Positions 1 through 64,000 of a DNA stretch of 64,000 nucleotides are shown here, piece by piece. Every line of letters begins with the position of its first letter. Positions within the stretch are counted from its first letter, which is position 1. The position numbers and the translations under genes are program-made. Under the pieces are notes generated by a model that saw only the letters and a program-made list of their open reading frames with translations, ran no database searches and had not been told where the DNA came from. Origin of the DNA: Nageia nagi (lineage: Eukaryota > Plantae > Pinophyta); the NCBI GenBank assembly GCA_050084985.1, contig JBITNC010000001.1:155558001-155622000 (forward strand). Reading direction: 5' to 3'.

Positions 1-351
1 TGCATTTAAAGTTTTTGCTACCCATTTTCTACATGCACTTTGAGCAAAGAGATCACACAAAATTTTACCAACTGTCATTTTAAATGCCTACTTACATTTA
101 ATGTATTTACCTCAGATTAGAAAACATACCAGTCTTACAGAGATCGTTGACGATTTTACAGTGATCGTTGGTGATTTTTATACGATCATTGATGATCCTG
201 AAAACACTAAAAAACATAAACAAAACAACAGATCAAACAGATTTGAGTTAGTTTCTGATTCCACAGGATGTAAATAGATTTAAAAATATAATCAAAATAA
301 CATGTAATTGATCTTATTTTTTGCTTCAATTCTCTGAATGCATGCAAGGGG

Positions 352-368
352 CCCTCCTTCTAGCGCCA
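352..368 (-). promoter_or_regulatory. Primer binding site complementary to plant tRNA-Asn(GUU) 3' end
   Basis: Plus strand CCCTCCTTCTAGCGCCA equals the 3' end of plant cytosolic tRNA-Asn plus CCA (from recall). The minus strand reads TGGCGCTAGAAGGAGGG, 3 nt after the LTR end ...TACACA. Confidence 0.85.
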
Positions 369-371
369 GAT

Positions 372-1488
372 TGTGTACATTGAATTGTGCACCTAAAACG
401 TAATTTATCCAGATAAATCATTCAACACAATAAATCAGAACACATTCAATATTACACATAATTAATGATGTAGATATTATATCCAAAAAGATTTTAATGA
501 AATTTAATACAATAAGAGACTGTTATCGATCTATATGAATCAGTATCGATTTATTATGAATCGACAGCGATCGTTTGGATCGGTCACGATCTAAGCAGGG
601 ATCGTTAACGATCAAGGGTCTCCCACTATTCTTGTGCTTGTTGTAAACTTTTAGCTTTTGTCATCGATCTAAGGAATCACCATCGATCGATCTCTAAATC
701 ATCAATGATTTATGGCATTATAGTGAACTTTTCGCAGAGTTTTGAAATATTTGTATCTCTTCCTGGTTGTTCTCCTTCATGCTTGCTTCTATCATTTTAT
801 TCCTGTATTGACCCTACACATAGAAAATAAACAAAACATCAAAGCATACCTGCTAATACATATAGATTAGAAGTAAACAACATAATATTAAAATATACTA
901 GATGGTAGATTCGCTATTGATCAAGCATCAAACCTTTGCTTACAAACTTCTGGTTTAATTTCTACAGAGCTTCGCTATAGTAAATTCGGGTCTCTTTGTT
1001 CACATACAGAGCTTGTATTTATAAGCTCAAAAGTTTGTTATTAATTTGTTTTGCTGTTCAAAAGATTCTAGGTAACCTTCCGTGTGAAATCTTGAGGTGT
1101 TATTATCTCAACTCCACATCCATAACTCTAAATTATGCGTACTAGGCTATTTTGGGCTTAGATTTGTCAGTTTTTGAATTATTCAGGGATCGTCAACGAT
1201 CCTAGAGGATCGTCAATGATCGTGACAGGTCGTCAATGATTTTTTAGTAAATTTTATGCTAATATTGGAATGATCGCCCAACGGTCATTTTTTAACGAAA
1301 AGAGGTCGTATGACCACCCGTTTTGCATTCTACTCGCAAAGATCTATCCAATAATAGAATTTTAAAGCTTGATTGAAGCTTGTCTAAGGATTTATAATCA
1401 TTTTAATGTGATATATGTTAAAAATATATCTATTTTATTTATTTATATGTTGTTAAACTAAATGTAGGGTTTATTTTGAGTGTCTACA
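372..1488 (-). mobile_element. 5' LTR (~1.1 kb) of a Ty3/gypsy (Tat-like) retrotransposon whose body runs off the left edge
   Basis: The minus strand starts TGTAGACAC (1488) and ends ...TACACA (372), followed by an intact PBS. CpGs are still abundant, so it is younger than its neighbours. It shares motifs with the LTR at 5071-5951. Confidence 0.85.
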
Positions 1489-4400
1489 ATTAGTATTCAA
1501 TAGGTTTCACTTGTCTAAATGTCATATCTTTTGCATTTTTATGATAGTTTGTTTAAACTTATTTAATAAGTTTTTCAACTATGTCTAAAGAGATAAGAAA
1601 TTCATATCTCCTTTTCTCTAAATAGCTAAAGACAAACCTTAATAACTATTTTTCTTAATATTCTTCTTGAAGACAAAAATAAGTTAATTATTACTTTAGA
1701 GAAGATACAATTTGTAATCAAGAGTTCTAAAATCTAGAATAATATATTTATATATAACACACCATAGCATAATATGCAATCGATCTATTACAAAGTAATA
1801 AATTAGAGATGAATAATAAGATTTATTACTATAATAACAACTAAGTATATTTATTTTTTTTATTCTACTTGCAACAAGTCTATTTAGAAATTAGCATTCA
1901 TTTATTTATATTAGTTAAAATCATTTATGATAAACCTTATGTATAAAAAATTCTACACAATCCTTATATGGAAAGTATGAAGCTACTCATGTGGAAGGTC
2001 CCAAGTTCCACTCCCACCCCTTACATTGGTGATATTTAAAAACTCTTAAATGGTCATACAACTCGATAGGATTAAAAGGACACTAAATGTTAACCTTTTT
2101 TTACTTACTATGATGCTTAAAGGGATATTGGAATGTTACATCATTGAACTATGCTTAACATCATAAAAATCACAATTTATTAACTTAAATCATCTCCCAC
2201 CCCATATTAGATTCCACATAAAATGATCTATATCATATTTTATATGTATACCTTGCATATTCCTTTCCACTCCATTTGTGTCTTGCTCATGCCTTACAAT
2301 GATTTACCTCATCTTAGAAATGCATAACATAATTTATTATAATAAAGTAGCTTAGTACATAAAGAAATACAATATACATAGCAGTCCACAATTTACATGA
2401 ATACATCAATAGAAGATTATCAATATACTCTAGATAGTAGTAATAGATACATAAATAAACAACCTAGATAAGAAGTACAAAATATTAGCAAATTCAAGAG
2501 GGTTGCTACTCAAATAGCTTGTTTGAGAGCCAAAAGTCTCAAAATATACACTAGTAACTAGGAACAAGAAAATATTTTATTTTATGATGATCACAAAATT
2601 CTCACTACCACTTATCTATATATTTATAAATAATTTACACTAATCCTTATCCTCCAAGACCAACCTTGATACTCTAAATAACACTAATTTATCAAGGTCA
2701 TTAAATGTCCTTGTAAATTGAAAAACTTTTCTTGAATCCATAATTTTTTTAAGAATACTATTTTTCTTCCAACAGTAAGCTTCTCTAGTGAGTATTTTCA
2801 CCTTATAAGAAGATCATAAAAATGTTGTTGCCTTAATGTTATTAATAGTTTTTACAATAATAGTTCTAATTATATAATTATTTTTTTAGAGCCCATTTTT
2901 ATTATTTAAGATTAGGATTAAATGCAAGATTATTAGATCTATAATCAAGACCTAATTTGAGGCCAAATATATAAAGGCAAGAAAGTGAACAAGTTTCATT
3001 TGTTGAATTGGTATGTTTATGCCTTGGACATATTACATAAAGATAAGCACATGTTAAGGCTCTATGTTGCATTTTAATTATATGTGAAATGATATATAGG
3101 CTTTGTTGGAAAATATTTTGAGCGCACAAATGATGAATACTTGATAATTAAAATATCTCTAACTATTTAATGATTTTTGATTTTTAGCTCAAATGATTAT
3201 TACGAGAGCCTAACTACCATGGAACAAGATAAGACATTAGCATATTAAATTTCAAATGTCTGTGTTAAATTATTTAGGTAGTCTTCGCAAAGCATTTGAT
3301 TTGGCAATGATTTTATTATTTAAAAATCATCTCCAAACTAACATTGGCATTGGAAGTTTATATGGAAATGATTTAGTTGTCCAATACCATGTTGGAATAG
3401 TAAATGAGAGAATGATTTGAGATAGGCATTTCATTTCCCTCTATATGTGCATTGACAATGGAATGCAATGATTATATTAAATATTACAATGGAACCGACT
3501 CAGTTTTATGTTGGTAGGCTAGATGGGAATGTTTGTTGAAGATTTAAATTTCCCATTGCAAGGCAATATGTAGGTAAGTATTTTTAGATCATTTGAAAGG
3601 GGACCTCCAAGCTTAGCCCCTTCTTTAGGGAATATTGGAGGTTTTCATTTGCATAAAGAAACATCACCTTGTAATGTATTGGATAATTATGCAATTGTTG
3701 GAGAAGATAGTTAATGGGGTTGTGAGGGAATGATAGTCGATATTTCATAGAGAATGTAATAGGGATTAAAAAATATTTATTTTATGATTGATGAGAAGTA
3801 GAGCATGGGTATCCATTGCAAGAAGCCTAGAACAAATTACAGAGGGTTTAAAAATGGAGAGTATATGTGTGATAAGAAGGGAAGGAAAAATAAATGAAAC
3901 CTTGGAGAATAAGGAGTGAAGCCAGCTTTCATAGGAATAATTTTGATCTTTCATTTTTTGTTTTGCGCCAAAGTTATATGGAAAAAATTATAAGAACATT
4001 ACACAAGTAGAAAAGGATAGAGTAGAGAGGTAACACCTTACCTTGTAATTCAATAGACTAATTTAAAAATGATTTCTTTGAGAGAAATGGGTTTGGATTT
4101 TGAAATATGATTTTTTTTTATTTAAAATATTTTTGGGCTTTATTCTATCTTTTAAATTGGTACTATGTAGTTCATTTTCAAAGCTTGGAATATGAATAAA
4201 ATTATTCTAATAGTTGCTATTTAGACAATTCTAATATTTAGTATAATGTGGAAATTGGAATGAGATTTTTGGGAATTATAGTAAGAAATTTGTAGCTTCA
4301 TAAGCACCCTTTTATGCATTTCATATTTAGTTCAAAATCTTATAGAGGTATATGATTTTAAATGAGAACTAACATATAAAAAGGGTTCGAAATAAATAGT

Positions 4401-5070
4401 TTTTGCAAAAGATACATCCATGGAGATTTTGCATTATTAGATAGTAAAGGTTTTTTTATTTATATTATGATTTTGAACATAATTAAGATAAAAAAAAGAA
4501 CACATTATGATAATTTTTTTTTATAGAATATCAAGGGATTCACTATAAGTATTAGATGTAATATTGAACTCCATATGAGGGGTGTGTGTTAACTTATTTG
4601 GCATTTATATTTGCTAAGGTAATAGTTAGTATTTACGAGCCATGATACCTATTGCTGCATTTTATTTGCAGCCATAATTATATATATTTAAAAGCTAAAT
4701 AAATATGATAACATTGTCAACAAGAAAATCAAAATAACTCCTATAAATCACCATTGTGTAGTTGTAATTGCGACCATATAGATGCATTTAGAAAAAGGAA
4801 TTTTAAATATATTTTAGAGGAATTACATTACTGAGTATGAGCAACCTCATATAGCTATTGTTAAGAAAAGAAAATTAAAAATTAATCAAGCATGAAGTTT
4901 AAACAAATTTGCTTATCATGATAATCTAAGAACTTTGCATTGTTATAGAGATTGCATATTAGTGTATTACTATAAAATATGAGATTACTTCGCATGCTTG
5001 AAATGATTTATTATGGATCAAGATTATTATCAAGATAAGTAATATAAAATATTATTTTAATTATTATATA

Positions 5071-5951
5071 TGTTGTTTACCCAAAAAACAACCTTGTAAG
5101 CATGCAAAACAAGATATGTTACAACCAATAAAACTCTTTATTGATTTTTGGTATAAACCTCAATCATCACTTTACAATGACAAATCTCATATTGATTTGT
5201 GATGTACAATAGTGCCTTGTACATTAAAGGCTTTTGATTATAGTGAAGGGAGATATAGTTTCCCTTGGGCCTCCTTTGAATAGTTGTTTCGATGTCTGCA
5301 AGCCTTCAGTAGTATCTCTAAAACCTACAAGAAAATGTTGGTGATGATTTTTGATTACTTAGTCTTCTTTTGCTCAAACCAGCTACCATGCACCTGCAAA
5401 TCCTACACACATAGAAACAAGAAACATATCAAACATACCTACTCACATAGCTAAAATGCATGAAAGTATAATGAAAATACAAGCATGAAAGTATAGAAAA
5501 ATGTAATGCATGTACTCACTAAAAGTTTGAATGTATTCTAGCAGAGGAAGGTTGTAATAACTTGGATCCCCTTCTCCTTAGGAAAAGGTTTAATTTATAG
5601 AGTTTTTGGGGTGGCCAAGGTTGCTATTTTGGAGGCAAGGACTAGATAAAAAATCTCATCTAGCCTTTTCATAGGTTTTATCTTTGTGGGGAAGGTGTAG
5701 GATCAACAACGACTCATCCTTGATCCACTGGTTTGTTTCCATAGGCACCCTAATTTTTCCATTTTTTCTTTAACTTTTCTATTTATAGGATCGTTGGTGA
5801 TTTCATGTCGAACATCGATGATTGTATAGGGTCACCGACAATTGTATTAGGTCACCAGCGACTAGGGGGTTATAACAAACTTCATTATTTACTTAAATTT
5901 TTATCCCCTTCTTTCATTTATCAAAAGAGGGGTCATTTTTAGGTGTCTACA
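5071..5951 (-). repeat. 3' LTR (~880 bp) of the Tat/Ogre element
   Basis: The minus strand starts TGTAGACACC right after the PPT. The putative end is ...GGGTAAACAACA at 5071. There is no partner LTR to confirm the left boundary. Confidence 0.7.
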
Positions 5952-5967
5952 TTTTGCCCCTTTTTTG
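5952..5967 (-). promoter_or_regulatory. Polypurine tract
   Basis: Minus strand CAAAAAAGGGGCAAAA immediately precedes TGTAGAC. Confidence 0.85.
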
Positions 5968-6899
5968 AAATACCCAACATTTTATAGGTGGAGATTATTT
6001 CAAAAAACTAAGCTATCTGAGAGGGGGTACAATCAAGTCTTAGAATTATGTTCCTAACCTTAGGTCAAGGCTTTAAATTAATTTATTCTCTATGAATAAG
6101 TTTAATCTAAGTGATTGGGTTATGACTAAATCCATTTTTTGTTCTTTTGTATTTGACATGTTTTGAAAGCAATCGAGATTGTATTGCAAGGTGTAACTTA
6201 GATAGTTATCATTATACCATTGTGCTATGTTGGTAGGATATAGATGGAGTCTTAGCTATTAGGTGTATGCCATAGCTAGCATGTGATAAAGAAGCTCCCT
6301 TGTGAATACAAATTTTTTTGATCATTCTGCTTTTGTCCCAACAGGTAGGTTACTTGATGATCTTGCACAAAAGTTCATCCAACAATTTTAATCATATCCA
6401 AACCCAACCTTCTTTTCTCTGTTAAAAGAAGAGTTATTGTTTGAATTCTGAGTTACTCAAGAGCTTTGGCTTTTTTTAAAGCCTTTAGCTTAGACCAAGT
6501 TAACAAGCAAAAAACTTGTTTCAATTTTGCCTTTAATATATTTTTTAATTTTTATAAATATATTAATTTTTAGGAATTTTGATTATTTTTGTATTATTTT
6601 TGATGTGTTTCTATGATATTTTTGATTTGACAATTTTTGAGTGTAAGTATTTTTTCATAGCTTAGGTTTTCATGTATTTTTTACCCTTGGTTGATTGTTA
6701 TTGATTGTACAAAAGCATTATAAATAGTTTTAACTATTCTATTTTATTTTGAATTTTCTCATTAATATTTACAGTTAATTTTAGGCCTAAGCAGGCCTAA
6801 AGAAGTTTTGACATACTTCAAAATTTTTCTAAATTTTTGGATTTTTAATATTTTTTTAATGCTAAGTTAACTTTTTCCCACATGATTGTCTTAGTTTTT

Positions 6900-8600
6900 A
6901 GGGATTTTTGAGCCATGTGGACGATATCCTAGGATCTTGTTAGAGGGCTAGGATATACTGATGGTTAAGGACCACACTTTTCTATGTAGTGTGGGTTTCA
7001 AATTTGGGCCCTATATGGGTCGTATTCATTGGGATTACCCATTGCTGGTAGATTTGTTAGAGAGATGGGACTCTTTGATCAACACCTTACATCTTCCTAT
7101 AGGGGAGATGACTATTATGATGGAGGGAATCCATTATTTGCATTGTATTCCAATTTAGGGATAGTGATTCTAACATGCTATGGATTGGGATTCAGTGCAT
7201 CCTAACATCATTACCATTTATGGAGAAGATGCAACTGGTAGAGTTTTAGGTGACATGTTTTTAGGTGGCTTCCCATACTTTAGGTACTAGAAGAATGATT
7301 AGAAGAGAATCCTAAGATCTTTCTACTTGATAGGCCATATCCAGTGTTGCACACTTTCAAACATGAGTAGCGATCGATTTCCTTGGTTACTGTTACACAT
7401 GGTGGCTGATATGCTTTAGCATGTCATTATTTATGCTTGGGCTCCTACTCTGTTAACATAGATTTATAGGGAGCTTTTATTTTATTCATTGGGTAACATG
7501 TCATCCTTATCAATTACTATCACTCTACAGGCTTGGGCATATGAGCACATCCACATTGCTCACCCTCATGGACTCCCAATTACTAGATTTGAGATACACT
7601 TCACCTATTCAGCTAAGATTTTATGATGGAGGGATGATTTTTACTCACATCCCTTTGATGGTATATGCCATAATGTTCCATACTACTAGCACTTATTATC
7701 ATATTTAGTGCCTGATCAAGTGAGGTTTAGACCTTATCGCTCTTATCTAGATTGGGATGACCTTGTTGCCCTACTTGTTAGCATCACATAGGTCAAAGTT
7801 CTCAATGAGAGGAGGTAAAATTTTCTAAAGTATTTTTACTTTGAGCATGTGTGACACTAGTTTAGCCTTATGAAGGATATTCTGCCTACTCCTATCAAAT
7901 TCTTTAGGGAGGGAAAGATACCTATCAAGGATGATTAGTGACTTGTATATGCAGATCTTGATCTAAAATAGGAGGAGCCCTTAGTTGAGGATTCTAAGGC
8001 TGATGATGAAGGAGCCATCGATGAATTCTTGGCATGGTAGTAGGTTAAGATAAAGGGGAACATTAGAGAGGAGGTGGGTTATCATGTATGTCAGTAAGTT
8101 GATAAGTCAGATACATTAATTGAGATTAGAGAGATAGCTAATGATGAGCCTATAGGGAGTAGGTTGATGAGAAGTTGAGGAGCAGATGGTCGATGAGTCA
8201 TAGGATATAACTTGTTAGGGTGAGAAGATTAAGGTAGTTACATCAGCTAGAGGTGTAAGAGGAGGTCAAGCTCCTCCTCCATAGGTACCCAATGTTGATG
8301 CTCTCCTAGGTAAAAGTTATGAGCTGTGGTATTAGGTTTCTCATCTTAGTCCTTACATGTATTGTTATCAAGCTAAGAGAGATAGATATAATTGAGAGAA
8401 GGATGAGGCTCAAGCCTCTTGACAGACTGGAGAAGCTAACACATCCATAGGGAGAGCTAGTCATCTATCAGTGTTTATTAAGGGTATTCTTTAGTAGAGG
8501 GATTATTATTATTCTATTATTTAGACATGCTTGATTATAGTACCTCGCATGTATCATTACCAAGCTAAGAGAGATTGATCTCTTAAAGGGTCACTAGGAA
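6900..8600 (+). pseudogene. Plant mobile domain (PMD, aminotransferase-like, MAIN/MAIL-related) gene, antisense to gag-pol, degenerate
   Basis: LLERWDSLINTLHLPIGEMTI (ORF 6961-7158), YAWAPTLLT*IYREL (~7432) and LQAWAYEHI (~7525) match the PMD motifs ERW..TFHLP.GEMTI, YAWG..L..LYR.L and LQ.W.YE. An acidic/coiled-coil tail follows. Ends approximate. Confidence 0.85.
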
Positions 8601-8999
8601 ATGTACAAGGTGACCATGAAATGCAAAGGGATGCCAATTCCCATGGTATAGGGGTATTATAATGCAAAGATCTCTCCTACTAATTGGTGGGAGGACTAAT
8701 GCAATGTAGTTGACTTAAGATGCCTAAGGTATGTGTATTACAACCAACCACTTGCAATGTCATATGCGAGTGTTTTAGAATTTGTAAGAACTTTTTTAAA
8801 GACAAAAATATATATTCACACACATTTATTCATGCAAGAAAACCTTTAATAATTTTTTGAAAATTTTTATAATTTTTATAATTTTTTATTTATGTGTTTT
8901 TTATGATTTTATTATTTATTAGGATAAATTTTTTTTTACAAATCCCCAATGACAATGGTCACCTTGTTTTTTTACAAATAATCCAACCTTTATGATCCA

Positions 9000-10475
9000 A
9001 GAAGTAAAAGTATGAAGGTTGAACTATAATATGGCAGGTCTTGGTCCTAGAATGGATGGTTGATAATGGATAGGATACAAAATAAGTGGCAAAACTAAGG
9101 GATGATGCTTGAACTTCAAAATGATGCATTTTGGCTTGGCTAACAATGTCGAGGCCTCAACATTTCTAAGAAGTCGAAGATGAGATGGAATCCCTAAGGA
9201 CTATGGATATTGAGGGGAAAGTAATGATGTGAGGGGGATAGCACTCTCTATGAGATATTTGACATATTCATTTTTTACAAGTTTAGTCATGACCTCATTC
9301 TTTATTCTATTAAAGCATTCAATAATCCTTTCAAACCTTGGTTTGATGTTCATAGGTTTATCTACATAATAATGTTTACTAAATAATGAGTTATAATCAT
9401 ATATAATTTCATTGTGCAAAATTAGATGGGTATTATATTCAAGTATCAAATCATTGATAACCTTAGTTATGAAGATTATTCTCCCATAACACCAAAGAGT
9501 CATATGATCAACATAATTTAACAAGATTCTAGGTATCTTGTAAGGCCAATGCAAGCGAAATAAATGGATCCAATTTGTTAGGGATTCAATTTCCATCCAT
9601 ATGTCCTTTGCTTCTAATTCAATGGTTACCTTAAGGTTGCTAATTTTTAAATCCCATGCATTAGTTCCTCATTGCTTGTAAAAATTCATGGTTATAACTT
9701 CTTGAATTTATTTTGGTAAAGGGAAGAAACAGGCTATCTTAGTATAAGGACACTTATACAATGCTTGCATGTAACGATCTTCCAGGTATCTATCAATAAA
9801 ATCATGATTTGAAGGATTAAGTTGTAATTATGATTTTTCATTAACTTCTGGTCTTCTTGGCATTAAAATTTTTATTTAACTATTGCACAAAGGAAGATTA
9901 ATGAATCTTGACATAATTTGGGAAAATCATTGATCAATTTGTTGCATTCATCTAATTGATTATTGAGGCTTACAGATAAACACTATGTAAAAATCATAGA
10001 CCATTTTATGATGACACAAGTCTTTTATCATCTGGTCTACCCATGTAAATAAAAAATCCTCATTAGGCCAAGTATTAATTATTCTATTTTGGATCCAATT
10101 ATTGAAGAAGCAATCAACTATGATCCTAGGGGATGATGTGGGCCAATATGGACATAACAAGTTTATCATGCAAACTTGGGTGAAGTAATGTGCATGATTC
10201 ACATAATACATGGATTTGTCTACATAGATCTCCAAGTTATCTCCTTGAACACTTATCTCACACCTTTGATATCTTTTTGAGGATAATTTTAAGGCTAGGA
10301 TTCCTTGTAGATCAATAGGTAGATGAAGGAAATTTCTATTTTTAGGAGAAGTATATAGGGATAATTCTATTATAGCCCTATCTCCCAAGTATCTAGGTTT
10401 CTTATACCAAGATATTTATTAAATACCTCATTGATAAAAAATTAGGTGGATGCTTTTGCTCTTTTTTGATGCCAT
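9000..10475 (-). pseudogene. Extra ORF of unknown function downstream of pol (sense orientation), fragmented
   Basis: ATG at 10475 (MASKKSK...), ~110 bp after the pol stop. It continues through ORF pieces 9960-10388 (142 aa) and 9201-9596 (131 aa). No recognisable domain. Confidence 0.55.
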
Positions 10476-10585
10476 TTTCTATTTCATATACATTAGATAT
10501 GTATAAGTTTTAAGAAAAGCACTTTTGTTGATTTTAAACTAAAAGACTATTTATGATTTATACAATTATAAATCAAAAAATCTTA

Positions 10586-13500
10586 TTAACCATAGAAAGG
10601 ATGAAGGTGCATGATGTTTATAGGTTCACGCTCTTCATTACCTTCCATATCAACTAAATGATAAGCTCTAGATCCAAACTTTCTTTTAATTATATAGGGA
10701 CCTAACCAGTTAGGAGCAAACTTGTCACAAACTTATCCTTCCATTCAAGAAGTTTGTTGATTTTCTTTTAAAACCAAATATCCTATATTAAATTCATGAA
10801 TTTTCACCTATTTATCAAAAGCTCATTTGATATGATTTTGATAAGTACATAGATGTTCTAACACATTTACTCTTCTTTCATTCAGAAGTAGTAATTGATC
10901 TAATCTTATTTGATGAGCTACTTCATCTGTGATATAATCTTGTAATGCAATTCATTGAGAAGAAATTTCTATTTTCAAGGGTAGCACTACTTCTACCCCA
11001 TAAACTAAGAAAAATGAGGTTGCCCTTATAGGAGTTCGAATACTAGTTTGATAAGCCCATAATGCTTGTGGAATTCTCACATGCTAATCTCGATGGGAAT
11101 CATCAATAGTTTTTAATAAAATATTACGAATGGTTTTATTAGTGGTTTCAACTTTGCCATTTCCTTAAGGATAGTAAGGCATTGAGAATCTTAATCAACT
11201 ATGATATCCTTTACATAAAGTTTGAACTCCCTTGTTCTTAAAGTTTTTCCCATTATTAGTGATATTTTGAGCCAAAATTCTAAAATAACATATAATATGG
11301 TTTTGTATGAATTTTGCTATCTTTGGACCTTTTGTTGAAATCATAGGGATGGATTCTACCCATTTTGTAAAATATTCCATAACAGTTATTATAAACTAAT
11401 GATCTCCTAAGGAAATAAGGGATATTTGACCTATTAAATCTAATGCCCATCTTGATAATGGACACAATGATTGCATGGGTTGTAATGTATATGAAGGTGG
11501 ATTAAATAGATTGGCATGTTGTTTACATTTGACACACTTTATAACATATTCCATATGGTCACATTCCATAGTAGGCCAATAGTATCCCGTACACATTAAT
11601 CATTTTGTAATTACAAAACCACTAAAATATCCTTTGTAAATTCCATCAATTGTGCATGAAATAGCAATTTTTGAATCACCCCATTCTAGACATATGAGCA
11701 ATATCCTATCAAAACCCCTATAGTATGAGATATCTCCTATCATGCAAAAGTGAAAGCTTTTATCTTAAATGCTTTCCTATATGATTTTGTTAAGTCTTTT
11801 GGTAATACCCCATATCTTAGGAATTTGTACAATTATGTATGCCACAAATTTTTATCTTCAATTATGATATCTAGGACTACATGTTCAACTTCATTTGATT
11901 CTATTAAGGATTGAGTGATTTTAACAATCTCAATAGGGATAATTTTTTGATTAGGGTTTGTGGGCATAAAAGATCAAATGGAATCCATAGCATTAATAAA
12001 CCTATTAGTTGACCATGGTGTTGCTTCTAGATCATATTTTTCAAAAGATGATAGGAGATTATTTACTAATGTCTTATATTTTTGTAGCAAAGGCTCTTTA
12101 TGATAGAAGATTTATTTAACTTGGTTTATGATTAATAGTGAGTCACCAATAAATTTAACTTTTCTTAACTTTAATTTTATAGCAATCTTTATAGCTAAGA
12201 TTAGGGCTTCATATTCAACATTGTTGTTTGTGTAAGGAAAGTTAAGCTTAAAAGAATAGGGTATGGGAACTCTTTGGGGTGTAATGAAGAAGACACCTAC
12301 ACCCCCACTTTGTTCACATCTCGATCCATCAAAATATATTACCATATCCTAATCTTCTTTAGATTCTATGGGAATGTTCATTTCATCTAATTGAAATACA
12401 TATTCATCTGGTAATTCTATGATGAGTGGATTATCGTTGGTTAATCATGCTTCAATAAGATAGTCTACTATGAATAGTCCTTTGATTGATTTTTGAATTA
12501 TGAAGAGTAGAAAAAATTTAGTTAAATGCATGATCCATTTATATGTTCTTGCATTTTGATAAGTTTTATTCATCATATATTTCAAAGGATCTGCTTTAAC
12601 AATTACATACATGGTATGGTTTAACATGTAATATCTTAATTTTTTGGTTGCAAATACTACTACTAAACATAACTTTTCTGAATACATGTATTTAATCTCA
12701 TAGCCAACTAAAGTTTGACTAAAATAATATATTGCTTATTATTTACTATTTTCATTCTTTTGGGAAAGCATGGTTCCTAAGGCTATTTATGTAATGAATA
12801 TATACAACATGAATGGTTCTCCAGGCTTGGGTGGTACTAGAATAGGCGATGAAAGAAGATAGCACTTTATTTCATTGAATGCTTCTTATTGTTCATTACC
12901 CCAATGAAATGTAATCCCCTTCTTCAAGAGTTTGTTAAAAGGTTTACACTTATTTGAAAACTAAGAAATAAAATGTCTTATAGCTTGTAACTTACCCTGT
13001 AGGCTTTGCAATTATTTTATATTTGAGGGAGGTAAGATATTTGTTATTTCTTTTATCTTATTAGGATCTACTTCAATTCCTCACCTAGAAATGATGAAAC
13101 CTACTAATATTCCATATGTTACTCCAAAAACACATTTCTTTGGGTTCAATTGGATCTTATATTCTAGTAACCAATCAAATATTTTGATGAGCAATTTAGG
13201 ATGATCTTCCCATGTTTTTGATTTAACCAATACATCATCTACATAATCCTCTACAATGTCATGCATGTGATCATGGAAGATGTACATCATGGCTCTTTGA
13301 TAGGTAGCTCAAGCATTTTTCAATCCAAAATATATTACTTTATAACAAAATATTCCCAAAGGTTTTATGAATGTAGTTTTATGTTAGTCTTCTGATGCCA
13401 CTTTAATTTGGTGGTATCTTGAAAACCCATCCATGAGTGATAACATTTCATATCCTATAGTATAATCAACCAAGATATCTATGTTTGGTAGGGAAAAGTT

Positions 13501-15910
13501 GTCTTTAGGGCATGCTTTGTTTAGGTCTGTAAAGTCTATACATATTAGAATCTTCCTAGTGGATTTCTTAACTAGTACCATATTAGAAATCCTATCAGAA
13601 TAGTCAATGGGATGAATAAACTTAGCTTCCAAAAGATTTTGTAACTCTTATTTTACCATTAGAGCAATTATAGGATGCATTTTTCATAGCTTTTATTTAA
13701 CAATTTTTGCACCCTCCTTTATACCAAGATTATGTACTACTAAATTTGGATCAAGTTCAGGCATATCAATATATGACCATGCAAATATTTCCTATTTTTC
13801 TTTGAGTATTGTAATGAACTCTTTTCTCTCATTTTTAGTAAGGGATTTTCCTAATTGAATAATTTTAGGGTTGCTAGGTTCATCACTCAAGTCAAACTCA
13901 ATGGTTTCCTTAATTAACATGTGGGATCTTTCCTCCATTTGGTTGCGTATTGGAATCCAATTATTATTGTTTGCATTATATTCTCCATCCTCACCTTCAT
14001 ATTGATCTTCCAAAGTAGTATTAATATTCAAATATGAGGTGTATAAGATTGCATCTATGTTCTTGAAATCTTGGATCATAGGTTGTTCAGGAATTAGTGC
14101 AAAATTCATAGTTTCTTCATCTACCAAAAATTACAAGGAAGAGCTACTTGAAGTTTTTGAGCCTATTATATCAAACTCATCACTTCTAGACCAATCAAAG
14201 TCCATTTTATGCATATGATTATCACATATTTCCATGATTTCTACCATATTAATTGACATATTAGAAAATAATCTTCCTAAAGATAACATTCTAGACTCCA
14301 TATAATCTTGATTTGTCATCCATTTAGATGTTTCAAACAAATTTTCATATGTTTTGGATTCTGGTTCTAGCTTAGTTATCTTACAAATAGATACTCCTTG
14401 ATTTTTGTTTCTATAACCTAATCCTATCTTATCACTGGATAATTGATAATGAATATCAATGGTGTACTTAGGTCCTTCTTCATATTTTCCTAAACCTTTT
14501 CCTTTCCATTAACACCTATCAAACTATCTTTGGATGAATGATGTTACATCTGATGATAAATATTATAATGAATTATAGAAAATACCTTTGTTAGACTAAG
14601 GTAAAGGGAGGATAGGTGGTTCTATTGAATCATGATATATAAAAAGTGTTTGATTAGGTAACTACCCCAATGGTATTAATTACCCTACCACACTAGGAGA
14701 CTCTTTAGGCCTTCTTATTTCTTGAGCTATAGGAATATTAAAAATGACATCTTTAATGGCAAATTCTCCTATTCCATAATATGTTAATCTTATAGTCATA
14801 GGATATATATTAGATGGTTTATCTTTTATTGTACTATTATAATTGGTGAATTCATGGGATATGATGTTTTTGATGATAAAACTTTGTTTGTTTCATCTAG
14901 ACTTCATGCTCTTTCTTCTCATGTTTATTTTTCTAGGAATGTCGATTTTATTTTTAGTAATGGATCCTTATTAATCTTTGGTGTATGAGGTATTTCAAGA
15001 TCAACAAGATCTTTCCCTTTTAATGAACTTAGAGAAGCACCTTTTTTGTTAATATTTACTATTGAAACCTTTTCAGGAACTAAAGGTGATATAAAATAAT
15101 GAGTAGAAGGTAAAGCAGTTTCTCTTGAAAGATGCATATAATTGCAATGGGAATATGGATTTTCATATCTAAGTACACAATGTACCACCCCATCATGAAT
15201 GTATTTTAGGTAGTTTTGATATGTTGATAGGACACATTGCATGTCTCTAATCCAAGGTCTCTCTAAGAGTAGGTTGTATTGCATTATATCTCCTTTAATA
15301 ATTTGTAATAATGTTTGTATGATTTTAGATCCCATAGTAATAGGTAATGAGATAGATCCCATTGTTGAGCACAAACCATCATTGAAAGCTCTTAATTGTA
15401 AATCAGGTGCACATATATGTGAAAAAGGAAGATTCAAGTTCTTATAGGCCATTGTAGAAATGATACTTATTGTAAAACCTTCATCTATTAATATCTTCTT
15501 AAAGGCCCTCCCATATATCTTGGTTATAATATGTAATAGAGGATCTTGACCTTGTGAATGACTTAATTGCCTAACTTTATGATCATAAAAGGCGATAGTG
15601 GGTTTTTGACTTGTCTTAATATTTCCCACAAAAGACACAAAGCTTTTAATATCATTAATATCCAACTCAATTATTTACAACAATTGGTTCATAACATCCC
15701 TATGATCTTTGGATTATTGTAGTAACTCAAACAAAGACATCTTCACTTGTGAGTTTCTTAATTGATGTTTTAAGACTCCCTTTATTGAAACCTTAAGAGG
15801 TTGAGCTCTAGGTATATTTGGTTGTATAATAACATCATTTGTTTGATTATTAAGAATATCAGCTTGTCTTCCTTGTGCCCTTTGGGCTCTTATGGTTATG
15901 CTTACCATAG
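10586..15910 (-). pseudogene. pol: pol: protease, G-patch, reverse transcriptase, RNase H, additional archaeal-type RNase H, integrase; many stops/frameshifts
   Basis: PR KKILIDEGFTISII; G-patch WKGKGLGKYEEG...KIGLGY (~14410-14510); RT ICIDFTDLNKACPKD, LMDGFS, YVDD; RH EKLCLVVVFATKKLRYY; aRH YFDGS..TNNNVEYEAL..IGDSLLIINQV; INT YWPTM..CVKCKQH, WALDLIG, YFTKWVE, KFAPNWLGPY; stop at 10586. Confidence 0.95.
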
Positions 15911-18413
15911 CAACAAAAGTAGAAGCATCCTAAAATGCTTTATGCTTTACTTGATTTTTGTGGGTATATGATGCTATGGTATTAGCTTGGTGTTGAGGAA
16001 GTGGATTCTGATATATTTCTAAATTTTGATTAGGGATAGTCAATGGGTTATCTACCTGTAATATTTCTTGATCAATCAAATCTTGAACCTTATGTTGTAA
16101 CATTCTACATTTGCCTATAGTATGACCCTTCTAACGATGGTAATGACAATAATAATTCTCATTATACCATTTACTATCTCTTGGATCTAGTCTTTGAGAT
16201 CATATTTTAGGTAATGTATTCATTTAATGTTCCATTAATTTTTTCAAAATATCATAAAGTGATTCAGTCAAAGGAGTAAACTTTCTAGGTGATGGCCTAG
16301 ATTTTCTTCCCTCATTTTGTGGAATAGGTATGTTTTGCAGAGGGTTTGGTTCTCCATATTTAAGATAAGAAAATTTATTAGTAGGCATTGGTTTTGTTGA
16401 TTTTTCTACCAAATTCCTATTTCTAACATAAGGTTCTTTCTTTTTATCTTTTAGCTCTCCATCCTGGATTTTAACCTTTTTGATTACAACATCTTGAGAT
16501 ATTGCTTTCTCAAACATCTTGTGTTGTTGAATCAATAAGGTACCAGCGATAGGTGTTAGATAAATTTGACTAAATATTTTCACTAGTTCTTCTTATGGTA
16601 GAGTATAAGGCATGCTTATCAAAATCACCCTCCATATTAAAATAAATTTTGTAACTATTTCATCTTAAAATTATTGTAATCTTATGAGATCAGTTATGGA
16701 GGTTTTATCTTTAATATTTATTCTAAAGTATTCTAAGAACAAGTTAGTCAATTGCACGTATGATGTGATGCTATGTTTAGTTAAGTTATTGTACCAATCC
16801 ATTGCTTGTTCAACAAGTGTCATAGGAAAGATACACAACATCAAAGCATCATTATTGGAAATTACATAGCTTAAATACTTAAAACATCTTAGATGCTATT
16901 TAGGATCATCCTTTCCTTTGAAAGATTCAATCTTTGGAATTTTGAATTTAAAAGGGATATCCATTTTAGGAACACTATAGTGTATGGGTTCATTACAAAT
17001 AATTTCATAAGAGACTTTATGCTTGTTTTGTTGGTGTAACATCTTTTCAATCTCTATTAACCTTTCATCGAAGTCATTAGTTGGTTGCGTATGCACGATA
17101 GGATATTTACTATCCCTATTACCTTCCCTTTGTTCATTTGTTGAAAACAATTGGTAACTTCTTTTGGAAGGTGTTTAATCACCATAGTAATTTTTACTAT
17201 ATGGTGGAGAAGGAGAAGGAGGTTGATATGGAGGCAATTGTTGTTGCCCCTATTGATATAAAGGTGTAGGAACATGATGTTTTTGAACCTCATGTTTGGA
17301 CTAAGATAAAGGGGTATTGAAGGTTGATGTTGCTCATGTGATACCTCCTTTATTTTAGGTAACTAAAGGTTTTGATTTTTATAATTTTTATGACCTTAAG
17401 GAGATAAGGATCTTACTCTAGATGGAAACTTCTCATTATCAATTATTTTTTGATTAGATCTATTTTGAAGTTGAGTTTGAACTTGTTGTTTGTTAAGTTA
17501 GCTTATTTGTGTTTTGCTTTGATATGCATGAAACACAAGCTATGTTTGCAAATATGAATTTTTCCTCGATATTCTAGGTTGATTTAATTTCTATATATCT
17601 AGATTATATAGAATAATGTTTTGGTTGGTCTAAAGATATTCCTAATTCTAATTTGATCTAAACACATAGGATGGTATCTCTTCTACCTTATACCTTGAAG
17701 GATCAAGATTTCCTTTATGTCTTTGTTTGGGAATTCCATGACTAGTCCTAGGGGTAATATGGGTCGTACTAGGATTCATGCAACTCGTAATAGAAGAAGC
17801 ATAACTAGTTCTAGGGGTAGGTGTATTTATTTTCAAAATATGATAAGCATTATTATACACCTTAGCATGGCTTCTTGATTCATATATTGGAGTAGCTGTA
17901 TGTATGGAAATTCTATCATCAAATTCATCCATCCTTTTATAGATGGTGTAAGGGGGATAATCATATCATCTTATATAGGATTGAATAAGATGTCCATTTG
18001 GTAGATAATGTGTAACATGATCATACTTAGCTTTAAAAGGACCCTTCTATAACATGACATAATTTGAATGCATTTGTGATGGGGTAAAGGTCCTTTAAAT
18101 AACTTCTTCCTCATTACCTATTGGTGTATCTTTGGCTAGATAATTTAAATATAATAAATACTATGAGCATGAGAAGAATGAGGAATCTTTTAACTGTGTT
18201 AAATGCTATCTTACTTTGTTTAAGGTATCTTCTATTTCTCAAGGAGTTCCTCTCCTTGATATGTGTCTGCTAGATTTATGAGACCTATAACTAGGTTGTC
18301 TTTCTTGGTAAGTTTCATCATAAGGCTCTCATTGATGATGAGCCATTTGAGAATGGGTGTGAATCATTCTCTTCTATTTTTTGAGACTTTACACTTTTAA
18401 ATTTTGTTTTCAT
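15910..18413 (-). pseudogene. gag: gag (retrotransposon gag domain + Tat-type CCHC knuckle), degenerate
   Basis: KFKIPKIESFKGKDDPK, RKFTPLTESLYDILKKL, WYNENYCHYHR*KGHTIGKC..LQHKVQDLID. Start approximate. Confidence 0.85.
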
Positions 18414-18574
18414 TTTTTGCTAAACAAGAAATAAAAGAAAACACACATAATTCATAGCAATTATATTTTTATTTTTGAATTATAGCAAGAAAATAAATAA
18501 ATGCACAAAAATCTTATTTATAAACTCACCTTTTTGGTTTGATTATCTTATCTAATTTTGTTGATAAATTAAAT

Positions 18575-20944
18575 TAATTTTTCTTAATGAGAGATGTGAA
18601 TGATTGTTAGGAGCTGATTTCATCATTTACCTTCTTACATCCCAATAAAGGCTTTATAAAGGCATTATTATCCAATTTCATGCTTTTCTTGAGATGATGT
18701 CAAAATTACTAGCATTATGACATAATTAAGAAGTTATCAAAGTTATTTCACTCAATGCTATGATTGCTAGAAGCTGATATCATCCTACACATTAGTACCC
18801 CATTTCCTATGAGATAACATCAACATCTATAGTATTGCATTACGAATAAGGAGATATAAATATTATTTCACTCAATATCATGCTCTTCCTAAGATGACAT
18901 CATCATGTACCTTACTTCATCGTGTCTAAGGTATTATAAAGGTATCATTTCTCAATACCATAATTTCCTTGGAAATGATGTCATCATTATTAATGCCACA
19001 TCATGACTAAGGAGTTACACAAGTTATTTTAATAAATGCCTCATTTTCCTTGAGTTGATATCATCATTATAAATTTTGCATCATAACTAAGGAGTTACAA
19101 AAGATAAAATTAGTCAATATTGAGATTTTTAGGAGCTTACATCACCACTCTTACTAATATATTTTAGCCAAAATCATCACCTTTAAAGTACAACATTGCT
19201 ACTTTCATCCTTTCCCATATTGTGGTAAGGTTTCTACTAATGTTGTTAGCCTAAAGTGTGGCAATTTTACTTTCATACTTTTCTACATTGAGGTAAAGTT
19301 CCTAATAATATAATCTACCTCAAAGTATGACATTACATCTTTTACCCTTTACCACACCATAATAAGGTTTTTGCTAATATCATTAGTATCAAAGTGTGGT
19401 AATTTGTATGATGTCCTATTTTACCTTATTTACTTTAAATTTAACTATAATAAGCCTTCTATTGATCATAGTAACTCAAATTCTTCCATTGCATGTTGTA
19501 CATGAGCTAACATTAGCATTCATAATACTAAATCATGGCTAAAAAGTATGCCACATTTGCAAAAACTAACATCAACATCCTTCTGGTAGAACATACTAGA
19601 AGCATAAGTAAAACACTAAAATACTTATTATTAGGTTGTTCATCATGATGATATCATCATCATAAAGTTGCACTCCTAGGAAAGAAAAAATAAGAAAATA
19701 TAAAGGCTCCTAGCATATTGGATGAGATCAACAGGACATGTGCAAATAATTAAAGACTGTTCCTAGAGCAAGAGAGCTTGTGAGAATGAGAAATAATATT
19801 CTAAAAAGCATAAGGTATTCTTATCTCCTAGGCTCCTCATTTTAAGGACATTAACATGCACATAAGGAGATTTTAGCAACATGAAACAATAAGGAAATAC
19901 ACTATTTCCAAGATCTTCACTTTGTTGATATTAGCATAAAACTTTGCCAACCCTTGAAAATATATGTATATAGAATTAGATGAACATTCATGATTGAATT
20001 AGAAGGGAGTAAAAGTTTTGCTTCAAAATGATCATAGTCAGAGATCCTGTTAGGAGATTGCTTGTATAATAGGATAAATTTAGAGCACAAAGAAAAATAA
20101 AAGGGTCACAACTACAAATCCTATCAGAAACCTTACATATAAAACTCTATAGATGGTATCCTTTATAAATAATCACCATATAGAAGGAAATAATTAAATA
20201 AGGTAGTTGTAGGTAACCATAAAATTGAAATCATAATTAATGAAGTTCAATCAAGAATACTCAAAAGTAAGCGAATATTTAATGAACATATTGATTGTAG
20301 ATGACATGAGCATAACTACACATGAAGGCGGTTAAATACCCAAGTGCAAGACATTGCAAAAATATTCTCACCATTTACCTATTTTCTAGCCAAAGGTATT
20401 GTTTAGAGTCTTTTCTATTTTCTTGAGTTCTTCTTTCGTATTCATCTTTGTCATACCATAGAAACATACTCTATTTTTCATTCATCTTTAGGATATATCT
20501 AGGCAATATGTGGTCATTATGACCCATGTACAGATACCATAGCCAAATTATTATTTAGCTTATTTCTATATTTTATCCACAAAGATATTATTAGTTTAGC
20601 TAGGGATTTTATTATTCAAGATTCTATTACATCATTTGGACAAAATTTTGTTATGGTAATTTTGAATTATATTTTGTGATAATGAGCCAAACTCATTGAA
20701 TATAAATTGCAATACAATGGAATCTCCTTGATCTGCATATCTATTTATCTTGAATGAATTTCATTAGCTATTGTAGACTAACATTATTTGAATGTTGTAG
20801 TAGCATATTCTTCTATAATATTGATCATATGTTATTATACTATTTGAATGAGAAATGTTGACTATTTTTCAATGCTATTATTTCATTTGCATGACTTTGT
20901 TACCCAATGGATTTAGGTATCAATATTTTTGTGATTAAATAGGG
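18575..20944 (+). repeat. Left part of the 5' LTR of the Athila-like element (5'-truncated); contains ~80-bp and ~69-bp tandem arrays
   Basis: Colinear with 59640-60101 + 61274-63210, e.g. CACTCCTAGGAAAG..AAAATAAGAAAATA at ~19671 and ~61917. Confidence 0.8.
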
Positions 20945-21630
20945 TGTATATACCTCAAAATTATCTTTTTCCCTTGATCTTCTACATCTCAATATTTTTA
21001 TCCTAATTACTCCATCATAAATTTTTTGACCTTGTATATCAGGCCCTAATTAGTACGTTAGCTGTCCTAGTTGGTTGAACGATTGGCTTACCAACTAGCC
21101 AACTAGCTAGGCCACATTGTATCGATTAGGTATCATCTCTATAAAGTCAAATTTGAAATTTATTTTTCCTCTCTTATAGTTTTAATCCTCTCACCTATTG
21201 ACCATTGATGATCCTTCTTTCTCACACAATTGAAGCATTGAGTAAGATCCCAAGTTGTAATCACCCATAACACTTCCTCTCACATGTTTTGATCGTTCTT
21301 ATAGGTGTTGGTGAGCATTAGGAGCTATCTTTGATCCATTTGATCAATCATATCCATTTTATTGCATTTGTGTGGGCATGTAACATTTTTGTAGGTTAGA
21401 TTCATGCTATTTTACTCTTATTTTTATCATGTTATTATTATCTTAGTATAGCATGAGCATTTCACCTTGCATTGTCGGTGTTTTATTACTTTTTAATGCC
21501 TATTTGATTATGGGATAGGGGGTATACATTACATCAAGGAGGTTAAACAACTCTATTTGAGAACACACTAGGATCTTAAGGGAGTAGAGTGTTGAGACTC
21601 CCTCTAACATTTAACTTTTGTAGGTCTAGG

Positions 21631-22306
21631 TGTAGACCCAAAATAAATGCATAACATAATAATTTAAATTAAATGCACTTATTTGGATTACAAAGTTTAT
21701 TGACACATATATCAAAAATATTGCAATAATGAATAATAGGAATACATGTATATTTTATCCCAAACATATGCTTATTAGATTAATGAAATCATACATCAAA
21801 CATGAGCATACATTCATTTATTTATATGCCATTAATGAATTAAAAGCAATACATCGGTAATGGCCTAAAAGAGGAAAAATTATGAATCCTACAAAAGATA
21901 TGAAGATGCTTGAACAAAATATTCATAAGATAACAAATATGTAATCAATTTTAGAAATGATATTCGTGTGTTACAAATATGAGATGATATTTGCTAGGGT
22001 CTCCCTTAGATCTTCCTCTTTGTTCTCTTTACATTTGTCTTTGGTATGTAAATCTTGTCATGGTTTCTATAACCTCATGTAACCTCCTAATATCCTTCAA
22101 TGATATCCCCCTTTTTTAGGTTTCCTTTAATGCCTTTATATAAGAACATCTCTATTACAAGATTTTGACCCCTTGTACATAGTACAATGGTCCATTACAT
22201 GAATTACATAACTTTGGGTATTTTTTAACCCCTTTTTACATTATACATCATTGATGATCTAAAATGAATTATTTAATAAATAATAATTCATTTTTAGGCA
22301 TATACA
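21631..22306 (-). repeat. 3' LTR
   Basis: Direct repeat of 30280-30923. Adjacent PPT CCAAAGAGGGGCAAAC on the minus strand. Confidence 0.92.
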
Positions 22307-22889
22307 GTTTGCCCCTCTTTGGAGGTGTGATTAAAGCAATGGAATTACATGTCCAAAGAAGAAGTACAATTTTTTTATTTTGAGAATTTTGAACTCTTTG
22401 CTGCACTACCCCTTGTTGTTAATGAAAATGAGGACCCTTTACCACCCCTTTTAGCTTGGATTCCCTAGGAAAGATCCTTGACTAGTGCAACTAAGGAAAA
22501 ATCTAAAGAAGTATGTCTCTCTAGGAATTTTATTATTTGTATGTGTGGAAATGATTGTGGTATTAGGTAGCTATATGGTTCCATATCCAATGTTGGAGAT
22601 GGAAGATTTATTTTTAGCCCCTTATGCTATTTCAACCATGAATACGGTCATTCCATTATGTATGATACTTAGGAACCATTTGCATGTATGTCCATGCCTT
22701 GAAATAAAGGGGATCTACTTTATCTAAGATGAAATATGAAGGAAATATATATCATTGATGGTGTGGGAATAGCAAGCATGCTACTAATAGTGTAGGATCA
22801 TTGGTATTTTCTTCTATTATTTTGGATGTAGATACCTAAAATGAAGTGTTAGTAATACCCTACATAAAAATAAGAAGGATGTAAAGTGA

Positions 22890-23420
22890 GTTGCATCATC
22901 CATTGATGATAAGTCAATGTTAGCAATCTACTTATGACTACATCACCAATTTGTCTTTTAAGTGAGTGAACTCTCACTAGCCGTGTCGATGGCCATCGAT
23001 GGTCATACATTTTATGTATATGACCTAAAGACATTATGCTTTGTATGGTTCAAAGAAAAAATAATATGGATATATAACAATTTGTATTTTCCATTAGGGA
23101 TGAGCCAATATCAACATCTTGCTTATGATTGTATCATAGATTTGCTTTTAAGTGAGTGAACTCTCACTAGTCATGTCGTTGGCCATTAGTAGTCATACAT
23201 TTTATGTCTATGAATCAAAGATATTACATTTTGTATGGTTCAAAGCAAAACTCATGTGGATACATAGCAAGTTGCATTATCCCTTAGGGATGAGCCAATG
23301 TCAACATCTTTTTTATGGCTGCATTGCTAGTTTACTTTTAAGTGAGTGAACTCTCACTAGCCATGTCGATGGCCATTAACTATCATACATTTTATGTCTA
23401 TGACCTGAAGACATTATGCT
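22890..23420. repeat. 190-bp tandem repeat, ~2.8 copies
   Basis: AGTGAGTGAACTCTCACTAG recurs at 22961, 23151 and 23341. Confidence 0.92.
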
Positions 23421-25254
23421 ATGTAGCAAGGATGAAATAAATATAATATTGAGAGGGTTTTTTTTTTACTATGGTCACAATGACTCATAGGGATGTAGAA
23501 TGTGATACATAGACTATGGTTAAAGTCAACTTCTAGTCCATGGATGATATTTGTATTATTTGAATATCATATATCTGGTGTATAGGCTACTATTTTGAAT
23601 AGTTCATAGCCTATAGATGGCCTTTGAGTGAATCACACTAGTGATGTCCTAGAATGAATGCAATATTTTCTCATTCAATACATCAAGAAAACATGCCTTA
23701 GATTATTCATTCACATGATCATCAATAGATCATGGTATGTAATTTATAAAAATATACCTTATATTCAATCATTCAATGGTCTTGAACTTCAATTTGCATG
23801 AGTTTTCAATGGAAACCCACACCACTAGCACCGTGAGATGTGCTAAATTTTCTATATTTATCTTCAACAAAATTGATCACTATTATGAAAGGATATCATT
23901 TCCATCAATAAATTAGAAAACAACATTAAAATTCATTGAAATATTGATATGCCCAAAGTAGAAGAGATTTGTAGCAATTTTAGGTTCTTGGTGGAGCATA
24001 ATTATCAAGTTTTTCTATAGAATTTTGAAAATTGTGTAATAATCATGTGCTTATGTCATTTCAATATCTTCTAGAAATAGAGCATCATTGAGAATTTATT
24101 AGAACAATTTCAAAGATATGCTCAAGACAACAAGTTTTGCTAATATTTGGCATTCACCATTCTAATGTGTTTGATATTCAAGTAACCATTGCATAAAATT
24201 ATGAGATAAATATAATTGAGAAATTTTTTTGAAAGTATGTTTAATTTATCCCTTTCTATATCATTAACAGTGTCTAAAAGGATAAACAAACATTCAAATA
24301 AAATGGCACCTTCAATTGATGATGAAATATGAATTTTGGCTATAATTGTATTTGCTACCAGTTATGATTATGAAAAATAGAAATTTAATGTACTATCACA
24401 ATGAAACTAAACATTAATAATAAAATTTCATGTCATAATCTAATGTTCAAGTGTCACTTATCATTCCAAAAGGTTATAAACAACCAAAATTTGAAGGGTG
24501 CATTTTGAATTTTGTTTATTTCCTCTAATTTCACGCCACTAGAGGTCCAAATTTAATACAAATTAAATTGAAAAATGCATATAGTATAGTTTTGATGCAA
24601 GATGAGTGATAGGCTATCAAATTAATTTTTCTCATCATTCTAAGCCTTTTCCAATTGAATGCACATATATCTCATAAAAATGGATGCCATTGGCGATGTA
24701 AAAATGGTTTTTTTATGCTTGCAAAAAGAAACAGTAATCATTTAAAATATTTTCAAGCATTTTGGGCATTTAAAATAATGGTTTCACATGCTTTATGAAT
24801 GAAAAGTATGATGCCCTAAGATTTGGCCCAAAAGTTAACCTTATATAAGAAAATTTTTAAAATAAAGTCATTTTGATTTTTTACTCTCCCTATGTTGTTG
24901 TTTTGGTCCTCTAGTTGACCTAGCAATGAAGTGCTGCTCATTTTTTGATCTTTTTACTATTTTCTTAAGTAGATGTACATGGGGCGGAGTGATAGCCTAA
25001 TTTTTATCCTATGTAGCCTAATTTTTTTATAGTTTGACCTTAATTACTCATGGTGAATGATTATTGGAGGGAAATTAGATGTCCCATAATAGGCCGATGG
25101 GGGCACATCGTGAAGTACCTTTGCTCCTTACCCTATGATCATATAATGAGTTTTTCTATTCTCTTCATTGTGCAATTTTATTTTTATGTTTAATTTTCAT
25201 TCTCAATTATTATTAGTGCACACATGCACTTACTTGCTCTATGATTTCCTTGCA

Positions 25255-27075
25255 GGAGCATAAGGTTCTAATTTGCAAAGGTCCTGCGACCACCACAGTG
25301 CTTGAGAAAGCGTTGAGCTAGCCTTAAAAAACACATATGGATGATATTCTAGATTAATGTGGATTAATAGATTTAGCTATTGCTAGCCACATCTAGTAAG
25401 AAATTCCACTCCTTAATGCATTGGATGAGTGATGGGACTTAAATTGCTATTCATTTCACCTACCCCCAGGTGAAATGATCATGACCCTTTTAGATGTATA
25501 CTAGATTTGGGGTGTTCCCATCAGGGAAGCCTTGTATAATAGAGAGAGATTATGAATAATAATGTTTGTGAGAAGGAGGCCCTTTTGATCATAGGGGAAG
25601 TGGACCATGATTGAGAGCACCAAGTGGATCACCTTGCAGAGGTTTGCAGGTTTTCCCCATCTGGGTGACACTTGTGTTTATACATTACTGTTATCATCAC
25701 TACTTATCTATGTATAGATATGAATAATTCTACATTCCCCTTGGGTATAGTGTGGATTATTTATCAAATTTGTGAGAGGGGGATCCATTTCATGTGGGGG
25801 CCACTAGTATTGACCCAATTATATAGGGATATGTACAATTTTGTTAGCATTGACAAGTTCAATGTTACTATTACTCAAGCTAGTTTATTATAGATATGGG
25901 CATATGAGCACATTGCAATTGTATGACTCATAGGTTTAGAGCAGGTGAGAGAGGATCCTGACAACATTGCATTGGTGTTTTGGACCTCATGAGTAGGTGG
26001 TTACATGTATTTGTACTCTCTCAAGTCATGAAGGAGAGAGATAGATCATCTCTAGGAAGAGGATCTCATATGGGTGTGTTTACTGAAATTTTATATGGCA
26101 TGTTGATGCTCATCAACATGTGTGGGTTAATTAACACTACTTCCTCTATACTAGAAGGAAGGTTATGGAGCCTTATCACCCTAGGTGAGTATTAAGATAT
26201 TTCAAAATCTAGCAAGGGATCCTACCCATGCCTTCATGCTACCATGGGTACATGGTAGAGAGATTTGCTACAGGCTTGTAGGTCATTCAAGCTTAGAGAG
26301 AAGCTTGAGAGGAGCCCCAAATTTTAGATGATGCTATGCATATTTCTATTTATCCTAGGGTTTCCCCCAATTATGTAAGATGGTGGGTCAAATTCTATCC
26401 TAGTGACATTAGGATGGACAAGGAGGATGATAGTGATGAGGAGGCAACCAATAAGGGGTCATCTGGGGATGACATGTCTTAGGTGAATAATCCCATCCAT
26501 AACATCCTAATGCAAGAGGGAGAGGGAGCAAGAGGGCTAGCCATGCTAGCAGTAGTTTCTCCAAGTGTTGCACCAAGTAATATTATAGCCTAACTTTATA
26601 ATTTATTGATGTTCATATTGTATTTACTAGTACAAAGTAACTAATCCATATGTGTGTGCAATAAGAGGTGCTAATGCTAGGATTCCCTTATTAGAGGTTT
26701 AAGTTATGATATTGAGACCTATGGAGGTCTAAGTGGAAAAATTGAAAGCCACCCTCACTAAGAAGGATGCTCAAATTGCTACCTTGGAATAGTCAATCAA
26801 GAGAATATAGGATAGGCTCAATATGCCCCCACTTGATCAGCAGTGGGCATACATTTAGAGTCAAGATGATAATATTGAGGCCAAGGAGAGTGAGATTATG
26901 ACATTAAAGGTGAAATATGTTAGGGCAAAGATTAGGAAGCCATGGTGTGATAGCTAGTGACATATCTAGAGATATTATGATGATGAGGGTGAGTAGCAGT
27001 AGCAGAAGGTGGGTTAGGTTGAGGATTACAAATACAATTAGTAGTAGTGGTAGTGCTCACCCTAGAAAGATTTTG
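25255..27075 (+). pseudogene. PMD gene antisense to gag, degenerate, with acidic and coiled-coil C-terminus
   Basis: LLNALDE*WDLNCYSFHLPPGEMIMTLLDVY*IWGVPIR (~25410-25525), FMWGPLVLTQLYRDM (~25790), L*IWAYEHI (~25890). Acceptor-like TTCCTTGCAG at ~25250. Confidence 0.88.
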
Positions 27076-27115
27076 GGTGTGAGGCCCTTATTTGTACCAT
27101 ATGTATTTTTTAAAG

Positions 27116-27123
27116 ATATATAT

Positions 27124-27198
<75 letters not shown>
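27116..27198. repeat. (TA)n microsatellite
   Basis: ~80 bp near-perfect TA run between the convergent PMD and gag 3' ends. Confidence 0.97.
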
Positions 27199-27202
<4 letters not shown>

Positions 27203-27807
27203 TTGTGCATTTTGGACTCAAATTTATATGTTTACTTTTTTATTATTGTTGTGAATGTTTGTGTTTTTCTATGAATTGCTAATCAATATATGATTTTGGT
27301 AATCAAAATATGATCTTATATAACCTAAAAGTCATAAAAGGAAGATGAACTTAATACCAAAAATTGCTCAAGATAGTTCAAAAATGATCATAATAAAATA
27401 TGAATGCAATATGAATAGTAATTATAACAATCCACCTAATGAAAATGAATAAGGTCCCAAGGTACCAAAAGGGATCTTGATGAAAATATACCTATTTTTC
27501 CTAAGATACGACATGACAACTAGCCTAGGACCAATTCAATACACTCAAAATTGTTCAAGGATGTTAGAAATACTATTGTTGAAAACTCTATCCTAGGAAA
27601 TGTACATCATTAGCGATGCAGAATAGGCCCCAAACATCGTTGGTAGTGTATTCAAAACTAAACTAGGTAGGGAAATAAAAGAACACAACAACGCATAAAA
27701 ACCTAGCAAAAAATAGACTTAGCACATACAAACAACTACTAACATGCATACAAACATAGAAAATATCTTATCTAACTAATATACAGTACATGCAAAAGTG
27801 AAGAAAT

Positions 27808-30113
27808 TTAAGCAATTACTTTGCATACTTGGGGAGATTTTTCCACCCAAATACACTTTGTAGAAGCATGGAAAAAAAGAGGCACCTTTACTTTAACTGA
27901 TTCCACACTATTGGTACCATGCAAATAGTGGTGTAAGCTGCTAGCGACATTTATTTTGGCTCCATTCCTAATCCCATTTGATGAAACATGTTTATATCCA
28001 TGATTATGAGCAAAATAATGATGCAACTCATTAGAAACACTTACCTTACTAATGCAACCTCTTGGTTGTGAAGAAGGTAGGGGATTACTAAAAACCCCTA
28101 ACTGTTCATTGTTAGGATATACAGGTCCAATATTTTTAGTAGCCTTATCATCCATTTTAATAGCCCCTTTATCAATGAAATCCTATATGATATGCCTAAG
28201 ATTCCTATAATTGCATGTTATATGTCTAGGTACCCTATGATAATTACAAAATTATTCATATCAAAAAATGCTTAGGCACACCATTAGGAAACTTAGCTCA
28301 ATAATGAGAGTTAACTCAATAAGATCTTCTATTAACAAAACATTAAGAATATTGTTAATAGTATTAGTCAAAGGTTTAAAATTTTGCCTAGGTTTAGAGC
28401 TAGTTTTGTGCTTATGAGAAACATTATTTACCTCTGTCCTATTGGTATTCTCAGTGATTGGTTTCTAATTTTGAGCATTGTCATTGTTCCTCATAGCATA
28501 TAATTTTTTGATACATGGCTCTTTGTTGATAACAATGTATATCATATCTCCTAGTCTCATATCATGATTAGAGATAATAAATAATTTATATATGGGTAAT
28601 AGACCATTTGCAAAGGCATCTTTCAGATCTTGTTCAAGCATAGTTATTCTATTAGCCATTTATTTCCATACTTATGCAAATTTCTTGATAGATTGATTAG
28701 GTAATTGCTAAATTTTGGATAAATCCTTGAAATAAACATTCTCAACAATATTGTACCTAAAATTTTGTAAAAATAAGTGAATCAAATCCTCATACTTGTC
28801 AACACTTTTCTCAAGAAGCTGAAAATACCACTTTAGTGCATCATCCTTCAAACTATGGGAAAATAAGTTAGGTAACAAATCTGGATCATTTATGTATTCT
28901 ATAGCTTCTTCTTGGAATTTTCTAACATGCATCTTAGGATATTGCAAACCATCAAACTTAGTAAATTTAATACTCTTTTTCCTAGTGAGGACCTTAGCAG
29001 TAATTCCATCAGTTAAGGGTCTCTTGAGACAAGATAAGAAATCATCCTCATCAACCATAGCATTTTTAGGTGCCATATTTATTATATTGGTTGAGTTACT
29101 TTTTGGGGATGGTGAAGGGGTTTGAGGGGGATTTTGTGTCTTCTTAAGTTTAGCCTTGTTTAAGGCAACAAATTGACCTATTCGATTAACCCTTTCATGC
29201 TCTAGTTTATCGAGTATTTTAGCTAGGACCTCTAAATATTTCTGTGGGGGTTCTTTGTTCCAACTAGCAGTATCTTGAACTTCAAGAAGGATACTAGTTT
29301 TGATATGACATTATTCTAATGTCCAATTAGGTTGTAATTTGTAAGTGCCATTAATCATTTTATCAAGATGTTGGTTGATAAGAGTTTTAGGATATTCTTC
29401 TTGCATAATATTCTTATCTTTAGAATTTGTACCTTTTTTAAAAGAAATTAGGCTTAAAGAGGAGGTAGATATAATCTTCATCATCTTCATCTTAAGCATC
29501 ATCCATGGAATTTTCATCATAATGATTTTCATCAAGGGGTTGTGTGCCCTCTTTGTTTATCTTAGGATTAAGACCTACATCATCTATGTTCACATCATTA
29601 ATGCTATGGTCATAGTTTGGCATGCCACTAGCATCATCCTCTTTGTGATTAGACACCTTCCATTTTTATGTTCCTACAAATTCATAAGAAAATAGGCTAT
29701 CCTTTGAATCTATAGCCATAGAATGCTCTTTGATTAATTCATAGTTAGTCAAAATATTAGTCACAAGAAGAGAATTATTTATAAGATAAGATTCCAATTT
29801 TTTCCTTTTAGATAACTCTTCTTGAATAGACCTAGTATAACAAGGGATTCTATCTAGTTTCAAAATTATCAGAAGGGTTAGATTGATTTTCCATGTTCTC
29901 AAATTTGAAAGGATCAATGGTAGCATAACTTTGAGGAGTTTCACTAATAATATCAATTTTCTTGCTAGAATGTGAGGATTCAGTGTCACTATGAGCATCA
30001 GGAAGGGGTTTGTGGATAGGTAAGTTAGGATTATGCCAAACAATTCTCCTAAGCTCACTAAAGTGGACTTTCAACCTCTAGGATACTTTAGGGTTTTCTA
30101 TATTAAGGTCCAT
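27808..30113 (-). pseudogene. gag: gag, degenerate; not followed by pol
   Basis: KFDGLQYPKMHVRKFQEEA..LFSHSLKDDALKWYFQL (ORF 28708-29076); knuckle FCNYHRVPRHITCNY..II*DFIDKG (~28170-28250); NEQLGVFSNPLP. Confidence 0.85.
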
Positions 30114-30261
30114 TTTTGGGATATAGGTAGAATGAACCCTAGTTTTATCATTCTCTTCAGATACTATTCGAAGAGCTTCATCTAAAGGAATGAATAATAG
30201 CAAAAAATAGATTCACAAATTTCAAAGAAAGTACCCTAGATGAAGACCTAGGTTTGTAAGA

Positions 30262-30276
30262 ATATCAAGTTCACTA
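30262..30276 (-). promoter_or_regulatory. Decayed PBS, probably tRNA-Trp
   Basis: Minus strand TAGTGAACTTGATAT versus the expected TGGTGAACCCGACGT. All differences are C>T or G>A. Confidence 0.6.
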
Positions 30277-30279
30277 AAA

Positions 30280-30923
30280 TGTAGACCCAAAATAAATGTA
30301 TAACATAATAAAATAAATTAAATGCATTTATTTAGATTACAAAGTTTTTTGACATATATATCAAAGATATGGAAATAATGGCATAGATGTATATTTTATC
30401 CCAAATATATTTTTATTAGATTAAAAAAATCATACATTAAACATGAGCATACATTTATTTATTTATATACCATTAATACATCACCTAAAAGAGGCAAAAT
30501 TGTGAATGCAACAAAATATATGAAGATGTTCGAATGAAAGATTCATCAAATAATGAATATGTAATAAATTTCATAAATGATATTCACATGTTTCAGATAT
30601 GAGATGATATTCTCTAGGGTCTCCCTTATATCTTCCTCTTCATTCTCTTAACATTGTCTTTGATTTGTAAATCTTTTCATGGTTTCTGTAACCTCGTATA
30701 ACCTCTTGATATCCTTCAATGATCTCCCCCTTTTGTAGGCTACCTTTAATGTCTTTATATAGGAACATCTCTATTATAAGATTTTGACCCCTTGTACATA
30801 ATACAATGGTCCATTACATTAATTACATAGTTTTGGGTATTATTTTAGCCCCTTTTTACATTATACATCATTAATGCTCTAACATGAATTATTTAATTAA
30901 TAATTCATTTTTAGACATCTACA
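30280..30923 (-). repeat. 5' LTR
   Basis: Direct repeat of 21631-22306. Flanked by the PBS and TSD. Confidence 0.92.
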
Positions 30924-31039
30924 CTAGGTATCAAAGCAAGAGCACATCCATCCCTCATTTTATCATAAGATGAACTCTAGAAAAAACATGGTACAAAATT
31001 GTTCCTCCTCCCTCCTTACCATTTTTGGGAGCATACACA

Positions 31040-31059
31040 TAGTGATGATCATGGTGGGA
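31040..31059 (+). promoter_or_regulatory. Decayed PBS, possibly tRNA-Arg
   Basis: TAGTGATGATCATGGTGGGA directly after the LTR end ...GCATACACA resembles TGGCGACCACAGTGGGA with transitions and a 3-nt insertion. Confidence 0.4.
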
Positions 31060-32419
31060 TGTCCCTTGTTCCATATAACATCAACTTGAAGGAGTTTTCT
31101 AAACCTTTCTCTTTTGTTTAGTGTTAATTTTTCACTTTTTTTCTCACTTTTTTTGTATAGTTTTGAGTACTAAAACTTGATTTATATTTAAATAAATCAT
31201 CTTAAACATGCTCAAAATTTAATTTTGAAGACTTAGGATCCCAACTCTTTGAATATTGCTAGTTAATCATGATCAAACTGATTCTCAAAGGGTAGCTGAT
31301 CATCAATAGAACAATTTTTCTTATATTTGTTCATCATTTATCTGATCTATAGTATATTATTTCATCTCTATCAACTAGACCTATTTATTCTATTTAGTTT
31401 TATCTTAGGGTATTAAGTTATTTTTAGCTAGGTTTAGATAATTTTTTATCATCTTGTTAATAGTTCCATCTCTATAACTAGGTGTTAGTAGTCCCTTTAT
31501 AATATTTTTGAATGAGGGTTATAAAAATATTATTTTATTTTAGCATTTTATACTTTATTTTAAAAAAATATTTGGGTACTACTATAAACTAGCTAGCTGG
31601 CTAGTTGATTGATCCATTAATTAGTAGTACTAACTAGTTTGTGATGTACTGGTTAGGATTAAAGCTTGTAGAATAGGTATTGTACATGTTATGAGCTTAA
31701 AGAAAGATCCCTCTAGGCCTATATCCCTCCTTTATCATGCTTTAGGTTAGATTTTCTTGCTATTTTCATCCTAGGTCTTTATTTTTATTTTTTCATTAGT
31801 GAAAGAAAGAAAAAATTTCATCCTTGGATGGGAGTGCCTTATCATATCTTGTGAAGGGTGTAATTGTATTTTGCATCCATATAGTTGCATAATATTTGGA
31901 CAATTGACCTTGCACCTTTAATCACATGAGCCTAGGATTTTGCTAGGGATGTGAATTTCACCACCATGATGTCATGCACACTTGAAGGTCATTACCAAGG
32001 TGGGGTACTTGAGCTATTAAATGTTTCACACCCCTAGAGATTGAGCCTTCACCCAAAAATACTTTATTAGATCAATAATTAGACAAAATAATCAAGATAT
32101 CAATTTACCATAAAATCAATCGATATTAATCAAGATAACCAAATTGAATAAGAAGTGATTAGACAAGATAATCACTATTTCCATCTTAAACATCATCAAA
32201 TCATAATCATATAGGATTGCTATATTTTCATATAGTGTGTTTCTGAATTAACTTTACATCCATTAAATCAAGAGCATAACAAAATTTTTATTCTTAGTTT
32301 TTATTTTCTTATCTTGTTTGGCACCATTGGAAAATTTAGATTTAGCAACAATTTTGTTGTTTCCATTTGTTCCTTGTTAAAATTAATCAATCCTTAGAAA
32401 TTTGATAGTGAACTTCATA

Positions 32420-34560
32420 TGAACATGGCAGCAACCCCTAGGCCCAATAAACTAGATCAAGATCAAGAACAACAACAATATCAACCCCTTACATCTACAC
32501 CAACCATATCTTAATCTCATCCTTTATAACCACCCTCCCATCATTCTCATCATTCCACTATACCTATTGGTCCTTAATTTGCTAGTGAAATCAAATCCCA
32601 TGTCATGTTTTAAAACCTTCCTTGAGCCATCAAATATTGATTCATGGATGATCCCATCATTCAAGAGACTTTGGATATGCTTTTTGAGCAATTTAACCCT
32701 CAATAACATAAAAAAAAAAAACATGCCACCATATTCAAAATATGATTTATCATTATGATTTTCATATCATGATCCATAACCGTTTTTTTCAACACATCAC
32801 CACTTGTTGCAACAACCCAAATCACATCTCATACTTTGAAACAAATGGTCTCACCACATGACTTAACCACATCCTTATCAACAAGTGTTACTCCTTTTGT
32901 ATCAAGTGCACAACACATAACACTAATCATGGATCAACATCTCATCATCACATTCAACAAGATAGGCCTCCTAGTCCACCAAAATATCTTATTGTGTAAT
33001 CAAATCCTTTGATCACACAAATATAACTTGCATCACATGGTTTATGGTTACATAATAATCTTCCTCCCTTGAGAGTTCCATATCAAAATCAAAACCAATC
33101 AACATAAGTTACCAATGTTGGTCAAATCAATACTTTCTATAAAGTAAACTATCAAAATCTAAACCAAATCCAATGCAACTTTAAATAAATGGGCTCTGAA
33201 GGTAACATGAAATGCATTTATTAGAATGGGATCCAAGATCCACCCTTTCAACATGTGAATCAACCATCATATAAAAGTTTAAGGATACATAAATCACATG
33301 GCCCATCCACCTGATCAAATTCAATTTGTTCCCAATATAATATAGAACCAACCATTGGGACAAAGCATGCAACAAGGATATTAACAACCAACATATAAAG
33401 TACAAAGTATGGTAACCCAACAACATCCAATAATTCATGATAATATCTTGAAGATATTGCAAGATATGGAATCGAGGATCAATAATCAAAGGAAAATCAA
33501 CTTATATTATTAATCATTTTTCAATGAAACTATCAACCACATGGTTCCAATGAAGCAATTTCCCTACAAGTTTGAAGTTCCTCAAATGGTAAAGTTTAAA
33601 GGTAAGGAAGATCCAAGAGAGCACTTGAGCTAATTCAAGTATTCCAACTATATTATAAGAAATGATGATTTTCTCATGCATAGGATATTTCTAATAACAT
33701 TAGTGGGAAAAGATTTGTATTGGTACAACAACTTGCCCTAACATATCATTTATTCTTTTGAAAAACTAGCCAATCTCCTCTTAAACCATTTTTCCATCAA
33801 CATAATTATAGACTTAACAAGAATATCACAATATGATGATGAGTATATTAATTATTATGTGTCAATATGGAGAGCTATCATAATCAATTTGTTGTATTCC
33901 TTTCCATAAGAAGAGATTATAAATATTTTTAGCAAGAGTTGCAACAAGAAAATATACTCTATCTTGCAAATACAATAACGTAAATCTTTTAAGGAAGAAT
34001 TGTCACAAGCAAAGCTCATTGAGGAGGTCAAGATCCAATTGTGTGATATCAAAAAGGTGTAATGGAAATTATCAAGCATATCAAAATTAATCATCAAGTC
34101 AACCATCATACAAAGTAAACTAAGAAAATATAGGAGCTCCTCAACCTATCATACATGAGCAAGAGCAATTCAACAACCAAAGAAAAAATAAGAAATTTTA
34201 CTCCTTTGAGGGAGCCTTTATCAAATATCCTACCCAAGTTATTACAAGAAAATATTTTGATATTACTCCCAATCAAAGAAAATCCATGAGCATAAATAAG
34301 ACCTTGGTATAAAGAAAATGAATTTTGTGAGTAGCATAGGCAAAGTGGACTTAACACCAATGGGTGCATGTGATTTAAGCATGAGATCGAAGATCTTATT
34401 GATAATGGTCAAGTATCAATAGGAGCACTAATCATACCACATAATTAATATTTGAGAATTTTAAATTACCCTTTTCTTGATCATGATCAAGGAGAATCAT
34501 CGATAATATATGCTCATGATTATCATAAGTTTGGACCCCCATATTATTGTAACAACCTTA
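32420..34560 (+). pseudogene. gag: gag, degenerate; not followed by pol
   Basis: KFEVPQMVKFKGKEDPREHL..IFLITLVGKDLYWYNNLP (~33570-33740), RNFTPLREPLSNIL, WYKENEFCE*HRQSGLNTNGCM*FKHEIEDLIDNG. Closely resembles the gag at 16-17 kb. Confidence 0.85.
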
Positions 34561-35699
34561 TTAGATGAACCATTAAATACAAACACTATCCTTGACTTGC
34601 TATCATCATCAATTATCTTGAGTGCTATTATATATTTTCATCTAAACATCATCACTTGAGCATTAGTCATCAAGTATGAAGCATAATCTTAACATATTGG
34701 AAGTCAACACTAGAGCCTATTCCTCCTTTACGATCATTTAGTACTGGAGACTTTGTGGTATGACAACAATCACTTATATACCTCCATAAAAATGGCTTAT
34801 CTTTGTCCTCACTTATCAATAACACTAGCATTATCTATTCATCATGTGATATGTATCCTTATCACATTATCATATCATCATTATCATGCCATCTTTATAT
34901 CATGATCTATCATATCATCATTGTCATCATAGCCATCATCATTAGCATTATCCTCATCATTATCATTGTCATTTCCTCATCAATATCTTTGGACACTTTC
35001 ATCAAGTGTTCCTCTCATATTAGAATCATAATCATATCATCATAGGTACATATCTTTGAGGTTTATTCAAATCTTCATCATTATCACTTCTCATTGGCCT
35101 CATTTCTGATAAGGATATAACCACATGGGTCAAAATCATATAATTGGGTTGCCTTATACCACTCCTTTGGGAGTGATCATATATTGTTGACTATCATGAT
35201 TTCTAAGAGAAACATAGTCTTATGAAACAAGTGATAATGAATTTGAGATGGATGAATATCTTCACTCACACTTTGTCATTATTAGTTACTAATAAACAAA
35301 CATCATTTTATCAAGATCAAACATTAAGTAAAATCATATAAGATCAAGATAATTTATTTTCTATCAAATAGTTCATCAAAGAAAAATCAAGAAAATTATT
35401 TATTTATAAAACTAAATCTTTGAGCATATATCATATCAAGCAAGCATATCTTGGCATATCAATCATGGTCAAATTGAGAATCAATATCATATCATGAGTT
35501 TTTGAGCATATCAATATGAGTGATAATTGAGCACTTATCAATGAATTGATGATGTTTTGTTTACATCACCTTATTTTCTATGGTATGAGAATTTATATAT
35601 CAACTATCTTAAGTCTTACTCAATACCACATTGATGTCCTAGCATATCAACAACATATCATACATTGTGGATTTTAACACTATCACTTGAGTATTATCA

Positions 35700-36212
35700 T
35701 CTTTGCTTTCCATTTACCATGGGGCAAAAACATCATTTGAATAAAGCTCCTTCCTTTCCTTCCATTCAACATGGGGTAAGGTTTATCATAATCATTTCTC
35801 CTTTACTTTCCATTTAGCATGGGGCAAAGGTATCATTTAAGCACTTTCCTTATTGCTTTTTGTTCAACATGGGGCAAGATTTATCATTGTCTTTCCTTTG
35901 ATTTTCATTCAATATAGGAAAGGTCATCCATTTTTTGTCTTTACTTTCCATTCAACATGGGGCAAAGTTATTGTTATATTTCTTTATTTTCATTGAGCAT
36001 GGGGTAAGATTGAGCACTATTTTTTCCTTTGCTTTCCATTCAACATGGGGAAAATATGTCTTGAGCATTATCATCTTGGTTTTTGCTTTAATTTCTATTC
36101 ATCATGGGGGAAATTTATCCTTAGAATACCTTACCTTCTATTCAATATAGGGAAATAACATAATTTATCACCTATAATAAGGTCATTGCTACCATTATTT
36201 TTGCTTTGCCTT
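35700..36212. repeat. 3'-UTR tandem array, ~45-55-bp units with core TTTCCATTCAACATGGGG
   Basis: About ten copies. The array resumes at 44871 after the hAT insertion. A second copy lies at 54670-55330. Confidence 0.9.
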
Positions 36213-36471
36213 TAGCAAAACTTTTAAGGGATAAATTGAAAAATCATGGCTATACTTATTGATTTTTTATTTTCATTTTGACTAATACAACACATGGTGG
36301 GTCCTTTCTTAATGCCAAAATTTTATAAAAAGATTTAAATTTGTACACCTTGTAGCCAACAATTATACACATATTTTAATATATTGACATTTTCTAAACC
36401 TATTTTAGGTCCTTCTCCTTCAAGTTGTAGAAATAAAATATAATTCTGTCCAACTCACCAGTTATATGTTA

Positions 36472-36509
<38 letters not shown>

Positions 36510-36542
36510 GTATGCATGTATATGTACACACACACACACATA
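36472..36542. repeat. Compound microsatellite (TA)n(TATG)n(CA)n
   Basis: Direct reading. Confidence 0.95.
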
Positions 36543-36639
36543 TCCATCTCTCCTTTGATACCACCACATCATAAAGGAGAAAGTTAAGAAAATTGTATTT
36601 GCACTCATTTTGTGATTATGCAATCCAATAAAGTATCTT

Positions 36640-37350
36640 TTGCAATTGGACTAAAATCTTATAGTTACGACCAAATCTTAAAATAAATCTTGTAACTAGT
36701 TCAGAACCTCCTCTCTGCAATTGACTCATAACCTTAATCTTGTAACTAGCTCACAACCTAAATCTTGCAAACAATTCAAAACCTCCTCTCTGTAATCAGT
36801 TTAGAACTTGAACCTCCTCTTTATAACCAAATCAAAACCTTAATTTCACAATTGGGTCAGAACCAAGGAACATCCTCTTTGTAACTAGACTTAGAATCTT
36901 CTCTCTAAAGTTGGGCTAAAAACTGAACTTCCTTTCTATAATTGGGTTGGAACTTATTTTTTGCAACTAGGATAGTAACTCCTTTATATAATAAAATCAT
37001 AACCTAATTTCTATAATTAGGTCAAAACCTTCATTTCACAATTGGGTCTTATTCTTGTAAACAACCTAGAGTATCCTTTTTGTAACTAGGTTAGAACCTC
37101 CTTTCTGTAATCGATTTGGAATCTCCTTTCTACAACTAAGCTAGAACCTCCTTTCTATAGACAAATTGATACCTCTTATCTATAGTTGAACTAATATCTC
37201 TTCTTTTTAGTTAACTTGATATCTATTCTCTATAATTGACATAGTACCTACATTCTTAAGCTGGTTTGGTACCTTAGTTCTATATAACCAATTTGGTACC
37301 TCCATTTTGTAATTGATTTGTTACCTATATTCTTTATTTCTACAACTAAG
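36640..37350. repeat. hAT subterminal tandem array, ~25-30-bp units (GAACCTCCTYTCTRYAACTRG-like)
   Basis: About 20 degenerate copies upstream of the transposase. Confidence 0.85.
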
Positions 37351-37699
37351 AAACATACACCCATCCTTGATAAAATCTACCCTAGGTATGATATGTTAAG
37401 TTTATCCTCTTATTGCATTGAACTATTAAATTTTAATATTTTTCTTTATGTTAATATAAAAATTATTTTATTTAGATGAAATCTCATCCACTTCTAGCAG
37501 TGATGCAAGGCTTAGTTGTAACAAAGGTGTAACAATATGCTTTTTGATAAAGATAAATAATATTATATCATATTTTAAATAACTAAAAAATAGATGAAAA
37601 ACCAACCCCAGGCTTACTAGGTAGATTCACTTTAAATATATGTGTTCTAAGTTATTTGTAAATTTCATTTTTCAATTTAGATAGTTTTCAATGCATTAA

Positions 37700-40080
37700 A
37701 AGTAAGAATATTTATGTACAAAAAATACACCAGATATGACATCACTTGAAGAAGAAATTTTTGCTGATGAAATGTCAGATGATCTACATCAAAATTTAGT
37801 CTAAATGAACTAAAACCTACTAAGGAAAATAATGATAATAAGATAGGATCTCAAGAACCCATAATTCATAAGAGATATTCCAATTATAAGAGAAAAATTA
37901 AGTGGAATGTAGGTAGAACATTTAAGGATGAATTGGTAGGAGCATATTCTATGTTTGAACCTGTACAATTGAAAAGTAATTTGAAAGAACCAACTAAGTG
38001 CAAAGTGCATATATTGCAGTTGGGAAATAAAAAAAGAACATAGAATGTGACTAAAGAAAGATATAGTTTAGAAACATTATGGGAAAAAATACAACTATGA
38101 AGAAGTATATGGTAAGCAAATAAGAGTTATTAGGCAAAAACATAAAACATAATAACTTCATATTAAATCTCAAAATATGTATGAAAATGAGATGAAAAGA
38201 AAGAAGAAAATATCTAAAAAGGGTGGAATAATAAATCAACATATGGGGAAAGCTAATCAGGCAAATCTAATTGCTAAGACTATTCATTTTTTAACTACAT
38301 TTCAAATGTTGAAAAATGGAAGGCCAACTCATGATATTTCATTATACAAAGAATGTTTTCAATTTTTAGGTGTATAAAATTTTAAATTACTATAATACAA
38401 TTGGTATAAGACTAGTTCTTAGGATATTGCAAATAATATAGCAACTATTGGGAAGCAGGATTTGTAAGAGAAGGTAAGAGATGCAAAATTTATTTCATTA
38501 TCCCTTGATGATGTGATGACTATTGATTATACATATTGGGTTTGCTTACATGTTTATACTTTTCAAGAATAAAAAAATGAGATAGCCTCAATTGCTAGGA
38601 TTAAAAAAATATCACAAAGTTTTAATGCTAAAAATCTATGCAATTTGGTTGTAATTTTTCTAAAGGATATAGAAGGAATCTATAAATATAGCATATCCAC
38701 CAAGTTGATATGTGTAGGGGTTGATGAAACATATATGACATAAGGAAATAAAAATGATCTTTTTGTTAGGCTTCAAACATACTATGCACATTACATGATA
38801 CCAATTCATTGCATGGATCACAGAATGAATATTTCTTACAAAATAGTTAACAATTTTGAAATTATTGTTAAGGTTGAAGAATTGGTTCATGATATACATT
38901 CTTATTTTATCAATATTTGGAAAACATAGAAGGGTTTCAATAGTTTGCATAAGGAGACTAGAGTAATATATGGTAAAAAAATATTAAATGATATTCATAC
39001 TAGATAGATTTCTTTATATCTTCTTACACTTAGAGTATGCAAAGAATATATCTCCTTAAGTGGGTATATGTGGTAGAATCAAACGTAGGTTGATAAAGAA
39101 AAATATTTGCTATACAAGTTAATAAATATTGAAACATTACTCACTTTATGTGGTATTATACCCATGTTGAAGGAAATGCATAATGTGATAAAAATAGATC
39201 AAATAAGAAAATATACTTGTCTAGATAACTTCATGGGTGATATATTTGAACAATAGCAAGTTGTGGTTGATCATCCAAAAAGCTTCTTGAAATTTGATCT
39301 CATGGGTAACCTTTGTATAAGTGTTCATGATAAATTGATTTCAATGCATTGTTATTATAGGAGAGATGATATTTATATCAAGGGTTTAGAAGAAATACCC
39401 TTAACATTATAATTATTTGATCATATTATTTTTGATGTAAGAAGAAAATTGCATAAACTATCAGAAATGATGTCAAGTGAAATAAGAGATTGATTTAGCA
39501 AGGATGACTTGGTGGATTCAATAAGTATCATTCACCCACATCTTTGATCAAAAGATAGTGGTTGTATGAGTTCAATATATAAGAAATATGTAGGTAACCT
39601 TATGAATCATTTTTATCAACATGTTGATATCAACAAACTCAAAATTCTTGGTATTCTAGATAAAAGAAGTTGACTGATCAATCACACCAATTCACTATTT
39701 CTATGTATGAATAATATAACCAATTGAGTGAAATAATAGAAAATGGATCAATAGTAATATTATGGAGTAGATTGTATCCAAGTACAATATTGCAAACACA
39801 AATAAGAAAATATTTTTAATTATATGAATTATATCAAATAATGATTTTAGGATTTATGGAGGATGAATTATTTTTGAATGCATTGGATTATATAAAATCA
39901 AAAGTACGAAACAAATTAGAAAAGAATTTGGAAACATGTTTAAGAATTTATACATCAAAACATAACTTAGATAATTTCTTGTATGGTAAGGATCTTGCTA
40001 TCTAAGATTCAATGGAAAACAAAAGAGGAGCTTCTAGGACTGAAGTTTTTGGAAACACACAAAACATAAAAGTGTAAGTA
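37700..40080 (+). pseudogene. hAT transposase (ZNF862/TTF-zinc-finger type), degenerate
   Basis: FISLSLDDVMTID (~38490, first catalytic D region), IPIHCMDHRMNI (CxxH, ~38800), DIHTR*IS (TRW, ~38990), ILGFMEDELFLNALDYIKSKVRNKL (dimerisation domain, ~39845). Confidence 0.88.
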
Positions 40081-40184
40081 ATTAATAAAGATGACTTCTA
40101 CCAACAAATTATGATAGGGATTATTTTATATTTTCATTTTTGTGAATTTTCAATCATGTTATTCAAATAATTTTTACTATATGC

Positions 40185-40440
40185 AATTGGAACAATTGTG
40201 TTACATTATGCAACCATTCTTGTAACAATTTATTCTACAACTGAATTGATCATAGATAATTATACAACTAAACCAATCACAAATCATTCTACAACTGTCC
40301 TGATCACAAATGACTCTATAACTATCTCATTCACAAATCATATTGCAATCATCCTAATTACATATTATTACTCAACCATCCCAATCATAGATGTTTACAT
40401 AACTATTTTGAACATAATAAATTAGGCAACCGACTTGGAG
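40185..40440. repeat. 27-bp tandem array between the two hAT genes
   Basis: Repeating TTCTACAACTRN..GATCACAAAT units. It generates the spurious Thr/Ile-rich ORF 40198-40425. Confidence 0.8.
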
Positions 40441-40699
40441 ATAATAAATTGTAAAATATAATATTTTACCAATTAACAAACTATAATTAAAAAAATACTA
40501 AAAGATAATTTGAAAATACAAGTACAAGTTAAGATAGTAAGTTATGAAAATACAAATTTTTCTTGTATTAATCTTCATGTCATTTGTTAACAATATATAT
40601 AATGTATAAAGCCAAGATGCCAAATTGATAAATAAAAAACTAGTATCCTTTGACTATCATTGCATATTTGAACAAAGTACAAATAAACTAAATTATCTC

Positions 40700-43600
40700 A
40701 CTACCACTCCCAACCACATTATTAATAGGAATACATTAAGTGATAGTCTCACTAATAACACTAACTAGATGACCCTCAAACCCAATAATAGGGTTGAGTT
40801 GGTTAGCTCCCACTAATGCAAAACCTTCCTTGATAATAGTTTATGTTTCTTTCATAAATATATTTTGCCTAAGCATGTCATTTGAAATTGAATCTAACTC
40901 AACTAATATATTTCTTTGATCATTTTTCTGGATCAGTTGTATGCATATAACAACCACTTTATTTTTTCTTCTTTAGAAGAATTTTAACATCAAGATTGTG
41001 TTCTTGAATGATCTTTTTCAAGATATTATTTTCTAGCTCCATGTTGATTTTTTACTATTTTCTTTAGCCTACTCAAGAATGCTACTCTTTGCATTTTTTA
41101 CCTTCACTTGCAGTAAACTAGTTGTCTTCTTCAAATTTTCAAATTTTCTTGCTTTGAAAATATCAAAAAATATTACTATGTCAAAATTATAAATAAAGAC
41201 TAAAACTTGTAATATTTATTTAAAGTTAATTTAAATAACACAACTTACTGCATAAGCATCCTTTTTTGCAAGAGCTTCAACCAACATTTTTTGGTCATAT
41301 ATCCATTTGTTGAAAAATGGTTGGGGTTCACCATTGATATTTTTAACGTATTCAAAGCATGGTTGAGAACATCATCATTTATTTTCTTGGAAAATATGAA
41401 TCTCTATGTGATTTTATCTTGAAGTAAATTATCAATTATTACCACATTATATGCAATGAGGTCATATAATTTATTTCAATGACTATGGTTATAACAATAT
41501 GCATTTATCTTAGAAATAAGTTTTTTGGCCCACTATTTCCTAATGATTAATTTTTTAGTTTGGCAATAAGTGTTTGACCAATAGTTGTTAGTGCCTCATC
41601 TCCTGTACAATATGAAGCACTAAAATATAAAGGTTATTTATCAATTTCTTACTTGACTTCATTAGAGCTAGCTTTGGAGCTATGCTTAGGTTAACTTCCC
41701 TAAGTCTTGGAAGGTCAGGCTTTTTAGGATGAGGCTTTTCTCTTCTAATTGCATCATGTGAGTCATACAAAACTAGAGCACTATTACCATTAATATTTTT
41801 TATGAAAACTTGAAATGATATCTTCTAAATGATTATCATTGAGATCATTCAAGTTTATGAGGTTGATTAAACTATCCTCTAGTATATATAAGCCCCCAAA
41901 ATTACTACGAGGCACTGGAAAAGGAAAGGACACATTGCTATCTACTCAAAATATCTACACACAAGTGTCTTTTTGTCCCATAATTTTCCTACACATTTGT
42001 TGTTGTGGAGGTGATGGAGGAATCATTTTTTGATTATTTTTAACCTTTCAAGGTGAGTTGCTTTTCTTTCTAGTTCTTATAATTCATAATAGAAAAATAA
42101 ATTAATAGCAAACCCTATATCAATCTTAATGCAACAGGTCTAATTAGAGATAATTTAGAACTGGTTCAATTGCAGATAGTTTGTAACTTGATCAATTGCA
42201 AATATTTTAGAATTGGTATGGTTGTAGGTAGTTTAGAACTGATTTAGTTGTAGATAGTTTGGAACTGGTCTAGTTGTAGATATCAAATTTGCAATAAGCT
42301 ATTTGTAATTGAATAGATTCTAAACTATCTACAACTAGACCAATTGCAAATTCTAAAATGATTGAAAATTATCTACAATTGGAAAAATTATAAACTATCT
42401 ACAATCAAATCAATTACAAATTATTAGCAATCAAACTGGTTACAAATTATCTACAACTAAATCAGATCCAAACTATCTCCAATTAGATCAATTCCAAACT
42501 ATCTATAGCAAGATCAATTACAAACTATCTACAATCAATCCTATTCCAAATTTAATGATTTGAAATCGAAGTGATTTCTTTTTTAGCACTCTATAATTAA
42601 AAATAAAATAATTTACTTGGAATCCTAATAATTGGAATTGGAATTGGAATTGGAGCTACACTTGCAGTGGCTATTAGAGTATGAAATATTAAGCTTGAGA
42701 GGGGTTTTGGTGTGTGTACAGCTTACATGGATAAGCTTTCTACAAAAATTAAAGAAGTTAATTTATAGCTTCAAATATATAAAGGAAACACAAAATATGG
42801 TTAAAATATTATCATCATGCTACTAATACTCCTCATTTGTTACCTTTGATGTGTCCTCTTCACCATCATTAGGGTCAAAATTAAGGACAATAGCAATAGT
42901 GTTTCTCTTGTATCTACTCTATTTCTTTGGGAAAAATGTTGGACTTTTTGATATAGTGTTAAAATCACCAAGAGCTTCCTAACCACACTTTCCTTTCATT
43001 GTAGCAAACCTTTTGCCTTTTACAACATCAACCTCTTTCTACACAAAGAATTTAAAAACATAAATTTTTATAGCAGTAAAGATAGGAAACAAAAATATTT
43101 ACCAAAAAATATTTTTTAACAAGAAAGAAAAACTTACCTGAAGCTATACCAGGATAAGACCAACATTTTGTATCGTTTTATGTTGTGATATGGGTGGTGT
43201 TGTAATATGCAAGTTAAAAAATCCCTCATAGTATAAACTAAGAATAAAAAGAGTAGAATGCACATCACCACTAGTAGAGCTTTTCACCTTTAATCTTACT
43301 GGAAATATAGGTACAACAATTGAATATTTATCTATTAAGGTAATAAAATAATACATGATAAAGCCCACTTTGGTAAATCTATCTTTTTTTGCTAAAGAAT
43401 CACTTTGGAAAAAAAGAAATTATATAACCCTATAAAAACTTCATTGGTAATTAATTCAATTTGAATTCCCCTCTTCATTTGCTATGAAATGACTGCAAAA
43501 ATAATAATTTATTAAAAACTAAAATTATATGCTTTGTAAATGAAACAAAAAAGGAATCATCTAAGAAAATAAAAAATTGTAATAAGTTATTGTAAATACA

Positions 43601-44005
43601 TTCAAGGAAGTATTTATTGACATTATAATGCTCTTCAATATAACATTTTTCCTAATTACTAAAGAGTATATCAGAGTGCATTGATTCAACTCCCTCAAGA
43701 GGTAATCTAATAAACTGCTTTATGTCCATTACGTTGAATGAAAATGAGAAGTTATTACCCCTATTTTTTGATACAATATTCATAATATTTGAATTTATGT
43801 TATAGCTCTCTAAAATTATATTTAGTAGAGCTAACTCCATTGCAAACTTAGGATTGAATAACAACCCACCTAATCTTGACTGGTTTACCTAATTATTCTT
43901 AGCATCTAGATTATTTATTTTGTTTAGGAAGATCTATAAATCATTAATAGGGTGGATCTTGAATTTCACATCCTTTATGCTTACTCTAAACATATTGTTG
44001 GCCAT
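40700..44005 (-). pseudogene. Second, intron-containing gene inside the hAT: N-terminal PMD/DUF1985-like domain, C-terminal coiled coil
   Basis: ATG at 44005 is in frame (through two TAG) with ORF 43652-43864: SRLGGLLFNPKFAMELALLNIILESYN..FSFNVMDIKQFIRLPLEG. The next exon has KSSTSGDVHSTLFILSLYYEGF. GT..AG introns at ~43599-43493, 43137-43039 (CAG/GTAAG), 42616-~42076 and 41248-41176. Last exon ARKFENLKKTTSLLQVKVK..MELENNILKKII. Confidence 0.62.
42135..42550. repeat. Fold-back array of 26-bp units (direct then inverted) in an intron of the second hAT gene
   Basis: TAGTTTGGAACTGGTCTAGTTGTAGA-type units at 42150-42282 and their reverse complements AAACTATCTACAACTAGACCAATT at 42320-42550. Confidence 0.88.
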
Positions 44006-45146
44006 ATTTTACAGGGGAGTGGTGATCCAAATCCTTAATTTGTATGAAGACTTGTAGATGCAAAGAAACATATGAAATTTGTAAGAAACCTAAGAAATTT
44101 TAAATTCTAGCCACATAAATAATGGGAGAAGCACAAAAAGCAAATAAGTTTAGAGAAAAATGATTTACAAATATGAAAATATAAAAAATATAATTTACCA
44201 TACTAAATTCTTTATGTTGGACATTAAAATATTATCGTTGACTCCTCTATTGCCTCTCAAATGCTAAAAATCTCTGTAATGTAGTTAATTTTAATATAAA
44301 AATCCTTTGTCTACTCTATTCTCTAACTTGCTCTACATAAAATGATCATTTTCAATGTTAAAAGTACTTATATAGAGATCATAATAAATGTAATTTGATT
44401 TAGAACATGTGTCATACTATGAGATGCCATGTACAAAACCCTGATGCTATCTCATTTATATACTTTATGCATCTATCTTAGTTGCTTATCCTTTGCAATC
44501 TAGCCAATTGCATGTATTATAGAGCCATACTGGTTACATACATCTTACAACCATGATAGTTTCATGTGTTATATTTTAGAGATGGTTGCATTTATTATTT
44601 AATTAGCTCGATTGCATGTCGAATGCAACTGACTTGGTTGCATCCCTTATGGTTTGTGATTGGTTATTAGTATAAGATATCTTGCTTATAAATTTACATA
44701 AATTTTGGATTTTCACTAGTATTTTACATCTTATTTTAGAATTTATTGATATATTGCCTACCAATTTATATAATTTTTGGAATTTCATAATTAATTCAAA
44801 CTAGGTTTATTGTATATTCACCAAGAATTTATAGGTTTGATTTAGAGGAGGGGTATTAAAATTTTCTTTGTTTGCCTTCCATTCAAAATGGGGTAAAGTT
44901 TTCTTTTAGTGGCATGATCATACTATTGAGAATGACTTACCTTGAGTCTCAAGCATTTAGTATAGCCATTAATTAGTCACCTTTGCATTAACTTTATAAT
45001 TTGAGAATGCCTAGCATTTTTCCCTTAATGTGTGGTAGGTTTGCATACCTATGAATAACATTCACATCAACAAAAAATCATTAGTAATTGGTTATTAATA
45101 ATCATTATTAATACCTCATTGATTGTCATCAAAACATCAACATAAT

Positions 45147-45873
45147 TGTTAATACATAAAAAGGAATTTTAATTTAATTAAAATACCCCTTTAGGTATTT
45201 CAAATAATTTATTTAATTTATTAAATAAATGCTCTTTCCCATGTGCACTCTCATCTACCTTTATATTTTATGGTAACAGGTTGGTTCAACATCATAAAAA
45301 GCCTAAGGAGGAGCCTTAGTACTAGACCTATTACCTATAAAGGTGGAGGGCTTATGTAAGATCAAAGATATGACATGAAATGACATAATACTAAATCCTT
45401 AATAGGTGGAAATATACTTATGTCAATATTGACTAGTGTTTCTTAACACCACCTATCATCTCTAGATTTTGTTATACTTTGAGCTTTGAATTCCTATGAT
45501 CTTTCATCCCTTCGCGAGCAAAATTTGGTAGATTGAAGGTGGGAAGATGACATCAAGTGAAAAGGAAAGACATTTTGGAATGGTAACTAGGCACTATCAT
45601 TAGGTTTTTGGAGTTGATTTTGGTTTGAGGTCAGATTGATGGCCTTGTATTTTGAGAAAGCTTATTGTTCATCCTCTTTTGATTGAATTTCACCTTTGTT
45701 TATCATCATAGGTAAAATACAAGTTTGTATCTTTTGTAAATATAGTTTTGATAAGTTAAGATCAATTAGGTCATTATCATATTTCATATCATTAATTTCC
45801 TATTATTTATAGGTAATTAGTGAATTTAATTATTCTATAAATAATCCTAATAATTATTATTTTAGTTATAACA
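45147..45873 (+). repeat. 5' LTR
   Basis: Direct repeat of 53034-53756. TATA-like CCTATAAAGG at ~45335. Confidence 0.92.
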
Positions 45874-45875
45874 AT

Positions 45876-45888
45876 TAGTGAACCCAAC
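45876..45888 (+). promoter_or_regulatory. PBS, tRNA-Trp (decayed)
   Basis: TAGTGAACCCAAC versus TGGTGAACCCGAC: two G>A changes. Confidence 0.75.
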
Positions 45889-45904
45889 TTCTTATCGATA
45901 CATC

Positions 45905-48200
45905 ATGCTATCCTTATCTAGTTACACTGAAACCTTATGGTTTCATATAGGAGTAATCTTTCATCAAGTATTTTAGATATAGATACACTTATTGCTATAG
46001 ATCATAAAAATCTTGAACGTCTTGGTCTATAACCTAAGAAGACTAGAGAACATAAGAATTATAACAATGTGCCTAGAAGATAAAGTAAAAGAGTATGAAG
46101 ATTGTACTTACATAATGAATATGATAGTTCTCCAAAATATTATAAACACATAATTAAGAAATAACTATAAAGTAATCGAGAAGAACTCAATGAGCTCCCA
46201 TCCCATGCATTAGAGGTACTTATTAAATTTTTTTATCTAATTCACAAGATCAAAAATTATTATCTGTAGAAGAATATCTTCCTTTTCTTGTTCAAACTTT
46301 GGTAGAAGTAGATACTGAATTTAAACACCTCCTAGGTTCTACTCTATATTCAAATCCTAAATATACCAAACAAAGATAGATGATCCAACAAATTAAATAA
46401 GATATGATCTTAACCCCTTATCAATAAGATTAAAAGTACTTTGAACTTTTCCAAGTTCCCCTATTATAGTTTACCATCCCTAATGTTTCTTTGAGACCCC
46501 AGATTCCAAACCAGACCCTTGGTACTTCATATAACCCTAGCGATACCATTGGACCTAGCATTTTAACTTTTTTACTTGAATATAATCATGACTAATATTT
46601 TCCCAATCCTAAGGTTTCCATCCCATAAGTACCTCTCAACTATTATGAAGAGTTCAAAGACAACATTGATGAAGAAGGCCTAGTTGATATCTCAAAAGAT
46701 GAAGAACCTCAAAGGCCACCCATCCTTGAATCATGGATGGATGAACATGATCTAGTAATAAAATTTGGCATGAATCAAAGACTAGACTAATTGGATGTGA
46801 AATTTGATATATTGAAGAGAGAACTAAAGTTCATGAAGCTTAACATGGAATACAAAGTTTTTGAACCAAAATATCAAATGGAGTTAGTGAACAATTTGGT
46901 AAGAAATTTAGAATAAGAAAAAGTTCATTGTTTTGATTTATTTGCAAGTTTAGAAAAGGAAAAGTATACAAATTCTAGAGGATAATTTCCACATACACTT
47001 CCAGATGATGCACTACAAGAACTATTTCAATTAATACAATAAAAAGATTCCATCATGGATTGCATCAATATGTTTGCACCTACGATTCCAAGAGGTAGTG
47101 AGAACCCTTTTTGCCATCACATATGCAAGAGAAGGTATGATAAATAGAAAACATTTACTATGTTTGATGGTCATTTTGATCCTAGAATACATTTGCAATG
47201 GTATCACTTAAAGTTTATTTTATTTGAAAATGATGATGATTTGTTGGCTAAATTGTTTCCTCTTAGCTTAAAATTGGAATCATTTTTATGGTTTAGTAAT
47301 TTGTCTAATGAAAGGATTACATATTTTGATGATGTTGTTAAAGCTTTCTTGGATCAATATAATTTGCTCATAACAAAAGAACCATATTATTTAAATATGT
47401 ATAACCTAAAACAAAAATAAGGTCAACTTGTTAGTGAATTCATTATTGAGGGGTCCAAAGTAATCAATCAAGTCCAAATCCTTACCAAAGAAAAGAAATG
47501 TGTTCTTTTTTGAGCCTTGTTTCCATCTTGTAGGCATGACTTCTTATATTTATAGGATTATTTGCATGATAAACTATTAGATGAAGTGATTAATAAATAA
47601 GCCCATCATAAAGCCTTCAATGAACCCTAAGTCCACATGAAGCCAACTTCAGTTCAAACCCATGCTTCTCCTAAAAAACCTAGAAAAACACATCACCATG
47701 AATCTAAAGTCAAAATGATAGCTTGTTTCATCCATGATGACATAGAACTTTGGTAACCTAAGAAGTCATGTAGGTAGTATAATGAGTTCCATGAGGACAT
47801 TAGTGAGGTCTTGGATGCCTTAGTAGACATGAACTTGGTCCATTATCTACCAATGAAAGAGGCCCCTATATTAAACCTTAGGGCTATCAAGCACATCTCT
47901 TTTGTAATTTTCATAGGAGAGCCAATCATGCCATAAAAGAGTGTTGTCATATCAAAACTATAATCCAAGACTTGCATGAAAAAGGTAAATTTAAATTTGA
48001 CTATGAAATTTAAAATGAGGTTTTGTAGCAACACAAGTTTAAACCAATATATGAGAGTCTGATAAATCCTTAAAACCAAAGGCTAAATATATTCAACAAT
48101 CCATTTCCATAATTCAAGAAAGCAAAACTTGATGATGATGGTAAGAAGTTGTAAACCAATAATGTGAGTATCCCACAATCACAACCATAATAAAAAGCTC
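45905..48200 (+). pseudogene. gag: gag, degenerate; not followed by pol
   Basis: FDGHFDPRIHL..DDDLLAKLFPLSLKLESFLWFSNL (ORF 47160-47420); knuckle FCNFHRRANHAIKEC..IIQDL (~47900). Confidence 0.85.
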
Positions 48201-49059
48201 AATGAACACTAGTTCTAGGTATGGTCCTTGATGTTGATGGTGTTTGGGCTATTCTATAAATTATTTCATCATATTTTCTATTCATATATTTCTTTTTCAT
48301 TGTTTGGTCCAAATTTGCAAAGTTTCATCTCAAATTGAGTGTTCTCCTCTTTTGATAATCGGGCAACAATGTTAGAACCCAATGCTTTTGCTCTATCCAT
48401 AGTCCTTTTTTATCAAAATTTTAATATGATACTTTCAATGTATAAATTTTACTACAAAAATGTGTATCTATTTTTTCATATCTTTTGGCAAATGATTAGG
48501 AAATTTAACAACTTGTATACTAGTTTATATATATTTTTTATTTCCTTCATTTTAGGCCTTTTTTTGTTAATTAGGCCATTTTTTGAGCACGTATTTTTCT
48601 TTCACTTCCATATTTTCTCTTTATCTAAGCACTACTACTGTATTCAAACACTATTACTATGTTATGCTCAAAATTGATTTGAGTATTTTTCATTTTTCAA
48701 GGTTTCGTATGATTGTGATTGCTAAAATTATCCTATGTATGACTTGCTTATCGTAAAATTTTATCTTTTTATATTTGTCTATGTTAAATTGATAGTTCAA
48801 ATTTAGTTTTGCAAATTTATCTTTTTTTGATTATATTAGTTAACTATATTGCTTAAATTTCATTTTCACATATTTTCCTTGCTTAAACTTGAAGTGTTTC
48901 AGTCACAAATTCAAATGTAGTTCTAATAAATTAAAAAGTAAAGTAAACATGTCATAACATAATCAAACATATAAATATATTTATAATAAAAAATATCTTG
49001 TGTACATATATAATAAAACATATATACAAAATACATCCATAACAAAAAAAATCACTGAT

Positions 49060-50740
49060 ACATCAACCTAGTTCTTCCCATAGGAACTCTAACCTATAGA
49101 TGGATCTTGAGTCCTTCTCCTAGACCTAGACCTTGATCATCATTGCTAGTGTCTGTTCAAACTTAAGGAGCTAATTTTCCTTTAGTGTGATAAAGTCTTA
49201 GAGCCTCTTCAACTCTTGATGCTACATCATACGAGGTAGCACCTATAGTATATCTATCTATCCCTACAAGATACCTATCTAGTCATCTTAAGGCTTTAGC
49301 TACAATTATAAGCTCACCACCTACACTTATAATTTTTCCAACTAAGTATCCATCCTTATATCATAAAAATTTTGTTGTCAATTTTCCTCCTCCAAAAATA
49401 GGTCTATAAACCAAATCCCTAGAGTCTAGGTATACCTAAGGTAATGTCAAGGGAGTCATAGCTCTCAATGTGGATGGCACATGTGGGTCTACCGGTTGAG
49501 TAAGTGGTGGAGCATTTACCTCCTCATCCCCTTTCTCCTCCTCTACATCCTCCTATCCCTCTTCCTCATCATTCTCCTCATCCTTGAGGCCCAATGGAAT
49601 GGGCCTCATTATGTCCCACCATCGTTTGTACTCTAAAGTATGCTAATGAAATGGTATGGGCACCTTAGGGGTAGGATTCTCCAATGTGATCCACTCTACA
49701 CTTCATGCTGGTATAACCATAACCCCTAGTAGAATAGCTTAATAGTGATAGTACTTGGTGACATTCAACCACATCCTTAGCATAAGCACATCCTACATCA
49801 TGCTAAACTACCTTAAAACTCAGTTCATATTGTAATACTCAATCACCTTCCTAGGACCCTAGATATGACATGGAGTCATGCTCCATGATAACTCATCTAA
49901 AATATCCCACATTTCCAAGTCAAAATAGGGGTACCAAACTAAATCATCCTCATCTAATAGGTCTACTAGTATTCAATACTACTCAACTCCCCTCATCACA
50001 CCTACCCGTTACATAATCTACAACCAAAACCAATGGGGTATGTATGCCTATATCATCATAGGAAGATATGTACAAACAATAATATAGAATGAATGAGTTT
50101 GCTATAATATTATCTCCCTTATTTATAGATACAAAACTATGAATATCCTTGTATAACATGGCCAATATGTAGGGTGCCTATGTGTACCTCTCCTTGTGAA
50201 GGCATGTTCCTTACACTATGGAAATAAACCAAGTATGGAAGTACTCATGGTTCTTATTGCTATATAGGATCATTTAGATAAGAATAACTACATACAAATT
50301 GAATTATATGGTGAATTCAATGTTCTTTAAGGGAATTTAAACTATGTCATGAAGGGATGCACCTTTCTTTTGTTGTTGGTAGTGCCTCACCCCTATCAAC
50401 TAGTAGTGCTAGTCCTTAATCTCATCCATAGTCAAAGTAGCCCATTGTATCAGTGTACCCTTCATAGAAACCCATATAATGTGATGAATTTTAGTAAGGA
50501 TGATATTCATCTCACCTATCAGCAAGTAGAATGTGTTGGTGTTATTACATCGATGCTCCAAGAGGGTAGTTAGAAAGTACTTGTCGCATGGGATACACAT
50601 GATCCCCCTTAGGTGAATAAGCCCAGATGTATCTAGTCATCCTCTCTCATTTAGAGTTAGAATAAAGTCTATGACCACATCCATAACTAGAATACATTGC
50701 TCGCACCACATCAAGTATGCTTGATCCTACATCTAGGTCA
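49060..50740 (-). pseudogene. PMD gene antisense to gag, degenerate
   Basis: LLEHRCNNTNTFYLLIGEMNIIL (ORF 50409-50600); RYT*APYILAMLYKDIH (~50140-50190); Glu-rich stretch at 49520-49585. Confidence 0.82.
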
Positions 50741-52369
50741 AAAATGAAATTTATCAGTACCAAAAAATGTAAAATATATCAAAATATTAAAAATATAAAC
50801 CTTAAAATGTGTTACTTTTCATGCCATTTTTTAATTTTGTGTTTTCATAAATTATAAGTGCATATTTTTCCAATAAGCCCATACATTTGTTATTTTGCTA
50901 TGTTTTCTAAAAAATTCTTCCCAACAATGCCACCTTGTTTCAGACCCCATTTCTTGAAAATTTTTGATACCCATAAACCTTAACCTAGTTTGTATAGTAA
51001 AAACATGTTCCATTTCCTTCCATGCACATAGAAACCTAGCACTACATTTTTACCCCCTATGTTTCAATGTTTTTTCAAATTTAGCAAAAACTTGACAAAT
51101 TTTAAAAAGTAAACCATTAAAAACCTTCTAAAGCATGCATACACCATGAATATGAGGAAAGTTTTGGCACTTGGTGCCCCTTAGGTGGAGAACAAATAAC
51201 TAAACACTAGTGATCTTATTGAGAAGTAATTTGGCAAGCCATATCAAACTAAGCCAATAGTGTATTGCAACCTCTCCACAATTCGAATAGGATACCTAAA
51301 ACCTTGCGAACTAGAGTTCCAATTGTTAAATTGAGAATATGCAAATGAAACTTAATTCTTCCTATTTTTAAATTAATTGGAAACCCCTTTTTCAAATTGA
51401 CTACTTATCCTATATGATTGATGAAAATAGAAACTCTTTTTTTCATCAAATGTTCATACACCTATCTGCATTCTTTTGGTCAATACCCTTTCATGCCTTT
51501 AATGGTGTGTGGCTGCTACATTCTAGAGCTATTGCTTGGTTTGTGGCCCTTTTTATCTTCAAAATTGTTGCCTAAATTTTGCTCTTTTTATGCATGTAAT
51601 AAAAATATTTATAATTATTTCCAATACAATGTAAATTATAAAAAACCTCCTTGAGGAAAATTGGTAAAAATTGAAATGTAATGATCATTAAATTTTGCTT
51701 TACTCATTATGGTCCTAAAAATTATTGTTCTTTTTCACTTTATGGCTATGGAATAGACCTGAAATAATTTTCCTTTGCTTAAAATTTCTTTCTTATCTTG
51801 ACAACGATGCCATAATCCTAACACTACCAACAGGTTATAATGGTAATTTAAAGTGCATTTTCTTTTTTTTTTGTACTATTTGTGTATTTAAATGTGGAAA
51901 AACATCTCTACTTTTCATTTATGTATCACAATTGTTAAAAAATGAACTCTTATTTTGCATAGCTTATCATGTTTCAAAAATTATAAATTAATTTCAAAAA
52001 TGCTATTTTTAATTTCTCATTTCATAAATACATGTCATTATTATGCTTATCTAGATATTTTAGATAATACTATGTTAATAAAATTGCTTATCAAATGCTT
52101 GGCTTCATATCTTGTTAAGAATTGCTTATCAATGAACATTGTAGTGAATTGTCCATAATTGTTTATTGGTACATGTTGCAATAAAAATTGCATGATTGAT
52201 TGTCATACATACTACTTATCACACTTATCATGCTTTACTTAATAACTACTTATCAAAATATTGCTTTGTTCAAAGGCATGCTTATAAAAATATTGTTTAT
52301 CATTCCTTGACTAAATGGATTGCTTATCATATGATCAAAATATTTTCATATCATATCATTGCTTATCAT

Positions 52370-52655
52370 TGGCCTCCTTTGTAAGGAAGGGGCACACTTA
52401 TCAAAAAATCCATGGCAATATAGTGGCTTGGAAAACCAAGTTGGTTACTTATATCTTTGGCCTCCTTTGTAAGGAAAGGGCACTCTTATTAGTAAATCCA
52501 TAGAAATATATTTTCTTAGGAAAGCAAGCTGATCATTCTTATACTTTGACATATTTGTAAGGAAGGGTCAATATTATCATTTGGTACCTTTGTAAGGAAG
52601 GTCCATTCATATCAAACTCCATGTCAACATGGTGGCTTGGGAAACTAAGCTGATA
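52370..52655. repeat. ~88-bp tandem repeat (CCTTTGTAAGGAAGG..CCATGG..GGCTTGG)
   Basis: GGCCTCCTTTGTAAGGAA at 52371 and 52459, with further partial copies to ~52650. Confidence 0.8.
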
Positions 52656-53033
52656 AATCTAAACTATTTATCATCTTCATCTCATCTTGGTGGGTAAGTC
52701 ACCAAGGACACATTTTCTTTCTTATAATACTTTTAATATCATGATACTTAATGTCTATATTTGAGATATATTGTGAAAAATGTTTCTTGTATAAAGCTCT
52801 TTTTAGGTAACTTTTTCTTTGCCTTGGATTTCTCCTATGATGAGAGGTCCATCATGTCATAACCAAGTCAAAGAGGGGGTATAATATATAGGCAAAAAGT
52901 TGGAACATCCAAAGCTATCATCACAAGATAACATTTTAGGGAGTACTTTCCTACTTTTCTTTTTATACTTTGAATTCATGCTTTGATTTTATTTTTTATC
53001 AAAAGCATAAAAACATATTCAAAGTGGGGAAAT

Positions 53034-53756
53034 TGTTAACATCTAAAAAAGAATTTTAATTTAATTAAAATACCCTTTTAGGTATTTGAAATAATTTATT
53101 TAATTTATTAACTGCTCTTTTCCATGTGCACTCTTATCTACCTTTATATTTTGTAGTAATAGGTTGACTCGACATCATAATAAGCCTAAGGAGGAGCCTT
53201 AGAACTAGACCTATTGCCTATAAAGGTGGAGGGATTGTGCATGATCAAATATATGATATGACATGAAATAAGCTTGCATCTTTGATAGGTGGTGATATAC
53301 TTATGTCAATCTTAATCAGTGTTTCTTAACACAAACTATCATCTCTAGATTTTGTTATACTCAGAGCTCTGCATTCTTACGATCTTTCATCCCTTCATTA
53401 GAAATATTTGGTAGATGGAAGGTGGAAGGACAACATCAAGTAAAAGGGTGAGGTATTCTAGAATAGTAACTAGGAGCTATCAATGGATTTTTGGTGCTAC
53501 TACTAGGTTAAGGTTGGATTGGTGGCTTTGTATTTTAGGGAAGCTTATCATTCATCCTCTTTCAATTGAATTTTTCCTTCATTCATTGTCATAGGTAAAA
53601 TACAAGTCTGTATCTTTTGTAAATCCAGTTTTGATAGGTCAAGGTTAGTTAGGTCATTATCATCTTTCATGTCATCAATTTCATATTATTCATAGTTAAT
53701 TAGCAACTTTAATTATTCTATAAATAATCCTAATAATTAATATTTCAGTTATAACA
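53034..53756 (+). repeat. 3' LTR
   Basis: Direct repeat of 45147-45873, preceded by the PPT. Confidence 0.92.
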
Positions 53757-53859
53757 ATAATCATTCATCATTTATCATTCATTAATAATCATCATCATTA
53801 ATCTTTAGATTTTGAGTTGAGTTTCATATATCACAAAATTCATGTCAAAAGGATGCATA

Positions 53860-54662
53860 TGTAGACACATCAAAATCACCTTTTTTCCTCCACCATTTGC
53901 ATCTCAACATTTTTTCTCTAATTGCTCTATCATAATATTTTTGACCTTGTATGGTGCTTCCTAATCGGTACTTCAATTTTCCTGATTAGTTAATCGATTG
54001 GCTTACTAAATGTCCAATCGATTAGGCCAACTATCATAGTGGTTAGGTATCAAATTTATAAAGTTAAATTTGAAATCAATTTTCCCTCTTTTATTTTTTC
54101 AAATCCTCTTACCTTTTGACCATTGTGGAGCCTTCTCTCTTTCACAATTGAAGCTTTGAGCAAGATTCTAATCCCTAATCACCTATAACACTTACTCTCA
54201 CATGTTTTGATAATTATTGCAGGTGTTGGGGAGCATTGGGAGCTATATTAAAATAACCATATTCTTTTAATTACATTTGTGTGAGAATGTAACATTATTG
54301 TAGGCTAGATTCATGGTAGTTTACTCTTATTTTTATCATTTTATCATTATCTTAGCATAGCATGAGAATTTCACCTTGCATTAAGCATTTTATTTCTTTC
54401 TAATACCCATTTTATTATGGGATAGAGGATCTAAATTTCATCAAGGAGGTTAAATAACTCTCTTTGAGATCACTCCAGGGTCTTAAGGGACTAGAGTGTT
54501 GAGACTCCCTCTAACATTTATCTTTTGTAGGTCTAGGTATCTAAGTAAGAACACATCCATCCATCATTTTGTCTCAAGATGAACTCTAACAAAAGCATGA
54601 TGGTGCAACCTTTATCATCCTCCCTCATTTGTGTAGAGAATCACCATTTTTTGGAGCATCCA
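53860..54662 (+). repeat. Internal (second) LTR copy of the 20945-56515 element
   Basis: Starts TGTAGACACATCAAAATCACC after a decayed PPT. Colinear with 20945-21630+30929-31039. Confidence 0.88.
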
Positions 54663-55702
54663 TAAAAACTCCTTCCTTTCTTTCCATTCAACATGGGGTA
54701 AGGTTTATCATAATTGATTCTCCATTGCTTTCCATTTAGCATGGGGAGAAGGTATCATTTGAGCATTATTTCATCTTAATTTCCATTCAACATAGGGAAT
54801 GATTTATTACTATTTATCTTTATCTTCATTTGGCATGAGGAATTATTTATCATCATTAATTATCTTTCTTTCCATTCAACATGGGGCAAGGTCATCACTT
54901 TTTTTCTTAATTTCCATTTAGTATGGAGTAAGGGTTTATCATTATGTTTTCTTTTGTTTTCATTCAACATAGGGAAAGGTATCGTTTATCATTATTAATA
55001 TTACTTTCCATTCAAAATGGGTAAAGATTTATTATTATATTTCCTTCTTGCTTTCCATTCAACATGGGGAAAGATTTATTATTTTTTTTCCTTTGCTTTC
55101 CATTGAACATGGGTAAGATTGAGCACTATTTTTTCTTTTCTTTTCATTCACCATGGGAAAAAAATGTCTTTAGCATTATCATCCTATTTTTTTCTTTTCT
55201 TTCCATTCAACATGGGGCAAATTTATCCTTATTTAGCATAGGGAAATGTTATCATCATCATTATCACTTGCAATAAGGTTTCTACTACCATTATTTTTGC
55301 TTTGCCTTCCATTCAACATGGGTTAAAGTCTCCTTTTGATATCATGATCATATCATTCAGCATGACTCACCTTGAGTACCAAACATTTAGTATAGTCATT
55401 AGTTAATCACCTTTGCATTGACCATATCATTGAGATCATTTAGCATTTTTCCCTTAGTGTGTGATAGGTTTACCTACCTACACATACCATCATGTTAATA
55501 AAATATCATTATTTATTGATCATTAATAATAATTAGAAATATTTTATTGATAATTACCATTCCATCATTTAATATTATAGATACCTTATTGAATATTAGT
55601 ATAATCATTCATCATTTATCATTCATAAATAGGCATCATCATTAACTTTAGCTTTATAGTTGAGTTTCATATCTTGTGAAGCTCATCTCAAAAGGGGACA
55701 TC
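54663..55702 (+). repeat. Duplicated 3'-UTR (tandem array + PPT) lacking the hAT and nested LTR insertions
   Basis: Colinear with 35740-36212 + 44879-45146 + 53762-53859. PPT AAAAGGGGA at ~55690. Confidence 0.85.
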
Positions 55703-56515
55703 TATAGACACATCAAAATCACCTTTTCCCCTTGATTGTTTGCATATAAAAATATTTTTCCTAATCACTTTATCATAACATTTTTGACCTTGTACATTAG
55801 TCCCTAATCAATACATTGATTATCTTGATTGGTTGATTGGTTAGCTTGATAATTGGCCAACCGGCTAGGCCAATTGTCATACTGATTAGGTGTTAAATCT
55901 ATTAAGTCAAATTTGAAATCCATTTTTCCCTCTCTTGTATTTTTGAATCATTTTTGTCTTGGTAATTGTAGAGCCTTCCCTTTCTCATAGCCAAAGCCTT
56001 GAGTAAGATCCCAAGCCCTAATAATCTATAACACTTTATATAACATTTTTTGATCATTCTTGCAGGTGTTGGGGAGCATTGGGAGCTATCTTGAAGCTAT
56101 TAGAGCACTTGTATCCTTTATGTATAATATTTATCATATTTTTATATGCATGTAGTATTATTATAGGCTAGATTTATGGTAGTTTAGTCTTATTTTATTA
56201 TTATCTTAGCATAGCATGATCATATTTCTTTGCATTATAGGCATTTACTTTCTTTTTAATACCCATTTGATTGTGGGATAGGAGATCAATATTTCATAAA
56301 GGAGGTTTAACACCTATATTTGAGAATACTCTAGGGTATTAAGGGACTATAGTGTTGATATTCCCTCTAACATTTCTATTTTTGATGTTTAGGTATCAAA
56401 GCAAGAGCATATCCATCTATCATTTTATCACAAGATGAAATCTAGCAAAAGCATGGTGGTGTAACATTGATCCTCCTCCCCCTTTGGAGAGGTCACTATT
56501 TTGGGAGAATACACA
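55703..56515 (+). repeat. Terminal 3' LTR of the 20945-56515 element
   Basis: Ends ...GAATACACA, followed by TSD TAGGG. Confidence 0.88.
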
Positions 56516-56726
56516 TAGGGTATGAACCTTAAAAAAGAATCATTAGGGTTACATTTCTAGGCCATTTTTATCATATTATCTTAGGTTTAGTAACTTAATA
56601 ATTGCTTAAAAAGGAGGTCATTACTGGTGATCTCATACATCTATTGATAATAGGGAGAATTAAAAATCATGACACAAACTTCAATCGTACAATTAAAGGG
56701 GTATCAATTTTTATCACAATAGTTTT

Positions 56727-56744
56727 TGGTATCGATTCCAAGGA
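56727..56744 (+). promoter_or_regulatory. Decayed Athila-type PBS (tRNA-Asp)
   Basis: TGGTATCGATTCCAAGGA versus TGGCGCCGTTGCCGGGGA (11/18, 5 of 7 changes C>T/G>A). It sits exactly where similarity to 63485 stops. Confidence 0.55.
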
Positions 56745-57099
56745 ACATTCATATTTATTCCATAAGATGATGGATCCTCTTGCTTAAATGATATACTTTT
56801 TGCAAACTGCTACCTTAAAATAACTCATATCTAGAAAAAATTACTTTATAAAGGTGTTGGTGACTCTGCAACAAAGAAAATAAGGATCTACAAGTTGGCC
56901 CACATAAAAAGAAAAATTGCACTCCTAGAAGTGTTGATAATTCTACTATTGAAAGAACCATATGAAAAGATTTAAAGCCATTGATACCTAGTATTTAAGT
57001 GTTCTTTATACCTAGTATTATTGTATTTCAAGGTTTCTCAACTATCTTTGAATATCAGTTGATAACAATGAGTATCAAGGGTAAATAAATAAACTATAT

Positions 57100-58800
57100 A
57101 ATGAGTAGGTATAAAACCCTTGATTTTATTAAATTTGTATTTTTCAATTTTATGCATATTAAAATATTTAAAAACTTACCTAATTTTCAAGAAAAATACA
57201 ATGAATCATCCAAAGAACATCTTTAAGAATTTTATGAGATTACAAATGAAATCATGGATGAACATGTATCCTTAAGATTATTTGTTAAAACCTTAGTAGA
57301 AAATGTAAGGTTATGGTTCACTAACCTCCTTCCTCATTCTTTCCTAGATTTTGAGACATTTGAAAAGATGTTTTTGAATGAGTTTGATATAAATAATATA
57401 AAAAAGTTAATAGAACCAATTTCAAGATCAAGTAACTTGATCATATTTATTTTTACCAAATGTGTAAAGCACCTCATAATCTTATAACTTGTGTCATTGC
57501 TTTGGTTTTATATTCTTGAGAGGATCTTATTTATCTAATTTCTTATGATGATTATATTAAATAAGAAATAAATGATGAACAAGCTATGGAATAAGCTCAA
57601 TAAAAAGAAGAAGCTCTAAGAGAAAAATCAATTGATAAAGATGAAAAAATAGGAAGATAAAAAAAAGGAAGATCTATTTCATTTATGCCTACCTTTTACA
57701 AACCAAATAAATTTTCTCCCTTGGATGAATCATTGTATGATATTACTTTTGAGAAGTTAATAAGTACAATTACACAAGAAAAAAATAATTCCATTGCTCA
57801 TTGATATGTATTTGAGGAAAATAAAAGTATTCAACATATTGAATCAGCTAGATAAGTGATGGGTTCACATTTCAGAAGTAAATATGGTTATAGGCTATGA
57901 TCAGATGCAAATATTGATACAAATGAATCAATTGATGGGCATAAAAATTTAATTGCTAAAGATAATATTGATTCATAAATTGAATATTATTTTAAAATAA
58001 TGAATGATGAAATTTTTGAGCAATCAAAATTGTTACATAATGATCAAGAATTAATACTTAAGAAAATATCAGATCAATAATTGCTAATAATTAATGCTAC
58101 ATCAACAAAATTGGCACTTATAGATATAGATATAGAAAGCTATTAAACCTAATTATTATCCATAAGAACAATGTTTATGCTCTAATGAAAATTTTAATAG
58201 TAACATATTCTTAAAGAAAATTGAGTAACAAGGGTCTATTCAACATTGTGAGAAGTATATGAGGTCAGAGTTACCACTTAAGAAATAAGGGATAAGATAA
58301 GGAAAATATAAAATGATACTCAAGGCATATTCAAAAGGAAATAAGTAATAAAAAATGTAGAAAATAATTTCAATTAGATTAGACCTAGAGAATGAGGAAT
58401 ATTTTCAAGAGGAATCATCAAAATAAGGCATGCCAACCTACATACCTAAGAGAGTAAGCAATGATGATATTCCAACCATTACAAATTTTTTATAGGAAGA
58501 GAAGCATGTATACTTTTGATGAATGGAAACTCAATCAAGGAAAATGAATAACAAGGGTTACTAGGATTACTTGACTGTGCAAACTTTGCTATTCAAAATA
58601 AAGAGTCATAGTTTCTAAAGAGAATAAGGTATCTTAGTGTTGGCATAACTTCAAGGTTAAATACAATAAAGGTTTCACAAATTTCCTTAACCAAATACTA
58701 TCAAAAATAATATTGGATAAAATTATAAGCTCTAGGCTTATATTCCCTCAAAGATATTCTTTTAAAAATGATTAACAGTCAATTGAGGAAAATGGTTTAA
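57100..58800 (+). pseudogene. gag: gag remnant (retrotransposon gag domain) with acidic downstream region; no pol
   Basis: LPNFQEKYNESSKEHL*EF..EHVSLRLFVKTLVENVRLWFTNLLPHS..FEKMFLNEF. The 3' extent is uncertain. Confidence 0.7.
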
Positions 58801-58961
58801 ATAACTTGCAAAGATAATCTAGATGCCATAAAGCACCTACAACTTAAAGATATGAATCCTTTATCCCAAATGAATCAATGGATTTTAAGCACTCATAAGC
58901 TAATAGTTTATTTTACCATCACCTAATCAACAACAAGTTAGATTAACTGGTTGAGAAGGAG

Positions 58962-61900
58962 TGTAACATTACACCACCCTATATACACTAGATTAGATTT
59001 GCTTTTGTATTTTTATTTTTTAATTTAAATCTCTAATATGGCCCAAAGATAAATGGTGTTATTAATAGATTCATCAAATATTTACTATTATCCATGCATA
59101 GCTAATGTTTGAATTTCTAAATTTCACTTGGAATTTCTAACATATCACTTTTTCTTCAGTTCTTGACTATTATTTTTCATTTTTGTTAGTTGTTCCTATC
59201 TATGTATCCTATTTTTTTATGATCTACTAAAGGTACTTAGGAACCTCTTCAATGATCACTATCGGGAGACTCTGAAAGTGCATTGACCAAAAATAGTCTT
59301 ATTAGGTGAAAAAGAGTTTTCCTAGATGTAAATATGAGCTCCCAAGATTGTGTTCCATTTTACATGAGGTGACATCATCCTATACATTGTTGCATTGCAG
59401 GGGAAATGTTGTTGCATTGTGTTTTCCATGAGCTAGCATTAGTAGTACTAATGTTGCATCATGACTAAGGAGTTACAAAAGTCATTTTACTCAATATCAT
59501 ATTTTCTAGGAGTTGATATCATCATTTACATTATCACATCCTAGAAAAGGTATTACAAAGACCTTATTACTCAATATTGCATTTTTTGCAAACTAATATC
59601 AACATTATAAGTGTTGTATCTTGGATTAGGAGTTGTCAAGGCTATTTTTCTCAATGCTACAATTACCAAGATTTGATATCATCATTTACCTTATCACATC
59701 CTAATAAAGGCTTTACAAAGGTATTAGTACTTAATATCATACTTTTCCTGAGATGAGAGAAACATTTACAATATCACAATGCAACCAAGGAGTTATCAAA
59801 GTTATTTTATTCACTACCATGATCATTAGAAGTTGATATCATCTTGCACATTACCACCTTGTGAGGGAAATGTTGCCACATCATATTTCCTATAAGTTGA
59901 CGTAAACATCTTCAGTGCCGCATTATGGTTAAGGAGATATAAAGGTTATTTTGCTCAATGATACGATTTTCTTGAGATGACATCATCATTTACCTTACCA
60001 CATCATGAATAAGGTATTATTTTTCAATGCCATAATTTCCCTAAGATGATTTCATCATTGTTAGTGCCACATCATGGCTAAGGAGTTACAAAGACTATTT
60101 TTGATCTGAAAATTTGGATCCCTTCAACATTTAGTAATCTCCATTTCAGTATGTTCATTGTAATCATCTTGTCTTCAGCTTTCCAATGCTTCTTTCGGAT
60201 CGAGAATCCGAGTCCGTATGTGGAAGTTATGGCTTTAAGTCCAGTTTAAGTATTTTTGAAAAAAAAAAAAAAATCAAAAAATATGGCGGGACCCGCCTGC
60301 CACCGTGGAGGCCACGCAGGAGGAGAAGGACCCGCCAGACCACGTCGTGACAAACCCGCCTGCCACAGAGGACCACGTCAGAGTCAAAAGGGACCACGTT
60401 GGAGTCAAAAGGGCGCACGTGGAGGTCAGAGGAGGTGACGAGGCGGGGAAAAGACCGCCCGCGTGACAGGGCCGCGTGGAGGATGCTGAACATTTGACCG
60501 CCCGACGAGCCGCCCACGCCAGCCCGCCTGACCGCCTGCGTCACCGCCTGACCAGTCAGCCTAGCCGCCCGTTGACCAGTTGACTTCTGCCCAGAACGCG
60601 CCACGTGGCAGCACCACAGCGCACCCGCCCAGTTTTGATTTATTTAACGTATTTTGGTGTTTTGCTAAGGTTTTTGGCGATTTTTGATTCGTTTAAGGTC
60701 CCATTTTTGGGCTGAGTTAATTTTTAAGCCTGTAACAGTTCAGAGGGCATTTTTTTCAGTTTTAAAAATTATTTTTAGGAGATTTTGGAAACCATTTGAG
60801 TCCAAATTTGATAGGAAGATCTAGGAGGTTAATGGGTATCTTAAAATATATTTTTTTCTAAATTTCAGAGTTGTAATTCTCTCTAATTTTAGCTCAAAAA
60901 GTTGTATAAAAAGGGAGCAAATTGTACAGAAGAGATTAAAAGGAGGATTTCGGGAATTGTTTCAGTTTTGTTGTGATTTTCAGAGCTAAGAGTGTTTTGT
61001 GAATGTGAGAGGAGGTTTTGAAGGACCAAGAAGGCCTTGTAAAGTGATTCCATCCATTGATAGTAGAGAGCTTTTGAGCTTGATGTAGCCCACATTGGGT
61101 GAACTAGGATAAATTGTGCTTGTCTCTTCTTTGGTGAATGCTTTTCTCTTCTCTGTGTTTACAAGTTTATTCCTGATTTTCCTTTACAAGCACTTAATTA
61201 TTTAAGTGTGAATTGATCCATTTGAAAGGTTAAATTTGAAAAATTGTAATCTTATAGTTTATGGATCAATTTTACTCAATGATGCATTTTCCTTGAGATG
61301 GAATTATCATTATCAATACCATGTCATATATAAAGAGTTATAAAATGTAATTCTACTCAATGCTATGATTTCTAGAAGCTGATATCACTATTCTTACTCA
61401 TATATTTTGGTTGATATCATCACCTTTGAAATGTGATAGTGCTTCTTTCACCGTTTCCTACATCAAAATAAGGTTTCTATTGATGTCATCAAAATTAAAG
61501 TATGGTAATGCTACTTTCATACTTTCCTATATCATGATAAAATTCCTATTGATGTCATCAACCTCAAAGTGTCGTATTGCTTCTTTTACCCTTTCTTGAA
61601 TCGTATCAAGGTTTCTACTAATGCTATTAGCCTCAAAGTGTAGCAATCCATATTATGTACTATTTGACCATGCTTACTTCATATTTGACTGTATTAAACC
61701 TTCTATTGTTCATAGTAGCTCAAATTCTTGCATTTCATATTGTACATGAGCTAATATCAACATTGATAATACCACATTATGGGAAAAAGACATATATTAT
61801 TATTATGAAAATTGATGTCAGTATACTTCTAGTAGAACATCCTGGGAGGGCAAGGATAACACTAAAATACTTATTCTCAAGTTGTTCATAATTTTTATAT

Positions 61901-63485
61901 CATCATCACAAAGTTACACTCCTAGGAAAGCAAAAAATAAGAAAATACAAAGGCTTCCAAGCACACTAGATGATGTCAATAGGACATATGCAAATGAGCA
62001 AAGACTGTTTGTAGATGGTAATTTTTTCCTAGAGTAAGAGTGAGAGAGATTTTGTGAATGAACACAAATATTTTGCAAAGCATTGAGGTATTCCTATCTC
62101 TTGAGATTTTCATTTCAATAAGATCAACATGCACATAAGAAGAGTGTAACAATATTAAGTAGTAAGGAAACACACTATTTCTTGGATCTTTACTTTGGTG
62201 ATATCAATACAAAACTTATCTAATCCCCAAAATTATGTGTATATAGAGTTAAATGAGCATTCATGATTGAGTTGATGGGGAGTAAAAGTATTCAACTTTG
62301 AAATGATCATAATTGCAAACCTAGTTAGGAGATTGCATGCAAAATAAGATAAATTTAGAGTACAAAGAAGAATATAAGGGTCACAACTATAGATCCTATT
62401 AGAAGTATTGCATATAGAACTCCATAGATAGTATCCTTCATAAATAATCACAATCGAGAAGGAAATAATTAAATATGGTAGTTGTAGACAATCTCAGAAG
62501 TGTAAGTGCTATCATTGATCAAGAATACTTGAAAGTAGGTGAAGATTTAATGGAAAAATTGATTGTAGATGATATGAGTAGAACTACAAAATAAGGAGGA
62601 TAAATATCCAAGTAGAAGTGATTTCACATATATTCTTATTATTTACCTATTTAATAGCAAAATGTATTATCTAGAGCCCATTCTATTTCCTTAATTCCTT
62701 TTTTTTCCTCCTCTATCATCCTTTAGAAAATTACTTTATTATTCATTCATTTTCTGGAGATATCTAGGCACTACATGATCATTACGACCCATGTATAGAA
62801 ACCATAGTAGTATTGTTATTTATCTTATTATCAAATTTTATCGATAGAGTTATTGTTAGTTTAGCTAGGGATTTTGTTATTCAGGATTTTGTTATATCAC
62901 TTGAAGAAAATTTTGTTCTTGTAATTTTGATTTATGTTCTATGATAATGAACCAGACTAATTAAACATAAAATTATAATATAATATAATCTCCTTTTGTT
63001 GCATATCTATTTTTATTAAATGAATTTCATTACCTACTATAGCCTTATATTATTTGAATGTTAAAATAGCATATTCTTCTTGAATATTTAGCATGGGTTA
63101 TTACATTTTTTGAATGAGAGATGTTGAGTGTTTGTTCAATTGTATTCTTTCATCCATATGGATTTGTTACCCCAATGGATCTAGGCACTAATATTTTTGT
63201 GATTAAATAGATGAGCCCATGGTGGTTGGTCATATTTATTAATACTATTTACTATTGTATTACTTGTTGATTGGTATTTAAGGTATAAACCTCAAGAAAG
63301 ACTCATCATGGTTACATCCTCAAGCTATTTTTATCATATTATCTTAGGTTCAATACCTAAAGAACTACCTAAAAAGGATATCATTACTAGGTGATCTCAT
63401 ATATTTATTTATACCAAGGAGGATTAATAGCCGTGACACTAGATTCAATCGCACAATTGAAGGGGTGTTAATTCTTATCATAATA
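58962..63485 (+). repeat. 3' LTR (~3.35 kb net) of the Athila-like element, interrupted by a solo LTR
   Basis: Begins TGTAAC after GAGAAGGAG. Contains 80-bp/160-bp (59440-60100) and 69-bp (61413-61640) arrays. Ends ATCATAATA, like ATCACAATA at 56721. Confidence 0.7.
60102..61268 (+). mobile_element. Young solo LTR (1167 bp)
   Basis: Termini TGATC...GATCA. TSD ATTTT (60097-60101, 61269-61273). The flanks rejoin into the 80-bp array. CpG-rich U3, TATAAAA at 60905. No PBS or PPT alongside. Confidence 0.93.
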
Positions 63486-64000
63486 GTTATATTAAATGAA
63501 ATATCCATTTTGGATGATATTATCATACTTTTGGTGAAAGTTTCTTTAATATGACATTGTGATATCTTCAATTGAAGTAAATAAACAATTTACTCTATTC
63601 AAAATAATTTCAAGTAAAAAAACATTTTTCTCTATTTATAAAAAATATGTAATAAATATCACATAATAACAATTAAATATTCAAAAAATTATGGATTAAT
63701 TTCAACCATCCATTTATACAATTATGAATCAATTTCAACCATTGGATTATTGTTAAACTTACAAAGAAGTGAAAAATGAGCTCTCTACCTCTATATCTTT
63801 CATTTTAGAATGTCTTTCAGGGTATTAATAAAAGTGTATCATTTGTAATATTTATTTAAGATATGATTTCTTTAGTTAAGATAAATAATACCTTTGGGAA
63901 AGATAAAATACACAACATAAGGTTGCTTTTATATTAGTTGAAAATATCATTATGATAAATAAGAAATATATAAAAGAAAAGCCTATCCTCTGGCCAAATT

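Follow-up and report, generated by a model that had tools for sequence, protein, structure and literature searches.

Positions 36213-44870 of the window (the whole 64,000-nucleotide stretch of Nageia nagi DNA analysed here) are a dead hAT-type transposon carrying a transposase gene and a second, spliced gene, gene 2, in convergent orientation. The element is one insertion of 8.66 kb. As the initial annotation had proposed, it is bounded by a target site duplication (TSD): the 8-bp sequence TTTGCCTT is identical in the left (36205..36212) and right (44871..44878) copies, the TSD length expected of the hAT superfamily. Short terminal inverted repeats (TIRs), also expected of hATs, lie directly inside at 36213..36227 (+) and 44856..44870 (-). 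They are 15 bp long and degenerate (10/15 identical, three of the five mismatches being transitions), and their termini are in register with the TSD; a 15-bp TIR match is weak on its own. When the flanks were joined minus one TSD copy, they aligned without a break to a paralog at 54917-55551 in the window (664 columns, 75%, E 1e-115), the left flank stopping at 55308 and the right flank beginning at 55309. Because the TSD is exact and the empty site could be reconstructed, 36213-44870 represents a single insertion. Its CpG observed/expected ratio is 0.08.

The plus-strand gene at 37780..40075 (5' limit uncertain) is a dead hAT-type transposase of the DUF4371 / FAM200-ZBED5-RNase / ZNF862-like group. 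It retains SLSLDD (38495), GVDE (38717), HCMDH (38807), HTR* (38996) and MEDE (39856), the last accompanied by KSKVRNKL; we take these to represent the DDE-type, CxxH and RW-type motifs, and they occur in order. The assignment to the hAT-type DDE transposases comes through protein P0004, which is 37% identical over 38000-39001 and whose closest Atlas clusters are DUF4371, PF27073 and ZNF862-like (scores 0.91-0.94), all presumably hAT-derived. These clusters are mostly animal, whereas the transposase here is from a plant, and few proteins of this plant lineage are on record (one match in the protein search). The protein of a related metagenomic locus, L001, is 36% identical over 38207-39670. 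The decayed transposase has no Pfam match of its own, and a Pfam scan of 39700-40074, where MEDE and KSKVRNKL are present, gave no match to the C-terminal dimerisation domain PF05699. The modelled frame contains 16 stops in 475 codons; the two alternative frames contain 42 and 59.

Gene 2 lies on the minus strand of the same insertion, so that the convergent layout described earlier is borne out. It spans about 770 codons in 7-8 exons with 6-7 GT-AG introns. At least four canonical introns had been claimed; we located six (109, 107, 99, 104, 572 and 97 nt) and a phase-consistent seventh candidate of 50 nt at 41603-41652. GC content is 15-26% in the introns and 29-37% in the exons. An intron filter returned five distinct introns on the sense strand and none on the opposite one, and in sequence beyond the element it returned about 0.35 per stretch of the same length; these counts are partly circular, since the filter was tuned on gene 2's own introns. 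Exon 1 lies upstream of intron 1 (44090..44198, alternative donor at 44203) and is followed by exon 2 (43600..44089), exon 3 (43138..43492), which contains GDVHSTLFILSLYYE and one frameshift, exon 4 (42844..43038) and exon 5 (42617..42739), a Q-rich linker. The 572-nt intron 5 (42045..42616) separates these from exon 6 (41653..42044), which has a P/Q-rich beginning and a weak acceptor site, exon 7 (41249..41602), conditional on the 50-nt intron being real, and the last exon (40738..41151), with a K/E/Q-rich stretch and then a likely frameshift. The peptide patterns noted in the initial annotation were found in the exons. The terminal coiled coil that it had also described was not confirmed: out of 300 shuffles, 256 and 193 reached its heptad score. 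No reading frame stays open in this copy, which has 23 stops in 680 scored codons and, by inspection, at least four frameshifts. Frames were selected post hoc, about 100 codons lie outside the stop score, and exon 5 has four stops in its phase-consistent frame and one in each of the other two.

Via one homolog and predicted models, the gene 2 protein probably had a PMD/DUF1985 fold. A search of 1.84 billion proteins gave three plant homologs of exon 2 (P0005-P0007, E 1.5e-5 to 7.2e-5), of which P0006, Taxus chinensis KAH9291728.1, is the closest named one; a YDG repeat protein (P0008, E 5e-4) was discarded as a repeat artefact. By features, P0006 scores 0.93 to Atlas clusters with 10% and 69% DUF1985 members, the top feature-ranked clusters being without a Pfam family (24/30 matches). 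By predicted structure (model pLDDT 0.61), two rows in PMD clusters reach the Atlas naming bar at TM 0.59-0.72. Homology of gene 2 is restricted to about 105 of its 770 codons, and the tail of P0006 is not significantly similar to exon 3 (48/500 shuffles). The PMD-like character claimed for gene 2 is supported indirectly, by way of its Taxus homolog, and lacks a Pfam match for the window's own exons: the profile scans, which covered fragments (single decayed exons and homolog pieces), gave no match to PMD (PF10536) or DUF1985 (PF09331) at E up to 1, either for the separate exons or for P0005-P0007. PDB sequence searches returned nothing at useful E-values. Fold searches with two AlphaFold models (pLDDT 39.9 and 43.7) found no match, the models being too poor to be informative, and searches for longer homologous proteins, with exon 2 by itself and with the four-sequence alignment as query, came back empty, both weak negatives.

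Gene 2 might be a true accessory gene with another job, such as a transposition cofactor or a targeting factor, its likeness to PMD being superficial or irrelevant. The missing direct domain match for the window's own exons would fit this, as would the absence of any assigned relative for the greater part of the protein; a precedent is MURB of MuDR, which is reported to bind its transposase and support insertion (PMC12973397). We consider such a role unlikely. The family-named Atlas rows for P0006 are DUF1985, PMD, PF29561 and DUF7745, all Streptophyta clusters, and gene 2 carries within its own intron a motif array, as would fit a self-recognising DNA reader.

That array is one of several in the element. 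A 25-bp tandem array of about 23 units lies upstream of the transposase (36640..37350, +), a 27-bp array of about eight units lies between the convergent genes (40170..40440, +), and about 15 units of 26 bp occupy intron 5 (42130-42550, -) in two halves of opposite orientation. A weaker motif cluster lies upstream of gene 2 (44440..44680). The 25-27-bp units have a core of about 10 bp in common. With a threshold of 9 bits, a matrix built from the left array alone picked out 17 sites within the 572-nt intron, two within the intergenic array (301 nt) and 11 across the 55.3 kb outside the element; the right-end cluster is weak in this respect, with no site at 9 bits and three at 7 bits. The copies within a tandem array are not independent of one another, and the units entering the matrix were chosen by a pattern written after all arrays had been seen. 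With motif-free unit profiles, the core coincided in all three pairings, and 0, 1 and 2 of 60 shuffles reached the score, although one of five negative-control pairs also stood at 0/60. As whole units, the left array did not align with the others (z up to 2.7). These comparisons lend moderate support, at the level of sequence, to the left array carrying the same core as the other arrays. Low-complexity A/T 8-mers flank the array in intron 5 and have no TIR behind them, and a MITE at this position was rejected. A 24-bp array at a second metagenomic locus, L002, was not upheld as sharing the core (28, 4 and 7 of 60 shuffles). The arrays were absent from the initial annotation and count as added support.

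The array relationships bear on whether gene 2 and the three related motif clusters could be a separate element or module inserted into the hAT, with decayed ends and TSD. Aligned as whole units, the clusters between the genes, in the intron and at the right end are related to one another (z 9.2, 4.2 and 4.4; 9.2 for the intron 5 and intergenic arrays) and the left array is not, and the low CpG ratio reflects decay heavy enough to wipe out short signals. However, the core is common to the left array as well, and the outer TSD is exact, so that a younger inner TSD should be visible. None was found: no TSD-plus-TIR pair or LTR-like repeat surrounds gene 2. Of the 11 exact direct-repeat pairs of 9-10 bp in its vicinity, none is followed by a TIR (10-12 of 15 mismatches), and its flanking regions gave no alignment above shuffles (z 1.5 and 2.4); the nested insertion that the initial annotation had named as a refuting condition left no trace here. 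Stop density, 3.4% in the modelled frames of both genes, is equal, which also suggests that the two died together, and this equal decay implies that both were intact at insertion. A compound origin therefore seems improbable, and we think it quite likely that gene 2 travelled as an intact part of the hAT element. An inverted pair at 40124-40147 and 44163-44186, one of 228 such pairs, has no TSD by eye. One full-length copy was analysed. A metagenome scan gave the two related loci L001 and L002, both ending within the transposase, and scans of viral contigs and prokaryote genomes gave none.

Gene 2 could also be passive cargo, a whole intron-containing PMD-like gene of the host or of a transposon captured in Pack-type fashion, with arrays that bind the transposase or are neutral. 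hAT transposases bind subterminal repeats, which would accommodate the arrays, and a single copy was seen; for two of the arrays, however, the distance to the closer element end is 2.3 kb and 4 kb. Exon capture by transposons is very common in gymnosperms, according to PMC13477047, and genic PMD-C was taken up on two occasions by MULEs according to PMC5418596. The captures described in the former are for the most part isolated fragments, frequently a first or second exon, whereas the gene here is complete with 7-8 exons. Intron 5, moreover, is enlarged by an array; this array aligns to its intergenic counterpart and has its core in common with the array upstream of the transposase. Passive capture is, on this evidence, rather doubtful, and we retain the reading of gene 2 as an integral part of a two-gene hAT element.

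The closest parallel is VANDAL/VANC of Arabidopsis (PMC5735166, PMC10398659, PMC13547354), likewise a DNA transposon whose accessory gene is separate and contains introns, and whose TIRs are degenerate. VANC carries DUF1985 (PMC5735166), a domain type predicted for gene 2 through P0006, and PMD-C resembles DUF1985/VANC in structure (bioRxiv 2024.09.27.615353; PMC13547354). VANC21 motifs are tandemly repeated both upstream of the transposase and within the intron of VANC; the short motif repeats here occupy the same kinds of position, upstream of the transposase, in the intergenic stretch and within the accessory-gene intron, with moderate support for the core in the left array. In contrast, VANDAL elements are Mutator-like with three genes, whereas the host element here is hAT-type, with an 8-bp TSD and two genes. 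VANC has been called dicot-specific (PMC13547354), whereas the present element is in a gymnosperm. Other transposons with a PMD-like domain carry PMD-A in Ty3/gypsy elements or PMD-C fused to MULE transposases, and an anti-silencing role was proposed by the authors (PMC5418596; PMC12973397). Those are transposase fusions or retrotransposon ORFs from surveys of angiosperms, whereas gene 2 is a stand-alone, convergent, spliced gene with no PF10536 match.

The premise of the initial annotation that hAT elements normally encode only a transposase has published exceptions. TET+ hAT7 elements of the rust fungus Puccinia (PMC12730594) are hATs with a second gene and a possible chromatin role. They differ in being fungal, with a 7-bp TSD, a TET/JBP dioxygenase and no motif arrays noted, and in three described families the second gene is upstream of the transposase in the same orientation rather than convergent. 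Our literature search found no PMD, DUF1985 or VANC paired with a hAT, most subscription papers and Repbase being outside its scope.

The product of gene 2 was likely a protein of the PMD/DUF1985 fold. On the model of VANC in VANDAL elements, it would bind the motif repeated across the non-coding parts of its element and so shield that element against silencing. That the protein bound DNA, that the motif was its target and that silencing was counteracted are hypotheses at this point. Since gene 2 is predicted, via its yew relative, to be VANC-like, the element may at one time have escaped silencing by its own means. Sequence-specific activation can also come from a transposase on its own (bioRxiv 2026.08.24.746577), and the arrays could therefore be unconnected with gene 2. 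For the full chain, from a two-gene hAT through a PMD/DUF1985-fold reader and its motif target to anti-silencing, we put the chance at a little under even. We suggest more tentatively that a gymnosperm hAT lineage may have had its own VANC-like system, with a reader of this fold and co-evolving arrays.

As the copy described here is dead, it is of use as a lead to a family for which public conifer assemblies can be mined, and gene 2 and the array motif constitute a new candidate protein-motif pair. PMD has been described as angiosperm-only (PMC8616336), VANC as having originated by capture of a MAIN-like host protein (PMC13547354), and the order in which genic and transposon PMD arose is treated as an open question in PMC5418596. 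If our reading is true, a PMD/DUF1985-like accessory gene with arrays in a gymnosperm hAT would widen the range of both hosts and transposons known for this strategy, extend the fold's association with transposons beyond angiosperms and provide an outgroup for the question of which PMD came first. In that case, sequence-specific anti-silencing by proteins of this fold would be restricted neither to Mutator elements nor to dicots, and it would either have arisen separately in hATs or have moved between transposon superfamilies as a gene-plus-motif module.

An exact 8-bp duplication (TTTGCCTT) flanks the element at 36213-44870 on both sides, and its terminal 15 bases form inverted repeats that match at 10 of 15 positions. 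The insertion target was one unit within a ~47-bp tandem repeat. When the flanks were joined minus one duplication copy, they aligned without a break to 54917-55551 (664 columns, 75%, E 1e-115), an uninterrupted paralog of the insertion site within the window. This rebuilt empty site bears out the target site duplication (TSD) of the initial annotation, and therefore the 8.66 kb arrived by insertion at exactly 36213/44870. The element DNA is strongly decayed (GC 27.5%, CpG observed/expected 0.08). The CHG observed/expected ratio is 0.24-0.94 within the element (36640-44870) versus 0.06-0.15 in the flanks, which is consistent with a younger insertion and with motif content, and is no evidence of protection from methylation.

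Elsewhere in the window, the ~47-bp tandem repeat region occurs in two copies, about 73% identical, at 35680-36200 (the insertion target) and 54670-55240. Decayed minus-strand ORFs at 13800-18000 and 27800-30070 resemble gag/protease pieces of Ty3/gypsy elements, and three pairs of long direct repeats of 75-84% identity (19026-20942/61269-63210, 45144-45875/53031-53758 and 21631-22306/30280-30923) are probably old LTR pieces. The segment 60001-61000 is GC-rich (44%) and holds a 138-codon open frame on the minus strand and a 21-bp repeat.

The plus-strand transposase was recovered as the frame 38150-39574, with 16 stops in 475 codons; the two alternative frames have 42 and 59. A Pfam scan of this decayed protein gave no match; a single database protein, P0004, matched it (E 5.5e-46). 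The ESM Atlas clusters nearest to P0004 are DUF4371, FAM200-ZBED5 RNase-like and ZNF862-like (0.91-0.94), all of them families derived from hATs. The motifs SLSLDD, GVDE, HCMDH, HTR* and MEDE follow one another as in hAT transposases. Together with the 8-bp duplication, this supports hAT membership well. A metagenome scan returned two related loci, each terminating inside its transposase. The transposase may have had short spliced 5' exons within 37386-37680, where there are GT donors at 37386, 37527 and 37621 and AT-rich stretches that run to an AG.

The convergent minus-strand gene (gene 2), annotated initially with at least four canonical introns, has six GT-AG introns: 44198-44090, 43599-43493, 43137-43039, 42843-42740 and 42616-42045 (introns 1 to 5), and a further one at 41248-41152. 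A 50-nt candidate seventh (41652-41603) connects two frames in phase. Five of the six are 97-109 nt long with a GC content of 15-23%. The modelled frames contain 23 stops in 680 scored codons versus 54 and 77 in shifted frames, a count for which frames were picked after the fact, ~100 codons lay outside scoring, and both exon 5 and the initial part of the last exon have fewer stops in another frame. Stop density is 3.4% in both gene 2 and the transposase, which suggests that both were intact when this copy landed. The predicted product of ~770 residues would begin with a globular N-terminal region (exons 2-3), continue with linkers rich in K, Q and P and a stretch of helical appearance, and end in a K/E/Q-rich segment; a simple heptad test gave no support for the C-terminal coiled coil proposed earlier.

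Gene 2 could instead be a separate element nested inside the hAT, with a TSD and terminal inverted repeats (TIRs) of its own. None were found: of the 11 pairs of exact 9-10-bp direct repeats that surround gene 2, none is followed by inverted repeats, and the regions flanking it showed no mutual alignment above shuffles. With the outer duplication preserved exactly, any younger inner one would be expected to show, and the chance of a nested origin is therefore lowered, not removed.

The likeness of gene 2 to PMD proteins is indirect. No exon had a relevant Pfam match. Searched against 1.84 billion proteins, exon 2 had four matches: KAH9291728.1 of Taxus chinensis (P0006), two unnamed Logan proteins, and a repeat protein from a bacterium, the last set aside as a repeat artefact. 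The three plant-type homologs were likewise without a Pfam match. P0006 lies nearest to unnamed Streptophyta clusters in the ESM Atlas (0.94) and also near clusters with 10% and 69% DUF1985 members (0.93). In a predicted-structure search with P0006, two rows reached the naming bar, both in PMD clusters (TM 0.60/0.72 and 0.59/0.69). The modelled link from gene 2 to PMD/DUF1985 would thus run in two steps through P0006 and cover ~105 residues; AlphaFold models in this analysis were too low in quality to probe it further. Gene 2 remains a candidate PMD- or VANC-like gene.

Tandem motif arrays are an addition to the initial observations. A 25-bp array lies upstream of the transposase (36640-37350), a 27-bp array between the two genes (40170-40440) and a 26-bp array in intron 5 of gene 2 (42130-42550). 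A deamination-tolerant 10-mer, composed after the arrays had been seen, occurs 36 times in the element and 19 times in the remaining 55.3 kb, with an order-2 Markov expectation of 6.0 +/- 2.5. At 9 bits, a matrix built from the left array only had 17 hits in the intron and 2 in the intergenic array, with 0 at the right end and 11 outside the element; at 7 bits the same four regions had 22, 7, 3 and 46. Pattern-free array profiles matched at one and the same core in each of the three pairings (0, 1 and 2 of 60 shuffles reaching the score); a value of 0 of 60 was also reached by one of five negative-control pairs. In whole-unit comparisons, the intergenic and intron arrays showed a clear relationship (z 9.2) and the right cluster upstream of gene 2 a weak one (z 4.2-4.4), but the left array showed none to the others (z up to 2.7). 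Taken together, the z scores and core matches indicate a common origin of the three clusters around gene 2, and lend moderate support to a core shared with the left array. The intron array is also an extended imperfect palindrome, whose 131-nt arms are 74% complementary; this could allow the pre-mRNA to fold into a hairpin. Many of the array's units carry the core on both strands. One metagenome locus, L002, has its own 24-bp array of about 17 units upstream of its transposase (L002 115-600), with a different unit sequence; a core common to it and the element's arrays was not demonstrable by profile/shuffle comparison. The differing unit suggests that arrays turn over between families.

By analogy, we tentatively favor a VANC-like system for gene 2 and the arrays. 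In this model, the protein from gene 2 would recognize and bind the core motif of the non-coding arrays, the one in its own intron included, and would keep the element's promoters free of silencing marks. According to PMC5735166, DUF1985 is present in VANC proteins, and the short motif bound by VANC21 lies in tandem repeats, both upstream of the transposase and within introns of VANB and VANC. PMD-C is reported to be structurally similar to DUF1985 (bioRxiv 2024.09.27.615353), and VANC is described as resembling MAIN, as dicot-specific and as predicted to oligomerize through coiled coils (PMC13547354). Against the VANC-like reading, transposases alone reportedly can activate cognate copies (bioRxiv 2026.08.24.746577), so that the arrays may not serve gene 2; and gene capture is described as very common in gymnosperms (PMC13477047), and gene 2 may be a captured gene.

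The host element here is a hAT and not a VANDAL; VANDALs are also reported to have degenerate TIRs (PMC10398659). In angiosperms, Gypsy elements are reported to carry PMDs, and PMDs fused to the transposase are reported from MULEs (PMC5418596; PMC12973397; PMC8616336). That hATs normally encode only a transposase, as initially stated, has exceptions in the second-gene hATs described from rust fungi (PMC12730594). No hAT with PMD, DUF1985 or VANC was found in the literature searched. The initial observation is confirmed and its interpretation partly supported: the element, seen as one dead copy, combines known parts in a new way.
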